This document shows positions 1 through 64,000 of a DNA stretch of 64,000 bases, one piece after another. This DNA is from Myxococcota bacterium (GTDB lineage: Bacteria > Myxococcota_A > UBA9160 > UBA4427): NCBI GenBank assembly GCA_965250285.1, contig OZ252299.1, positions 5,088,001 through 5,152,000 of the forward strand, written 5' to 3'. The position numbers were made by a program, and so were the translations under genes. Within the stretch, counting starts at the first letter, position 1. Each line of letters opens with the position of its first letter. The notes under the pieces were generated by a model. It worked only from the letters and a program-made list of their open reading frames with translations, searched no databases and was not told the DNA's origin.

Positions 1-876
1 ACGCTCGTGTATCGCATCGACGACAACCTGGTGCTGCTGCTGCTGCGGGGCTGCGACACGCTCGCCGAGCAGAAGGTCGTCGATCAGATCGAGGGCGAGC
101 TGATTCGCCCGGCCGAGCCCGACGAGATCAAGGGCGCGCTCGGGGCCATGCCCGGCAGCCTGGGCGCGGTCGGTGTGAGCGACCTCTTCATCGTCGCCGA
201 CGAGGCCCTGCGCGGACGCACCAACATGGTGACCGGCGCGAACGAGGACGACTTCCACCTGAAGGGCGTCGACATCGAGCGCGACATCGACGTGAAAGCG
301 TGGCTCGACCTGCGCGAGGTGCAGGCGGGCGAAGGGTGCCCGATGTGCGGCGCATCGATCGACGTGCAGAAGACGATCGAGGTCGGGCACATCTTCAAGC
401 TCGGCACGAAGTACAGCGATGCGCTCGGCGCCACGGTGCTCGACGAGAACGGCAAGGCCGTACCGGTCGTGATGGGCAGCTACGGCATCGGCCTCGAACG
501 CAACATGGCGGCCGTGGTCGAGGCGAACCACGACGAAGCGGGCATCTGCTGGCCGATGAACGTCTCGCCCTACGAGGTCGTGATCACGGTGGTGAAGCCG
601 AAGGACGTCGCGTGCCTCGAAGCGGCGGAGCGAATCTACGACGGCCTGAAGAAGTCGGGTGTCGACGTGATTCTCGACGATCGCGACGAGCGACCCGGTG
701 TGAAGTTCAAGGATGCCGACCTCGTCGGTTTCCCGTATCGGGTGACGGTCGGACCGAAGGGCCTGGCCGACGGCGTCGTCGAGCTTCGCCGCCGCGCGAG
801 CGGTGACGCGCGCGACCTGCCCCTCGACCATGCGGTCTCCGAGGTGGTCGAGGCCGTCGCCGACGAGCGCCGCTGA
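1..876 (+). CDS. proS: Prolyl-tRNA synthetase, C-terminal part (5' truncated by window edge)
   Basis: Editing-domain GSLG and GANEDDFH, motif IEVGHIFKLGTKYS, MGSYGIG, anticodon domain DDRDERPGVKFKDADLVG; frame open from base 1. Confidence 0.96.
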   Translation, partial: TLVYRIDDNLVLLLLRGCDTLAEQKVVDQIEGELIRPAEPDEIKGALGAMPGSLGAVGVSDLFIVADEALRGRTNMVTGANEDDFHLKGVDIERDIDVKAWLDLREVQAGEGCPMCGASIDVQKTIEVGHIFKLGTKYSDALGATVLDENGKAVPVVMGSYGIGLERNMAAVVEANHDEAGICWPMNVSPYEVVITVVKPKDVACLEAAERIYDGLKKSGVDVILDDRDERPGVKFKDADLVGFPYRVTVGPKGLADGVVELRRRASGDARDLPLDHAVSEVVEAVADERR

Positions 877-1760
877 TGCCGCCGACCGTTCATCTCTTCG
901 ACGGTCATGTCTACATCTTTCGCGCGTACTACTCGCTGCCGTCGATGACGGCCGACGACGGCACGCCGTGCAACGCGGCCTACGGCTTTGCGAACACACT
1001 GATTCGGTTTGCGGCCGACCCCGACGTGACGCACGCCGCGATCTGTTTCGACTACTCGATGGAGAGCTTCCGCAACGAGGTGTTCCCCGAGTACAAGCAG
1101 AACCGCGGGGAGACGCCCGACGACCTCGAGCCCCAGTTCGACCTGTGTCGCGAGATCGCCGACGCGCTGGGCTACCCGGTCTTCGAAGAAGAGGGCTGGG
1201 AGGCCGATGATCTGCTCGCCACGATCTCGACGGGGGTCATCAAGAAGAAGGCCGACGCGGTCGTGATCACCAGCGACAAGGATCTCTGCCAGTTGGTGCG
1301 CGAAGACGGCCGGGTGATCTGCCACGACCTGGCCAAGGAGCACTTCTTCGACGCCGATGCCGTGCGCGCCAAGTTCGGCGTCGACCCCGCGCAGATCCCC
1401 GACTACCTCGGGCTCGTGGGCGACACGGTCGACAATCTGCCCGGTGTGCCCGGCGTCGGCGCGAAGGGCGCGGCCGCCGCCCTCGATGCCTGGTACACGA
1501 TCGACGAGATGCCCCACGAAGAAGAGGCGTGGAAGGCGCTCTCGGTGCGTGGCGCCGCCAGCCTCGGGCGCAAGATCAGCGAGCACCGCGAGCTCGCGCT
1601 TCGAACGAAGGAGCTCGCGACGGTGGTGCACGACGTGCCGGGGATCGCGCCCGGCCTACGCGACCTGCGCTATCGCGGTGCCGACCGCGACGCGGTGCGA
1701 GCCCTGTTCGATCGGCTCGGCTGGAACCGCATCTACGATCGCGTCGAACGCTGGCGCTGA
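876..1760 (+). CDS. Stand-alone 5'-3' exonuclease / flap endonuclease (PolA N-terminal-like)
   Basis: DGHVYIFRAYY, FRNEVFPEYKQNR, WEADDL, SDKDLCQL, H3TH LVGDTVDNLPGVPGVGAKGA; TGATG overlap with proS stop. Confidence 0.93.
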   Translation: MPPTVHLFDGHVYIFRAYYSLPSMTADDGTPCNAAYGFANTLIRFAADPDVTHAAICFDYSMESFRNEVFPEYKQNRGETPDDLEPQFDLCREIADALGYPVFEEEGWEADDLLATISTGVIKKKADAVVITSDKDLCQLVREDGRVICHDLAKEHFFDADAVRAKFGVDPAQIPDYLGLVGDTVDNLPGVPGVGAKGAAAALDAWYTIDEMPHEEEAWKALSVRGAASLGRKISEHRELALRTKELATVVHDVPGIAPGLRDLRYRGADRDAVRALFDRLGWNRIYDRVERWR

Positions 1761-1780
1761 GCGCCGGCTCGGTCGGATCG

Positions 1781-2149
1781 TCACTCGAGCGTCTTCGCCC
1801 ACTCGTCCGCCCATCGATCGAGCGATTTGAGGGCCGGCCCGAGCTTGCGCCCGAGCGGCGTGAGGCTCGCGCCCGCTTCATCGCTTCGCGTGATCAGACC
1901 ACACGCTTCGAGCTCGGCCAGCCGGGTGCTGAGCGTATCGGGCGACATGTCACCGCATCGTGCTCGCAGATCGCGGAAGCCGGTGGGCCCCGTTCTCAGC
2001 TCCCAGAGGATGCGCAGGTTCCAGCGGCGGCCGAGCAGGTCGAGCGCCGCCATGATCGGGCGCCCACCCGCCGAGCCCCGGACGGCGCGACCCGGCAGCG
2101 GAACGTCGACGGGCTTCGGCCTGCGCGCCGTCTTCTTGCTTGCGGTCAT
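1781..2149 (-). CDS. HxlR-family winged-helix transcriptional regulator
   Basis: ALDLLGRRWNLRILWEL...GFRDL...MSPDTLSTRLAELE...LTPLGRKL; start set at ATG 2149 overlapping upstream stop. Confidence 0.88.
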   Translation of the reverse strand: MTASKKTARRPKPVDVPLPGRAVRGSAGGRPIMAALDLLGRRWNLRILWELRTGPTGFRDLRARCGDMSPDTLSTRLAELEACGLITRSDEAGASLTPLGRKLGPALKSLDRWADEWAKTLE

Positions 2150-2724
2150 CGCGCCGGGAAGCGCGCGGCCCAGGGCTCGTGCGCGGTGCGCGTGCCGTTC
2201 GCGAAGAACGAGATCGCGTGATACCAGCCGGCGAGGATCAGCAGCTCGCCGATCTGATCCTCGTCGAAGTGCGTGCGCAGCTCGGCGAAGAGCGCGTCCT
2301 CGATTCGGCTCGTGTCGTGCAACGCATCGACCATGCGGAGGACCGCCGCATCGCGCTCGCTCCAGCATGCGTCGTCGGCGTCACCGTGCACGATCGAGTG
2401 GATCTGCGCTTCGTCGAGGCCCGCCTTCGCGCCGTACCCGGTGACGTGCACGCCCCATTCGTATTCGCAGCCGCAGCGCGCCGTCACCCGATCGATCACC
2501 AGCTCGCGCGTGCGCAGATCGAAGGATGCGCCGCCCTGCTTCGAGCCGGTCAGCATGAATCGGCCGAGCGGATGGATCGCCCGGGCCAGCGGCAGGTCGC
2601 GCGCGAAGGTGCGAAACAGGGCCAGCGGCTCGACGCCGCGCCCGCCGGGCATCATGGCTTCGAGCGCCTCGGTCACGTCGGGCTCGAAGGGGGCCTCGAG
2701 GGCGGGGATGCGGGGCTCGCTCAT
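2146..2724 (-). CDS. Carboxymuconolactone decarboxylase / AhpD-like protein
   Basis: RTRELVIDRVTARCGCEYEWGVH motif; FDEDQIGELLILAGWY. Confidence 0.85.
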   Translation of the reverse strand: MSEPRIPALEAPFEPDVTEALEAMMPGGRGVEPLALFRTFARDLPLARAIHPLGRFMLTGSKQGGASFDLRTRELVIDRVTARCGCEYEWGVHVTGYGAKAGLDEAQIHSIVHGDADDACWSERDAAVLRMVDALHDTSRIEDALFAELRTHFDEDQIGELLILAGWYHAISFFANGTRTAHEPWAARFPAR

Positions 2725-2846
2725 CGGTGTTCTCCCGGGCGCTCGATTGATACGAAAAACGTACCACCGAAATCAGACCGAAGCAAGCGAGCGCGCAGCG
2801 CGCCGTGCGGAGCCGCGGGGGCCCCGCACGGCGCCGATGGCTCGAG

Positions 2847-3323
2847 TCAGTTGACCGAGTCGAGGTAGGCCGTGAGCGCGGTGAGCTCGTTCGCAAGATG
2901 CGGGAGCGGGATCATCACCTTCGAGGAGCGCTTGGGCGTGTAGCCCTCGGGATAGGTGCCGTGCATGACGCGGGCTTCGACCAGCGCGTAGGAAGACCCG
3001 GCCACGGCCGGGCCCAGCGCGCCGTCCTGCGCCGGGTTCTGACTGTGACACGCGATGCAGTTGGCCATGTAGACCTGGCGGCCCCGGGCGACGAGCTGCG
3101 CAGGATCCGGCTCGGCCGGCTCGGCCTTCGTCGGCTCGGGCGTCGCACTCGGCTTCGCGGGTGTGGCGGGCTTCGACGCCGTGGGCTTTGCGGGCTCGGC
3201 CTTCGAGGGGGCCGGGGCACTGCTTCCACCGTCAGAGCAGGCGGCCCACGCAAGCGCCAGCGCCGCGAGTGCGGCGACGATGCTCTTGTGCGGGCGAGAA
3301 CGGGGCTGCTTCGGATCGGTCAT
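2847..3323 (-). CDS. Monoheme cytochrome c, probably lipoprotein with Pro/Ala/Lys linker
   Basis: Hydrophobic signal ending AWAAC, PAKP-rich linker, heme motif CIACH, distal Met (KVMIPL); start chosen at MTDPKQ. Confidence 0.85.
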   Translation of the reverse strand: MTDPKQPRSRPHKSIVAALAALALAWAACSDGGSSAPAPSKAEPAKPTASKPATPAKPSATPEPTKAEPAEPDPAQLVARGRQVYMANCIACHSQNPAQDGALGPAVAGSSYALVEARVMHGTYPEGYTPKRSSKVMIPLPHLANELTALTAYLDSVN

Positions 3324-3468
3324 CTCGATTCCTTCGTTCGGCCGACACCGGCCGCCTTCGGGCCGCGAAGGCGGCGAGGGCCGGGAGAATACCCTCGAGA
3401 CTCGGATGACGCCGTGCGCCGCTCGGGTTCGCAACGCTCGGCTGCGGCAGCTGGGGTAGATTGCGCGC

Positions 3469-4059
3469 ATGTCGTCGCAGCGACCCGAGGGATCCGGACA
3501 AACGCGACCCGCAACGGCGGCGCCGCCGCTCTGGACCCTCGCCAACGCTCTGACCGCGACCCGCCTTTTGCTCGCGCCCGCGATCGCGTTCGCGATCGTG
3601 CACGAAGCTTCTCTTCTCGCGCTCGGCGTCTACCTCGTCGCCATCGCGAGCGACTTCATCGACGGCCGCGTCGCTCGTCATCGCGGCGAGGTCACCCCTT
3701 TCGGGGGCTTCTTCGATCACGTGACCGATGCGGTCTTCGTCGCGAGCGGGCTCGCCGCGCTCGCGGCTCGGGAGGCCGCGCCGGTCTGGCTCGCGCCCCT
3801 GCTGCTCGCGGCCTTCGCGCAGTACACCCTCGATTCGAGGGCGCTCCAGGGGCAGCCCCTGCGCGCGAGTCGGCTCGGTCGCTGGAACGGGATCGCGTAC
3901 TTCGTCGCGCTCGGCACGCCGGTCATTCGCGACGGCCTCGGTCTGGATTCGCCCGCCGACCCGGTGGTGCTCCTGTTCGGCTGGTTGCTCGTGGCGTCGA
4001 CGCTTCTGTCGATGGCCGATCGAGCGATCGCGCTCACCCGCGCGCGCGCCGCGCGCTGA
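3469..4059 (+). CDS. CDP-alcohol phosphatidyltransferase family
   Basis: ANALTATR and signature SDFIDGRVARHRGEVTPFGGFFDHVTD. Confidence 0.9.
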   Translation: MSSQRPEGSGQTRPATAAPPLWTLANALTATRLLLAPAIAFAIVHEASLLALGVYLVAIASDFIDGRVARHRGEVTPFGGFFDHVTDAVFVASGLAALAAREAAPVWLAPLLLAAFAQYTLDSRALQGQPLRASRLGRWNGIAYFVALGTPVIRDGLGLDSPADPVVLLFGWLLVASTLLSMADRAIALTRARAAR

Positions 4060-4099
4060 CGCGAGGCGGGTGCTCCATTCGGTCGATCGGTTCGTGCCG

Positions 4100-4167
4100 C
4101 GCGGAGTTCACGATTCGGAGAAGGGCGGTGCCACGCGGAGTTCACGATTCGGCGAAGGGCGGTGCCG
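4100..4167. repeat. Tandem 2x34-bp duplication covering the SDR stop codon
   Basis: cgcggagttcacgattcggagaagggcggtgcca followed by cgcggagttcacgattcggcgaagggcggtgccg (2 mismatches). Confidence 0.9.
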
Positions 4168-5041
4168 CGAGGATCGCCTTGGCGAGGTCGCCGACGTTCC
4201 ACGCTCCGGTGCTCCCGGGGTCGCGATAGGCGAGCAGCTTCTCGCCGGGCTCGCCGAACAGGCCGACATAGCCGCCCGAACCCGAGAACACCCGCCCGGT
4301 GATCCCGCGCGAGAGCGCGCTCGCGAGGAACACGTAGAGCGGCCCGAGATGCTCGGGCGGCGGTGGATCGAGTGAGGCCTGGCGAACCACGTCGTCGAGT
4401 AGTCCGCGCGCGTGCAGCGATTCGATGTGCCGCGCGTAGTCGTCGCCCGTCGAAAGCCGGGTGCGTGCGCCGGGGCAGACGGCATTCACCCGCACGCCGT
4501 GCTCGCGCAGCTCGGCCGCGATCGCGTAGGTCAGGCTGTTCGTCCCGCCCTTGCCCGCCGGGTAACCCGTGCCCCCGTAGTGCCCCATGAAGGCGTGCGA
4601 GCTCGTGTTCACGATCGCACCGCGGCCGGCCTGCTTCATGTGCGGCGTCGCGTGGCGACACGTGTTGAACGTCGCCGTGAGGTGCGCGTCGATCAGTCGC
4701 TGCCAGTCACCCGGCTCGAGGTCGAGGATCGACGAACCCGGTGGCTCGGCGATGCCCACGCAGTTCACGAGCACGTCGACCGACCCGAACGTGTCGATGC
4801 AGTGCGTGACCAGCGCGCCGGCGGCGTCGAACTCGGCGGCCGATCCGGCGTAGCCGATGGCCCGGTGCCCCGCGGCTTCGATCTCGGCGACGACGGCGTC
4901 GACTTCGGCCTGTCCCCGGCCGTTCACGACGACACGTGCCCCTGCCTCGGCGAGCGCCAGCGCGACGGCCCGGCCGATGCCGCGGCTCGAGCCCGCCACG
5001 ACGGCGCTCTGACCGTCGAGCGGCCGCGCGCCCGTCGTCAC
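4142..5041 (-). CDS. Short-chain dehydrogenase/reductase (SDR)
   Basis: VVAGSSRGIG, VDVLVNCVG, IVNTSS, catalytic YPAGK, VRVNAVCPG; GTG start at 5041 overlaps upstream stop. Confidence 0.92.
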   Translation of the reverse strand: MTTGARPLDGQSAVVAGSSRGIGRAVALALAEAGARVVVNGRGQAEVDAVVAEIEAAGHRAIGYAGSAAEFDAAGALVTHCIDTFGSVDVLVNCVGIAEPPGSSILDLEPGDWQRLIDAHLTATFNTCRHATPHMKQAGRGAIVNTSSHAFMGHYGGTGYPAGKGGTNSLTYAIAAELREHGVRVNAVCPGARTRLSTGDDYARHIESLHARGLLDDVVRQASLDPPPPEHLGPLYVFLASALSRGITGRVFSGSGGYVGLFGEPGEKLLAYRDPGSTGAWNVGDLAKAILAAPPFAES

Positions 5042-6030
5042 GCCTCGCGGCCGGCGAAGAGCTCGCGGTTCGCGCGACGCAAGAAGAGCAGGCCGATCGC
5101 CGCGTTGAAGAAGATGAAGAAGTTGTGCTGGACGAAGCCGAACGCCGTCATCTGGCCCTCGTAGCCCGGGAACAGCACGACCCAGAGCGTGATCGCGACG
5201 GTGCGCATCGGCCCAGGTGTGGCCGCGCCGAAGAAGATCACCGGCAGCACACCGAGCATGCGTCCGAACGTCACGTCGGGGATGCCAAAGAGCTGCAGCG
5301 CCATCGTATATACGAAGACGGCCGCGATCAGCGCGGGCGATCGCAGCACGATGATCGTCGCGTACTGGCTCGCCTTCGATTCGTTGAAGGCCTTCATGAT
5401 CGGGCGTTCGGCGATCCCGAGATTCGAGAGGATGCGGCCCTGGAAGATCGCAAGCAGCAACGGGAACGCGACGTAGGCGACGCCCGCGATCACCGGGATC
5501 GCCTCGAACACCTCGGGCAGGGCGTCGCGCTGCAGGAGCCAGCCGATCAGAGCCCAGGTCAACAGGTAGTAGAACTCGCAGAACATGATGAACAGCATGC
5601 TCGAGCCGACCTCCCAGCCAGGGATGCCGTGCCTGCGGTTCAGGTAGAGGGCCATGGCCCCCTTGCCGACCTGCTCGTTGATGATCGAGAGGATGTAGCT
5701 GCTGCCGCGGATCGGCAGGATGTCTTTGTACGAGACCTTCGCGTTGAACCAGTTGATCACGCGCCACGCGATCAGTGAGTCGATGAGAAAGAAGAAGGCC
5801 GAGTACGGAATCATCAGCGCGAGCCAGGTGCCCCACGACACGCCGCCGAAGATCGAACCGAGGTACTCGAGGAGGGTCGCGTTCTCTCGCGCCGCCGCGG
5901 CTCCGAGGCGACCGTAGAGGTAGTAGAAGCAGGCGAGCGTGATCAGCCACGGGACGAGTCGCGCGACGAGGCCGGGCTTGCGCGGGCCCGCCTGCTCGTT
6001 CTCTTCTGACGCTTCGGCAGCTTCGCTCAT
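5038..6030 (-). CDS. Multi-pass membrane protein, lysylphosphatidylglycerol-synthase TM / flippase-like
   Basis: About 8 hydrophobic segments; SYILSIINEQVGKG region resembles the UPF0104 motif. Confidence 0.6.
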   Translation of the reverse strand: MSEAAEASEENEQAGPRKPGLVARLVPWLITLACFYYLYGRLGAAAARENATLLEYLGSIFGGVSWGTWLALMIPYSAFFFLIDSLIAWRVINWFNAKVSYKDILPIRGSSYILSIINEQVGKGAMALYLNRRHGIPGWEVGSSMLFIMFCEFYYLLTWALIGWLLQRDALPEVFEAIPVIAGVAYVAFPLLLAIFQGRILSNLGIAERPIMKAFNESKASQYATIIVLRSPALIAAVFVYTMALQLFGIPDVTFGRMLGVLPVIFFGAATPGPMRTVAITLWVVLFPGYEGQMTAFGFVQHNFFIFFNAAIGLLFLRRANRELFAGREA

Positions 6031-6962
6031 GTGGGCTCCTCACTCGACCCGAGCACTCGGGCCAGCGTTTCGTCGAGTGGCGTCAGCTCGATGCCGAGCA
6101 GATCGCAGGCAACGCCGGCTTCGACGCGATCGTCGTGCTCGAGGATGTCGAGCATGTCGCGGGTCATGCCGGGGCTCGAGCTCGTCGTCTGCATCAGCGC
6201 GACCGCCGCGTTGACCAGCGGGCGAGGGATCGGCAGCACGGCGGGGCCTCGCTGGCCGAGTAGCCGCGCCGCCCGAGCGACGAGCTCGCGGTGCGACAGG
6301 TTCTCGGGGCCACCGAGATCGAGGGCGAGACCGCTGGCGCCCGATCGGTCGAAGGCCGCAAGGACGGCGTTGAGCACGTCGTCGGCGTCGATTGGCTGCT
6401 GGCGGGTTCGGCCGCCCGAGATCATGGGCGCGAAACCCGAACGCGCCTGTCGCCCGAGCGAGGCTGCCGCGTAGTCGCCCTCGCCGATCACCATCGGGAC
6501 GCGCAGCACGGTGGCCGGCGCGCTGCCTTCGAGCAGCAGCTCTTCGGCCCGCCCCTTCGAAGCCAGACAGGCGTTCGCGTGATCGGGCCGTGCGCCGATG
6601 ATGCTGAGATACGCGATGCGCTCGATGCCGCTTGCGGCGGCAGCCCGCGCGAGGCTGCGACACGTCGCTTCGTGGGCGTCTTCGTAGGTCGCGCCCGCCG
6701 ACTCCTTGATGATGCCGACGAAGTGGGCGACGAAGCGACAGCCCTGCATGGCCTCGGCGAGCCGGGCCTCGTCGGTGTAGTCGCCGACGACGACGTCGAC
6801 GCCCTTGGTCATCGGGTCGTCGCGCAGCGTCGCGGCGGCACGCTCGGACCGCACGAAAGCGCGCACTTCACGCTCGCCGCTTCGCAGCAGGCGAGCAATG
6901 AGCCGCCGGCCGAGATGGCCGTTGGCGCCGGTGACGAGTACGCGATCAGGATCGGTGGGCAT
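6027..6962 (-). CDS. NAD(P)-binding atypical SDR/epimerase (complex I NDUFA9-like)
   Basis: VLVTGANGHLG, HFVGIIKE, SKGRAEELL, QQPIDADDV, LGGPENLS. Confidence 0.85.
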   Translation of the reverse strand: MPTDPDRVLVTGANGHLGRRLIARLLRSGEREVRAFVRSERAAATLRDDPMTKGVDVVVGDYTDEARLAEAMQGCRFVAHFVGIIKESAGATYEDAHEATCRSLARAAAASGIERIAYLSIIGARPDHANACLASKGRAEELLLEGSAPATVLRVPMVIGEGDYAAASLGRQARSGFAPMISGGRTRQQPIDADDVLNAVLAAFDRSGASGLALDLGGPENLSHRELVARAARLLGQRGPAVLPIPRPLVNAAVALMQTTSSSPGMTRDMLDILEHDDRVEAGVACDLLGIELTPLDETLARVLGSSEEPT

Positions 6963-8127
6963 CGTGCGAAGGTAGCGGCTGGCTCGGGTCGACGGGGTGC
7001 AGAGTGCGGACGAGACTCAGCGCCGCGACGGCCGAGATGGCGCAGCCGATGGCCACGCCGAGCATGACCGCGGTGGGGCCGCGGTCGTCGCCGACGATGC
7101 CGAGGCCCCACGGCAGCAGAAACCCGCCCGCTCCGCCGAGCCCCACTACGATCGCAACCGCGGTCGCGCGGGCCTCGGGGACCGCTTGTCCAGAAAGTGC
7201 GACGAAGAGCGGGAATTGTGCGCCCATCGCGAGTCCGACGGCGCCCAGGAGCAGCTCGATCGACTCGAACCGCAGGGCGATGCCCGCGCCCAACACCAGC
7301 GTGCCCACGGTGGCCGTCCAGAACAGCGTGCGCACGCCTGCGGGGCGCGGCGCGAGCATGACCGCGACGCGCATCGCGAGCAGGCCGAGCCAGAAGGCGC
7401 TGATCGCGGTGCGGCCTCGATCGGCGCTGAGCCCCAGCACCTCGTCGGTGTAGGGGATCACGAAGAGCGTCAGGCACGTCTCGGCGCCGACGTAGAAGAA
7501 CGCCGCGACGATCAACCCGACGATCGCGGGTCGCGTGATCCACGCGCGGATCCCCGCTTCGTTTGCGGGATGAACGCTCGCGTGCGGCGAGGTCGAGAAC
7601 ACGTCGGCGCGCATGCCCCAGAGCGCAACCGCGGCGTGGGCGCCGCCGAGCACACGGAACCCGTCGACGTAGTCGCCTCCGCGATCGACCCATGCGAGGA
7701 TCGCGAGCGGTGCGAGCATGCCCCCGAGCGTGGCCGCCGAGTGCACGAAGGACAGGCGTCGCACCGAGTCTTCGGCGTAGCGCGACACCACCGTCGCGTT
7801 GACGACGGTCTCATAGAACCCGGCGCCGAGGCCGGCCACGAACAGGTGCAATGCGGCGCGCTCGAAGCCCATGCCGCGTCCGACCGTGAGCAGTGCGGTC
7901 GCCGTGAGGAGAACCGAGCCGACGAAGAGGGGACGCCCCGGTCGGCGGTCGGCCAACGGCCCGGCGCAGACCACGCCGATGCCGATACCGGCGACGATCG
8001 CGGCACCGAGCAGGCCGATCTCGCGCAGGCCCACGCCCAGCGCATCGGTCAGCTGCGGTTGGTACGCGCCCACTATGACGAGCTGGCAGCCGAAGAGGAG
8101 GAACGTTGCGAAGCCGAGGATCAGCAC
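6946..8127 (-). CDS. MFS transporter
   Basis: About 12 TM segments, GPLADRRPGRP loop motif, FYVGAE; start uncertain. Confidence 0.85.
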   Translation of the reverse strand: MLILGFATFLLFGCQLVIVGAYQPQLTDALGVGLREIGLLGAAIVAGIGIGVVCAGPLADRRPGRPLFVGSVLLTATALLTVGRGMGFERAALHLFVAGLGAGFYETVVNATVVSRYAEDSVRRLSFVHSAATLGGMLAPLAILAWVDRGGDYVDGFRVLGGAHAAVALWGMRADVFSTSPHASVHPANEAGIRAWITRPAIVGLIVAAFFYVGAETCLTLFVIPYTDEVLGLSADRGRTAISAFWLGLLAMRVAVMLAPRPAGVRTLFWTATVGTLVLGAGIALRFESIELLLGAVGLAMGAQFPLFVALSGQAVPEARATAVAIVVGLGGAGGFLLPWGLGIVGDDRGPTAVMLGVAIGCAISAVAALSLVRTLHPVDPSQPLPSHDAHRS

Positions 8128-8164
8128 GACGAGAGCGTGCCGCTGCCGCGATCGAGTGTCGAGG

Positions 8165-8698
8165 CTAGAGGTTGAGCTCCAGACGGGCCGCTTCGGACAT
8201 CATGTCCATACTCCACGGCGGCTCCCAGACGAGCTCGAGCTGAACGTGACGCACGCCTGCGACGTCGCGCACCTTTGCTTCGACCTCGGGCGGCAGCGTC
8301 TCGGCCACGGGGCACATCGGCGTCGTCAGCGTCATCACGACCTGAACGTCGCCGGTCGGCTCGACTTCGACCTCGTAGATGAGGCCCAGCTCGTAGATGT
8401 CGACGGGGATCTCGGGGTCGTACACCGTCTTGAGCACCGCAATCACGGCGTCGCGCACGGCGGCGACGTCGACGGACTCACCCGGCATCGGCGGGCGTGC
8501 GGGCGCCGGGTCGGAAGCGGGCTCCGACGCCGCCGAGTCTGAGGGTGTGAGGGGCACCGCGGGTGCGGACGTGTGGGTCGTCTCGTCCGCCTCGGGTGCG
8601 GCTGCGTTCGCTTCGGACATCGCAGGGTTTCCTTCGGCGACCGTGGTGTCGGTGCCGGGCTCGTTGGTCTTGCGTCTGAATCGATCGAAGAAGGCCAC
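8165..8698 (-). CDS. sufT: SUF Fe-S assembly protein SufT (DUF59) with low-complexity N-terminal extension
   Basis: LKTVYDPEIPVDIYELGLIY, MTLTTPMCPVA, LVWEPPWSMDMMSEAARLEL. Confidence 0.9.
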   Translation of the reverse strand: MAFFDRFRRKTNEPGTDTTVAEGNPAMSEANAAAPEADETTHTSAPAVPLTPSDSAASEPASDPAPARPPMPGESVDVAAVRDAVIAVLKTVYDPEIPVDIYELGLIYEVEVEPTGDVQVVMTLTTPMCPVAETLPPEVEAKVRDVAGVRHVQLELVWEPPWSMDMMSEAARLELNL

Positions 8699-8702
8699 GC
8701 TG

Positions 8703-9167
8703 CTACTCCGTCTTCGCGACGGTCTCGCCGCCCGTCGCCGCGGAGTGGAGCGTGTGCCAGCAGAGCGTCGCGCACTTCACGCGCATCGGAAACTCTCGGA
8801 CCCCCGAGAACACGGCGAGCTTGCCGAGACCCGGCGCGTCGACGTCCTGGTTCGGCGGCGCGGTCACGAGCTCGTGGAATCGCTCGAAGCCCTCCTCGAC
8901 CTCCTTGAGCGTTTTGCCCTTCACGAACTCGGTCATCAGCGATGCCGAGGCGGTCGAGATCGCGCACCCCGAGCCCGTGAAGCCCACGTCCACGACCTGA
9001 TCGCCCTCGACGACGAGCTCGACCGTCACCTCGTCGCCGCAGAGCGGGTTGTGCCCTTCGGCGGTCGCCGTGGGTTCATCGAGATGGCCGAAGTTCCTCG
9101 GGTTCTTGTTGTGATCGAGGATCATCGTCTGGTAGAGCTCGCGCAGCTCGTCGTCGACGCCGTCCAT
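8703..9167 (-). CDS. sufU: SUF system NifU-like sulfur-transfer protein SufU
   Basis: LYQTMILDHNKNPRNFG, GHNPLCGD, GCAISTAS, RVKCA; ATG at 9167 overlaps sufS stop. Confidence 0.95.
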   Translation of the reverse strand: MDGVDDELRELYQTMILDHNKNPRNFGHLDEPTATAEGHNPLCGDEVTVELVVEGDQVVDVGFTGSGCAISTASASLMTEFVKGKTLKEVEEGFERFHELVTAPPNQDVDAPGLGKLAVFSGVREFPMRVKCATLCWHTLHSAATGGETVAKTE

Positions 9168-10411
9168 CAGCCGAAGAGCTCCCGTGTCTTGTCGAGACCG
9201 ACGATCAGCTGATCGACGTCCTCGAACGTGTTGTAGAGGGAGAACGAGGCCCGCACCGTGGCCGGCACCCCGAAGCGCTTCATCAGCGGCTGGGTGCAGT
9301 GATGTCCCACGCGCACCGCGACGCCCTCCTGGTCGAGGATCGTGCCGACGTCGTGGGCGTGCACGCCGTCGAGGACGAACGAGATCACCGCCGCCTTGTC
9401 TTTGGTCGTGCCGAAGATCCGCACGCCGGGCATCGACTCGAGCGCCGCCGTCGCGCGCTCGAGCAGCTGGTGCTCCCACGCTGCGATCTGATCGAGCCCG
9501 ACGCCTTCGACCCAGTCGACGACGGCACCCAGCGCGATGGCCCCGGCGATGTCGGGCGTGCCGGCCTCGAACTTCTCGGGCACCGGCGCGTACGTCGTCT
9601 TCTCGAACGTCACCGTCTCGATCATGCCGCCGCCGCCCAGGAAGGGGGGCATCGCGTCGAGCAGCTCGCCGCGACCGTAGAGCACGCCGATGCCGGTGGG
9701 ACCGAAGAGCTTGTGCCCCGAGAATGCGTAGAAGTCGCAGCCGAGGGCTTCGACGTCGACCCGCATGTGCGGCACGGCCTGGGCGCCGTCGACCAGCACG
9801 CGGGCGCCGCGTGCCTTGGCCAGGGGGATCATCTCGTGCAGGGGCAGCACGGTGCCGAGGGTGTTCGAGACGTGGGCGACGGCGACGAGCTTCGTGCGGT
9901 CGTCGAGCGCCGAGGCGAAGCGCGCCACATCGATCGAGCCGTCTTCCTCGATCGGGACGACGACGAGCTCGATCCCCTTGCGATCGCGCAGCATCTGCCA
10001 GGGCACGATGTTCGCGTGATGCTCGAGCTCGGTGATGACGACGCGGTCGCCTGCTTCGAGGTTCTCTTCGGCCCAGGTGCGCGCGACGAGGTTGATCGCC
10101 TCGGTGGCGTTGCGCACGAAGATGCACTCGCGCGCTTCGTGGGCGCCGATCAGTGAGGCGACCTTGCCTCGCGCGTCCTCATAGCGGCGCGTCGCATCGG
10201 CCGAGAGCTGGTAGACGCCGCGATGGATGTTTGCGTAGCCCCGCGCGTAGACGTCTTCGATCGCGTCGATCACGGCCTGCGGCTTCTGCGCGCTCGCGGC
10301 CGAGTCGAGGAACGCAAGGCGTTTGCCGCGCACCTTCGTCTCGAGGATCGGGAACTGTGCCCGCACGGCGTCGACGTCGAAGGGGCCGTGAGCGAACTCT
10401 GAAGCGGTCAT
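9167..10411 (-). CDS. sufS: Cysteine desulfurase SufS
   Basis: FLDSAASAQKP, EHHANIVPW, FSGHKLFGPTGIG, FEAGTP, RVGHHC. Confidence 0.97.
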   Translation of the reverse strand: MTASEFAHGPFDVDAVRAQFPILETKVRGKRLAFLDSAASAQKPQAVIDAIEDVYARGYANIHRGVYQLSADATRRYEDARGKVASLIGAHEARECIFVRNATEAINLVARTWAEENLEAGDRVVITELEHHANIVPWQMLRDRKGIELVVVPIEEDGSIDVARFASALDDRTKLVAVAHVSNTLGTVLPLHEMIPLAKARGARVLVDGAQAVPHMRVDVEALGCDFYAFSGHKLFGPTGIGVLYGRGELLDAMPPFLGGGGMIETVTFEKTTYAPVPEKFEAGTPDIAGAIALGAVVDWVEGVGLDQIAAWEHQLLERATAALESMPGVRIFGTTKDKAAVISFVLDGVHAHDVGTILDQEGVAVRVGHHCTQPLMKRFGVPATVRASFSLYNTFEDVDQLIVGLDKTRELFG

Positions 10412-11757
10412 CGCTCGACCTCCGCGAGCGCGCCGTGCTCGGCATGCAGCTGCTCGACGAGCAGCCTGCCCGTCCACTCCTCGAGCTCGCGACCCGGCAG
10501 GCGCTCGGTGACCTCGGCCGCGAACCCCTCGGTCAAGAGCGCTCGGGCTTCGGGCTCCGAGAGGCCCCGAGCGCGCAGGAAGAAGAGCGCTTCGTCATCG
10601 AGGCGCCCCACCGTCGAGCCGTGGCTGCACTTCACGTCATCGGCCCGAATCTCGAGCTGCGGCTTCGTGTCGATCTCGGCCTGGTCGGTCACCAGCAGGT
10701 TCGGGTTCGACTGAGTGGCGTTGGTCTTCTGGGCACCGGGGCGCACGTCGACGCGCCCTCGAAACACACCGCGAGACCGGCCGCCGAGCACACCCTTGTA
10801 GAGCTCGTGGCTCTCGCAGTGCGGTGCCGCGTGCACGACCAGGGTCTGGTTCTCGAGATGCTGCTCACCGCCGCCGGTGAAGGCGCCGTCGAGCCGGGCC
10901 TCGGCGCCCGGCTCGGCGAGCTCGATCTCGAGCGCGTTTCGCACGAGGCGCCCGTCGAAGGTCAACACGTGGGAGTGGAAGAAGCTGTCGCGGGCCTGTC
11001 GTACGCGGGTGTTCGAGATGTGGAACCGCTCGCCGCCCTCGCGCTGCAAGAGCACGTGTTCGAGTCGCGCGTTCGCTTCGACCTCGATGCGGATGACCGC
11101 ATTGGTGAAGCCAGACGCCTGACCCAATCCGACGTGATCCTGGACCACGACGCACTGGCTGCCCTGCTCGGCCACGATCTCGACACGCGGGTAGCTCGCG
11201 CCGGCGGCCGCGCTCGCGACGAAGACGAGATGCAGCGGTGCGTCGACCCGGGCGTCGCGGGTGATCGTCACCAGCGCACCGTCTTCGACGAAGGCGGCGT
11301 TGAGGCACGTGAACGCGTCATCGACGTCTTCGGTATCGCCCGCCGAGAGCCAGCGCTCGAGCGCTTCATCGTCGCCGCGCACGTCGGCCAGCCGGGTGAC
11401 GCCGACGCCTTCGGGCAGCGACGCATCCGAGAGCGCCGCCTCGAAGCGACCGTCCACGAAGACCAGGCGAGGGCCGAAGGGCTGCTCGGGCAGGAACGCG
11501 GCGAGTTCGTCGCTCGAGACCTTCGAGTCGGGGGCCGCGACGCGAGAGAAGGCTTCGCCTTCGAGCGCGCGTAGGTTGGTGTAGCGCCAGTCTTCGTCCT
11601 TGCGCGTCGGAAAGCCGAGTGCGCCGAATCGCTCGATCGCTTCTCGGCGAAGCGCGCGCAGGCCATCGGCGTCGCGGCCGGCATCGCCCGTCGCGAAGGC
11701 GTCGAACTCGGCGAGATAGTGTGCCGTGATCGGCGGAGTGTCGGCGGCCGAACTCAT
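10408..11757 (-). CDS. sufD: Fe-S cluster assembly protein SufD
   Basis: [39 protein letters not shown]. Confidence 0.96.
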
Positions 11758-12518
11758 GCGGGGGCTCCTGCGGCGGCCTCTTCCTCGACCCATCCGTAGC
11801 CGCGTTCTTCGAGCTCGAGGGCGAGATCCTTGCCGCCGGTCTTGACGATGCGGCCGTGCGCCAGCACGTGCACCTGGTCGGGCACGATGTAGTCGAGCAG
11901 GCGCTGGTAGTGCGTAATGACGAGCATCGAGCGGTCGGGCGATCGCAGCGAGTTGACGCCGTTCGCGACGATGCGCAGCGCATCGATGTCGAGCCCCGAG
12001 TCGGTTTCGTCGAGCACGCAGAGCTTGGGCTCGAGCAGCAGCATCTGGAGCACCTCGTTGCGCTTCTTCTCGCCGCCGCTGAAGCCCTCATTGATCGAGC
12101 GGCTCATCAGGTCGGACGGCATCTCGACGAGGCTCATCTTCTCCTTCGAGAGCTGCAGGAAGTCCATGGCGTCGAGCTCGGGCAGACCTCGATGGGCCCG
12201 CACCGCGTTCACGCTGGCCTTGAGGAAGTACCGGTTGTTCACGCCCGGGATCTCGACCGGGTACTGGAAGGCGAGGAAGATGCCTTCGCGTGCGCGCACC
12301 TCGGGCTCCATCTCGGTCAGGTCCTGGCCTTCGAAGGTCACCTTGCCTTCGGTGACTTCGTAGCCCGGACGGCCGGCGAGCACGTTCGAGAGCGTGCTCT
12401 TGCCCGAGCCGTTCGGGCCCATCACGGCGTGGATCTCGCCGGGCGCGATCTCGAGGTCGATGCCCTTCAGGATCTCGGTCCCGTCGGCGGTGGCGTGGAG
12501 GTTCTCGATCTTCAACAT
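11754..12518 (-). CDS. sufC: Fe-S cluster assembly ATPase SufC
   Basis: [55 protein letters not shown]. Confidence 0.98.
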
Positions 12519-12575
12519 GGTGAATCCGTTTCGCCCTGTGCGGGGTCGGGGGGGGTGGGGGGATGCGTCAGCGGG

Positions 12576-14039
12576 TCAACCGACGCTGCCTTCGAGACTG
12601 ACCGAAAGCAGATTCTGGGCCTCGACGGCGAACTCCATCGGCAGCTCGCGCAAGACCTCCTTGCAGAAGCCGTTCACGATCATCGAGACCGCATCCTCTT
12701 CGTCGATGCCGCGCTGGCGGCAATAGAACAGCTGGTCTTCGCCGATCTTCGAGGTCGTCGCTTCGTGCTCGACCGTGGCGCTGCTGTTCTCGACTTCGAG
12801 GTAGGGGAAGGTGTGCGCGCCGCACTCGTCGCCCAGCAGGAGCGAGTCGCACTGCGAGTAGTTGCGGGCGCCCTCGGCCTTCTTGCCGATGCGCACGAGG
12901 CCGCGATAGCTCTGCTCGCCCTGCCCCGCCGAGATGCCCTTCGAGATGATCGTGCTCTTCGTGTTCTTGCCGAGGTGGATCATCTTCGTACCGGTATCGG
13001 CCTGCTGCTTGTTGTTCGTCATCGCGACCGAATAGAACTCGCCCACCGAGTCGTCGCCCTGCAGGATGCAGCTCGGGTACTTCCAGGTGATCGCCGAGCC
13101 CGTCTCGACCTGGGTCCACGAGATCTTGCTGCGGTCGCCGCGGCAGGCTCCGCGCTTGGTCACGAAGTTGTAGATGCCACCCTTGCCGTCCTTGTCGCCC
13201 GGGTACCAGTTCTGGACGGTCGAGTACTTGATCTCGGCGTCGTCGAGGGCGACGAGTTCGACCACCGCGGCATGCAGCTGGTTCTCGTCGCGCATTGGCG
13301 CGGTGCAGCCTTCGAGGTAGCTGACGTAGCTCGCCTCTTCGGCGACGAGCAGGGTGCGTTCGAACTGGCCGGTGCCGGCCGAGTTGATCCGGAAGTACGT
13401 CGACAGCTCCATCGGGCAGCGCACGCCCTTGGGAATGAACGCGAAGCTGCCGTCACTGAAGACCGCGCTGTTCAGACATGCGAAGAAGTTGTCGCTGTAG
13501 GGGACGACCGAGCCGAGGTACTTCTTCACGAGCTCGGGGTGATCCTTCACTGCCTCGCTGAACGAGCAGAAGATGATGCCCTGCTTCTCGAGCTCGTCCT
13601 TGAACGTGGTGGCGACCGACACGCTGTCGAAGACCGCATCGACGGCGACCTTGACGCCCGAGAGCCGCTTCTGCTCGAGCAGCGGGATCCCGAGCTTGTC
13701 GTAGGTCGCGAGCAGCTCGGGGTCGACCTCGTCGAGGCTCTCGAGCTCTTTCTTCGGCTTCGGCGCCGAGTAGTAGATGATGTCCTGGTAGTCGATCTTG
13801 GGATAGTCGACCGCGGCCCAGGTCGGCTCGTTCTCGGTCTCGAGCATCTCGAGGAACCGGCGCAGCGCCTTCAGTCGGAAGTCGAGCAGCCACTCGGGCT
13901 CCTCCTTCTTCGCGCTGATCAGCCGAACGACGTCTTCGTTGAGCCCGGGCGGGGCCTGGTCGGCCTCGATGTCGGTCACGAAGCCGTACTTGTATTCCTG
14001 ATTCGCGAGCTGCTCGAGCTCGGCGTTCGACTCGGACAT
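12576..14039 (-). CDS. sufB: Fe-S cluster assembly protein SufB
   Basis: [45 protein letters not shown]. Confidence 0.98.
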
Positions 14040-14575
14040 CAGTTCATCTCCTCACCCGCGCTCGGGGCGGGGTCGTCGGCGGTGGGGACGTGGGCGCTCG
14101 AGCCCGGGATCTGGATCAGCGCGAGCGGGGCGTGCTGGGCCGAGAAGGCCGGATTCACGAGATCGGCGAGGCTGACCTCGCTGAGGGCGTTCTCGACGAC
14201 GCGGTTGATGACCTGCCACGGCGAGCGCACCGCGCAGGTGCTCTCGTGATCGCAGGCGCCCGGATCGACGGCGCACTGGGTCAGGGCGACCGGACCGTCG
14301 AGCGCCGCCACGAGCTCGGCGACGCTCAGGTCCTCGGGTCGGCGCGTCAGGGTGAAGCCGCCCTTCGCGCCCCGGTGACTCTCGAGCACGCCGCCGCGCG
14401 CGAGCTGCTTGAGCACCTTGCTGACGACGGGCAGCGGCAGGTCGACCTGGCCGGCCAGTTCACGTGCGTTCTGCGGCGGCTGCGGCTCGGCGCTCTCTCC
14501 GCGCGCGCCGCGCGCGCTCGCGAGGTGGGCGAGCAGCACGATCCCGTAGTCGGTCATGCGGCTGAGTCGGAACAT
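14039..14575 (-). CDS. Rrf2-family SUF operon regulator (IscR/SufR-like)
   Basis: [28 protein letters not shown], three Cys in [14 protein letters not shown]; first gene of the suf operon. Confidence 0.93.
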
Positions 14576-14760
14576 CGTTGCCTCGTGCGCTGCGCGTCTC
14601 GAGCGGTCACCGCCGGCGTCTCGGCGTGGCCGCTCGAGCGGTAATGGGTCCGTCTGGATCGCTCGACCAGAGGCCCGAGCCGGGCGCTCTCGATCGAAGG
14701 GGGCGTCGCCGAGACCCGGGTACCCGGCGTGGCGGGCCGGGGTCTCGTGCGGCGCAGACG

Positions 14761-14810
14761 ATATCGGACCAGATTACTCCTGTAAATATCGGACCATTGC
14801 TGTACGAATT
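14761..14810. promoter_or_regulatory. Two adjacent 25-bp IscR/Rrf2-type operator boxes upstream of the suf operon
   Basis: ATATCGGACCAGATTACTCCTGTAA directly followed by ATATCGGACCATTGCTGTACGAATT; AT-rich island; GAC-N7-GTC-like spacing. Confidence 0.7.
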
Positions 14811-14896
14811 ACTCAGATGCAGCAAGTCGCCGCGAGGGATCGCGATTCGCAGAATTTCCTGCGGGGAAATCGAGCGATCGGCGCCGCGTCCGACGC

Positions 14897-16198
14897 TCAG
14901 ACGACCTCGCCGACGCCGCTCCACCGCGCGAGGGGCAGCAGCACTGGCTCGCCGTCGTGGGGCCAGTCGAGCGGGGGGGCCTGCATCTGCCCGAGCGGGC
15001 AGACCCGCGTCGCGTCCAGCGCGGCGATCGCGCCGAGCGCGGGGTGGTCGCGTGCGTCGCCGTAGCCGGCGAAGCCCACGGTCGAGAGATGGCGGGCGAC
15101 CGGCTCGACCGCTTCGGCCCAGGCCTCGAGGTCGACGGCCGGATGCACGCGGACGAATCGCCCGAGCGGGGCGCCCCGGAGCCCGGCTTCGTCCTCGAGG
15201 ATCACGCTCCAGGCGGTGTCTTCGCTCGCCAGCACGCGCACCGAACGCCCGGCGGCCGCGCGCATCGCCGCCTCGTCGCGCTCCCCCCGGATGCGTGCGC
15301 CGACGTCGGGCGAGACCGGGCCGCGCGGCATGTCGATGGCCAGCGCCTGCAGCACCTCGGCGACCCCTTCCGCGAACCGCTCGGCCGCGTGTGCTTCGCC
15401 CCCGATCACGTGGACGCAGATGGGAGACAGGCAGCCGGACTGATCCCAGAGCGCCACGTCGAGCGCGAAGTCTGCGGCGGCCTCATCGAGGGCACCGTCC
15501 CGGCAGCCGTTCGCGTCGACCACGGCGAGCGACAAGCGGTGGCCGTAGCCGACGAGGCGGTTCGCGGCACCGACGCGCGCGGCGATGTCGCGCAGGGTCG
15601 CGTCCGAACCGCTCGCGACGATGCACGGCGCGTCGAGGAATGCGTCGAGCGTCGCCGTGTCGTCGCCGTCGAAGTCGATCACCTCGAGGCACGCGCCGAT
15701 CTCGGCGTCGACGTCCCGCAGACACTCCGCGACGAGCCGCGCGCTGATCCGGTCGCGCGACGCGGTCTTGGCCAGCACCGGTGAACGCACCAGCAGCGGC
15801 GTCAGGCAGCTGACCAGCGTCGGCATGGGGATGCTGCCCGCGAGCACGACGCTCGTCTGCGCGTGAGGCCGCAGCACGCGGCCCGCGCGCAAGGAGGGCC
15901 CGAGCTCGAGATCGACGAGCGCCCGGACGGCGTCGAGATCCCACCCGGCGAGCGCGAGCTCGAGCCCGGTGGCGATGGTCGGCGCCGTGAAGCCCGTCGC
16001 CTCGGGCAGGGCCTCGACGAGCCGGGCCCCCTCGTGATGCGCCGCGCTGCGAAATCGTTCGAGCACCTGCCCGACGATCCCGACCACGTCTTCGAGCGGG
16101 CGGGCGAGCAGCGCAGTGCGTGCTTCGGCGAGCCGGCCGGTCGCTTCGTGCACGCGGTCGACGCCCGCGTCGGGCCACTCGATCGTGAGATCACCCAT
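14897..16198 (-). CDS. LuxC-family acyl-CoA/acyl-protein reductase
   Basis: VLAGSIP, ASGSDAT, GYGHRLS, catalytic-Cys motif WDQSGCLSP, RVCPLGQMQAPPLDWPHDG. Confidence 0.88.
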   Translation of the reverse strand: MGDLTIEWPDAGVDRVHEATGRLAEARTALLARPLEDVVGIVGQVLERFRSAAHHEGARLVEALPEATGFTAPTIATGLELALAGWDLDAVRALVDLELGPSLRAGRVLRPHAQTSVVLAGSIPMPTLVSCLTPLLVRSPVLAKTASRDRISARLVAECLRDVDAEIGACLEVIDFDGDDTATLDAFLDAPCIVASGSDATLRDIAARVGAANRLVGYGHRLSLAVVDANGCRDGALDEAAADFALDVALWDQSGCLSPICVHVIGGEAHAAERFAEGVAEVLQALAIDMPRGPVSPDVGARIRGERDEAAMRAAAGRSVRVLASEDTAWSVILEDEAGLRGAPLGRFVRVHPAVDLEAWAEAVEPVARHLSTVGFAGYGDARDHPALGAIAALDATRVCPLGQMQAPPLDWPHDGEPVLLPLARWSGVGEVV

Positions 16199-16366
16199 GC
16201 GGGTTCGTCTCTGCAGCTCGTCGCATCGTGCGCTCAGCCATGCGAGTTCGTCCCTGCAGCTCGTCGCATCGTGCGCTCAGCCATGCGAGTTCGTCCCTGC
16301 AGCTCGTCGCATCGTGCGCTCACCCATGCGAGTTCGTCCCTGCAGCTCGTCGCATCGTGCGCTCAC
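16195..16366. repeat. Tandem array, 4 x 43 bp, filling the luxE-luxC intergenic space
   Basis: Unit ccatgcgagttcgtccctgcagctcgtcgcatcgtgcgctca(g/c) starts at 16195, 16238, 16281, 16324; no spacers. Confidence 0.95.
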
Positions 16367-17523
16367 CCAAGGCGGGGCGCCTCGCTCGGCGCGGCGTCGA
16401 GCATCAGGTCGGCGGCGATCGAGCAGCCCCGTGCTTCGGCGCCGGGCTCTCGGCCGAGCACCTCGAAGCCACGCCCGAAGCGCCCATCATCGGTCTCCGC
16501 ATCGATCCAGCGCCCGAGGTCGGCGGTCTGGATCGCCGCGACGCTGCCCGTATTGGCCAGATCGTGAATGACGACGAGCCCGGGGGCGTCGCCTTCGACG
16601 TCGCGGCCGGTCTCGGGGTCGACGAGGCGCACGCGCGCCCACGGTGGCCCGAGCTTGCGGCGGCGGCCGACGTCGTCGACCAGCACAGAGTCGTAGAACT
16701 GGCTGCCGAGCTCGGTCATGCCGTACTGGTTGACGATCTGCGTGGGGGCGATGCCGAACGTCTCGTGCAGTGCGGAGTAGAACGTGTCGCGTGAGATCTC
16801 GCGCGAGCGGCCCTTGAAGCCGCCGGTCTCCATGATGCGCGAGCCGGGTGCGCATGCGAATCGATGACCGCGTTCGGCGCACGCATCGAGCGCATGCACG
16901 AACCCGAAGGCGGTGCCGCAGAGGGCGACCGGCTTCTGCGCATCGCCCGCGCGAGCGAGGGCGGCGATCAACCCGTCGACGTCGAGCTCACCGTCCGTCA
17001 CGTCGAAGCCGCTGTGTGCGTCGCCGACGTCGTCGATCAGGCAGCCGAACATGTGAGAGAGCGACGAGTCGTCGAGCTCGTCTGGCGAGGGCGCGAGCAC
17101 GCGCAGCGTCATCCGCTCGCGCGGGTTGCGCCCCAGGTCGGGGAAGAGCAGCTGCGCGAGCGTCGGTGCGAGCGAGGCCTCGTAGAGCGCGAGCGTGTCG
17201 AGCAGCAGGGTGCCCCGGCGTGCGCCGGCCGCCGCGCTCGTTCCGCTCGTGCGAAACACGTGGCGCGTGGCGTCGCTCGGAAAGCAACGCAGCTCGAGCT
17301 CCTTGAACGCGCCCGTTGGCACCGCGGGCACGTCGCGCCACGATGTGACGCTGCCCGGCGTCGCGCCACGGGCCTCGCAGAAGCGGCCATACGGCGCGTT
17401 GGCTTCGTACTGAAACGCGAACAGGTCGAGCGACAGCGTCTCGAAGCGCGGATCGTCGGCTCGCCACTCGGGCTCGCTCATCCAGGTGAGCAGCTCGCGT
17501 TCGATCGCTTCGCGCGTGCTCAT
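16363..17523 (-). CDS. LuxE-family acyl-protein synthetase
   Basis: LFAFQYEANAPY, FRTSGTS, SSLSHM, METGGFKGRSRE, NQYGMTELGSQFY, DLANTGS, RGCS; ATG 17523 overlaps upstream stop. Confidence 0.88.
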   Translation of the reverse strand: MSTREAIERELLTWMSEPEWRADDPRFETLSLDLFAFQYEANAPYGRFCEARGATPGSVTSWRDVPAVPTGAFKELELRCFPSDATRHVFRTSGTSAAAGARRGTLLLDTLALYEASLAPTLAQLLFPDLGRNPRERMTLRVLAPSPDELDDSSLSHMFGCLIDDVGDAHSGFDVTDGELDVDGLIAALARAGDAQKPVALCGTAFGFVHALDACAERGHRFACAPGSRIMETGGFKGRSREISRDTFYSALHETFGIAPTQIVNQYGMTELGSQFYDSVLVDDVGRRRKLGPPWARVRLVDPETGRDVEGDAPGLVVIHDLANTGSVAAIQTADLGRWIDAETDDGRFGRGFEVLGREPGAEARGCSIAADLMLDAAPSEAPRLG

Positions 17524-18836
17524 GCCGATCCCTTCGAGGCGCTGCGAATGAGTCGCGCGAGCACGTCGACGGCGAAGTCGAGCGCCGGCTCGGTGATGCA
17601 GAGTGGGGGCGTGAGCGAGAGCACGCGCCCGCCCTCGCCCGAAGGCAGCAGGATCAAACCCTGCTCGAGGGCGCGCTGGCAGACGTCGAGGGCGAGCTCG
17701 GGCGCGCTGCATTCGATGCCGATCATCAATCCGCGTCCGCGCACCTCGTGCACGCCATCGTCGCCCGCGAGGCGCGCACCGAGCTGGGCGAGCGTCGCGG
17801 TGCCGACGCGGGCAGCGTGCTCGACGAGCCCCGACGCTTGGATCACTTGCATCGAGGCGAGCGCTGCTGCGCAGCTCGCCGGGTGGCCGAGGAACGTCTG
17901 CGTGTGCAGCGCTTCGCCGGTCGACGCGGGCCAGGCTTCCATGACGCGAGCGCGCCCGAGGCAGGCCGAGATCGGCATACCCGAGGCGAGGCCCTTGCCG
18001 ACGCAGAGCAGGTCGGGCACGACGCCCTCGTGATCGCAGCCAAACCACGTGCCGGTGCGACCGAAGCCGGTGTAGATCTCGTCGGCGATCAATAGCAGGC
18101 CGCGGTCGTCGCACATCGTGCGGAGCGTGCGAAGAAAGCCGTCCGGCGGGACGCGCTCGCCGCCGCGGCCCTGCACCGGCTCGACCAGCACGGCGCCGAT
18201 CTCGCGGTGCGCATCGAGCTTGATTCGGGCGTCTTCGGCGTCGCCGAAGCGGGCGAAGACCGTCTCATGTGGCAGGCGCGCGCGGAACGGCGCGCGAAAG
18301 TCGTCCCGGTGCGTCGCATCGAGTGCGCCGAGGGCGAGGCCGTGATAGCCGCCTTCGAATGCGAGTACGCCGACGCGACCGGTCGAGAGCGCGGCGGTCT
18401 TGAGCGCCGTTTCGACCGCGTCGCTCCCCGAGGACGACAGCACGCCGCGCGCCGACTCGCCGCCGGGATAGCGAGCGCACAGCGCTTCGAGCAGCTCGAC
18501 CTTGACGGCGGACGGATGGACGTCGCCCATGCCGTGCAGCAGCTCGGCCGACTGGCGCGTGATCGCTTCGACGACGGCCGGGTGGGCGTGCCCGACGTTC
18601 GAGACGCCGAACGCGCCGCCCAGGTCGAGGAAGCGGTTGCCGTCGACATCCCACACGTTCACGCCCGACGCGCGCTGCCAGAAGATCGGCGCCGGCGGAC
18701 CGAGATGCGTGACGTTGCGGCTCTCGACGGCAGCGAGCCGCTGCGCAAGCGCCTCTGAACGAGGGCCGGGAATGGCCGTCACGAGGTCGGGCAGCAGCGG
18801 TTCGGGCCACCGAGGGCTGGGGTCGGGGGTCGACAT
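17520..18836 (-). CDS. Class III PLP aminotransferase (GabT/ArgD-like)
   Basis: WDVDGNRFLD, SGSDAVE, FEGGYHG, EPVQGRGG, LIADEIYTGFGRTG, GKGLASG, HTQTFLGHP. Confidence 0.93.
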   Translation of the reverse strand: MSTPDPSPRWPEPLLPDLVTAIPGPRSEALAQRLAAVESRNVTHLGPPAPIFWQRASGVNVWDVDGNRFLDLGGAFGVSNVGHAHPAVVEAITRQSAELLHGMGDVHPSAVKVELLEALCARYPGGESARGVLSSSGSDAVETALKTAALSTGRVGVLAFEGGYHGLALGALDATHRDDFRAPFRARLPHETVFARFGDAEDARIKLDAHREIGAVLVEPVQGRGGERVPPDGFLRTLRTMCDDRGLLLIADEIYTGFGRTGTWFGCDHEGVVPDLLCVGKGLASGMPISACLGRARVMEAWPASTGEALHTQTFLGHPASCAAALASMQVIQASGLVEHAARVGTATLAQLGARLAGDDGVHEVRGRGLMIGIECSAPELALDVCQRALEQGLILLPSGEGGRVLSLTPPLCITEPALDFAVDVLARLIRSASKGSA

Positions 18837-18964
18837 GGCGTTCGAGTGTAGCCGTGGCGGCTCGCGGCCTTGGGGTGCCGCGTTCCGGCGCGCTGGCGGG
18901 CCGGGCTAGAGTGGGTTGCGTGCATCGGCCGACGCACGCGCGCCGCCATTGAGAGAAGGAAGGA

Positions 18965-19480
18965 ATGAAGGCCTGCATCGGGCTCGGGTCGAACCTCGGC
19001 GATCGCCTCGCGATGCTGCGCGCCGCGCGCGAGGCGCTCGACGGCGCCGCGCGCATGCGGGTGCTCCGAGCGTCGCGCGTGTACGAGACCGCGCCGGTCG
19101 GCCCGGGGGACCAGGGGCCCTACTTGAATGCGGCGCTGCTCATCGAGACCGAGTGGCCGCCCCGCGCGCTCCTCGGACGCCTCCTCGAGATCGAGCGCGG
19201 CCTGGGCCGCGATCGCAGCGCCGCCGCGGTGCGCTGGGGGCCGCGCACGATCGATCTCGATCTGCTCCTCGCCGGCGACCTCAGCATCGAAGAGCCGGGG
19301 CTCGAGTTGCCCCACCCGAGGCTGCACGAGCGGGCGTTCGTGCTCGTGCCCCTGGCCGAGGTCGCGCCGGAGGCACGTCATCCCGGTCTCGGGGTTCGCA
19401 TCGACGAGCTGGCCGCGCGGGCGCCCGGGCTGGATCAGATCGCGTGCCTCGAGACGGTGGGCACCGCCGACTGGCTCTGA
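18965..19480 (+). CDS. folK: 2-amino-4-hydroxy-6-hydroxymethyldihydropteridine diphosphokinase
   Basis: IGLGSNLGDR, YETAPVG, RWGPRTIDLDLL, LPHPRLHERAFVLVPL. Confidence 0.97.
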   Translation: MKACIGLGSNLGDRLAMLRAAREALDGAARMRVLRASRVYETAPVGPGDQGPYLNAALLIETEWPPRALLGRLLEIERGLGRDRSAAAVRWGPRTIDLDLLLAGDLSIEEPGLELPHPRLHERAFVLVPLAEVAPEARHPGLGVRIDELAARAPGLDQIACLETVGTADWL

Positions 19481-19603
19481 GCGCCCGCGACGCGACCTTT
19501 GTCGAGATTCATGATCCCTCGGCGGGGTTTCTTGCATCGAACTCCGCAGCCTGGTAATCAGGAATTTCCGGGTCACCCTCCCCAGAATCCCCTGGAGCGC
19601 GCC

Positions 19604-20407
19604 ATGACAGCCGCCGAACACACGACCGGGCCAACCCCGGTGCTCACGGACGTGTCACGAGAATCCAGTCAAATCAGTGACTTGCATTCCTTCGATGCCG
19701 AGGCAATGGAGGCGTCGAGTCCCGAAGAAATCTTGACCTGGGCGATCGGAAAATATCATCCGCGGCTCACCCTGAGCGCTTCTTTCGGCGCGCCCGAAGG
19801 GATGGTGCTGCTGGACATGATGCACGAGATCGATCCCTCGACGCGCGTCTTCGTTCTCGACACGGGCCGACTCCATCAAGCGACCTTCGATCTGATCGAT
19901 CGGGTGCGCGACCGTTACGACAAGGACATCGAGGTGATCTTCCCCGACGCCGAGGCCGTGCAGGACATGGTCCGCGAGAAGGGGATGAACCACTTCTACG
20001 AGTCGCTCGAGAATCGCAAGCTCTGCTGCCGCATTCGCAAGGTCGAGCCGTTGCGCCGCCACCTGGCCCACTTCGACGCGTACGTCACGGGCCTGCGTCG
20101 CGATCAGAACGTCACGCGCCGCGACACGCCGAAGGTCGAGCTCGACGTCGGCAACGGCGGTCTGGTCAAGATCAATCCGATCGCCGACTGGACCCACGAG
20201 CAGGTGATGGACTACGTCGGCGAGCACAAGGTGCCGACCAACCGTCTGCATGCCGAGGGCTACCCGTCGGTGGGCTGCGCGCCTTGCTCGCGCGCGATCG
20301 CGCCCGGTGACGATCCGCGCGCTGGACGCTGGTGGTGGGAGAGCGAGGAGACCAAGGAGTGCGGTCTTCACGTGCCCGACGAGCAGCAGGGCGGCCTCGG
20401 CATCTGA
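19604..20407 (+). CDS. cysH: Adenosine-5'-phosphosulfate reductase, [4Fe-4S] type (CysH family)
   Basis: LDTGRL, CCRIRKVEPL, TGLRRDQ, GYPSVGCAPC, RAGRWWWE, KECGLH; CC plus CxxC indicates APS rather than PAPS type. Confidence 0.92.
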   Translation: MTAAEHTTGPTPVLTDVSRESSQISDLHSFDAEAMEASSPEEILTWAIGKYHPRLTLSASFGAPEGMVLLDMMHEIDPSTRVFVLDTGRLHQATFDLIDRVRDRYDKDIEVIFPDAEAVQDMVREKGMNHFYESLENRKLCCRIRKVEPLRRHLAHFDAYVTGLRRDQNVTRRDTPKVELDVGNGGLVKINPIADWTHEQVMDYVGEHKVPTNRLHAEGYPSVGCAPCSRAIAPGDDPRAGRWWWESEETKECGLHVPDEQQGGLGI

Positions 20408-20597
20408 GGCGTCGCCCCCCGCCCGAGCGCACGCTCGGCCCCAGTGTCGCATGCGTCTCGCGTCGCCTCGCCTCGTCTCACCTCATCGCGACCGGCAGCC
20501 CGCCGGCAGCCGATGCGCAGCATGGCAGCCGATTCAAGGCGCGGCGCGACTCGGCCGATGAAGGGAGTGGCCGGGTGTGTGGCCAGGGGAGTGACGG

Positions 20598-21023
20598 ATG
20601 AGCAGCGTGCGGACAACGATCGGTCGAGGCCTGGGCTTTGCTGCGCTGGCCTGCGCGCTCGTGCTTGCGGTGGGCGGGGTGACGGCGGCGCGCGCCGACG
20701 AGGCTCCGGCCGAGTCGAGCCCGCCCGCGCCCGATGCGAGCTTCGAGGGCTTCGCCGATCACCTCGAGCGCGAAGGACGTCCCGTCGTCGAAGACGCGGG
20801 GCCCACCTGCCAACCCGGCGCGAACGATCCGGTCGCCGTCGAGATGGCCCACCGCCGCGTCGTGGCCGAGCTGCAGGCGCGCCTGCAGGCCGAGGCGCGC
20901 GCACGCGCCGCCGAGCACGGGGGCGACCCCGAGATCGTGGTGCTCAATGGCCGGGGCTACAACTACCGCGCCCCCACCCCCGGCGAACAGCCGCCGGCGC
21001 CGGTGACCCCGCCCCAGGACTGA
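20598..21023 (+). CDS. Hypothetical secreted protein
   Basis: Sec-type signal ending ARA, upstream GGGGAG, C-terminal VVLNGRGYNY then Pro-rich tail. Confidence 0.65.
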   Translation: MSSVRTTIGRGLGFAALACALVLAVGGVTAARADEAPAESSPPAPDASFEGFADHLEREGRPVVEDAGPTCQPGANDPVAVEMAHRRVVAELQARLQAEARARAAEHGGDPEIVVLNGRGYNYRAPTPGEQPPAPVTPPQD

Positions 21024-21058
21024 TCTCGCCCGACGGCGGCGCCATCTCCGTGCGCGGC

Positions 21059-21193
21059 CGCGGCACCCTCTTCGCGCCGAGCTGATCTGCGTCTGCGTGC
21101 CCGCGGCACCCTCTTCGCGCCGAGCTGATCTGCGTTTGCGTGCTCGCGGCACCCTCGTCGCGCCGAGCTGATCTGCGGCTGCGTGCCCGCGGC
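21059..21193. repeat. Tandem array, 3 x 43 bp, intergenic
   Basis: cggcaccctc recurs at 21061, 21104, 21147 (cggc again at 21190); unit cggcaccctcttcgcgccgagctgatctgcgtctgcgtgcccg. Confidence 0.93.
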
Positions 21194-21359
21194 CGCCGCC
21201 TCTTTCATGTCGCCGCAGCGCGTCGAGACCGCCCGATGAGCCCGCGGGCGCTCGCTCATCGAGCGACGATCTGTGCGATCCTTCGCCGCTCTGGGGCAAA
21301 GCGCAAACGTTGGGACGCCGTCGGCACCGGGTTGAACCGACGGCGCTCGGGACCCGTTC

Positions 21360-23897
21360 ATGGATCCGGTTTCCACCCTTCGAGTCCGGCGTCTGACCGG
21401 CACGCTGGCTGCGCTGTGGGCGATCTCAGCGGTGGCCATGTCGGCCTTCGCGCTGATCCCTCGCGCCGATACGCCCTCGCTCCCCTTCAGCAGCGCCTTC
21501 GTGGCCGGCGTGGCCTTGATCCACGCCGTCGGACCCGACGCACGCGAAGCGGGCATCGAGCCCGGCGACGAGTGGATCTCGATCGACGGTGAGCCGGTCG
21601 TGCGGATGATGGATGAAGGGCGGGGCGCGCTCTTCCCGGGGCGCGTGAACGTCTACGAGGTCGAGAAGCAGGATGGCCGGGTCGTCAAGGCCGCGCTCTC
21701 GCCCCAGCCACCGGGCGCAAACGAGCGGCCCGGCGATCTGCTGCTGCACTTCGCGCTGCTGATCGTCGCGTCGCTCTACGTGACGGTCGGTCTCGCGGTG
21801 TGGTGGAGCAAACCGGGGACGGCCGAGGCGTGGGCGCTCCTGCTCTTCTGCTCGACGATGACGGTGCTGATCTCGACGACGATTCGCGCCGACGAGGTGC
21901 CGTGGTCGTTCTCGCGCGTGCTCGCGAACCTGCCCTTCATCGGTGCGACGACGTTCCACCTGTTCACGACCTATCCGATCGAGCCGCCCTGGATCGTCCG
22001 CTATCGACGCACGCGCGCGGTGCCCTATCTGCTCGCATTCGCGATCTTTCTGGGCGTGGTCGGCGTGCGCGCGGGCACCATCGACGCTCGACTGATGGCA
22101 TCGATCGCGGGCTTCTACGGCGTCGGCGTCGCGCTGGCCTCGGTGGCGGTGCTCGCGGCGCAGCGGCGGCGCGCACACGACGCGGGGATCGGCGAGCGCG
22201 TCGACCTCATGTTGCTCGCGGGCGTCGTGAGCTTCGTGCCGATGCTGCTGATGATCGGCATGGTCTACGTGCTGCAGACGCCGATCCCCTGGTACATGGC
22301 CATGCTCTGGGTGGGCTTCTTCCCGCTCGCGGTGGGCTACGGGATGCTGCGCAAGCAGCTCTTCGACTTTCGCATCGTCGCGCGCTCGTCGGCCGCCTAC
22401 GGCGCCGCGACCTTCACCATCACCGGTTTGTTCGCGTTCTCGATCACCTTCGCCGACGAGCTGATCCAGACCTACGGCGTGAACGTGCGCAGCGTGCAGG
22501 TGATCCTGCTCTTTCTCGCGATCCTCGCCTTCAATCCGCTGCGCGAACGACTGCAGGGGCTGGTCGATCGCCTCTTCGATCGCGACCGCGCGCGCTATCG
22601 CCAGGCCGTGCGAGAGATCTCGGAGGCGATGGTGTCGATGCTGTCGCTGGGTGAGATCGGCGATCGCATTCTCGTCGCCGTGACCGACACCATGGGCGTC
22701 GAACGCGCGATGGTCCTGCTCTTCGACGAGAACGACAAGGTGCTGCGGCCGGCCGCGTGGCGCGGCGATTGGGACGAGCAGGACGTCCAGGCCGAGATCC
22801 CGAGCGAGCATCCGATCTGGAAGCACCTGTGGATGCGGCGCGAAGAGCTGATGCGCGCCGATTTCGACGACGAGCCCGACGCCGAGGCCCGCGAAGAGTG
22901 CTGGGACGTGTACGACACGCTCGAGGTCGAGCTGCTCGTGCCCATCCTCTTCGGTGTCGATCTGCTGGGGGTGATCGTCGTGGGGCGGAAGCTCTCGGGC
23001 GAGCGTCTGACGCCCGACGATCGACAGCTCCTGCGCACGCTCGCGAATCAGAGCTCGATCGCCATCGAGAACGCCAAGGCGTTCGACGAGATCGCCAAGC
23101 TGAACGAATCGCTCGAGGCCCGCGTCGAGGAGCGCACCCAGGAGCTGCGCGAGACGCAGACGCAGCTGATGCAGAGCGAGAAGATGAGCTCGCTCGGTCA
23201 GCTCGTCGCCGGCGTCGCCCACGAGCTGAACAACCCGATCGGGTTCGTGCACGCCAATCTGCAGCTGCTCGACGAGTTCATCGAGAAGCTCGCGACGGCG
23301 CAGGCGTCGGGGGCCGACACCGAGCGGGTGCGCGAGGCGATCACCAAGCTGCTGACGCGCAGCCGCGAAGGCACCGAGCGCGTGAAGAAGATCGTGCAGG
23401 ATCTGCGTACGTTCTCGCGCATGGATCAGGCCGAGAGCCAGATGGCCGATCTGCACGAGGAGATCGACCGGACGCTCGCGCTGATGGAGCCGCGGCTCAA
23501 GAACAAGATCAAGATCGACCGGCACTACGGCGACATCCCCGAGGTGCGCTGCTATCCGGGGCAGCTCAACCAGGTGTTCCTCAATCTGCTCATGAATGCC
23601 TGTGACGCGCTCGACGACACGGGCGGCACGATCCGCATCTCGAGCGAGCGCAGCGACCTCGGCGTGCGGCTCGAGTTCGCCGACGACGGGCCAGGGATCC
23701 CGATGCATGTCCAAAGCCGCATCTTCGATCCATTTTTCACCACCAAGGAGGTGGGCAAGGGCACGGGCCTGGGGCTCTCGCTCTCCCACGGCATCGTGGA
23801 GCGCCACGGCGGGCGCTTCCTGGTGCACTCGGAGCCCGGCGAGGGCGCGACCTTCGTGCTCGATCTGCCGCTCGACGCGGCGCCGGCGGCCGAATAG
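21360..23897 (+). CDS. Membrane sensor histidine kinase (PDZ-like, multi-TM, GAF, HisKA, HATPase)
   Basis: AREAGIEPGDEWISIDG (PDZ-like), LLVPI...LLGVIVVG (GAF), GVAHELNNP H-box, LNQVFLNLLMNA, FDPFFTTK, GTGLGL. Confidence 0.93.
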   Translation: MDPVSTLRVRRLTGTLAALWAISAVAMSAFALIPRADTPSLPFSSAFVAGVALIHAVGPDAREAGIEPGDEWISIDGEPVVRMMDEGRGALFPGRVNVYEVEKQDGRVVKAALSPQPPGANERPGDLLLHFALLIVASLYVTVGLAVWWSKPGTAEAWALLLFCSTMTVLISTTIRADEVPWSFSRVLANLPFIGATTFHLFTTYPIEPPWIVRYRRTRAVPYLLAFAIFLGVVGVRAGTIDARLMASIAGFYGVGVALASVAVLAAQRRRAHDAGIGERVDLMLLAGVVSFVPMLLMIGMVYVLQTPIPWYMAMLWVGFFPLAVGYGMLRKQLFDFRIVARSSAAYGAATFTITGLFAFSITFADELIQTYGVNVRSVQVILLFLAILAFNPLRERLQGLVDRLFDRDRARYRQAVREISEAMVSMLSLGEIGDRILVAVTDTMGVERAMVLLFDENDKVLRPAAWRGDWDEQDVQAEIPSEHPIWKHLWMRREELMRADFDDEPDAEAREECWDVYDTLEVELLVPILFGVDLLGVIVVGRKLSGERLTPDDRQLLRTLANQSSIAIENAKAFDEIAKLNESLEARVEERTQELRETQTQLMQSEKMSSLGQLVAGVAHELNNPIGFVHANLQLLDEFIEKLATAQASGADTERVREAITKLLTRSREGTERVKKIVQDLRTFSRMDQAESQMADLHEEIDRTLALMEPRLKNKIKIDRHYGDIPEVRCYPGQLNQVFLNLLMNACDALDDTGGTIRISSERSDLGVRLEFADDGPGIPMHVQSRIFDPFFTTKEVGKGTGLGLSLSHGIVERHGGRFLVHSEPGEGATFVLDLPLDAAPAAE

Positions 23898-23947
23898 CTC
23901 CCTATACTGAAGCGCCCGACTCACATCCTCAGGAAGGACCCCCTGCC

Positions 23948-24988
23948 ATGAAGCTCGGCATCCTCTCCGGCTATTCGCCGGCCACCATGAACATCAACAT
24001 CGACGGCATCCGGCACGCCGAAAGCCTCGGCTACGACTCGTGTTTCACCGCCGAGGCCTACGGCTCGGACGCCGTCTCGCCCGCAGCTTGGATCCTGGCG
24101 CAGACCGAGAAGATCAACGTGGGCACGGCGATCATGCAGATGCCGGCGCGCTCGCCCGCCAACACGGCGATGACCGCGATGACGCTCTACGCGCTCTCGG
24201 GCGGTCGCTTCATTCTGGGCCTCGGCCCTTCGGGCCCGCAGGTCGTCGAAGGCTGGCACGGGGTGCCCTACGGCAAGCCCCTCACGCGGACGCGCGAGTA
24301 CATCCAGATCATCCGCAAGATCCTCGAGCGCAAGGAGCCCGTGAGCTTCGAGGGCGAGATCTACCAGATGCCCAACACCGGGCCGGGCACGACCGGCCTC
24401 GGTAAGCCGCTCAAGAGCATCCTGCACGGCGACCCGGCGATGAAGATCTACACCGCGTCGATCTCGCCGAACGGCATGCGCTGCGCCGGTGAGGTGGCGG
24501 ACGGCGTCTTCCCGGTGTGGATGGATCCGACGCGCTTCGACGTGTTCGAGGAGCACCTGCAGAAGGGCTTCGACAAGGCCGGCGGCGGCAAGTCGCTCGA
24601 CGACTTCACGATCGCGCCGTTCGTGACGTGCATCATGGGCGACGACCTCGAGAAGTGCCGCATCCCGGTCAAGAACCAGCTGGCGCTCTACGTCGGCGGC
24701 ATGGGCGCACGCGACAAGAACTTCTACAACGACTACACCCAGCGGCTCGGCTTCGAAGAGGCTGCGAAGACGATCCAGGATCTCTACCTGGACGGGAAGA
24801 AGGCCGAGGCGGTCGCTGCCGTGCCCGACGAGTACGTCGATCGCGTCGCCCTGGTCGGTCCCCCCGATCGGATTCGCGATCAGCTGGGTGCCTGGAAGGA
24901 AGCGGGCGCGAAGAACCACGTCGGTACGATGCTGATCGGCGGCGGCGGCAAGAAGGCCTACGAGCTGCTCGCCGAGGAGCTGCTGTAG
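23948..24988 (+). CDS. LLM-class F420-dependent oxidoreductase
   Basis: AEAYGSDA, GTAIMQMPARSP, LGLGPSGPQVVEGWHG, LYVGGMG. Confidence 0.9.
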   Translation: MKLGILSGYSPATMNINIDGIRHAESLGYDSCFTAEAYGSDAVSPAAWILAQTEKINVGTAIMQMPARSPANTAMTAMTLYALSGGRFILGLGPSGPQVVEGWHGVPYGKPLTRTREYIQIIRKILERKEPVSFEGEIYQMPNTGPGTTGLGKPLKSILHGDPAMKIYTASISPNGMRCAGEVADGVFPVWMDPTRFDVFEEHLQKGFDKAGGGKSLDDFTIAPFVTCIMGDDLEKCRIPVKNQLALYVGGMGARDKNFYNDYTQRLGFEEAAKTIQDLYLDGKKAEAVAAVPDEYVDRVALVGPPDRIRDQLGAWKEAGAKNHVGTMLIGGGGKKAYELLAEELL

Positions 24989-25068
24989 CCAGCCGCTCGG
25001 CCACGCGGGATCGATCGGGTCGCCGGCGACGCGCTGGCCTTCCGACGCGCACGTCGTTCGTTCACGGC

Positions 25069-26313
25069 TTGGCCTTCGCCTTTGTCGTCGCGCACGCTTC
25101 ACTGGCCCTCGGCGTGCCGGCTCGCTCCGACGAGCAGGCACCCGAGGCGGTGACTCCGCTCGAGACCAAAGCGCTGCCGGGCGGCTTTCCCGCCCAGGGT
25201 CTGTCCGTCGACCGCGACGCGATCCTCGCCGGCGGACCCGATCGGGACGGCATCGCGAGCGTCGACTCGCCGCGCTTCGTGTCTCCACAAGAGGCGGCTC
25301 GGTGGGTCCGAGACGAGCACGCCGTCGTCGGTGTCGAGATCGACGGCGACGCCCGCGCATACCCGATCCACCTCATCGAGCACCATCAGATCGTGAACGA
25401 TCGGTTCGGCGACGAGCGCATTGCCGTCGCCTACGACCCGCTCGTCGACGTCGCTCGGGCGTATCGGGCCGGTCGGATGACCGCCGGCGAAGACCCGCGG
25501 GCCGGCCGATTCGGCGTCAGCGGCTTGATCTACCGCTGTAACTTCCTGCTCTACGACCGGCGCGACGAATCGCTCTCGGCCCACTTCGACGGTCGCACGA
25601 TCACTGGCCCCCGTGCGGGTGACGTGCTCGAGGCAGTGCCCGTGCGGGTCGAGACGCTGCGCGCGTGGCGGGCCCGGCACCCCGATACGCGCGTGCTCAG
25701 ACCCCCCGAGCCTCGGCGGATCGACTACCGATACAGCCCCTACTCGAGCTACTGGGTATCCGACGGCGTGCCGTTCCCACTCGATCACACCGATGACCGG
25801 ATCCACCCGAAAGAGCTGGTCCTGGGCGCGCGCGTCGGCGGCCGCACGCGCGCGTAACTCGCGACGGTCATCGAGCGCCGCGGCGGGCGCATCGTCGATG
25901 AGTTCGAAGGTCGCCGGATACGCGTGCAGTGGAACCGGCGCGCGGGCACGTTCAGCTTCGAAGCGCCCGATGACGTCGAGTTCACGAGCGCGTTCTGGTT
26001 TGCCTGGAAGAACTTCTACCCCGACACCGAGCTCTGGAACGTGCGCTTCGAGCGAGACGAGGACGAGCAAGTATCGATCGACGCGCCCTCGTCAGGTGCG
26101 CGCCGAGGCGCCTCCGCCCGAGTCGAAGAAGGACTGCACCTGCCTGAGCGTGTCGTCGACGTGCTGGGTCGCGAGCTCGCGGGCCGAGAAGCGGTCGACC
26201 GAGTCGCCGACGAGCGGGATCCAGTTCGGCGTGACCAGCTTGACCGCGAGGTTCGTCTGATCGGGTCGCTGGTCGATGGGCGTGAGGCTGAACGTCTGGT
26301 CGTAGCGCAGTGA
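25069..26313 (+). pseudogene. DUF3179-family exported protein interrupted by in-frame TAA at 25855-25857
   Basis: GGPDRDGIASVD, ARAYP, HQIVND, FGVSGLIY upstream; same frame resumes after TAA to give FWFAWKNFYPDTELW; start and true end uncertain. Confidence 0.75.
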
Positions 26314-26562
26314 GCCGAGCTTGATCTTGCGCTTGAGTCGTAGACCGGGCACGACCTCGAGGGGCCGGTCGTGCATCACGACCTGCACGGATCCGAGCTG
26401 GTAGCGCCAGCGCACCCCGCCCGAGAACGGGTAGTCGTCGCTCTCGTCGACCGGCGCGAGCATGCGCGCGTCCCACGCAACGATCTGCGCGGCATCGGTC
26501 AGGGCCTGCCAGACCCGCTCCGGGTCGGCCTCGATCACCCTCGACATCACGATCGTGATCAA
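26092..26562 (-). CDS. SRPBCC/START-like family protein
   Basis: SRVIEADPERVWQALTD...WD N-terminal pattern; TTG 26562 or ATG 26547 start. Confidence 0.7.
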   Translation of the reverse strand: MITIVMSRVIEADPERVWQALTDAAQIVAWDARMLAPVDESDDYPFSGGVRWRYQLGSVQVVMHDRPLEVVPGLRLKRKIKLGSLRYDQTFSLTPIDQRPDQTNLAVKLVTPNWIPLVGDSVDRFSARELATQHVDDTLRQVQSFFDSGGGASART

Positions 26563-26719
26563 CGGGCAAGCATCCGCGCGTTCACGGCTCGATGATGCAC
26601 GCGAAGCCGGGGGCTCGCAATCGGAGCGTTCCGGCGCTCTTGGGGGCCCCAAACGAAAGCCGCCGGATGCACGAGGCATCCGGCGGCTGGGTTCGGATCG
26701 CTGAGGTGAGTCAGCCGGA

Positions 26720-27373
26720 TCAGGCCCTGCTGCGTGCCGCGCGGCGGAGCACGACGGCGCCGACGCAGAAGAGAGCGAGGCCCGTGGGCTCCGGCACCGG
26801 CTGGGCACCGCCCGCCGAGGGGCCACCGTCGGTCTCGTACTCCCACTTCGCGAACGAGAAGTCGACGACCGAGTCACCCTTGCGGCTGACCACGGCGACC
26901 TGAAGCTCGTCGCCGGCGTTGTGGAAGAACGCGGTGACGTCGCCCTCGAAGAGCGAGAACCAGGCGCTGCCGCGCTGCCAGAACTCGTCGTTCAGGGCGA
27001 GGCTCACCTTCTCCTTGCCGTCGAAGAACTGATCGTCGCGGATGCCGACGTACAGGTGCGCGCTCGTGACCGAGAGCACCGACATCGACGGCGTGAAGCT
27101 GTGCGTGTAGACGACGTAGTCGCGGCGGCCACTCAGGTAGCCGTCGCCCAGACCCTGCCCCTGGTAGATGTCACCGTTCAGGTAGAGGTCCATGGGGTCG
27201 TCGCCGATGTAGCCGGCTTCCATCGTCGCCCGCATGTCGCCGGGGAAGAGGAGGCTCTGGTCGGACGTCAGCAGCTCGCCGTAGTACATCGTGCCGGCGA
27301 AGGCCGGGACGGCGAAGAGCACGACCATGGCGGCGGCGAGGACGTGCGCGAATCGGAGGTTCATCTTGTTCAT
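26720..27373 (-). CDS. PEP-CTERM sorting-domain secreted protein
   Basis: Signal peptide ending AFA; C-terminal VPEPTGLALFCVGAVVLRRAARSRA. Confidence 0.88.
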   Translation of the reverse strand: MNKMNLRFAHVLAAAMVVLFAVPAFAGTMYYGELLTSDQSLLFPGDMRATMEAGYIGDDPMDLYLNGDIYQGQGLGDGYLSGRRDYVVYTHSFTPSMSVLSVTSAHLYVGIRDDQFFDGKEKVSLALNDEFWQRGSAWFSLFEGDVTAFFHNAGDELQVAVVSRKGDSVVDFSFAKWEYETDGGPSAGGAQPVPEPTGLALFCVGAVVLRRAARSRA

Positions 27374-27693
27374 GTCAGCTTCCCGGTGATTCAGCTTCGT
27401 GTGCGTGTGTCGACTGAAATCAAGCCCGTCGATTCAAGTCTTGCTCTCGTGGCCTCGAGTTCGGTCCCGGTCGTCGAAGTCTCCCGAAATTTCCCGGCGA
27501 GCCGCCGGAGGTCGGGTTTCTCCCACACCCCGATCCTACTACGTATTCTGGTGTTGCCACCGAAAAAAGCGTGATTTTTCTCACGTTTCCGAACCGCTAC
27601 ACGTTCTTTATTCCGGCAGAATTGTGGGTGCCAACCCGAGGGGCAGAGGGGCCGAGACCGCCGTCGAGCAGGCTTCGTAGTGGATCCAAGGAG

Positions 27694-29130
27694 TTAGGGG
27701 GTAGACCTGCCGCCTACGGCTGCGCTGTCGGGCCAGTCGGCAAAGCAGTTGGTCTCGCGCTCGAAGATCCGGGCCGCACGAAGCACGAGGTCGTCGCGGT
27801 GCCGGGGGCCGACAATCTGCAGCCCGACCGGCAGGCCGGCGTTCGAGAGCCCGGCCCGCACCGTCGCGGCGGGATGCCACGACAGATTGAAGGGCATCGT
27901 GAAACTGCCGATGTTGGCGGCCGGCTGCCGTCGCCCCTCGATCTCGGCGGCGAATGGGCCGCGGGCGGGCGGCGCGTCGTACGGCACGGTGGGCGTCAGC
28001 AAGAAGTCGAACGTGTCGAACAGATCGCGGCACCACTCATTCAGGTCGGCCCGTCGTCGACGCATGTGGCCCCAACGCTCCGCGTTCATCGCAGCGCCTC
28101 GCTTCACGCCCTCGATGAAGCTGCGACCGAAGTCGGCTTCGTGCTCGGGCAGCATCGGCTCGAGCTCGGCGAGCATCTCCCACGCGCCCGAGAAGAGCCA
28201 ATCGGGCCCGGGCTCGGGCGGACCGCCTTCGATCTCTTCGACGACGTGCCCGTTGGTTTCGAAGACCCGGGCTGCCTCGCGGACGCACTTGGCGAAGTCG
28301 CTCTGCACGACGGCGAAGCCGAGATCGGCCGAGAAGGCGAAGCGCAGTGGACGATCGAACGGCTCTTCGATGGTGTCGCGGTAGAGCAGGCCAGGATGAG
28401 GCAGCGATGCGGGATCGTCTGGATGCGCGCCGACGACGGCATCGAGGTGAAGCGCGGCGTCGCGCACGCATCGCGTGAGTGGGCCATCGACCGACGTATC
28501 GTCCATGATCCAGAGCGGTTTCGGGCCGTGCGGAACCCGCCCGAGGCTGCCCTTCAAGCCGAAGCAGCCGGTGAGTGAGGCCGGGATGCGCACCGAGCCG
28601 CCGCCGTCGCTCGCGGTCGCGAGCGGCACGACGCCACCGGCGATGGCGGCCGATGCCCCGCCGCTCGAGCCGCCGGGTGTGCGCTCGAGATCCCATGGAT
28701 TGCGGGTCTCGCCGAAGAGCACGTTCTTCGTGATCGCCGTGTAGCCGAACTCGGGCGTATTCGTCTTGCCGACGACGATCGCGCCCGCGGCCCGCAACCG
28801 TTCGACCTGAACCGAGTCGCGTTCGGCCCTGTGATCCTTGAACGGCACCGAGCCGTGCGTCGTCACCATCCCGGCGACGTCTTCGAGATCCTTCACGCCC
28901 AGCGGCAGCCCCTCGAGCAGCCCGCCCTCTCCGCGCCGCCTTCGTTCGTCGGAGGCCTCCGCGTCTGCGATCACGGCGTCGGGGTCGCGGAGCGAGACGA
29001 AGGCATTGAGCGTGTCGTGCGTGGCATCGATGCGCTCGAGGGTCGCGCGCGCGAGCTCTGCGGCCGAGAGCGCACCGCGGTCCAAGCGGTCGAGAAGATC
29101 ACTGATCGTGCACTGGAGGAGGTCGGTCAT
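27694..29130 (-). CDS. Amidase signature family protein
   Basis: GLPLGVKDL, GKTNTPEFG, TPGGSSGGAS, SDGGGSVRIPAS, GLPVGLQ. Confidence 0.95.
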   Translation of the reverse strand: MTDLLQCTISDLLDRLDRGALSAAELARATLERIDATHDTLNAFVSLRDPDAVIADAEASDERRRRGEGGLLEGLPLGVKDLEDVAGMVTTHGSVPFKDHRAERDSVQVERLRAAGAIVVGKTNTPEFGYTAITKNVLFGETRNPWDLERTPGGSSGGASAAIAGGVVPLATASDGGGSVRIPASLTGCFGLKGSLGRVPHGPKPLWIMDDTSVDGPLTRCVRDAALHLDAVVGAHPDDPASLPHPGLLYRDTIEEPFDRPLRFAFSADLGFAVVQSDFAKCVREAARVFETNGHVVEEIEGGPPEPGPDWLFSGAWEMLAELEPMLPEHEADFGRSFIEGVKRGAAMNAERWGHMRRRRADLNEWCRDLFDTFDFLLTPTVPYDAPPARGPFAAEIEGRRQPAANIGSFTMPFNLSWHPAATVRAGLSNAGLPVGLQIVGPRHRDDLVLRAARIFERETNCFADWPDSAAVGGRSTP

Positions 29131-29308
29131 GGGGGCTCTCCTTGCGCCGCGTGCCGGACGCCGGGTGGCTGGACGGTCGCCATGTGGCCGGGTGACCTCT
29201 CGCGTCTTCCGGTCGCCGCGCTTCGCCAGGTCACCCTATCAGGGCTCGACGCCGTTGCGAAGCCGGGTGCGGCGCGTGGAACGCCCCCCCCCTGCGAGCG
29301 CGCGGCGC

Positions 29309-30142
29309 CTACGCGGGATCGCTGCGCCGGGGCAGCGCGTCGACGAAGTCGTCGATGGCCGCCGCGAGCGCCTCGGGGGTGTCGAGCAGCACGTGGTGGC
29401 CCGCGCCCGCGATCTCGCAGAGCCGGGCGCCGGGGATCTCTTCGACGAGCTTCTCGGCGCCTTCGCGTGACAGGATCCCGCTCTCCCCGCCGCGCACCAC
29501 GAGGGTCGGGCAGGCGATCTGGGCGGGGTCGGGTCGATCGCGCGGGGGCAGGGCGAACCAGGCCGGGTCGAACTTGTAGCCGTAGCGCCCGTCTTCCTCT
29601 TCGCGCACCGAGGCGGTCGCGATGGCCACGCGGAGCGCCTCGCTGCAGTGGTCGCTCGGGGGCAGGAACCGGAAGCGGTCGATCGCCTCTTCTCGCGAGC
29701 GATACGAGCGCTTGAGTCGCAGCGCCAGATGAGCCCTTCGCTTCGAACGAGGCCGGCCGCCGCGCGCGGGGTCGATCAGCACCGCTGCGCGCGTCTCGGG
29801 GTGCCGCGAGACGTGGTCGAGGGTGACGTGCGCTCCCATCGAGTGACCGACCAGAACGACGTCCCGCGCACCGATCCAGTCGAGCAGGGCCTCGAGATCG
29901 TCCTGAAACGCCCCCGCTTCGTGCTCCTCGGGATGTTCCGAGTCGCCGTGGCCACGAAAGTCGAGGGCCCAGACGCGGAATCGATCGGCGAAACGGGGCG
30001 CGAGATGATCCCACCAGTGTGCGTTTGCACCGCCCCCATGCAGCAACACCATCGGCGGAGACGCCGGGTCGCCCCAGGCACGAAGATGCAGCTCGACGCC
30101 GCCGAGCGCATCGGTGGTGAAGTGCTCGTCGATGGGTTCCAT
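29309..30142 (-). CDS. Alpha/beta fold hydrolase
   Basis: LLHGGG, DFRGHGDS, GHSMG nucleophile elbow, GAGHH. Confidence 0.92.
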   Translation of the reverse strand: MEPIDEHFTTDALGGVELHLRAWGDPASPPMVLLHGGGANAHWWDHLAPRFADRFRVWALDFRGHGDSEHPEEHEAGAFQDDLEALLDWIGARDVVLVGHSMGAHVTLDHVSRHPETRAAVLIDPARGGRPRSKRRAHLALRLKRSYRSREEAIDRFRFLPPSDHCSEALRVAIATASVREEEDGRYGYKFDPAWFALPPRDRPDPAQIACPTLVVRGGESGILSREGAEKLVEEIPGARLCEIAGAGHHVLLDTPEALAAAIDDFVDALPRRSDPA

Positions 30143-30451
30143 GCAGCCAAGGCTAGCAACGTGATCGCCGGCACCGAATCGGGACACGGGCGGCGCCGAT
30201 CAAAAAAGCGTTTTGCTGATACGAGCTTGCACCGAATCCCCGCAGTAGAGCACGAATGTCGAGATGGCCGAAATCGACCGCCTCGCGGCTTCTCGCGGCC
30301 GATCTCGACACCCTCCGAGCGTCGACGGCGCAGACGTTCGCGAACGCTGAATTCGAGATCGGCCGCGCGAGGCCCGCTAGCCCCCCGAATCCGGGGGTCT
30401 TGGGGAACGGCCGAATTCGGCACTTTCACGCCCTCTCGATGCGTTTTCCGA

Positions 30452-30479
30452 TTGACGACCCCCGCAGAACCCTTAATAT
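30452..30479 (+). promoter_or_regulatory. Putative sigma70 promoter of the histone gene
   Basis: TTGACG (30452-30457), 16 nt, TAATAT (30474-30479) in an AT-richer intergenic region. Confidence 0.6.
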
Positions 30480-30604
30480 CGGCGCGAATCGGGGTGCAGA
30501 AGGCATCTCGGTGGATTCAAACGAATTCGTCTTTTGGGGGATACGACGACCTCGGTCACTGCGACGAACGCAGGGCACGCAGGTCTTCGTTCAAGGGAGG
30601 GAAC

Positions 30605-30817
30605 ATGGCAGCCCGCAAGAAGAAGAAGGCCGCACGCCGCGGCAAGCCCGTCGAGCTCATCATCTCGAAGTCGCGCACCAAGGGTGCCGTCAAGAAGTGC
30701 AACGTCGGCGGTGACTTCTACGAAGCGCTCGACAAGGCGGTTCGCGAGCTGATCAAGGACGCCGAAGCGCGCGCCGTCGGCAACAAGCGCAAGACGCTGA
30801 AGGCCGTCGACCTCTAG
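30605..30817 (+). CDS. Bacterial histone-fold protein (70 aa) with basic N-terminal tail
   Basis: RBS AAGGGAGG before ATG 30605; MAARKKKKAARRGKP then ELIISKSRTK..NVGGDFYEALDKAVRELIKDAEARAVGNKRKTLKAVDL with histone RxTxxxxD end. Confidence 0.85.
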   Translation: MAARKKKKAARRGKPVELIISKSRTKGAVKKCNVGGDFYEALDKAVRELIKDAEARAVGNKRKTLKAVDL

Positions 30818-30890
30818 GTCGAATCTGCCGGCACGCGGCGCTCGTCGAGCGTCCGCAGAACGTCCGAGAGAATGTGAGAACGCAAGAATG

Positions 30891-30933
30891 AATGAAGGGC
30901 TCGCCAGCATCGCTGGCGGGCCCTTCTTCATTT
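30891..30933 (+). terminator. Intrinsic terminator downstream of the histone gene (possibly bidirectional)
   Basis: gaagggctcgccagc-atc-gctggcgggcccttc hairpin followed by ttcattt. Confidence 0.8.
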
Positions 30934-31037
30934 CGGGGCTGGCTCCGGCGCTCGAATCGTGCGGGGCGAGCGCCCAGCTTGCCTGACATCGAACGAGTCG
31001 ACGCAGGCGCCGCGGTCGTGCACCTCGGCGCCCAGAG

Positions 31038-32720
31038 TCAGTCGGGCTGCAGCTCGAGCTGACTGCCCGCGGTCAACGTCAGCTCGACCCGACTGGGTCG
31101 TTGCGCAGACGTGACCACCCATTGCTTCGAGACGACCGGCTCGTCGTCGTCGAGCGTCGGCGGCCGGGCGCGCGCGAACCGCGGGCAGTGGGCGGGCGCG
31201 ACGTGAATGCGCACGCGGTGGCCCGCGCGAAACCGCCACGTGCGGTGCCCGAGCGAGACGACGAGCTCATGTGGCTCGTCCTTCTGTGGCTCGTCCTTCG
31301 GTGTCGCGACGTCGTCGAGCCGCGCGAGGCCATCGCCAACTTCGAGGAGCGAGCCCCGCGGCGCGGCGTCGATCAGGTGCACCGCAAAGTCGGCCGGCGC
31401 TTGATCGGCGCCAACGAAGAGTCGCGCGACGACGGGGCCAGCCAGGACGACATCGCGCGCAAGGGGCGCGCTCTCGAGCACCGCGACGTCATCGCGCAGG
31501 GCGAGTCGCCCCTGATCCTTCGAACCGGCCTTCCAGCCGAAGAGCGCGCCGCCGATCGTGGGGGTCGGGTCGCTCGGGTCGTACTCGATCTCGACGCGTC
31601 CCGCGGCAGTGGCGGGCGCGGACACGAGGCGTGCCCGGTCGGTGCTCGCATCGAGATGGAGTGCGGCGGTGTGAGCGTCGGCGGGTGGCCAGGTCGGGCT
31701 GTCGCGCCACTCGCCGCGAGCACCGGGGTCGCAGACGAAGAATCGCACCGCGGGTGCGACGTTCGAGGGCGTGCGCTCGGCGAGGTGGGTGTCGAGATGC
31801 TCGACGATGCGACCGAGTGAACGTCGCTGCAGGCCGTCACGAAAGAAGCGGCGATGGGCGACCGGACCATGGCACCACGGACCGAGCAGCAGCTGCGGCG
31901 CCGCGCCGAGACCGGCGGCCGCCTGCGCGGTGAGCGCTGCGTGATCGTCGAGCTGGGGCTCGAGGAAGAAATCCCAGTAGCCGCCGATCAAGAGCGTCGG
32001 GGGCGCGCGCTCGGGGAGCGGCGCCTGCACGCGGTCCCAATAGTCGTCTCGCTTCGGGCGATCGACCCAGGTGCGGTAGAAGTCGACCTCGCAGCGCGCG
32101 ACGCGGTCGGCCTCGCGAACCGGCTCGAAGTCGAAGGCCCGGTCGAGGTCGAGCTGGCGCGCGTCGACGCCTTCGCGCCGACCGACGCCGGCCGCCCACT
32201 CGACGGCGTTGGCGAACGAGAACACGCCGTGCGGATAGAAGAGGGGGTAGAGATCGCTGCTGCCGATGGCGATCGCGAGGGCGCCGACGCGACCCGGGCG
32301 CAGCGCCGTCGCCGCCCAGGCACAGTGGGCGAGGTAGCTCGCACCGACGAGGCCGACCGGTCCATCGCTCCAGCTCTGGGTTTCGAGCCAGTCGAGCGTG
32401 GCGGCGCCGTCTTCGGCCTCGTTCACGAAGGGCTCGAACTCGCCCTCGCTGGCGTAGCGGCCGCGCACGTCCTGCAGCACGACGTGAAAGCCATACTCGG
32501 CGAGCAGTCGGCCGAGCCAGACGAGCGTCGGCGGACGAATCCAGGTGCCGTACGGCGAACGCAGCACGACCGTGGGCGCGCGCCCTTCGATGCCGATCGG
32601 CCACACGTGTGTCGTGGCCAGTCGGACGCCATCGGGCAGCTCGACGGCGATCGACTCGACGTCGCTTCGACACCGGGGCCGCGGCAGCCCGAGGACGCGG
32701 CGCATCCAGCGGTGGATCAT
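31038..32720 (-). CDS. CocE/NonD-family serine hydrolase
   Basis: DGVRLAT, RSPY, QDVRGRYASEG, GASY nucleophile, GGYWD, LGPWCH, YDPSDPTPTIGG. Confidence 0.9.
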   Translation of the reverse strand: MIHRWMRRVLGLPRPRCRSDVESIAVELPDGVRLATTHVWPIGIEGRAPTVVLRSPYGTWIRPPTLVWLGRLLAEYGFHVVLQDVRGRYASEGEFEPFVNEAEDGAATLDWLETQSWSDGPVGLVGASYLAHCAWAATALRPGRVGALAIAIGSSDLYPLFYPHGVFSFANAVEWAAGVGRREGVDARQLDLDRAFDFEPVREADRVARCEVDFYRTWVDRPKRDDYWDRVQAPLPERAPPTLLIGGYWDFFLEPQLDDHAALTAQAAAGLGAAPQLLLGPWCHGPVAHRRFFRDGLQRRSLGRIVEHLDTHLAERTPSNVAPAVRFFVCDPGARGEWRDSPTWPPADAHTAALHLDASTDRARLVSAPATAAGRVEIEYDPSDPTPTIGGALFGWKAGSKDQGRLALRDDVAVLESAPLARDVVLAGPVVARLFVGADQAPADFAVHLIDAAPRGSLLEVGDGLARLDDVATPKDEPQKDEPHELVVSLGHRTWRFRAGHRVRIHVAPAHCPRFARARPPTLDDDEPVVSKQWVVTSAQRPSRVELTLTAGSQLELQPD

Positions 32721-33928
32721 GCGTCGGTCGACGGCGCACCGTCTTCGCTGTCGTCGGTTTCGTCGTCGTCCACAGCGATCGGGCGCGGGCGTTCGTTCTC
32801 GTCGGATACGTTGACGCCGACGCGAAAGAGTCGCTCGAGCGATACCCGCCGCAGCAGATCGGCGGCGGGCATCGACGTGATGCGCGCGATCTCTTCGAGA
32901 CCGAGCGATGCGACGCGGGCCGCCTTCTCGATGGTCGAGGGCAGGGTCTCGGCGTCGCTCAGCTCGAGGCGATCGGCCACGGCGACGCGGTTCGCCAGCG
33001 CGATGAAGGCGTAGAAGAAGCCCTGCCGCTCGTCGACGTCGAGCTCGGCCACGGTGCGGAACAGCAGCGAGCCCGCCTGCGCGCTCGCGGGCAGGTCGGT
33101 GATCCAGACCGGCATCGCCCAGCGCTCGAGGTCGAGCGCCGACGCGTCGACCGGCAGGTCGCCGAAGCGGTCGCTGCGCAGGAAGCCATAGATGCGCATC
33201 GACTCGTCCCAGCTGGGGAAGCCGAGATCTTCGAGCCGGCCGGTGCGCCAGCGCAGCGACCACTCCTCGAGATCGAAGGGCAGCTCGTGCTCGGCGGCCT
33301 GCAGCAGTCGGAAGTACAGCCAGTAGTCGTGCTGGAAGAGCGTGCGCAGCATCGCGAGCAGGGGCTCGAGATCGTCGTTCTCATCGCGCGCGACGATGTA
33401 GAACTGCCCGTCGATCGTCTGGCCGCCTTCGGGTGCCTGCCAGTCGTCGTCGGTGCCGGCCGGCTTGAGGTCGACCGTCACGTGGTGCTTCACGTAGAGC
33501 GCGATCAGCTCGCTGTCGATCGCGCGGGCGGAGCGCAGGATCGTCTCGGACCCCGCTTCGGCGAGACTCGCAAACCACAAGTCGAGCCTGGCCGGGCTCG
33601 GCCGCAGGTCTTCGAAGGCATCGAGGTCGACACAGGCCACGATCTGATGCTCGGTCGCGTGACTCAGCAGCCACGCCGCATCCTCGACGCCGATCGCCTT
33701 GCAGGTGAAGCACAGCTCGGCTTCGGGCAGCAGCGGGACGATCTGCTCGGGGTGCGAGACGAGATCGAGGAGCGCGCGGCGCTGCGCGATCGGTGCCTCG
33801 CACACGACCGCGGCCTGCGCCTCGGCCTCGAGGTCGTCGAGCAGCGTGCGGGCCGCCGCACGGTCTTCGCGCGCGAGCTTCAGCAGCGCGCGCACGTCGG
33901 GCAGGAGTGTGTCGGGAGCATTGGACAT
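32717..33928 (-). CDS. DUF6178-like conserved protein
   Basis: ACVDLDAF, TIDGQF, LEEWSLRWRTGRLEDLGFP, ALANRVAVAD, LFRVG recalled as typical of this family. Confidence 0.7.
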   Translation of the reverse strand: MSNAPDTLLPDVRALLKLAREDRAAARTLLDDLEAEAQAAVVCEAPIAQRRALLDLVSHPEQIVPLLPEAELCFTCKAIGVEDAAWLLSHATEHQIVACVDLDAFEDLRPSPARLDLWFASLAEAGSETILRSARAIDSELIALYVKHHVTVDLKPAGTDDDWQAPEGGQTIDGQFYIVARDENDDLEPLLAMLRTLFQHDYWLYFRLLQAAEHELPFDLEEWSLRWRTGRLEDLGFPSWDESMRIYGFLRSDRFGDLPVDASALDLERWAMPVWITDLPASAQAGSLLFRTVAELDVDERQGFFYAFIALANRVAVADRLELSDAETLPSTIEKAARVASLGLEEIARITSMPAADLLRRVSLERLFRVGVNVSDENERPRPIAVDDDETDDSEDGAPSTDA

Positions 33929-34046
33929 GGCGGGCCCTTCAAGATGCCGAAAACCACGCGGAGGTGCCCCTGCGTCCGAATCGCCGGCCGTCGCGCCCGC
34001 CAGCGCCACCAGGACGTCGTGGGCCCCGCGCTATGGTCGATGGGCG

Positions 34047-34685
34047 ATGATCGAGATGGATGACATCCGAAGACGCCTGGCGGACTTCGACTCGGAGGAG
34101 ATCGACACGACCGGTCGGCGCCAGGCGGGCGTAGCGCTGATCCTGCGTGAGCGCGACGCCGGCCCCGAGGTGCTCTTCATCGAGCGGGCGCGGCGGGCCG
34201 GCGATCCATGGTCGGGACACATGGCGTTTCCCGGCGGCCGGCTCGAGCCCCAGGATGAGCACATCCGGGCGACGGCAGAGCGCGAGACCACCGAGGAGAT
34301 CGGGCTCTCGCTCGAGACGGCCGATCATCTGGGCCATTTGGGCGACGTGCTCGGCAATCCCCGGGTCCAGACCGATCTGGTGATCAGCGCCCACGTCTAC
34401 CAGGTCGAGCCCGAGGTGCCGCCGCTCGTACTCGAGGCGAGCGAGGTCGCCGCGGCGCTGTGGTTTCCCGTGGCCGATCTGCATGATCCGGCCCGCCACG
34501 TGCACTTCGCGACGCCGCCGCTCGAGCGCTTACGTTTTCCGGGGATCGAGGTCGGTGTGCCCGAGCGGCAGGTCGTCTGGGGCCTGACTTACCGATTTCT
34601 CGACATCTTCTTCGATGCGCTCGGTCGACCTCTCCCCGATCGCTGGGGCGAATTGAACCGCCGCCAGGAGCGGTTTCGGTCGTAG
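34047..34685 (+). CDS. Nudix hydrolase, CoA pyrophosphatase type
   Basis: VLFIERA..GDPWSGHMAFPGG, TAERETTEEIG Nudix box, VWGLTY. Confidence 0.92.
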   Translation: MIEMDDIRRRLADFDSEEIDTTGRRQAGVALILRERDAGPEVLFIERARRAGDPWSGHMAFPGGRLEPQDEHIRATAERETTEEIGLSLETADHLGHLGDVLGNPRVQTDLVISAHVYQVEPEVPPLVLEASEVAAALWFPVADLHDPARHVHFATPPLERLRFPGIEVGVPERQVVWGLTYRFLDIFFDALGRPLPDRWGELNRRQERFRS

Positions 34686-34913
34686 GGCCGCGGATGCTCG
34701 GCGTGGCCCGCGACGCTTTTCTTGGGCCGCGGCTCTTCTCTTGGGCCGCGACGCTTCGTGTGGCCCGCGGCGCTTTTCTTGGGCCGCGGCGCTTCGTGTG
34801 GCCCGCCGCGATTTCTTTGGGCCCGCGGCGCTTCGTGTGGCCCGCCGCGATTTCTTTGGGCCCGCGGTGCTTCGTGTGGCGCGCGGCGGTTTCTTTGGGC
34901 CCGCGGTGCTTCG
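34686..34913. repeat. Degenerate palindromic tandem array (19-20-bp subunits, about 39-bp period) between convergent genes
   Basis: cttcg recurs at 34754, 34792, 34831, 34870, 34909; alternating gggccgcggcgcttcgtgt and ggcccgccgcgatttcttt. Confidence 0.88.
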
Positions 34914-34927
34914 ACGCGGGGGTGGCC

Positions 34928-35608
34928 TCAGCTCGAGATCGGTCGACCGGCGACGACCGACAGCGCGAGGCCCACCTGACCGGCGTAGTAGAGCGGCAGC
35001 CCCCAGAGACTGCTCGCGGGGGATGGGTCGACGAACTGGCGTCGCGCGACCGCGAGGTCGGAGACGCAGAAGAGCGTCGCCCCCAGCGCGATCGCGATCC
35101 CGCCCGAGCCGGGCTCGAAGCCGACCGCGAAGCTCGCCCCCATCGCGAGCGACTCCATCACCGAGATCACGACCACGTACGCGATCACGGGCCCGACCAT
35201 GTCCGGCGGGAGATGGGGCCGGAGCCAGCGCCAGACCCAGAACGCCACCGGTACCAGGACGGCGATCGCAACGCCGACGGGTCGGCCCGCGATGCCGAGC
35301 GCGAGGAACGCCGCCGCGTAGGCGACGTGGCCGAGCAGAAAGCTGCCGAGACCGGCGAGAAAGAACCGGGGCTGGTCGCCGGCCAGCAGGAAGACGTCGC
35401 CGAAGAAGCTCAGCACGAGTCCCGCGAAGATCAGGGGCCCGTACGTGTGACCGGGCTCGAGCGCGCCCATCCACACGGCCAGGACGAGAAAACCCACGCT
35501 GGCCAAGGGCTTGAAGACGATGCTGCCGCCGCGCAGATCCCTCATCTCGCTGATCACCAGCCCGGCTACGAGGGCGGCGATCAAGCCGATCGCGATCAGC
35601 CCGGTCAT
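34928..35608 (-). CDS. YhhN-family lysoplasmalogenase-like membrane protein
   Basis: FKPLAS, GLVLSFFGDVFL, GLGSFLLGHVAY, LFCVSDLAVA, LYYAGQ. Confidence 0.9.
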   Translation of the reverse strand: MTGLIAIGLIAALVAGLVISEMRDLRGGSIVFKPLASVGFLVLAVWMGALEPGHTYGPLIFAGLVLSFFGDVFLLAGDQPRFFLAGLGSFLLGHVAYAAAFLALGIAGRPVGVAIAVLVPVAFWVWRWLRPHLPPDMVGPVIAYVVVISVMESLAMGASFAVGFEPGSGGIAIALGATLFCVSDLAVARRQFVDPSPASSLWGLPLYYAGQVGLALSVVAGRPISS

Positions 35609-35790
35609 GATTCGGACGCACGCTCTTCGCGTTCGGCTCGCGTGGGCTCGAAGCCGGTGCATCGGGCGACCGGGAGCGGCGGGTAGCGCGGATACCGCTC
35701 GTCTTCGTCGGCCCGGGCGCAGCGGTGGAACGTGCTGCCCTTCGCGCTGCGGTGGACGAGGCGGTGTGTACACGCGTGGCAGAGGCCCAC
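35605..35790 (-). CDS. Small Cys-rich putative metal-binding protein
   Basis: VGLCHACTH...FHRC...YPRYPPLPVARCTGFE; stop overlaps the YhhN ATG; start uncertain (GTG 35790 or upstream). Confidence 0.5.
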   Translation of the reverse strand: MGLCHACTHRLVHRSAKGSTFHRCARADEDERYPRYPPLPVARCTGFEPTRAEREERASES

Positions 35791-36013
35791 GGTGTGTCTT
35801 TCTTCAGCGTCGCTTTCGCCGGACGAGATCGCCGTTGCCTCCGGGGCGGGGTCGGGGGAGTCTATCGCGGTCGCGGTGCGGCGCGGTCGCGCGCCCGGCG
35901 GATGGCCGTGACCCGAAGCCGCGACGGGGCTCGGCTGAATGAACGCCGCAGCGGCCCGAGATCGAACGAGAGAAGTCGAGACGCAAGAGAAAAAGAAGGA
36001 GTCCACCTCCGGC

Positions 36014-36901
36014 ATGTCTGACGACGCGTCCCCGTTTCGCCGCCGCCTCGAGCGGATCGCCGAGCTCGCCGAACGAGCCCTCGGCGAGTGGCTCGGCGCA
36101 GCGCCCCCGGCCGAGCTCTTCGCGGCGCATCACGCCTTTCGCTGGGAGGCAGATCGCGGGGCGGGTCGGCTCGTGCCGATCGACCGGCCGGCGAAGTTCG
36201 ATCTCGACGACCTGATCGGGGTCGACGCGGCCGTCGAACGCTTCGACCGCAATACGCGGCAGTTTCTGGCCGGGCTGCCGTGCAACGATGTCCTGCTCTA
36301 CGGCGAGCGGGGCACGGGCAAGTCTTCGTCGGTGCGGGGGGTGCTGGCGCGGTACGGTGATCGCGGTCTGCGCGTCGTCGAGGTCGATCGGCGCGACCTC
36401 GTCCACCTGCCGAAGATCCTGCGGGCGCTGCGGGGCGGCGCCGACTATCGCTTCATCGTCTTCTGCGACGACCTGTCTTTCGGTCCGCGAGAAGCGGGCT
36501 ACCGCGAGCTGAAGGCCGCGCTCGAGGGCAGCCTCGAGGCACCGGCGGGCAACATCTGCATCGTCGCGACGAGCAACCGCCGCCATCTCGTGCCCGAGAC
36601 GATGGCCGAGAACCGCGAGGCCCGGGTCGACGCCGAGGGCGAGCTGCACCTCGGTGAGGCCCTCGAGGAGAAGCTCGCGCTGGCAGATCGATTCGGCCTG
36701 CGGCTCGGCTTCTTCAACTTCGATCAGACGACCTACCTCGAGATCGTCTCACACTACCTGGCCCAGGCGGGGTTCCCGACGCTCGACGACGAGGTGCGGC
36801 GCGACGCGCTGCGCTGGGCGCTCGAGCGCGGCAGTCGGTCGGGACGCACGGCCCGCCAGTTCGTGGATGACGTCGTGGGGCGTCGCGCGCTCGGCGACTG
36901 A
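36014..36901 (+). CDS. DUF815-family AAA+ ATP-binding protein
   Basis: LLYGERGTGKSS, FIVFCDDLSF, ATSNRRHL, EEKLALADRFGL, RSGRTARQF. Confidence 0.92.
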   Translation: MSDDASPFRRRLERIAELAERALGEWLGAAPPAELFAAHHAFRWEADRGAGRLVPIDRPAKFDLDDLIGVDAAVERFDRNTRQFLAGLPCNDVLLYGERGTGKSSSVRGVLARYGDRGLRVVEVDRRDLVHLPKILRALRGGADYRFIVFCDDLSFGPREAGYRELKAALEGSLEAPAGNICIVATSNRRHLVPETMAENREARVDAEGELHLGEALEEKLALADRFGLRLGFFNFDQTTYLEIVSHYLAQAGFPTLDDEVRRDALRWALERGSRSGRTARQFVDDVVGRRALGD

Positions 36902-36987
36902 CGCGCCTGGCAGGTCCGACTCGGGCCGGGCCTTTCGGCGGCGCGGTTCGCGCGGCTTCGATGGCTTGGGCTGACTTCGGCCCGGGC

Positions 36988-38172
36988 TCAGATGACGTCG
37001 AGCTCGCGTCCGACCTTCTTGATGGCGGCGAGCGACTGGTCGAGGTGCTCGCGGTTGTGCGTCGCCATGTACGAGGTGCGAATCATCGCCTGCCCGGGCG
37101 GGACCGCGGGGGTCACGATCGGGTTCACGAACACGCCCTCCTCGAGCAGCCGCTTCGACATCGCGAAGGTCGTGATGTCGTCGCCCACGGCGATCGGGAT
37201 CACCGGCGACTCAGACGGACCGGTGTCGAAACCGAGCGTCTGCAGCTCGCGCATCATGTAGTCGGTGGTCTCCCAGAGCCGCTTTCGCCGCTCGGGCTCG
37301 TTCTCGAGGATGTCGATGGCCTTGACCACCGCCGCAGCGGCCGACGGCGGCATCGCCGCCGAGAAGATCCCCGAGCGGGCGTGGTGCCGGATGTAGTCGA
37401 TCACCGGGGCGCTGCCTGCGATGAAGCCGCCGACGGTGGCCAGCGACTTCGAGAAGGTGCCGCCGATCAGGTCGACCTTCTCCTCGAGCCCGAAGTGCTC
37501 TGCGACGCCGCGACCGTGCGTGCCGAACACGCCGACGCCGTGCGCGTCGTCGACGAACACGCGGGCGCCGTAGTCGCGGGCGAGGCGCGTGATCTCGGGC
37601 AGGTTGGCGATGTCGCCTTCCATCGAGAAGACGCCGTCGACGACGATCAGCTTGCCCTTCTTGTCGTCGATGCGGGCGAGCTTGGCCTCGAGGTCGGCCA
37701 TGTCGTTGTGGCGGTACTTCAGGGTCTTGCAGAAGCCCAGGCGCACGCCGTCGATGATCGAGGCGTGATCCATGTTGTCGAGCACGGCGACGTCGTGGCG
37801 GCCGAGCAGGCACGACAGCACGCCCAGGTTCACCTGGTAGCCGGTCGAGAACGTCAGCACGGCTTCGGCGTTCATGAAGCGCGAAAGGCGCTCTTCGAGC
37901 TCGACGTGCAGGTCGAGGGTGCCGTTTAAGAAACGCGAGCCGGCACAGCCGGTGCCGTATTTCCGCAACGCTTCGGCCGAAGCCTCCTTGACGGCTTCGT
38001 GGTTCGTCAGCCCGAGATAGTTGTTCGAGCCGAGCATGATCACCTTCTGCCCGTTGATCGTGACCACCGGGTCCTGGGGCGAGGAGATCGTGCGGAAATA
38101 CGGGTACAGCGACGCGGCCCGCAGCTCGCGGTGAAGCGTGTAGTCGGTGCACTTTTGCAGAATGTCGGCCAT
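36988..38172 (-). CDS. spt: Alpha-oxoamine synthase, probably serine palmitoyltransferase
   Basis: LYPYFR, GSNNYLGL, GTGCAGSRFLNGT, HASIIDG, DDAHG, PLP-Lys motif GTFSKSL. Confidence 0.75.
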   Translation of the reverse strand: MADILQKCTDYTLHRELRAASLYPYFRTISSPQDPVVTINGQKVIMLGSNNYLGLTNHEAVKEASAEALRKYGTGCAGSRFLNGTLDLHVELEERLSRFMNAEAVLTFSTGYQVNLGVLSCLLGRHDVAVLDNMDHASIIDGVRLGFCKTLKYRHNDMADLEAKLARIDDKKGKLIVVDGVFSMEGDIANLPEITRLARDYGARVFVDDAHGVGVFGTHGRGVAEHFGLEEKVDLIGGTFSKSLATVGGFIAGSAPVIDYIRHHARSGIFSAAMPPSAAAAVVKAIDILENEPERRKRLWETTDYMMRELQTLGFDTGPSESPVIPIAVGDDITTFAMSKRLLEEGVFVNPIVTPAVPPGQAMIRTSYMATHNREHLDQSLAAIKKVGRELDVI

Positions 38173-38698
38173 CTCGGGCTACCTCCAGGGACACGGTCCC
38201 CGTTCGTTCGCAGCACGCACTGCGCGCGGCTAACGACCGGTGGGTCGGGTCTCTCCGATCGGGATCGCTGCGGCGTGCGAGTGATTGCGCGTGGGCATCT
38301 GGTCTCGAACCTCGAAGCCGCCTGGTCAGCGATCGATCTGTTGGGGGGAGCGCGTTGGGAGCGAGGGGGCTCCGCATGCGCGGCGAAGGTTACCCCAGCG
38401 AAAAGTGGACCGTCATCACAATTCAACCGGTGGATACCCCTCGGGGAATATCAGAACCGATTCGCAACAGATCGCGGATCGCGCCGACACCCGGCCTCTC
38501 GTCCCGCTGAGCTCGTCCTCAACTGGCGATTTCGGGCTTCGAGTCTGATTCTTTCAGTTTGCCCCCTGGCTCACCGCTACCGTTGCCACTGCCATGAGAC
38601 TGCAAGCCCCGAAAGTCCGGCGGACGTGCGGATGCCAGCCCACCCCGGGTTACGCATCCCGCACGACCGTATCGACGCGGCGACGACGAGAGAGTGAG

Positions 38699-39625
38699 AT
38701 GCCGGTGCGGCTCACCCTGCTTCTCATCGTGGTGTCGGTCGCGTGCGGCTTCAGCACCGCCGTGTGGGCCGAAGAAGCCGCAGGCGTTTCGACCAATTCG
38801 CGGGAGGCGTCCGAGTCGCCGTCCCCCGTTGCGGGCGACGTCGACGCCGCTTCGAGTGTGACGCCGGGCACACTTGCGATGTCGACGGACGAGCCCGACT
38901 GGGAAGACGACTGGGACGATTGGGACGACGAGCTCGATACCGTGCCCCAGGGCTACAGCGATCCCTTCGAGCCGGTCAATCGCGTAACGCTCTCGTTCAA
39001 CAACGCGATCGACCGCCTCGTGCTCGACCCGGTGACGCGGCTCTACCGCTTCTCGCTGCCCGACTTCTCGCGTCAGGCGATCGTGCGCATCCTCAACAAC
39101 GTCAACTCGCCGCAGGTGATGGTGAACGACGCGCTGCAGCTCGAGTGGCGGGACGCGGGGGTGATCACCTCGCGGCTGCTGCTCAACTCGACCGCCGGCC
39201 TGGGCGGCATCTTCGACGTGGCCCAGCCCATGGGTCTCGAGCACCACGAATCGGATTTCGGTCAGACCCTGACGCTCGCGGGTGTGCCGGCCGGGACCTA
39301 TCTCGTGCTGCCGATGTTCGGCCCGGCCAACATGCGCGACACGATCGGGATCGGGGTCGACGCCCTGCTCCACCCCACCTTCTACCTGCTGCCCGGTACC
39401 GATCTGCTGCTCTTCGGGGGCTCGGCGGGCGTGGTGACGCGCGCGCGGCACTTCGAGGAGATCCAGGCGCTGAAGGAGAGCTCGGTCGACGTGTACTCGG
39501 CGCTGCGCAGCGGGTACTACCAGAACCGGCAGGCCGAGATCTGGAGCCGCCGCGAGGGGCGTCGCCCCCCCGAGCGCGAACCGGTCCGCGATCTCGACCC
39601 GACCTTCGACGAAGGCGACCTCTGA
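38699..39625 (+). CDS. mlaA: MlaA/VacJ-family lipid asymmetry protein
   Basis: DPFEPVNR, NSTAGLGGIFDVA, DFGQTL, YLVLPMFGP..RD, YSALRSGYYQNR. Confidence 0.92.
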   Translation: MPVRLTLLLIVVSVACGFSTAVWAEEAAGVSTNSREASESPSPVAGDVDAASSVTPGTLAMSTDEPDWEDDWDDWDDELDTVPQGYSDPFEPVNRVTLSFNNAIDRLVLDPVTRLYRFSLPDFSRQAIVRILNNVNSPQVMVNDALQLEWRDAGVITSRLLLNSTAGLGGIFDVAQPMGLEHHESDFGQTLTLAGVPAGTYLVLPMFGPANMRDTIGIGVDALLHPTFYLLPGTDLLLFGGSAGVVTRARHFEEIQALKESSVDVYSALRSGYYQNRQAEIWSRREGRRPPEREPVRDLDPTFDEGDL

Positions 39626-39661
39626 GGGAGCGGCGGCGCGAGCCCGTCGCCGGCGACCCGC

Positions 39662-40342
39662 TCAGCCGTCGTTCCCGTCTTCGCGCAGATCCGAGATCTT
39701 CTTGTCGATCGCCGTCGCCAGCTTCTCGAAGCCGTCGCGCTTGAGGGTCGACGAGTACTCCGAGCGTCGCAGGGCGAGCTCGCTGACCGTGCCCTTCAGG
39801 TAGACGTCGATGATGCGCCAGCCGTCCCGGGTCTGGCGCAGCCGGTAGCTCAGGTCGACGTCTTCGTCCCCGGGCACGGTCACCCGGGTCAGCACCATCA
39901 CGGTGTCGCGGGCGGCAGGCTCGTTGCCGAGGGTCTCGAAGGCCTCGCCCGAGTAGCCGGTGAAGCGCCCGGCGTAGTTGCTGACGGTGAGCTGCTCGAA
40001 CTTCTCGCGCCACGCTTTCTGCTGCTCGGCGGAGAGCTGCTTCCACTGGCGGCCGACCGACTTCGACGACATGAAGTCGAGATCGAACGCGTTGTCCATG
40101 CGCGGCGCGAGATACTCGACGCGCTCGTCGAAGCTCAGGTCGCCCGAGCCCTTCATCATGTCCATCAGCGCGCCGTGAAAGGTCTCGACGACTTCGGTCG
40201 GCGTCGGCGCTGCGCTGGCCGTGGGCTCGCCTTCGGCACGCACCGGGAGGGCGGCGAAGAAGATCATCGTCGCGCAAGCGATCGCGCGCACGGTGCTCGA
40301 CCGGGTCGATCGAATTCGGGAGATGAAGGAAGGGACACGCAT
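39662..40342 (-). CDS. mlaC: MlaC/Ttg2D (HpnM-like) periplasmic lipid shuttle
   Basis: AFDLDFMS..SVGRQW, YAGRF..YSG, WRIIDVYLKGTVSELALRRSEY. Confidence 0.85.
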   Translation of the reverse strand: MRVPSFISRIRSTRSSTVRAIACATMIFFAALPVRAEGEPTASAAPTPTEVVETFHGALMDMMKGSGDLSFDERVEYLAPRMDNAFDLDFMSSKSVGRQWKQLSAEQQKAWREKFEQLTVSNYAGRFTGYSGEAFETLGNEPAARDTVMVLTRVTVPGDEDVDLSYRLRQTRDGWRIIDVYLKGTVSELALRRSEYSSTLKRDGFEKLATAIDKKISDLREDGNDG

Positions 40343-40597
40343 CGTGATCGGTCTCTCGAGGGGGGGCGAGGTCCTGAGAAGCAGCTCATCGCAGCGGCTT
40401 GAATTCGCCGGCACGACGCGGCAAGCAGCCGCAAGACTAGCGAAGCGGAACGTCCACTCGGCTGCATCGCGGCGTGGCATTTGGGAGTCCGCGATCCACC
40501 GTTCCGTTCCACACCGCCTCAGGGCGTCCAGACGGGAGCCTGGGCGGGGGCGTGGGCGGATGTAGAGGCGTGCGCGCAGGCGTACGCAGAGGCGGGA

Positions 40598-40643
40598 GCG
40601 TGCGGTTACTCGCCCAGGGCGCGTGCGGTTACTCGCCCAGGGC
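40598..40643. repeat. Exact tandem 2x23-bp duplication covering the hydrolase stop codon
   Basis: gcgtgcggttactcgcccagggc at 40598 and 40621. Confidence 0.92.
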
Positions 40644-41504
40644 GAATGCCGAGAGCGCCTCGGCAAAGCCCTCGGGATTGTCGGTCATGACCGAGTGTCC
40701 CGCCTGGGCCACCACGGCGAGCTTGCCCCGCCTGGTCGCTTCGTCCGCCATGCGATCGGCCGTGTCGGCGCTCACGATGTCGCTCGCTGCACCGCGCACG
40801 ACGAGCACGGGACATTCGAGCGCCTCGAGCCCCTTCCACATCGCCTCGGCGCGCTCGGCCTCCATCGCCGCGAGCGTCTCGGCGTCGGGCCCTTCGCCGT
40901 CGCCACCGACGGTCCGACGCAGGTTCGTATCCATCTTCAGCTGCCAGCGGCCGTCCTCGCCCTGCCGCAGCTGATGCTTCGCCATGCGCTGGATCGCTTC
41001 GGGCGTCGCGGCCGGGTAGGCGTGCGCCAGCATCGTCTCGTACTGCGACACGCGATCGAAGACCGGCGTCACGTTCTGGGCCGTATCCATCGAGATTCGG
41101 ACAGCGCCTCGGCGGTCGATCTCGGGTGCGGAGTCGACGATCACCAGACCGGCGATGCGTTCGGCCGCTTCGCCGGCGAGCAGCATCGACACCCGGCCCC
41201 CCAGCGAGTGCGCGACGATGACGACGCGCTCGATCCCGAGCTGATCGAGCATCGATTGCACGTCGCCGACCATGTCGGCGTAGTCGTACTTGCCCTCGGG
41301 GTGCCAGTCGCTGTCGCCGTGTCCCCTCAGGTCCATCGCGAGCACGCGGTAGTAGGGGGCGAGCAGCGGGGCGACGTCATCCCAGATGTGGGCCTCGTTC
41401 GAGAAGCCGTGGATGAAGAGCAGCGCCGTGCCCTCGGCGCTCCATTCGAGCACGTTGAGGGTCAGGCCGGAGTCGACGGGCACACGCAGGGACTTGGGTT
41501 CCAT
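40629..41504 (-). CDS. Alpha/beta fold hydrolase
   Basis: FIHGF, DLRGHGDS, AHSLGG, AGHSVMTDNP. Confidence 0.92.
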   Translation of the reverse strand: MEPKSLRVPVDSGLTLNVLEWSAEGTALLFIHGFSNEAHIWDDVAPLLAPYYRVLAMDLRGHGDSDWHPEGKYDYADMVGDVQSMLDQLGIERVVIVAHSLGGRVSMLLAGEAAERIAGLVIVDSAPEIDRRGAVRISMDTAQNVTPVFDRVSQYETMLAHAYPAATPEAIQRMAKHQLRQGEDGRWQLKMDTNLRRTVGGDGEGPDAETLAAMEAERAEAMWKGLEALECPVLVVRGAASDIVSADTADRMADEATRRGKLAVVAQAGHSVMTDNPEGFAEALSAFALGE

Positions 41505-41687
41505 GCCGCGAGTCTAACGCGGCCCGGGCGCCGCGAGCGGGTCGACGCGCGCGCTTCGCTGCGACTGGAAAATGCTGCTGATCCGGGACGTTGAGCGCAA
41601 TCAAGGTCGAAGGTTGAATGGCTCTTCAATCAGGATCGGCGCTCGGCTGTGCGCTAGGTTGGGCTCCCCCGCGAACCGGAGACAGCC

Positions 41688-43955
41688 ATGCCTGCCATCG
41701 AAACCACCCCCGAGCTCGCTGCCCAGACCTACGACCGCATGAAGGAGCGGCTCGCGATCGTACGCGAGCGCCTCGATCGACCGCTGACCTACGCCGAGAA
41801 GGTGCTGCTCGGGCACCTCGACGACCCCAAGGGCCAGGAGCTCGACCCCGGGGAGAGCTACCTGCTGCTGCGCCCCGATCGCATCGCGATGCAGGACGCG
41901 ACGGCGCAGATGGCGCTGCTCCAGTTCATGCAGGCGGGCAAGGATGAGACGGCGGTGCCGACCACGGTGCACTGCGACCATCTGATTCAGGCTTACAAGG
42001 GCAGCCTCGTCGACCTGGCCGAGGCCCGGAACAGCAACGCCGAGGTCTACGCCTTCCTGCGCAGCTGCTCGGCGCGCTACGGCATCGGCTTCTGGGGACC
42101 GGGCGCCGGCATCATCCATCAGGTGGTGCTCGAGAAGTACGCCTACCCCGGCGGCATGATGCTCGGCACCGACTCGCACACGCCGAACGCCGGCGGCCTC
42201 GGCATGTTCGCCTGTGGTGTGGGCGGCGCCGACGCGGTCGACGTGATGGCGGGCTTTCCGTGGGAGGTGCTCTACCCGAACAAGGTCGGCGTGCTGCTGA
42301 CCGGCGAGCTCGGCGGCTGGTCGTCGCCGAAGGACGTGATCCTGAAGGTGCTCGACGAGCTGACCGTGAAGGGCGGCACCAACCGGGTGGTCGAGTACTT
42401 CGGCCCGGGTGCCGAGTCGATCAGCTGCACCGGCAAGGGCACGATCACGAACATGGGCGCCGAGCTCGGCGCCACGACGTCGATCTTCCCCTACGACGCG
42501 CGCATGCGGACGTACCTCGATGCGACCGAGCGCAGCGCGCTGGCCGACGTCGCCGACGCGAATCGCGAGCTGCTCTCGCAGGATCCCGAGATCGCGGCCG
42601 ATCCCGGCAAGTACTTCGACGTGCTCGTCGAGATCGATCTGTCGAAGCTCGAGCCGCACATCGTGGGGCCGCACACGCCCGATCTCGCGCGCCCCGTCTC
42701 GATGATGGGCTCGGACGCGAAGTCGAACGACTATCCGATGGATCTGACCAGCGCGCTGATCGGCTCGTGCACGAACAGCTCGTACGAAGACATGAGCCGC
42801 GCGGCCGACGTCGCACGCCAGGCCAAGGCGGCGGGCATCGAGCCGAAGATTCCGCTGATGGTGACGCCCGGCAGCGAGCAGGTGAACCAGACCATCGAGC
42901 GCGACGGCCAGATGGCCGATCTCGAGGCGATCGGCGCGACGGTCCTCGCCAACGCCTGCGGGCCGTGCATCGGCCAGTGGAAGCGCGATGACATCGAGAA
43001 GGGCACCCGCAACTCGATCATCAACTCGTACAACCGCAACTTCCCGAAGCGCGCCGACGGCAACCCCGAGACGTACTCGTTCATCGGGAGCCCCGAGGTC
43101 GTCGTGGCGTACGCGCTCGCCGGATCGCTCGACTTCGATCCGATCCACGACAACGTGCCCGGCACCGATGTGAAGCTCGACCCGCCCGGCGAGGCGCCCG
43201 AGATCCCCGCCGACGGCTTCGTCATCAGCTACGAGGGCTACGAGGGCCCGCCGGCCGATCGCACGGGCGTGACCGTCGATGTGAAGGACGACAGCGAGCG
43301 GCTGCAGCTGCTCACGCCGTTCAGTGAGTGGAACGGCCAGGACTACGTGAAGCTGCCCCTTCTGCTCAAGGCTCAGGGCAAGTGCACGACCGACCACATC
43401 TCGATGGCCGGCCCGTGGCTCCGCTTTCGGGGCCACCTCGACAACATCAGCGACAACATGTTCATCGGCGCGATCAACGCGTTCACCGGCGATGCGGGCG
43501 AGGGGCTCGATCAGCTCTCGGGCGAGAAGGGCGTGTCCTTCCCGAAGATCGCGCGCCACTACAAGAGCGAGGGGCTGCGCTGGGTGGTCGTCGGCGACGA
43601 GAACTACGGCGAGGGATCGAGTCGCGAGCACGCGGCGATGAGCCCGCGGCACCTCGGCGCGGCGGCGGTGATCGTGCGGAGCTTCGCGCGCATCCACGAG
43701 TCGAACCTGAAGAAGCAGGGCGTTCTGCCGCTCACGTTCGACGACCCGGCCGACTACGACAAGGTGCAGGAGACCGACAAGATCTCGATCGTCGGCCTCG
43801 CGAGCCTGAAGCCCGACGTGCCGCTGCAGGTGACCCTCGATCACGCCGATGGCAGCGAGGACACGATCACCGTGAATCACACGCTCAACGATGAGCAGAT
43901 CGAGTGGTTCAAGGCGGGGTCGGCGCTGAACCTGCTGCGCGCGCAGGCCGGCTGA
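41688..43955 (+). CDS. acnA: Aconitate hydratase (mitochondrial-like type)
   Basis: MQDATAQMA, HCDHLI, DSHTPN, IGSCTNSSYED, NACGPCIGQW, TTDHIS, GEGSSREHAA. Confidence 0.96.
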   Translation: MPAIETTPELAAQTYDRMKERLAIVRERLDRPLTYAEKVLLGHLDDPKGQELDPGESYLLLRPDRIAMQDATAQMALLQFMQAGKDETAVPTTVHCDHLIQAYKGSLVDLAEARNSNAEVYAFLRSCSARYGIGFWGPGAGIIHQVVLEKYAYPGGMMLGTDSHTPNAGGLGMFACGVGGADAVDVMAGFPWEVLYPNKVGVLLTGELGGWSSPKDVILKVLDELTVKGGTNRVVEYFGPGAESISCTGKGTITNMGAELGATTSIFPYDARMRTYLDATERSALADVADANRELLSQDPEIAADPGKYFDVLVEIDLSKLEPHIVGPHTPDLARPVSMMGSDAKSNDYPMDLTSALIGSCTNSSYEDMSRAADVARQAKAAGIEPKIPLMVTPGSEQVNQTIERDGQMADLEAIGATVLANACGPCIGQWKRDDIEKGTRNSIINSYNRNFPKRADGNPETYSFIGSPEVVVAYALAGSLDFDPIHDNVPGTDVKLDPPGEAPEIPADGFVISYEGYEGPPADRTGVTVDVKDDSERLQLLTPFSEWNGQDYVKLPLLLKAQGKCTTDHISMAGPWLRFRGHLDNISDNMFIGAINAFTGDAGEGLDQLSGEKGVSFPKIARHYKSEGLRWVVVGDENYGEGSSREHAAMSPRHLGAAAVIVRSFARIHESNLKKQGVLPLTFDDPADYDKVQETDKISIVGLASLKPDVPLQVTLDHADGSEDTITVNHTLNDEQIEWFKAGSALNLLRAQAG

Positions 43956-44158
43956 AGCCGCCTGCGATCGTGCGATGCTCGGCGTCCAGGCGTCGGCGCA
44001 CTCGAGCGAGCGAGCCGATCTGCCCTCGAACGGGTCGAAACGGTGACAGGGCGATGCACCCCCTTGCTGCCGCCGCGAGGCGGCGCATGCTTGAGATGAT
44101 TCGTCCTTCCGACCATCAGACCGGCGCGCTTCTCACGCGTGCGTGATTTGGGGGGCCC

Positions 44159-45091
44159 GTGGCCTCGCCCACCGTCGTCATCGTGAACCCCGAGAGCAAC
44201 GGCGGCCGGACGCGCGTGCGCTGGCCCGCGCTCGAGGGTCGGCTGCGCGACGCAGTGGGAAAGGTCGAGATCGTCGAGACCGACGGGCCTGGCGGCGGTG
44301 ACCGTGCAGCGCGCGAAGCCGCGCGGGCCGGCGCCGATCGCATCGTGGTCGTCGGGGGGGACGGCAGCCTTTCGGAAGCCGCGACCGGCGTGCTCGACGA
44401 AGGCTTTGGCGACCGCATCGCCCTCGGCTGGCTGCCGATGGGAACGGGCTGCGACTTCGGTCGCAGTGTCGGCGTGTCGCGGGACCCCGCCCGCGCATTG
44501 GCCTCGCTCGCACGTGGAGCGCGACGCCGCGTCGACGTCGGCGCGATCACGTTCGAAGGCGAAGGCGGTGTCGAGCGCACGCGCCGCTTCCTGAACGTCG
44601 CGAGCTTCGGCCTGTCGGGACTGACCGACCTGCACGTCGCGCGGGCGGGCCGTTCACTCGGACCGACGGCCGCCTTTCTGATCGGCAGTCTGCGCGCGAT
44701 TCGCGACTACGCTCCGCCGCTCGTCGGCATCGACATCGACGGCGAGCGCGTGTTCGAAGGCGAGGTCGCGATGGCCGTCGCGGCGAACGGCCGCTTCTTC
44801 GGCAGCGGCATGGAGATCGCCCCGGGCGCCGTCGTCGACGATGGGCTGTTGACCGTGCTCGTCGTGTCGTGGATGTCGAAGCCACGCCTCGTCGCCAATC
44901 TGCCGTCGCTCTACCGCGGCACCCACGTGACCCATCCCAACGTGACGGTGCTGTCGGGCAAGCGGATGGAGGCGCATGCGCTGCGCGGTGAGGCCTTGCT
45001 CGACGTCGACGGCGAGCCGCTCGGCGCGCTGCCGGCCACGGTCGAACTCGTGCCGTCGGCCCTCGAGCTCTTCGGCGTCGAACCGGCATGA
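44159..45091 (+). CDS. Diacylglycerol/sphingosine kinase family lipid kinase
   Basis: IVNPESNGG, VVGGDGS, PMGTGCDF, ANGRFFGSGM, DDGLL, DVDGE. Confidence 0.92.
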   Translation: MASPTVVIVNPESNGGRTRVRWPALEGRLRDAVGKVEIVETDGPGGGDRAAREAARAGADRIVVVGGDGSLSEAATGVLDEGFGDRIALGWLPMGTGCDFGRSVGVSRDPARALASLARGARRRVDVGAITFEGEGGVERTRRFLNVASFGLSGLTDLHVARAGRSLGPTAAFLIGSLRAIRDYAPPLVGIDIDGERVFEGEVAMAVAANGRFFGSGMEIAPGAVVDDGLLTVLVVSWMSKPRLVANLPSLYRGTHVTHPNVTVLSGKRMEAHALRGEALLDVDGEPLGALPATVELVPSALELFGVEPA

Positions 45092-46053
45092 GCCTCTTCG
45101 ACGACATTCGCGCCGGCGCCGCCGAGGTTGCGCGCCGGGCGCGCTTCGTGCGCATCGACGAGGCCGGGCTCGACGCGCTGGCCGATGTCCTCGTGGCGGA
45201 GAAGGTGCCGCCCCCGAGCCAGGACCCGGCGCATCATCCCTTCGAAGACGACGACGAGAAGGCGATCTCGTTCATCGTGACGCTCGACGCGGTGAACTTC
45301 GGCTCGGGCTACTTCCCCCACCTCGTGAAGCGCGAAGGCAAGTCGGGCTACTTCACGATCGCCGGCGGACTCGAAGATCATGTGCGCGCGCACGGTCCGC
45401 TCGACGCGGCGGCGCTGCGGCAGGCCACGGTTCAGTCGTGCAGCGCGCTCTTCGCGCAGCCCCTCGACGACCCGGCCCGCGCCGAGCTGATGGGGCTCTT
45501 CGCGAAGGCGTGGAACGAGCTCGGGGCGAGGCTCGATTCACATCACGGCGGCTCGTTCGTCGCGCTCGTCGCTTCGGCCGAAGGGCGCGCCGAGGCGCTG
45601 GTGCGCGAGCTCGCCGAGCTCTCGTGCTACCGCGACGAGTCGGTGTACGACGGCAAGGTACGTGTCCCCCTCTACAAGCGGGCGCAGATCACGGTGAGCG
45701 ATCTCAACGAGGCGTTCGGCGGGGCGGGCCCCGGTGCCTTTGCCGACCTCGACGATCTGACGATGTTCCCCGACAACCTCGTGCCCCACGTGCTGCGGGT
45801 GGAGGGCGTGCTCGAGTACGACGCCGATCTGCTCGCGCGAATCGATGCGGGCGAGCTCCTCGAGGTAGGGACGCCCGAGGAGATCGAGATTCGCGCCGTG
45901 GGCCTGCACGCGGTCGAGCGCCTCGTCGCGGCGTGTCGCGCGCGGGGGCTCGAGACGAATGCGCCTTCGCTCGACCATCGGCTCTGGCATCGTGGTCAGG
46001 ATCCGCGCATCAAGGCCCATCCGCGGCACCGAGCGCGCTGCACCTTCTACTAG
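45088..46053 (+). CDS. Queuosine salvage hydrolase (DUF2419/Qng1 family)
   Basis: LDAVNFGSG, YRD, LYKRAQI, LTMFPDNLVPHVL, EIEIRA, LDHRLW, HRARCTFY C-terminus. Confidence 0.88.
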   Translation: MSLFDDIRAGAAEVARRARFVRIDEAGLDALADVLVAEKVPPPSQDPAHHPFEDDDEKAISFIVTLDAVNFGSGYFPHLVKREGKSGYFTIAGGLEDHVRAHGPLDAAALRQATVQSCSALFAQPLDDPARAELMGLFAKAWNELGARLDSHHGGSFVALVASAEGRAEALVRELAELSCYRDESVYDGKVRVPLYKRAQITVSDLNEAFGGAGPGAFADLDDLTMFPDNLVPHVLRVEGVLEYDADLLARIDAGELLEVGTPEEIEIRAVGLHAVERLVAACRARGLETNAPSLDHRLWHRGQDPRIKAHPRHRARCTFY

Positions 46054-46105
46054 GGGGACTCGGGCTCCTAGGGACCTCGGGTCCTCGTCGTCGCGAGCCG
46101 CGCGC

Positions 46106-47416
46106 TCAGAAGAGGCTGCCCGACCGCGCCCCCTTCTTGGAGTCGGGGGCCAGCGCGTCGAGCGCATCCTTGATCGCCGCGACCTGGGCCTCATCCAGGC
46201 CATAGCGTGCGAGCGCACCCCAGGGCTGCATCTCGATGCCGTGGGGCGTGTCGCCCTCGAGCGCGACGATCAGAAAGGCCATGCGATCGCCGATGCGGAG
46301 CAGCGCGGGTCGCAGCTCGGTCTCGAGGTCGTAGGGCGGCTTCGCGTCGTCGTCGGCTTCGACCCGTTGCTGGATCGCCTTGGCCGCTTCGATCTGTGTC
46401 CGGTAGAAGGCGCGCACCCTGGTCTCGTCGGGGGGCGCTACGCCCTGGCGCGCCGCTTCGGCCGAGACGGCACGCCAGGCCGCGTCGAGCACGACCGCTT
46501 CGCGCTCGGGCACGGCGATCGGTAGATCGTGCGCGCGCTTGTAGAGCGCGACGTACGGCATCAGCGCGAGCCGCTCGTCGACGGCGGCGACGATGGCTGC
46601 GACGACGCTCGCATAGGCGTCGACCGGGTCGATGCCGAGTTCGTTCTGCTGCAGATCGAGCAGAGCGCGTCGCCCGCGCGGCGTTTCGAGCCAGGCATCG
46701 AGCTCGGCCAACAGCTCGGTCTGGCCGGGTGCGGCGAATACGGCCTTGCGGTCGAGGGTGAGCGGGCCGAGCTGTAGCCAGTCGGGATGATCATCGCGCC
46801 AGACCGGCGACTCGCGCGTGTCGGTCACGACGGCGTCGACCTCGTCGCGCGCGAGCAGGCCGGGCACGGCCTCGTTGGGGCTGGTCGGCACGATCTCGGC
46901 CTTCGGGAAGCGTTCACGGGCCACGCGTTCGAGATGTCCACCGCGGTTCACGGCGATGCGGCGCTTCGCCGAGTTCAGATCACCGAGGGTGAGCTTCGGT
47001 GAAGAGACGAGCACGACCGCACTCGTCCGCGCGAGCGGCACGCTGAAGGTGCCGACGACGGAGCGATCGGGCCGCACGGTGATGCCGCTCGCCGCGAGAT
47101 CGAAGCGGCCCGCGCGGGCGTCTTCGATCAGCTCCGGCCAGGTGAACCGCACCCATTCGATGCGTCGTCCGGTCGCGCGCGACCAGCTCCGCAGCAGCTC
47201 CGGCGAGAAGCCGCGTGGCTTCTCGGCGTTCTCGGGCCAGATGCTGAACGGGGCGTAGTCGCCGCTCGTCGCGACGCGCACGGTCTCGCTCGCGGCCGGC
47301 TCGGGTGAAGCGTTCGGCCGAGCCCCGCAGGCGAACAGCCAGATCGCGGTGAGCGCGACCAGGCTGCAGGCCAGGCGGCGCGAGGCGAACCCAGCATGCG
47401 TCGGGTGTGTCTTCAT
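46106..47416 (-). CDS. Exported fusion: PheC/cyclohexadienyl dehydratase-like SBP domain + AroQ-gamma chorismate mutase
   Basis: Lipobox-like LFAC; ATSGDYAPFS, SGITVRPDR, TDTRE; C-terminal ERLALMPYVALYK..PI..PERE, QIEAAKAIQ, LRPAL. Confidence 0.8.
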   Translation of the reverse strand: MKTHPTHAGFASRRLACSLVALTAIWLFACGARPNASPEPAASETVRVATSGDYAPFSIWPENAEKPRGFSPELLRSWSRATGRRIEWVRFTWPELIEDARAGRFDLAASGITVRPDRSVVGTFSVPLARTSAVVLVSSPKLTLGDLNSAKRRIAVNRGGHLERVARERFPKAEIVPTSPNEAVPGLLARDEVDAVVTDTRESPVWRDDHPDWLQLGPLTLDRKAVFAAPGQTELLAELDAWLETPRGRRALLDLQQNELGIDPVDAYASVVAAIVAAVDERLALMPYVALYKRAHDLPIAVPEREAVVLDAAWRAVSAEAARQGVAPPDETRVRAFYRTQIEAAKAIQQRVEADDDAKPPYDLETELRPALLRIGDRMAFLIVALEGDTPHGIEMQPWGALARYGLDEAQVAAIKDALDALAPDSKKGARSGSLF

Positions 47417-47565
47417 ACGGGGGATCTTAGGCGCTGCGGCTCGGGGTTTCGCCCACCCGCGCCCCATCGAAGCCGCATGATTCGCCGGGTCCCACCCGCA
47501 ATGAAGGCATCGCGATCGTGGCGGAATTCGGTGTGAGATGCCGAATTCGGGCGGTTCGCGGCTGA

Positions 47566-47594
47566 TTGACCCTCTTCGTCAGTTCGCGTAAGAT
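47566..47594 (+). promoter_or_regulatory. Putative sigma70 promoter of the cold-shock-domain gene
   Basis: TTGACC (47566-47571), 17 nt, TAAGAT (47589-47594). Confidence 0.7.
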
Positions 47595-47704
47595 CCCGCG
47601 CCATCTGAGGGCCTCCCCCCGATCCCGAAGTACTTCTCGCGCGTCGCCGCGCACCCAAGAACCGGCGACGTGCTGCGGCCCCCTGCTCTCTCGAGGTGAT
47701 TTCC

Positions 47705-48187
47705 ATGCAGAACATCGAAGAAATCGAGTCGGGTCTGCTCGTGACGCACAAGGCGACGGGCCTTCGCTACTCCGTCGTCGAGGCGGAAGACGAAGAGGTG
47801 CTGCTCTCGCCCGAGCAGGACGGTCTCCAGGATCTCACGATGCCGCTCGAGCTCTTTCAGCAGGAGTTCGTGGCGTCGGATCGCTTCCGCGGCACCAATC
47901 CGCGCCGCCGCGGACGCGGGGGTCGAGGTCGTCGCGCACAGGCAGCCCCCGCCGCACCGACCGGACCCAAGTGCAAAGGCAAGATCAAGAAGATGGTGCG
48001 CGATCGTGGCTTCGGGTTCATTCGCGGCGACGACGGCAAGGAAGTCTTCTTTCACCGATCGGGCCTGAACGCGGCCGAGTACGACGGTCTGAACGAGGGT
48101 GATCCGGTCGAGTACGTCGTTCAGGAAGGCCCGCGCGGCGCGCGCGCCGAGAACGTAAAGTTCGCCCAGAGCACGCCCGCCAGCTGA
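47705..48187 (+). CDS. Cold-shock-domain protein with N-terminal extra domain and Arg/Gly-rich linker
   Basis: RBS GAGGTG; RNP1 RGFGFI, RNP2 EVFFH, GPRGARAENV; linker RRRGRGGRGRR. Confidence 0.88.
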   Translation: MQNIEEIESGLLVTHKATGLRYSVVEAEDEEVLLSPEQDGLQDLTMPLELFQQEFVASDRFRGTNPRRRGRGGRGRRAQAAPAAPTGPKCKGKIKKMVRDRGFGFIRGDDGKEVFFHRSGLNAAEYDGLNEGDPVEYVVQEGPRGARAENVKFAQSTPAS

Positions 48188-48274
48188 TCCGCCTCCTCCT
48201 ACGCCTCCGCCCCCGAAGCTGAAGCGAGACACGCCGCCGCGCGCACAGCGCCCGTGCGTCGCAGCACCTCGACT

Positions 48275-49921
48275 TCAGGCGAAGCGGTGCACGATCGGCA
48301 GGCGGCGACCGCTCCCGAATGCCTTGGGCGTCGTGCGCAGCACGAGCGGTGTCTGTCGACGCTTGTACTCGTTGCGATCGAGTCGGCGCGCGATCGCCTG
48401 GGCTTCTTCGAGCGTGCATCCTGGCGGCGGTTCGATCGTCTCGACGTTGCGCTCGCCCTCGATCATCTGCTCGAGTACGTCGTCGAGCACGTCGTAGTCG
48501 GGTAGCTCGTTCGAGTCGAGCTGACCCGGGGCGAGCTCGGCCGAGGGCGGCTTCTCGATCGTGTTCCACGGGATGCGCTCGCCGTCGCGATTCATGTGGC
48601 GGGCAAGCGCGTAGACGTCGTGCTTGTACACGTCGCCGAGCACTGCGAGCCCACCGACCGTGTCGCCGTAGAGCGTGCAGTACCCCACCGACAGCTCGCT
48701 CTTGTTGCCGGTCGCGAGCACGAGCCGGTTCTGTTCGTTCGAGATCGCCATCAGCACCGCGCCTCGAATGCGCGACTGGATGTTCTGCTGCGTCAACCCG
48801 TAGTCGTTGCGCTCACCGAAGAGCTGGCCGAACACGCGGCGGTAGTCGTCGTACATCGGCGTGATGTCGACCTGGTGAAACTCGATACCGAGCTTCTCGG
48901 CGAGTCGCCGGGCATCCTCGATGCTGTGATCGGACGAGTACGGGCTCGGCAGCGCGACGCCCGAGACGCGCTCGGCGCCGAGCGCCTCGACCGCGAGCAC
49001 GGCCGTGACCGCCGAGTCGATGCCGCCTGACAGGCCGATGACGGCGCCCGGCGGCAGGTTCTGCTTGAGGAAGTAGTCGCGGATGCCGAGCACGAGCCCC
49101 GCTTCGATCTCCCCCGCGCGCGTCGGGATCGGCGGCGTCACCTCGGGCGCTTCGCCGTCGCCCGGCAGCGGCACGTCGACGACCTGCACGCCGCTCTCGA
49201 AGAGCGGCATCGCCGCGATGAGTCGACCCGTGGCGTCGACGACGAACGAGCCCCCGTCGAACACGAGCTCGTCGTTGCCACCGACCTGGTTCACGAAGAC
49301 GATCGGCGCCCCGTGCTCGCGCGCGAGCTCGGCGAGCATCTCGCGTCGCGCGTCTCCCTTGCCGACGTGCCACGGTGACGCCGAAGGGTTGACGATCAGC
49401 TTCGCACCCGCCGCGACCTGCTCGGCCACCGGGTTGACGTCGTACTGGATGCGCGAGACCCAGCTGTCTTCGCAGACCGCCACGCCGATCGGCGCCGCGA
49501 AGCCGGGCACCTGCGCGACGTCGCGTTTCTGAGCGCGGGCGAAGTAGCGCCGCTCGTCGAAGACGTCGTACGTCGGCAACAGGCTCTTCGCCTGGACGGC
49601 GACGCGCTCACCGCGCGCAAGCACCACGACCGCGTTGACGAGCTCGTTCGGCCCGGGTGAATCGGCGCGGAGCACGCAGCCGACGGCGATGGCGATCTCG
49701 GGCACGGCGGCGGCCAGGGCGTCGAGCTGGGCGAGCTGCTCGTCGACGAAGCCGGTTCGGCCGAGCAGATCCATCGGCGGATAGCCGGTCAGCACCATCT
49801 CGGGGCAGACCATGAGCTCGGCTCCCGCCCCGATCGCGGCGGCCGCCGCCTCTTCGACGAGACGACGGTTGCCCTCGAGGTCGCCCACGGTCGGGTTCAG
49901 CTGTGCAAGCGCGATTCTCAT
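48275..49921 (-). CDS. nadE: Glutamine-dependent NAD+ synthetase
   Basis: Nitrilase domain PEMVLTGYPP, YDVFDERRYF, CED; synthetase GLSGGIDS, NIQSRIRG, TGNKSE, KPPSAEL. Confidence 0.97.
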   Translation of the reverse strand: MRIALAQLNPTVGDLEGNRRLVEEAAAAAIGAGAELMVCPEMVLTGYPPMDLLGRTGFVDEQLAQLDALAAAVPEIAIAVGCVLRADSPGPNELVNAVVVLARGERVAVQAKSLLPTYDVFDERRYFARAQKRDVAQVPGFAAPIGVAVCEDSWVSRIQYDVNPVAEQVAAGAKLIVNPSASPWHVGKGDARREMLAELAREHGAPIVFVNQVGGNDELVFDGGSFVVDATGRLIAAMPLFESGVQVVDVPLPGDGEAPEVTPPIPTRAGEIEAGLVLGIRDYFLKQNLPPGAVIGLSGGIDSAVTAVLAVEALGAERVSGVALPSPYSSDHSIEDARRLAEKLGIEFHQVDITPMYDDYRRVFGQLFGERNDYGLTQQNIQSRIRGAVLMAISNEQNRLVLATGNKSELSVGYCTLYGDTVGGLAVLGDVYKHDVYALARHMNRDGERIPWNTIEKPPSAELAPGQLDSNELPDYDVLDDVLEQMIEGERNVETIEPPPGCTLEEAQAIARRLDRNEYKRRQTPLVLRTTPKAFGSGRRLPIVHRFA

Positions 49922-50073
49922 CGTTTGGGGCTCTCGTTTCGGGGCTCTCTTTCGAGGGCTCTCGGTGCGGGCGCGCTGGGCTCGACTGCGATCATCGGGC
50001 GCAGTCGGTGGTTGGGCGGAGGATACCGCGAAGCACCGGATCGCGACGAGGTCCGGTCGCTAGACTGATCGCC

Positions 50074-50970
50074 ATGAGTGAACCCGAGCACGCCGAGATC
50101 ATCGGACCGGCCTCCAGCTACTTCGTCTCGCAGCGCTTGAAGCTGCACTACGTCGACTGGGGCAACGAGCACAAACCGCCTCTGATCCTCTTGCATGGCG
50201 GCAAGGACCATGCGCGCAGCTGGGACTTCGTCGCCCACGCCCTGCGCGACGACTACCACGTGATCGCGCCCGATCTGCGCGGCCACGGCGACAGCGCGTG
50301 GGCCTACGGTGGGCACTACACGATCGCCGAGTTCGTTCTCGATCTGGCGCAGCTGATCGAGACGCTCTCGCTCTCGCCGGTGACGATCGTCGCACACAGC
50401 CTGGGCGGCGCGGTCGCGCTCCACTACGCCGGCATCTACCCGGGGAACGTCGAGAAGCTGGTCGCGATCGAGGGCCTCGGTCCGCCGCCCCAGATGCTCG
50501 ACAAGCTCATCGAAGAGCCGATGTGGGATCGAACGCGCGAGTGGATCGAATCGGTGCGCGCGCTCTCGTCGCGCATGCCTCGCCGCTACGACAGCATCGA
50601 GGCGGCGGCCGATCGCATGCTCGACGAGAACTCGTTCCTCTCGACCGAGATGGCGCGTCACCTCACGGTGCATGGCGTCGCGCGCAACGAAGACGGCACG
50701 TTCAGCTGGAAGTTCGACAACTACTCGCGGCCCTTCTACCCCCAGCGCTATGACCGAGACGGCATGGGCAAGCACTGGGCGCGCATCTCGGCGCCGACTC
50801 TGCTGGTGCGTGGGACCGAGAGCTGGGCCAGCGATCCATCCAAGGACGGCCGAGCCGACGCCTTCCAGAACGCGCGCGTCGCCAACGTCGAGGGCGCCGG
50901 GCACTGGGTGCACCATGATCGGCTCGACGCTTTTCTCGACGTCGTGCGGCGCTTCCTGAAGGAGGGTTGA
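50074..50970 (+). CDS. Alpha/beta fold hydrolase
   Basis: LHYVDWG, LLHGG, DLRGHGDS, AHSLGG, AGHWVHHD. Confidence 0.92.
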   Translation: MSEPEHAEIIGPASSYFVSQRLKLHYVDWGNEHKPPLILLHGGKDHARSWDFVAHALRDDYHVIAPDLRGHGDSAWAYGGHYTIAEFVLDLAQLIETLSLSPVTIVAHSLGGAVALHYAGIYPGNVEKLVAIEGLGPPPQMLDKLIEEPMWDRTREWIESVRALSSRMPRRYDSIEAAADRMLDENSFLSTEMARHLTVHGVARNEDGTFSWKFDNYSRPFYPQRYDRDGMGKHWARISAPTLLVRGTESWASDPSKDGRADAFQNARVANVEGAGHWVHHDRLDAFLDVVRRFLKEG

Positions 50971-50984
50971 TCAGCTCGCCGAAC

Positions 50985-51647
50985 TCACGGGTAGACCTTT
51001 CGTGCAGGCGACTGACCGACCACTTCGTCCTCTGGCACCCGATGCTCTTCGAGTCCGTAGGTCTTGGTCCAGGTGTGCCACGACGGTCCCCCGGCAACCA
51101 TCACGAGGAAGACGACGCCCGAGGCGGCGAGGGCAACGAACGAGAGCAGCAAGACGGTGTCGCCGAGCGCAGCGACGGGGTGGATCGCGCCCACACCTCG
51201 CCGACGCGGCGGCGGCATCTCGACCTGAGTCGAGCGCCGTCCGTCCAGCCGAAACACGAGGACCGGGTCCTGTTTCGTGTGGACCGACTCGACGTTCAGC
51301 AGAACCTCGCAACGGGGCAGAACGTCGACCGGGGCATGGCGCACCCCCGCCTCGCCCGCGATGCCGGCCCAGTGCCACGCGTCGGCCGTGAGCGGCGTCA
51401 GGCCATGCTCACCGTCGAGCCAGAACGACAGGGTCGAACATTCGGGTCGAAGAGCGCGATAGGACGCGCTGCCTTCGCGCCGTTGATCGCCGCTGACGAC
51501 CACCCAGCGCAGCGAGCGATCGCCGCCGAGGCGCAGCCCAATGGCCGACACACGATCGCGTCCGCTCCATCGATCGCGCGTCCGGTTCGTGAGGCAGCCC
51601 GACGCGACCACGCCCACGAGCACCAGGCTGAGCATGCGAAACCACAT
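50985..51647 (-). CDS. Hypothetical lipoprotein
   Basis: MWFRMLSLVLVGVVASGC lipobox-like start, C-terminal hydrophobic segment; no recognisable family. Confidence 0.45.
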   Translation of the reverse strand: MWFRMLSLVLVGVVASGCLTNRTRDRWSGRDRVSAIGLRLGGDRSLRWVVVSGDQRREGSASYRALRPECSTLSFWLDGEHGLTPLTADAWHWAGIAGEAGVRHAPVDVLPRCEVLLNVESVHTKQDPVLVFRLDGRRSTQVEMPPPRRRGVGAIHPVAALGDTVLLLSFVALAASGVVFLVMVAGGPSWHTWTKTYGLEEHRVPEDEVVGQSPARKVYP

Positions 51648-51762
51648 GCGGCCCCCGCCCCGTCGACCCACGTGTCGACCGAGCGCCCAGACCCCGCGCG
51701 TTCGGCATTGGTTCCGCCGAACTTCGGCTTCGGCTCTGATCCAGTTCTGATCCGGTTCGGGT

Positions 51763-52233
51763 CTAGTCCCTGAAGTACACGTACACGAGGTCACCCTGGA
51801 GCGCGGGCTTCGTCTCGCCCTCGATCTCGACGTTCACGCCGATGGTCACGTGCGCCATCTCGCCTCGCATGACTTTCGCCTTCTTCAACGTTGCGGTGAG
51901 CCGCACGCGGCTGCCCGCGCGCACGGGCGCCTTGAGCTTCAGCTTCTCGACGCCGCTGTTGATGACGCGCGTGACGCCATCGACGACGACGAGCTGCGAG
52001 AGCAGGCCGGGCACCAACGAGAGCGTGAGGTAGCCATGGGCGATCGTGCCGCCGAAGGGCGACTCCTTCTCGGCGCGCTCGGGATCGACGTGAATCCACT
52101 GGTGGTCGCCGGTTGCGTCGGCGAAGGCGTCGATCATCGACTGCGGCACCTCGACCCAGTCGGTCGCGCCGAGGTCTTCGTTCTCGAGGTCGGCCAATGC
52201 GTCGATGGACGCGACGATGCGCGGCTCGCTCAC
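51763..52233 (-). CDS. MaoC-family dehydratase
   Basis: [32 protein letters not shown] start overlaps upstream stop. Confidence 0.92.
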
Positions 52234-52535
52234 GCGGTCGCCACCGCTTCGGCGAATGCGCTCATGCGCGTGGCCAGCTCGAAGTCGAGCGCGCTGAGTC
52301 CACCGGCGTCGTGAGTCGTGAGGTCGACGCGCACGGTCGCATAGACGTTGAACCACTCGGGGTGGTGATCGAGCTGCTCGGCGACGAGCGCGGCGCGCGT
52401 CATGAACGCGAACGCTTCATTGAAGTCGCCGAACGAGAACGTGCGGTGAAGCTTGCCGTCCTCGATCGACCAACCGGGCAGCTGGGCCAGGCGACGGTCG
52501 ACCTCGGTGGCATCGAGCTTCTGCGGGCGGGCCAT
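52230..52535 (-). CDS. phhB: Pterin-4a-carbinolamine dehydratase
   Basis: [25 protein letters not shown]...[11 protein letters not shown]. Confidence 0.95.
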
Positions 52536-52543
52536 GACGGGGC

Positions 52544-53938
52544 TCAGGATTCGTCGCGACGGATCGCGCGCTCGAACGCGTCGAACAGCGCGCTGCGAAT
52601 CTGCGCCTTGTCCGCGCGTCCGTAGATCTCGCGGAACGCCTTGAGCGGGATGATGCCCTTCGCCATCGATCGATGCCCGCCGCCAACCCCGAGACCCTCG
52701 ACCACGGCGCGCACCACCTCGCCCGCAGCACGGACGTAGCCGACGTTGCGCACCGAGAAGACGAGGTTCGGTCCCACGGTGCCGACGGCAACGGCCCACT
52801 CGGCTCCTTCGGCCTGCAGCGCCATGTCGGCGACCTGCGGGATCACGTCTTCGCGCACGCGACCGAGCACGAGCATGTGGATGCCGTCGCGTACCTCGGC
52901 CTTGGCGAGCGCGCGGCCCAGCGCTCGCAAGCCATCGAGCGGCAGCGCCGGCCGCTCGATGCGGCGCAGCAGCGCCGGACTGTGCGCTGCGTGGAGATAG
53001 GCGAAGGAGAGCATGTCGCGGCGGCCGGTCTCGCGACCGAGGTACTGCGTGTCGCTCTTGATGCCGTAGAGCAGGGCCGTCGCCAGGCGCGGCCCGAGCT
53101 CGGCCCCGACCGCCTGCAGGTACTCGGTAAAGATGGTTGCGGTCGCCCCGTACGATGTTCGGATGTCCTTGATCGTCGACTCGTAGCCCGTGCGCTCGGG
53201 ATGATGGTCGATCACCGCGTCGATCTGCTTCACGCGCTCGGGTGCGTTCTCGCCGAAGACGTTCGGTTGCACGTCGACGAGCACGAGCCCGTCCATTTCT
53301 TCGAGCTCTTCCGGCGTGATGACGCGAATCTCGATGCCGAGTGCGTCGGCCAGGGCCCGGTTCTCGGGTCGCTGCACCTCGCCGAACGAGATGAGCGGCG
53401 CGGTCGTACGCTTTCGGCCGAGCAGCGATCGCAGCGCATAGCCGCTCGCGATGCCGTCGGGATCGGGGTCGGGCTGGAGCAGGATCCCCACCTTCTCTCG
53501 CGCGTCGAGCAGGCGTCGCAGCTCGACGACGCGACGCAGATTCGCGAGATGGTCGAACTGGTCGTCGATGTCGTCGCGGATCAGCGTCTTCAGGCCGCAG
53601 AGGCGCAGACGCGAGTGATCGGGGAGGTCGTCGTCGGAGGTGCCGTCCGAGAGGACGAGCACCGAGGCGTCGGGGCTCGCCTTCGCGAGCTCGCGCACGG
53701 CCGAGCGCAGCCACGGGCCGTCGTCGCTCGCGAGCGCCACGTCGTCACCCGGCTGGATCTCGAGCTTCGCGAAGGCGTCCTCGGTGAGTCCGCCCTGGAG
53801 CATCTTGAAGCCGGGGGGCCGCGCGCGGCCATCTTCTTCACGCGGGACCCAGGTCAGGATCTCGCTCTCGTCGGCGCCGATCCGGGCCCAGAGCCGGGCG
53901 TTGTCCGCCCCGTCGCAGACGATGATCCGCCGTCCCAC
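52544..53938 (-). CDS. DHH/DHHA1 phosphoesterase with degenerate N-terminal Rossmann/RCK-like region
   Basis: [38 protein letters not shown]. Confidence 0.88.
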
Positions 53939-54479
53939 TTGCTTCCCCGTCTCTCTCTTCGGTCTCGTCGCTCTGGCCGGTCTCAGTGCTCGTGGCGCGC
54001 TTCGGGCGCGGCACGTGCGCTCCTCGACCGTGCGCCCCGCTGCACGGTGCCCCCTTCGAACGCTCGATCGCCCGGCCGTGCGTCGACCACCCGGTGGGTC
54101 GAATCGGCCGCTCGGTGACGGCGTCGTCGAGAGCGGCGGGAGTCTAGCATCTCACCCCCACAGGCCCGCGCGAGTCGGTGGCTGCTTGGGACACACCTCG
54201 AGTCGACGTCGAGCGCGCCTCGGGCCCCGTGATCGGCATCGCTGCCGGGCCGTCGCCGATCTGTCGCACGCTGGCGTCACCGGGCTACCCCGGCATCGCG
54301 TCTGCGTGCCGCACGACTTGCTCGGATGCCTCTGCCCGGCCTGCGCGATGTCCGCTATCCAATGGTTCGGGGGTGAGGGGGCGTGCGCGAATGAGGCTGC
54401 TCTTCATGCGGACGGATCGGTTCGGGGCCCACGCCGGCGTCGACGCCCATGCCCATGCCCACGCGCGAAGGGGCGACAC

Positions 54480-55721
54480 ATGAATGGTCCGCCCCGCATC
54501 ATTCAAGATCCTGCAGATAGCCCCGACGAGGAGCTCGTCGAGCTCCCGATCGAGGACGAGTTCGACCTGCATCACTTCCGACCCGAGGAGCGGCTCGAGA
54601 TGCTCGAGGGCTATCTCGAGGCCGCCAGCGAGCGTGGCTTCGATGAGGTCCGCATCATCCATGGCCGCGGCCGCGGCGTCGCGCGCGCCGAGGTCCAGGC
54701 CTTCCTCGAGGACGATCCGCGCGTCGTCTCGAGCGTCGAAGCCGAGCCCGGTCGAGGCGGTTGGGGCGCGACGCTCGCCCGACTCGATGCATGTGCCGAG
54801 CCCGACCGCGTCGATGGCCAACCCGTCTTCGTCGGCGACATCCAGGGCTGCGCGCAGGAGTTCGAAGAGCTGCTCGCGCGCGTCGAGCGCGCCTTCGGGA
54901 GCGAATACCGCCTCTACGTGGCTGGAGACGCCATCAATCGGGGTCACCACAATCTGCAGGTGCTCGAGCGCATCCGCGAGCGCGTCGAGCTCGGACGCGG
55001 CGAGATGGTGCTCGGAAACCACGAGATCCACATGCTGCGTGTGGCCCTCGAGCTGCAGGAGCCCGACGCGAACCACACGTTTCACGATGTGCTCGAGTCG
55101 CGGGAGCGAGACGATTGGGTTCGCTGGGTGCTCGGGCGCCCGCTCGCCGCCCACGGCTGGGTCAGGGGCGCGCGCTGGGTCATGGTGCACGCATCGGTGC
55201 ATCCCGACTGGGGTTGGGCCGACGCGATTCGCGCCTCGCGTCGCGTCGAGCGGGTGCTGTCGTCGCCCGACGCCGCCGCCGTCGGCGATCTGCTCGCGCT
55301 TCGGCCCCAGGAGCTGCCGCGACGGGGCAGCCCGCGCGATCTGCTCGGGCGCATGACCAGCGCCCGGGTCGTGAAGGGGGCGAGATCGCGCTGGTCGAGT
55401 CGCCAGCCGAGCGAGGTCGAGGGCGAGCCGTGGCACGAGGTCTGGCAATCGCGTGGCCACGACTACGGCGTCATCTACGGCCACTGGGCCACCCAGGGCC
55501 TGCGGGTCGTGCCCGGCCTGCGTGGCCTCGACTCGGGCTGCATCCACCATGGCCGGCGGGGCGTCGGGCACCTGAGCGGCTGGGTGCCCCAGGTGCGGCC
55601 CGGCGAACCGAGCCGGGGCTTCGACACGCCGGATGATGACGTCTGGCAGGTGCGCGCCCGGTATCGCCGCAATGGACGCCGGCATCGCAACCGGGCGCCC
55701 GTGGCCGCGATCGGCGGCTGA
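54480..55721 (+). CDS. Smr domain fused to ApaH-like metallophosphoesterase
   Basis: FDLHHF, VRIIHGRGRG, GGWGAT; then VGDIQGC, GDAINRG, LGNHE, VHAS, YGHWA, LDSGC in one frame. Confidence 0.82.
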   Translation: MNGPPRIIQDPADSPDEELVELPIEDEFDLHHFRPEERLEMLEGYLEAASERGFDEVRIIHGRGRGVARAEVQAFLEDDPRVVSSVEAEPGRGGWGATLARLDACAEPDRVDGQPVFVGDIQGCAQEFEELLARVERAFGSEYRLYVAGDAINRGHHNLQVLERIRERVELGRGEMVLGNHEIHMLRVALELQEPDANHTFHDVLESRERDDWVRWVLGRPLAAHGWVRGARWVMVHASVHPDWGWADAIRASRRVERVLSSPDAAAVGDLLALRPQELPRRGSPRDLLGRMTSARVVKGARSRWSSRQPSEVEGEPWHEVWQSRGHDYGVIYGHWATQGLRVVPGLRGLDSGCIHHGRRGVGHLSGWVPQVRPGEPSRGFDTPDDDVWQVRARYRRNGRRHRNRAPVAAIGG

Positions 55722-55849
55722 CGGGCCCGATGCCGCTTGCGGGGCCGGGCTCGATTGCCCCGCGGGTCACCCTCTCGGCCAGCTGACGTGGGTTAGACTC
55801 CCCGCCCCGTGCGCGCCGAGCGCCATTTTCAGCCATGGAGCAGAGCGCC

Positions 55850-56119
55850 ATGCCCATCGTCCTGATCCCCACTGCGTATCGTGGCCCTACGAAGGGCGTC
55901 GCCGAGGTCGAGGTGGCGGCCGGCTCGGCGCGCGCCTGTCTCGAGGCAGTCGACGCCGAGCACCCCGGCTTCGGTGACCTGGTTTTCGACAAGGAAGGCG
56001 GGCTCCACCGCTTCGTGACGCTCTTCATCAACGGCGACCAGCTCGACGACGCGCCGCTCGACCAGAGCGTCGGCGAAGCCGACCGCCTCGAGGTGCTCGC
56101 GGCGATCGCCGGGGGCTGA
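55850..56119 (+). CDS. MoaD/ThiS-family sulfur carrier
   Basis: Ubiquitin-like fold pattern, FVTLFING, C-terminal AIAGG. Confidence 0.92.
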   Translation: MPIVLIPTAYRGPTKGVAEVEVAAGSARACLEAVDAEHPGFGDLVFDKEGGLHRFVTLFINGDQLDDAPLDQSVGEADRLEVLAAIAGG

Positions 56120-56265
56120 CCTACGCCCTGTGCGTTGTGCCCGGGCTGGGTTATCCAATACAGGCTCGGCGCAGGGCGCAGCCCGCGGCTCGCCGATCTC
56201 ACATCCGGCCTCGTGAACGACGCCGGCACGAATCTCCAACCCGATCCTTGGAAGGAGCGCATCCC

Positions 56266-58002
56266 ATGGCAGGACCCGAAGGCGACCAGCTGATCTACGT
56301 CGACATGACGAACCAGACCGTTGAGTTGAAGCCCTTCCCCGACGAGTGGAAGCTGCTCGGCGGGCGCGGTCTCTCGGCGAAGATCCTGCTGCAGGAATGC
56401 GATCCGACCTGTGATCCGCTCGGCCCCGACAACGTGCTCGTGATGGCGCCCGGTGTGCTCTCGGGCACCACCGCCCCGACCTCGGGCCGCATCTCGATCG
56501 GCGGCAAGAGCCCGCTGACGAACGGCATCAAGGAAGCCAATGCCGGTGGCAATCCGGGCCAGGATCTCATGAAGCTCGGCTACCGAGCGATCGTCGTGAA
56601 GGGTCAGCCTGCCGATGCCGAGAAGCGCTACGGCCTGCGTGTCGACGTGGGCAAGACGCCCGAGATCGTCTCCGCAGACGAAGAGAAGGGCATGTGGAAC
56701 TACGCCCTCTGCGCGAAGCTGCTCGAAGGCGAGAGCAAGAACGCCAGCGTGATCTCGATCGGTCCCGCCGGTGAGCTCAAGCTCTCGGGCGCCTCGGTCG
56801 CGTGCACCGACCAGGACAAGGAGCGCCGCCCGGCACGCCATGCTGCGCGCGGTGGTCTCGGCGCCGTGATGGGCTCGAAGGGCCTCAAGTACGTGCTGGT
56901 CGACCCGGGCAAGTCCAAGACCCGCTCGCCCGCAGCCACGAAGGACTTCACGACCCACACGAAGCAGTACTCGAAGGAGTACCTCGACGGTCCCCAGATG
57001 ATGGGCAAGGGTACCGCCAACGTCGTGCCGGTGGCGAACATGCTCCACACGTTCGTCTACAAGAACCGCACCGAGGGTCAGAGCCCCGACGCGCACGACC
57101 TGAGCGGTGAGCGCATCCACGAGAACTTCGAAGAGCGCGGTGGCGGCATGCACAACTGCATGACCGGCTGCATCGTGCGCTGCTCGAACGTCGTGCACGA
57201 TCCCGACGGCAACTACAAGACGAGCGCGCTCGAGTTCGAGACGCTCACGCTGCTGGGCGCTTCCTGCGCGATCAAGACCTACGACGAGGTCGCCGAGCTC
57301 GATCGCCTGTGCGACGAGATCGGCCTCGATACGATCGAGACCGGCGCGGCCATCGCGATCCTGATGGATTCGGGCGGCATGGAGTGGGGCGACTCGACCG
57401 GTGCGATGAACGTGCTGAAGGAGATCGCCGAGGGCACCGAGCTCGGTCGCGCGATCGGCAACGGTGCGGTCGCCACCGGCAAGTACCGCAAGCACGACCG
57501 CGTGCCCCACGCGCGCGGTCAGGCGATCCCGGCCTGGGATCCGCGGCCGCTCAAGGCCACGGGTGTCACCTACTGCACTTCGGCCATGGGAGCGGATCAC
57601 ACCGCGGGACTGATCGTCAACCCGGGCATGCAGCCGCCCGAGTTCGCCCAGGCGAGCCAGGAGGTGCAGCTCGTCAACGCGGTGTGTGACAGCTCGGGGT
57701 TCTGCCAGTTCCTCGGCCCCACCCTCGACGACATCCGTGCCTACTACTCGCTGCTGTACGGCGAGGAGATCTCGCGCGAGCAGATCGCCGACCAGGGCTG
57801 GCAGATCATGCTCGACGAGTGGGAGTTCAACGAGAAGGCGGGCTGGAAGGCCGAAGACGACGTGCTTTCGGATCCGCTCGTGAACGAGGGCATCGGCCCC
57901 GACAACGTCATGAAGTTCGACGTCGAGCCCGACATCATCGCGCAGGCGAAGCAGCGCTTCCCGATCCGCGACGAGCTCTTCGTGACGAAGGCGTCGGGCT
58001 GA
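56266..58002 (+). CDS. aor: Aldehyde:ferredoxin oxidoreductase family (W/Mo-bis-pterin)
   Basis: LGGRGL, KSPLTNGIKEANAGG, IGPAGE, RGGLGAVMGSKGLK, CMTGCIVRC, EFET, DEIGLD, DSSGFC. Confidence 0.93.
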   Translation: MAGPEGDQLIYVDMTNQTVELKPFPDEWKLLGGRGLSAKILLQECDPTCDPLGPDNVLVMAPGVLSGTTAPTSGRISIGGKSPLTNGIKEANAGGNPGQDLMKLGYRAIVVKGQPADAEKRYGLRVDVGKTPEIVSADEEKGMWNYALCAKLLEGESKNASVISIGPAGELKLSGASVACTDQDKERRPARHAARGGLGAVMGSKGLKYVLVDPGKSKTRSPAATKDFTTHTKQYSKEYLDGPQMMGKGTANVVPVANMLHTFVYKNRTEGQSPDAHDLSGERIHENFEERGGGMHNCMTGCIVRCSNVVHDPDGNYKTSALEFETLTLLGASCAIKTYDEVAELDRLCDEIGLDTIETGAAIAILMDSGGMEWGDSTGAMNVLKEIAEGTELGRAIGNGAVATGKYRKHDRVPHARGQAIPAWDPRPLKATGVTYCTSAMGADHTAGLIVNPGMQPPEFAQASQEVQLVNAVCDSSGFCQFLGPTLDDIRAYYSLLYGEEISREQIADQGWQIMLDEWEFNEKAGWKAEDDVLSDPLVNEGIGPDNVMKFDVEPDIIAQAKQRFPIRDELFVTKASG

Positions 58003-58030
58003 CGCCGATCACGCACTCGACGAAACCGTG

Positions 58031-58061
58031 ACGGGCAGGGGGGCGACCCCCTGCCCGTTTG
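58031..58061 (+). terminator. Intrinsic terminator-like hairpin after aor
   Basis: acgggcaggggg-gcga-ccccctgcccgt perfect 12-bp stem, short T tail. Confidence 0.75.
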
Positions 58062-58121
58062 TCGTTCGAGTCGCGGAGGACCGAACATGCGCGATCGGCG
58101 CATGAGAGAGGAGACGGCCCC

Positions 58122-59360
58122 ATGCGCGACGTGCGCATGAAGGGGTTCGCCGAGCGGGCGGACGTCGAAGAGGTCGACGAATTCCTCGCGTCGCACACGG
58201 GCGCGCTCGCCGCCGAGTCGGTCCCGTTGCTCGCGTGCGTGGGGCGCGTCCTCGCCGTCGACGTGACCGCGCGCGTCGACGTGCCGGGGTTCCGACGATC
58301 GGCGATGGACGGCTACGCCGTGCGCGGCGAAGAGACCTTCGGTGCGAGCGCGTACGATCCGATTGCGCTCGCGATCGTCGGTCTGTCGTTGCCGGGTTCG
58401 CCTCATGACGGTGCGCTCGCACCCGGCCGGGCCGTGCGCATCATGACGGGCGCGCCCGTACCGGAGGGCGCCGATGCGGTCGTGATGGCCGAGGTGTGCG
58501 AGGAGCGCGACGGTCGCGTCGAGATCACCGAGCCGGTTGCGCCCACCAAGAACGTCGGCGTGATCGGCGAGGACATACGAAGCGGTGATGTGGTGCTGCG
58601 CGCGGGCCGCCGACTGCGCCCGCAGGATGCCGGGTTGCTCTCGTCGATCGGCGCTTCGATGGTCTCGTGTGTTCGCCGCCCGCGCGTGCGGCTGATCGTG
58701 ACCGGCGACGAGCTGCTCGAAGCGGGGAGCACGCCGTCGGGCTCGCACATCGTCGACAGCAACTCGGTGGTCCTGCGCGCCCTGGTGGCACGCGACGGCG
58801 GCGATGCGCTGCCGTTCGAGATCCTGCCCGACGTGCCGGAGCGCATTCGCGACGCGCTCTGCGACGCCGACGCCGACGTCGTGCTCGTATCGGGCGGCAG
58901 CTCGGTCGGGCAGGAGGATCACGCGCCGCGCCTGCTGGCCGAGGTCGGCGAGCTCGACTTCCACGGCATCTCGATGCGCCCGTCGAGCCCGACGGGCGTC
59001 GGCCGCATCGGCGATACGTTCGTCTTCTTGTTGCCGGGCAACCCGGTCAGCTGTCTCGCCGCCTACGAGTTCTTTGCCGGACCGACATTGCGCGCGCTCG
59101 GGGGGCGTCCGCGACGCTGGCCGCATCGGCGCCTCGAGCTGCCGCTCGGCCGCAAGATCGCGTCGGCCATCGGGCGCACCGACTACGTTCGGGTCGCGGT
59201 CGAAGACGGTCGAGCGATCCCGCTCGCCACATCGGGCGCCTCGATCCTGTCGTCGACGGTGCGTGCTGCGGGTGCCGTGATCGTGCCGCGCGAGCTCGAA
59301 GGGATGCCAGAGGGGGCCGTGGTCGAGGTGCTGGCCTACGACGAGGACGCAGAGGAATGA
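58122..59360 (+). CDS. moeA: Molybdopterin molybdo/tungstotransferase MoeA
   Basis: RSAMDGYAV, IMTGAPVPEGADAVV, TGDEL, SGGSSVG, LLPGNPVS. Confidence 0.95.
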   Translation: MRDVRMKGFAERADVEEVDEFLASHTGALAAESVPLLACVGRVLAVDVTARVDVPGFRRSAMDGYAVRGEETFGASAYDPIALAIVGLSLPGSPHDGALAPGRAVRIMTGAPVPEGADAVVMAEVCEERDGRVEITEPVAPTKNVGVIGEDIRSGDVVLRAGRRLRPQDAGLLSSIGASMVSCVRRPRVRLIVTGDELLEAGSTPSGSHIVDSNSVVLRALVARDGGDALPFEILPDVPERIRDALCDADADVVLVSGGSSVGQEDHAPRLLAEVGELDFHGISMRPSSPTGVGRIGDTFVFLLPGNPVSCLAAYEFFAGPTLRALGGRPRRWPHRRLELPLGRKIASAIGRTDYVRVAVEDGRAIPLATSGASILSSTVRAAGAVIVPRELEGMPEGAVVEVLAYDEDAEE

Positions 59361-61291
59361 AGCAGCAGCAGTTCCTCGAAGTGCTCGACCGGGACGAGGC
59401 CGAAGCGCGCTGGCGAGCGGTGATCGACGCCTCGCCGCGCGGCGTCGAGACGGTGGTGCTCGCGCACGCCCTCGGCCGAGTGCTGGCCGAGCACGTCGCG
59501 ACCGACGTCGACGTGCCGGGCTTCGACCGCTCGAACATGGACGGCTTCGCCGTGCGCGCCGCCGATACGTTCGGCGCGAGCGAAGAAGAGCCGATTCGGT
59601 TGAGGAAGAACGCCGAGATCCTGCCGACCGGCGTGACGCCGACCGAGGAGGTCGCGCCGGGCACCGCGACTCTGATCGCGACCGGCGGCATGTTGCCTCG
59701 GGGCGCCGATGCCGTGGTGCCCGTCGAGATGACCGACGTCGACGCCGCCGACCCCGACGTGGTGATCGTGCGCGGCATGCGCGCGCCCGGCGCAGCGATC
59801 TCGTACGCCGGCACCGACATGGGCATGGGCGAGACGGTGCTGTTCGAAGGCACGCATCTCACTTCGCGCGAGACGGGTGTACTCGCCGCCATCGGCCGAG
59901 ATTCCGTCGCGGTGGTGCGGCGACCGAAGGTCGCGATCCTCTCGACGGGCGACGAGGTCGTGCAGCCCGGCGCCGCGATGCGACCGGGCCTCGTCTACGA
60001 CAGCAACGGTCGGATCCTCGCCGACGCCGTCGCCGAGCTCGGCGCCGAGCCGTGGTTCCTCGGGGTCGTGCCCGACGATCTCGATGCGGTGCGCGAGGCG
60101 CTCGACCGCGCCATCGCGGGCGCCGACATGGTGCTGCTCTCAGGGGGCACGTCGAAGGGCGAGGGCGACCTCAACGCCAAGGTCGTGACTGAGCTCGACC
60201 CGGGCGTGGTGGTGCACGGCGTGGCGCTCAAGCCGGGCAAGCCGATCTGTCTGGCGGCCGAGGGCGACAAGCCCGTGGTGATCCTGCCCGGGTTTCCGAC
60301 GTCGGCGATCTTCACCTTCCACGAGTTCGTCGCCCCCGTGATTCGAGAGATGGCGGGTCACGCAACGGGCGAGCGCGCGACGCGCCCCGCGCGTCTCGCG
60401 CAGAAGGTCGTGTCGGAGCGCGGGCGCCTCGAGTATCTGCTCGTGGGCCTCGTGCACGACGACGCCGGCGGCCTCGCGGCCTATCCGATGGGCAAGGGCA
60501 GCGGCAGCGTCACGTCGTTCAGCCGCGCCGACGGCTTCGTTCGGGTCGGCCGCAACACGGAGATCGTCGAAGCCGACGCCCCCGTGGACGTCACGCTGGT
60601 CGGACACGACCTCGACGTCGCCGATCTCGTCGTGATCGGCAGCCACTGCACCGGTCTCGATCTGATCGCCGCGGCGCTCGCGCGGCAGGGCCACCGGCTG
60701 AAGGTGTTGTCGGTCGGCAGTCAGGGTGGTCTCTCGGCAGCGAAGCGGGGGGAGTGCGACGTCGCGCCCATGCACCTGCTCGATCCCGAGACCGGCACGT
60801 ACAACGCGCCCTTTCTCGACGCGTCGCTTCGGCTGCTGCCCGGGTACACGCGCATGCAGGGTGTCGTGACCCGGCCCGACGACACGCGCGACATCGACGA
60901 GATCCTGGCCGACCCGTCGGCGCGCATGGTGAACCGCAACCGGGGCGCCGGCACCCGCGTGCTGATCGATGAGCTGCTCGGTGAGCGGCGCCCCCCCGGC
61001 TTCGCCTACGAGCCCAGATCACACCATGCGGTGTCAGCCGCCGTCACCCAGAAGCGAGCCGATTGGGGCGTGACGATCGAGAGCGTCGCGCGGCAGGCGG
61101 GCCTCGGGTTCCGGCCGCTGCGTCGGGAGCGGTACGACTTCGCCATACCCGCGGGCCGCTGGAATCGTCCGGCCGTCATCGCCCTGCGCCAGCTGCTCGA
61201 ACCGGGCAGCGACGTGCGCACGGCGCTGGCCGAGCGCGGCTTCGGGGCACCCGAGGCGCCCGCGGACCCGGCGAGGGCGGTGGACCGTTGA
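59357..61291 (+). CDS. moeA: MoeA fused to C-terminal periplasmic-binding-protein-like domain
   Basis: RSNMDGFAV, SGGTSKG, LPGFPTS; then IGSHC, VGSQGG, HLLD, NRNRGAGTR, ERYDF; ATGA overlap. Confidence 0.93.
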   Translation: MKQQQFLEVLDRDEAEARWRAVIDASPRGVETVVLAHALGRVLAEHVATDVDVPGFDRSNMDGFAVRAADTFGASEEEPIRLRKNAEILPTGVTPTEEVAPGTATLIATGGMLPRGADAVVPVEMTDVDAADPDVVIVRGMRAPGAAISYAGTDMGMGETVLFEGTHLTSRETGVLAAIGRDSVAVVRRPKVAILSTGDEVVQPGAAMRPGLVYDSNGRILADAVAELGAEPWFLGVVPDDLDAVREALDRAIAGADMVLLSGGTSKGEGDLNAKVVTELDPGVVVHGVALKPGKPICLAAEGDKPVVILPGFPTSAIFTFHEFVAPVIREMAGHATGERATRPARLAQKVVSERGRLEYLLVGLVHDDAGGLAAYPMGKGSGSVTSFSRADGFVRVGRNTEIVEADAPVDVTLVGHDLDVADLVVIGSHCTGLDLIAAALARQGHRLKVLSVGSQGGLSAAKRGECDVAPMHLLDPETGTYNAPFLDASLRLLPGYTRMQGVVTRPDDTRDIDEILADPSARMVNRNRGAGTRVLIDELLGERRPPGFAYEPRSHHAVSAAVTQKRADWGVTIESVARQAGLGFRPLRRERYDFAIPAGRWNRPAVIALRQLLEPGSDVRTALAERGFGAPEAPADPARAVDR

Positions 61292-61547
61292 TGGCACCCG
61301 GGCGTCGCGTTAGCTTGAACCGAGCCATGAGCGAAGCCAGTCCACCTAGCCAGAGCGGGCCACCCGGCCCGGCCCTCCTGGCCCCCGACGACAACGAGCC
61401 CGCCCAACCGGTGAGGTGCCCGCGCTCCCCGTTCGCGCGATTGGGTCGACTTCGCCCCAGCCGGGCGACGCGTCGCGTGGCCCGTCGTCGGTCCCGCGCG
61501 AAATCCGCTCAGCTTCGACTGCGTGCGTCCCGAATAGAGAGTGACTC

Positions 61548-62819
61548 ATGACGATCGCCGTCCTTCTCTTCATCATCGTGGCGTGTCTCGCCGGTTCGGC
61601 GTTCTTCTCGTCGAGTGAGACGGCCCTCTTCCGCATCCGCCAGCACGACCTCGAAGAGGACATGCAGGGCACCCAGGGCCCCGCCGCGGTCGCGGTGCGC
61701 GAGCTCGTCTCGTCGTCGTCGCGCCTGCTCGTCACGATTCTGCTCGGCAACAACGTCGTGAACATCCTCGGCGCGTCGGTGGCTTCAGCCCTCGCGGTCC
61801 AGACGTTCGGGCCGAAGATCGGCATACCGATCGCGACGCTCGTGATGACGCTGCTCGTGCTCTTCCTCTGCGAGATCCTCCCGAAGGCGGTGGCCGCGTC
61901 ACATCCCCGCGGCGTCTCGCTGCTCGTCGGGCTGCCGCTCTACGTGATCCACCAGATGCTGCGTCCGGTGCACAAGCTCTTCGACAAGGTGATCGATCCG
62001 ATCGTGCGACGCGCGACCGGTGGTGCTGCCTCGGAGGGTGGCATGTCGCCCGAGCAGGTACTGCGGCTCGCGCGCGAGGTGCGCGAGGACGACGAAGCCG
62101 GCTCGCCGCTCGCGATCATGGGCGCGACGAGCGAAGCGGCCGAGCTGCACGTGACCGACATCATGGTGCCTCGCACCGAGATCGAAGCCTTTCCGGTCTC
62201 GACCGAGCCCGCCGAGCTGCTCGAGTCGCTGCTGCAGAGCCGCTACACCCGCGTGCCGATCTACGACGACGACATCGACAACGTGCTCGGCATCGTGCAC
62301 CTCAAAGATCTGATCAAGTTCGTGAACGACGACGGCAAGGATCTGCAGGCGATCCTCAAGCCGATCATTCGTGTGCCCGAGCGCAAGCCGATCCTGCGGC
62401 TGTTGACCGACATGCAGCGTGGCTTCTGCCACGTGGCCGTCGTGAAGGACGAGTTCGGGGTCACCCAGGGTCTCGTGACTCAGGAGGACATCCTCGAAGA
62501 GATCGTCGGTGAGATTCGCGACGAGTTCGACAGCGAGGAGCTCTACACGATTCGCGAGCTGCGCGACGGCAGCTACGAGGTGCTCGGTCGCGTGTCGGTG
62601 CTCGACTTCAACCGCGAGAGCGGCTGGGCCGTGCCGGCCGAGCGCGGCGACACGATCGGCGGCCTCATCTTCAACACCCTCGAGCGTGCGCCGCGCAAGG
62701 GCGAGGTGATTCAGCTGCCCGGCTACGACCTCACCTGTGTGGACGTCTCGGGCAGTCGCATCGCGCGCGTGCGGATCGAAGAACGACCCGACGCCGGCGA
62801 GCACCGCGACGTCGCCTGA
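61548..62819 (+). CDS. CNNM/CorC (hemolysin TlyC-like) CBS-domain transporter
   Basis: SAFFSSSETAL, TILLGNN, EILPK, IMVPR, YTRVPIY, DEFG, EDILEEIVGEIRDEFD. Confidence 0.95.
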   Translation: MTIAVLLFIIVACLAGSAFFSSSETALFRIRQHDLEEDMQGTQGPAAVAVRELVSSSSRLLVTILLGNNVVNILGASVASALAVQTFGPKIGIPIATLVMTLLVLFLCEILPKAVAASHPRGVSLLVGLPLYVIHQMLRPVHKLFDKVIDPIVRRATGGAASEGGMSPEQVLRLAREVREDDEAGSPLAIMGATSEAAELHVTDIMVPRTEIEAFPVSTEPAELLESLLQSRYTRVPIYDDDIDNVLGIVHLKDLIKFVNDDGKDLQAILKPIIRVPERKPILRLLTDMQRGFCHVAVVKDEFGVTQGLVTQEDILEEIVGEIRDEFDSEELYTIRELRDGSYEVLGRVSVLDFNRESGWAVPAERGDTIGGLIFNTLERAPRKGEVIQLPGYDLTCVDVSGSRIARVRIEERPDAGEHRDVA

Positions 62820-62833
62820 ACAGGTTCGCCTCA

Positions 62834-64000
62834 TTGCCCCCTCGCGGTCGACCCAAGCGTGGCGCGCCGCCGCGCCGCGCCTCTGATCAGCCGCCGACGA
62901 CATGCACGCTCAAGATCGATCGATTCGCCGCCGGCGGCGACGCGGTCGCGGTCCGGGACGATGGCAAGACCGTGTTCGTTGCCGACGCCGTCCCCGGCGA
63001 CGTGGTCCGCGTCACCGTCGTCGAGGAGCGAAAGCGCTTCGCGAAGGCCCGCGTCGAGGCGGTCATCGAACCGAGCCCCGACCGCGTCGAGCCCGCGTGC
63101 CGACACTTCGGTCGCTGCGGCGGATGCACGTGGCAACACGTGCGCTACCCGAAACAGGTCGATGCGAAGGCCCGCATCCTGCGCGATGCGCTCGAGCGCA
63201 TCGGCGGCTTTCGCCTCGATGCCGACCCGCCGATGACCGCGTCGCCGGAGCCGCTGCACTACCGCGGTCGCGCGCGGGTTCGGGTCGATCGCGAACGGGT
63301 CGGTTTTCTCGAACGATCGTCGCATCGGCTCTGCGCGGTCGAGATGTGCCCGGTGCTGGCGCCCGAGCTCGAACAGGCCGTGCTCGGTCTCGGCCGGGCC
63401 GACGTCGCCGACGGGGAGTGGTCGCTCACGGTCGGCGTGAACGGCGAGGTCTCTTCGCTATCCGAGGCGACGCGCGAAGATGAGGCAAAGCGACCGGCGC
63501 CGGTCGAGCTCGAGGTGCAGGGTCGCCGCGTCGCGCTCGACGCCCGCGCGTTCAGTCAGGCCAATCGCTTGTTGCATGCGACGCTCGTCGAGCGCGTGCT
63601 CGATGTCGCGTTGGGAGACGCGGGCGACACCAGCGGGTGGCGCGTGCTCGAAGTGCATGCGGGCGTGGGCTTCTTCACGGGTGCGCTCGCGGATCGAGTC
63701 GGTCGCGTCGTCGCGGTCGAAGCCGATCCGCACGCCGCGTCGTGGCTCGCGCAGAACGTCGCCACCCGGGTCGACGTCATCGCCAGCTCGTTCGAAGCGG
63801 CGGCGTCGCGACTCGGCGATCACGCGTTCGATGCGGTCGTCCTCGATCCGCCGCGTGCCGGGCTCGCGCCGGCCGAACTCGCGACGCTGCGCGATCTCGG
63901 CGCGCCGCGCATCGCGTATCTGTCGTGTGATCCAGCGACGCTTGCGCGCGATGCGCGTGGCCTCGCCGACGCCGGCTACCGGCTCGAGCAGGCCGAGGGC
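62834..64000 (+). CDS. rlmD: 23S rRNA m5U methyltransferase RlmD/TrmA family (3' truncated; not in the ORF track)
   Basis: TRAM-like KTVFVADAVPGD, CRHFGRCGGCTWQH, FSQAN, DPPRAG, YLSCDPATLARD; TTG start at 62834 tentative. Confidence 0.88.
   Translation, partial: MPPRGRPKRGAPPRRASDQPPTTCTLKIDRFAAGGDAVAVRDDGKTVFVADAVPGDVVRVTVVEERKRFAKARVEAVIEPSPDRVEPACRHFGRCGGCTWQHVRYPKQVDAKARILRDALERIGGFRLDADPPMTASPEPLHYRGRARVRVDRERVGFLERSSHRLCAVEMCPVLAPELEQAVLGLGRADVADGEWSLTVGVNGEVSSLSEATREDEAKRPAPVELEVQGRRVALDARAFSQANRLLHATLVERVLDVALGDAGDTSGWRVLEVHAGVGFFTGALADRVGRVVAVEADPHAASWLAQNVATRVDVIASSFEAAASRLGDHAFDAVVLDPPRAGLAPAELATLRDLGAPRIAYLSCDPATLARDARGLADAGYRLEQAEG

Follow-up and report, generated by a model that had tools for sequence, protein, structure and literature searches.

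Face-to-face (FtF) histones are described as torus-shaped tetramers held together by R41, N45 and the C-terminal carboxylate (D4GZE0 numbering), while bacterial dimer histones are defined by the absence of the two tetramer residues, Arg and Asn (PMC11390915). Schwab 2024 (PMC11390915) reports positively charged tails, lacking a conserved sequence, in most bacterial FtF histones and names Myxococcota as a carrier phylum for the tailed type. Most bacterial histones are tailless according to Hocher 2023 (PMC10627809) and Hu 2025 (PMC12701072), and the latter reports a precedent, in Leptospira, for an FtF histone in a cell that has no HU.

The locus considered here lies in a window of 64,000 nucleotides, the whole stretch of DNA that was analysed (positions 5,088,001 to 5,152,000 of contig OZ252299.1, assembly GCA_965250285.1, from a bacterium of the Myxococcota). 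A first-pass annotation, made from the letters of the window, had singled out a stand-alone histone of 70 residues with a basic, eukaryote-like N-terminal tail. Its surprise at the tail is understandable, because two of the studies just cited call most bacterial histones tailless; both the protein type and the tail have nevertheless been described, and the gene alone is no surprise. What the gene encodes, how it is distributed and in which company of DNA-packing proteins it is found are the subjects of the following sections.

Results

Gene and reading frame

The 70-aa ORF (30605–30817, forward strand) is a real gene. Its translation is the 70-residue protein originally given (pI 10.4), and a Shine-Dalgarno sequence, GGAGG (30596–30600, forward), stands 4 nt ahead of the ATG, in keeping with the strong ribosome-binding site noted at the outset; SD-like motifs precede the tail ATG in most homologues as well. 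A sigma-70-type promoter-like site (TTGACG, 16 nt, TAATAT; 30452–30479, forward) is the sole match to this pattern between 30100 and 31100 (shuffle mean 0.1). Such a site is found upstream of the histone in 53 of 80 homologous loci, compared to 64 of 1600 base shuffles; the 5′ leader is variable in both length and sequence among 18 aligned sequences. Downstream, pattern matching gave an intrinsic-terminator-like hairpin of 15 pairs (30894–30926) with a T-rich tail (the whole at 30894–30936, forward), which on its own is not above chance since the shuffle mean is 1.0. Both neighbours lie on the opposite strand and outside the system: a divergent alpha/beta hydrolase (29309–30139, reverse; Pfam E = 5e-29) and a convergent Peptidase_S15/PepX_C hydrolase (31038–32855, reverse; domain match). 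Taken together with the promoter-like site and the terminator-like hairpin, this arrangement makes the histone gene look like a transcription unit of its own.

Two alternative readings of the frame were considered and rejected. The first is a 389-aa ORF (29648–30817, forward) at the end of which the histone lies, and which had already been called spurious: its first 492 nt are antisense to the alpha/beta hydrolase and the DNA that follows is intergenic. GC content by codon position after those 492 nt is 0.58/0.65/0.61, which is no coding pattern, whereas the histone has 0.61/0.41/0.90, and in 34 of 124 homologous locus hits the frame is closed by a stop no more than ten codons upstream of the histone start; the part ahead of the histone (29648–30604, forward) is a shadow frame. 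The second is a start downstream of the tail, a possibility the annotation itself had raised: there is no ATG, GTG or TTG from the start to the core, so a tailless form cannot begin downstream at any of these common codons. If the histone gene is translated, then so is the tail.

Contigs from two RNA libraries (two studies, on close relatives) cover only 30527–30823, start codon and tail included. Because such contigs are blind to strand, start and level, because DNA may have been present, and because the histone is the best-conserved part of the stretch, they are not counted as evidence of expression. The codon bias of the histone does not clearly mark it as one of the most highly expressed genes and is not significant once length is matched: 9% of random 70-codon windows are as high in CAI, and 17% in log-odds.

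Fold and predicted assembly

No family assignment for the 70-aa protein was found in Pfam or NCBIfam; of the 1925 candidates from a protein search 1920 were relatives, and many of these carry the name 'histone H3/H4' or DUF1931. An AF2 model based on a wider alignment (98 sequences, hand-chosen from the homologue searches) shows an unstructured N-terminus followed by a histone core of 55 residues (30650–30814, forward; pLDDT 86–93) that consists of helix 1 (residues 22–28), helix 2 (36–59) and a one-turn helix 3 (67–69). This model replaced a poor one from 120 close homologues (pLDDT 64), in which helices 2 and 3 were fused and which reached at most Z 4.6 in a fold search. For helix 1 the model slightly corrects the first-pass annotation, which had assigned it to LIISKSRTK.

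The histone fold of the FtF type, in which helix 2 is shortened and helix 3 has only 3–4 residues, is borne out by structure comparison. The top rows of Foldseek are HLp, HTkC and HBb (rmsd 1.3–1.6 Å, E = 4e-3 and weaker), and VIA gave Z 7.1 for HLp (rmsd 1.2 Å, 54 aligned) and 6.8 for both HBb and HTkC, with the next at 4.8; E values of this order and a Z of about 7 are modest because the core has only 55 residues. The family profile built from the wider alignment ranks the same three proteins first among PDB sequences (HTkC 1e-17, HLp 7e-14, HBb 8e-13), followed weakly by nucleosomal histones. A nucleosomal-type helix 3 of about ten residues is absent, helix 3 being a single turn in the model and the chain ending at residue 70. 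The N-terminal extension contains neither Cys nor His, so there is no ZZ zinc finger.

As far as the model goes, the monomer fold alone cannot separate tetramer from dimer types, whereas the residues can. The tetramer residues of the FtF definition (HMM R48 and N52) correspond to R56 and N60 here, the chain end being L70; with RxTxxxxD (R62, T64, D69) and the C-terminal L70 they constitute the FtF tetramer signature (30770–30814, forward), recognised from conservation and from mapping on HLp and HTkC. Conservation was assessed on close homologues (131 hits in 130 loci, 117 of them distinct) from which five distant proteins and two fused-doublet rows were removed, leaving 110, a set biased toward top-scoring relatives. 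In all 110, R56, N60, R62, T64, D69 and K26 are invariant – K26 being the conserved helix-1 lysine (HMM K16) that matches HTkC K11 and HLp K17 – and every core stops at the same column, one residue past the Asp. The mean top-residue frequency of the core is 0.84, and across the 98 sequences of the wider alignment the signature residues still reach at least 90%. One named relative, A0A518BNL0 (Engelhardtia mirabilis), belongs to the 90% cluster of a tailed homologue that is 58% identical to the 70-aa protein, and is filed as 'Face-to-face' in the data archive of Schwab 2024 (PMC11390915). Among the accessions and categories listed in that archive, sequence motifs of the family gave no match. 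The invariance of R56, N60 and RxTxxxxD places the protein with the FtF alpha3 histones, for which the residues predict a tetramer, and not with the Bd0055-type dimers: the original description of a short prokaryotic histone with an RxTxxxxD motif was apt, its likeness to Bd0055 was not. A further conserved position, Cys32 in loop L1 (30698–30700), is found in 109 of the 110 close homologues and may be a redox-sensitive site or just a buried residue.

Basic N-terminal tail

The tail (residues 1–15; 30605–30649, forward) contains five Lys and three Arg, as originally counted, and is predicted to be disordered (pLDDT about 50, no helix or strand). Homologue starts were chosen by a script favouring Met-Ala/Gly (that of locus L130 was placed too far downstream), and on this basis the 110 homologues carry a tail of 8–28 residues, with a median of 17 residues before the core and a net charge of +6; at least four Lys/Arg are present in 101 of them. 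The tail starts MAAR or MAAK in 95 (at position 4, 58 homologues have Arg and 45 have Lys) and its composition is 33% Lys and 29% Ala. K6 is found in 102 of the 110 tails, and beyond K6 no N-terminal position exceeds 67%, compared to the core mean of 84%. Distant relatives range from tailless to about 45 residues of Lys/Ala repeats. As to kinship with the tails of H3, H4, H2A or H2B, a PDB search with residues 1–20 gave no match at E = 10, a 20-residue, low-complexity query having little power. A tree of 84 cores (58 columns, with an unsettled bootstrap) puts the tailed clade of the class among tailless relatives, and since the key forks are unstarred we claim no origin for the tail. The tail is real and is kept in orthologues, yet it is not new: FtF histones with tails have been published from bacteria before.

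From the drift in length and sequence, and from the free exchange of Lys and Arg, which suit a patch of charge better than a code that is read, we infer that the tail behaves as the former, although its well-kept head, MAA[RK][KR]K, is not something that a pure charge patch needs. A likeness to eukaryotic tails that goes beyond charge, as first suggested, is not supported: length and sequence drift, and at least three other predicted proteins of the window's genome (from crude gene calls) begin with similar Lys/Ala runs. Three predicted proteins with long Lys/Ala-rich, H1-like N-termini (at C1:239504, 5353351 and 6073308) are candidates for extra DNA-packing proteins.

Distribution of the histone

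The best 80 of 258 relatives come mostly from MAGs labelled Myxococcota or Deltaproteobacteria, with some from Spirochaetales and outliers in Methylomirabilota, Eisenbacteria, Latescibacterota and Planctomycetota. Several Spirochaetales-labelled records (L031, L036, L037 and others) carry the histone and the labels are possibly wrong; in L031 and L037 it stands beside the same hydrolase gene as in the Myxococcota records. The bacterial class that carries the tailed histone is probably, on our assumption, UBA9160. The histone is present in 57 of 58 genomes of this class and weakly matched in 4 of 243 other genomes of the phylum; in a larger class sample it was found in 131 of 141 genomes at E < 1e-17, including 96 of 98 of high quality. 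It is a core gene of the class. In most genomes of the class there are two or three histone matches, and many in the window's own family have a third histone-like match that is absent from the window's genome. Locus L111 (G193 C50:163422–163790, reverse), in a genome of 2.8 Mb, is a head-to-tail histone doublet: one ORF of 125 aa that joins two identical cores and lacks a basic tail, through either a recent duplication or an assembly artefact.

Upstream of the histone (38 neighbours scanned) there are hydrolases, a beta-eliminating lyase and an amidase, with counts of 17, 6 and 4, and downstream (38 scanned) DUF6178 (17) and Peptidase_S15 (4). The commonest downstream neighbour, DUF6178, is represented in the window by a gene at 32717–33919 (reverse). 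Further on, short direct repeats (34694–34980) give Lys/Arg-rich repeat ORFs on the minus strand, beside a YhhN-like gene (named by eye).

HU, IHF and the packing of DNA

The window's genome (95% complete, one contig) contains two HU/IHF-family genes, IHF-alpha and IHF-beta, and HU was not found in it. Exactly two genes of the family are present in 56 of 58 class genomes, which are kin and not independent, and both IHF subunits in 48 of the 49 class genomes checked with both queries, the 49th having a fragment where a contig ends; at least three genes of the family are present in 212 of the 243 genomes outside the class. Among the best 150 of 269 matches to the HU query in 141 class genomes, none exceeds 43% identity, compared to 48–68% for the best HU matches elsewhere, the query being a single one that separated HU from IHF uncleanly outside the class and that misses divergent HU. 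Two class genomes depart from the two-gene rule: G015, whose extra gene is a second IHF-alpha, and G008, with an additional pair of divergent HU-family genes. G008 is the sole class genome of the 58 without the tailed histone (its assembly consists of 820 contigs, with 11,484 bases outside the search). Besides the divergent HU-family pair, G008 (L198, L201, L202 and L203) has two histones of other kinds, one Cys-rich and ZZ-like, the other of archaeal type with 74 aa (Pfam Histone, E = 5e-10). The loss of HU does not require this histone, because 31 of the 243 genomes from elsewhere in the phylum lack it and yet have no more than two HU/IHF genes, and G326 (91% complete) shows neither HU nor this histone. 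The window's genome also encodes a second histone (C1:5688413–5688598, reverse; L204:1498–1683), tailless and of the HBb/Bd0055 dimer type (E = 1e-14 to HBb).

If a histone belongs to the core of its class (131 of 141 genomes) and the class has IHF but no HU that could be found (56 of 58), then a major role in packing is likely; by analogy with the Leptospira case this role would likely be in place of HU, and the first-pass proposal of a major nucleoid protein is to that extent well founded. We give a probability of about two in three to the following reading: the gene encodes an FtF histone with a basic tail, predicted to form a ring-shaped homotetramer, which likely wraps about 60 bp without sequence preference and is likely a main packer in a class without a detected HU. 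As in HLp and HTkC, two dimers would close face to face through R56, N60, R62 and the L70 C-terminal carboxylate, and K22, S23, R24, K26 and K30, together with loops L1 and L2, would contact the phosphate backbone. The disordered tail, to judge by how its sequence behaves, would add about +7 charge per chain and may anchor the protein electrostatically to linker DNA or to DNA nearby, an effect set by how long and how charged the tail is and not by a code; bending of DNA would be supplied by the tailless HBb-type dimer histone and IHF.

The same data bear on a lesser role, in which the FtF histone is only an accessory and most of the packing is done by IHF, the tailless dimer histone and the Lys/Ala-rich, H1-like proteins. 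The unremarkable codon bias after length matching, the second histone and other basic proteins in the genome, the lack of both tailed histone and HU in G326, and the non-essentiality of HTkC in Thermococcus, as reported in a preprint (10.64898/2025.12.06.692711), all speak for it. Set against these are the near-universal retention of the histone in the class, the strongly conserved core, the conserved promoter-like site and the failure to find HU in the class, and we regard an accessory role as unlikely.

Candidate modifiers of the tail

The first-pass annotation went on to suggest that the tail could be part of a modification system. Outside the window, 54 kb from the histone gene, a GNAT gene (Acetyltransf_9, E = 3.5e-17) is immediately followed by a stand-alone SET gene with a product of 116 aa (C1:5062807–5064333, forward; L133). 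In the 18 genomes of the family that have both genes, these are less than 150 nt apart in 14, within 2 kb in three and on separate contigs in one. The SET orthologue is found in 32 of 47 genomes of the window's family compared to 6 of the 94 other class genomes; since it is largely a matter of one family and the tailed histone one of the whole class, the tail is independent of it. At least one SET gene of any kind is present in 29 of 58 class genomes and in 68 of 243 outside; the corresponding figures for histone-bearing class genomes and histone-negative genomes outside the class are 28 of 57 and 66 of 239. The pair is a candidate writer, largely limited to one family.

Other modifiers are less specific. 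Two HDAC-family genes and one Sir2 gene are present in the window's genome, and these families also match in 9 and 10, respectively, of 14 control genomes. Neither a modifier family nor a sirtuin was found among 76 scanned neighbours of the histone (38 of 78 upstream and 38 of 76 downstream; E 1e-12 and 1e-10), of which 22 have no family and some are possibly wrong ORF calls. Searches for bromodomains and chromodomains gave no match in the window's genome and are uninformative, because the controls gave none either.

These observations can be set against the proposal that the tail is a regulated platform, on which the lysines of MAA[RK][KR]K are acetylated or methylated, possibly by the GNAT-SET pair, and cleared by the HDAC-family or Sir2 enzymes, so that packing is loosened or tightened. 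The close spacing of the pair, the presence of two HDAC-family genes and a Sir2, and K6 in 102 of 110 tails are consistent with this, and there are precedents: SET enzymes are reported to methylate chromatin proteins of their own cell (cpnSET on Hc1 and Go1-SET on MC1-alpha; PMC3980110), and acetylation of Asgard histone tails is described in a preprint (10.64898/2026.07.02.735847). However, the pair is 54 kb away, its SET orthologue is concentrated in a single family while the histone is class-wide, SET genes are not coupled to the histone across the phylum sample, HDAC and Sir2 are generic, the scanned neighbours include no modifier family, and the tail drifts in length and register. A regulated platform is accordingly improbable in our estimation, and the candidate modification system of the first-pass annotation is not supported: tail length and sequence drift, the 76 scanned neighbours include no modifier and SET does not track the histone. 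More doubtful still is the larger scenario, in which the whole class, an uncultured one, swapped HU for a histone chromatin made of the tailed FtF and the tailless dimer type, and in which the GNAT-SET pair of the one family marks the tail, a system that would have arisen apart from that of Asgard archaea and eukaryotes.

Discussion

The weakest alternative, that the protein acts as an HBb/Bd0055-like dimer which bends or coats DNA, can draw on a tied monomer fold (Z 7.1 vs. 6.8) and on the fact that the argument is one from residues to a tetramer that is itself predicted, but it is very improbable given that R56 and N60, by definition absent from bacterial dimers, are invariant here, and that the HBb-like protein of this genome is the other histone (E = 1e-14), which has Ser and Asp in place of the tetramer Arg and Asn.

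The tailed FtF histone with a likely packing role is of interest as a test case. In the open literature – where the supplement of PMC11390915 may show the class – no paper was found on the histones of this class, its loss of HU, the GNAT-SET pair or marks on bacterial histone tails; nor, in the portion of the open literature on bacterial histones that was covered, was a bacterial histone with a long basic tail found to have been studied at the bench. Nature provides here a series of tail lengths (8–28) while the core hardly varies; the protein also comes with a partner histone that has no tail, with a host class in which HU goes undetected and with two linked genes that are candidates for an acetylase and a methylase. 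With these in hand, the function and the marking of bacterial histone tails become directly testable in E. coli and in vitro.

One of the closest known systems is HLp, the FtF histone of Leptospira perolatii (PDB 9QT0–9QT2; PMC12701072). The two proteins are about 30% identical and have the alpha3-truncated fold in common (rmsd 1.2 Å over 54 residues). As described for HLp (PMC12701072), the interface residues R49, N53, R55, D62 and F63 correspond to R56, N60, R62, D69 and L70 here, and the DNA contacts A13, S14, K15, K17 and K21 to K22, S23, R24, K26 and K30; the host of HLp is reported to have no HU, and likewise none was found here. The differences lie in the N-terminal extension (about 7 unresolved residues in HLp, compared to 15–17 residues of net charge +7 here), in loop L1, which is two residues shorter here, in a Lys at the RKT position, and in the second histone and IHF that are present here.

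HTkC, the archaeal FtF histone of Thermococcus kodakarensis (PDB 9F2C), is the best match by sequence (profile E = 3.6e-6 and 1.2e-17). Its R45 corresponds to R56, and its DNA contacts K7, S8, K9, K11, K52 and T53, as given in the preprint (10.64898/2025.12.06.692711), correspond to K22, S23, R24, K26, K63 and T64. HTkC however has no tail, where the present protein has a basic one; its minor-groove R22 is replaced by N33, and the RD clamp, intact in the present protein, is missing from HTkC. The tailed bacterial FtF histones of Schwab 2024 (PMC11390915) include a member of the same sequence family, A0A518BNL0, and in both cases, so far as that account goes, the tails are positively charged and have no conserved sequence. 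The HBb/Bd0055 dimer (PDB 8CMP, 8FVX) shares the alpha3-truncated fold and RKTxxxxD, but has neither the tetramer Arg/Asn nor a basic tail, both of which are found here, and in dimeric form bends DNA. Finally, the nucleosomal histones of eukaryotes and Asgard archaea resemble the 70-aa protein in combining a histone fold with a disordered, Lys/Arg-rich N-terminus; they differ in their long helix 3 and nucleosomal assembly (rmsd about 2–4 Å to the model), and whereas their tails are known substrates of modification, the tail described here is a hypothetical substrate.
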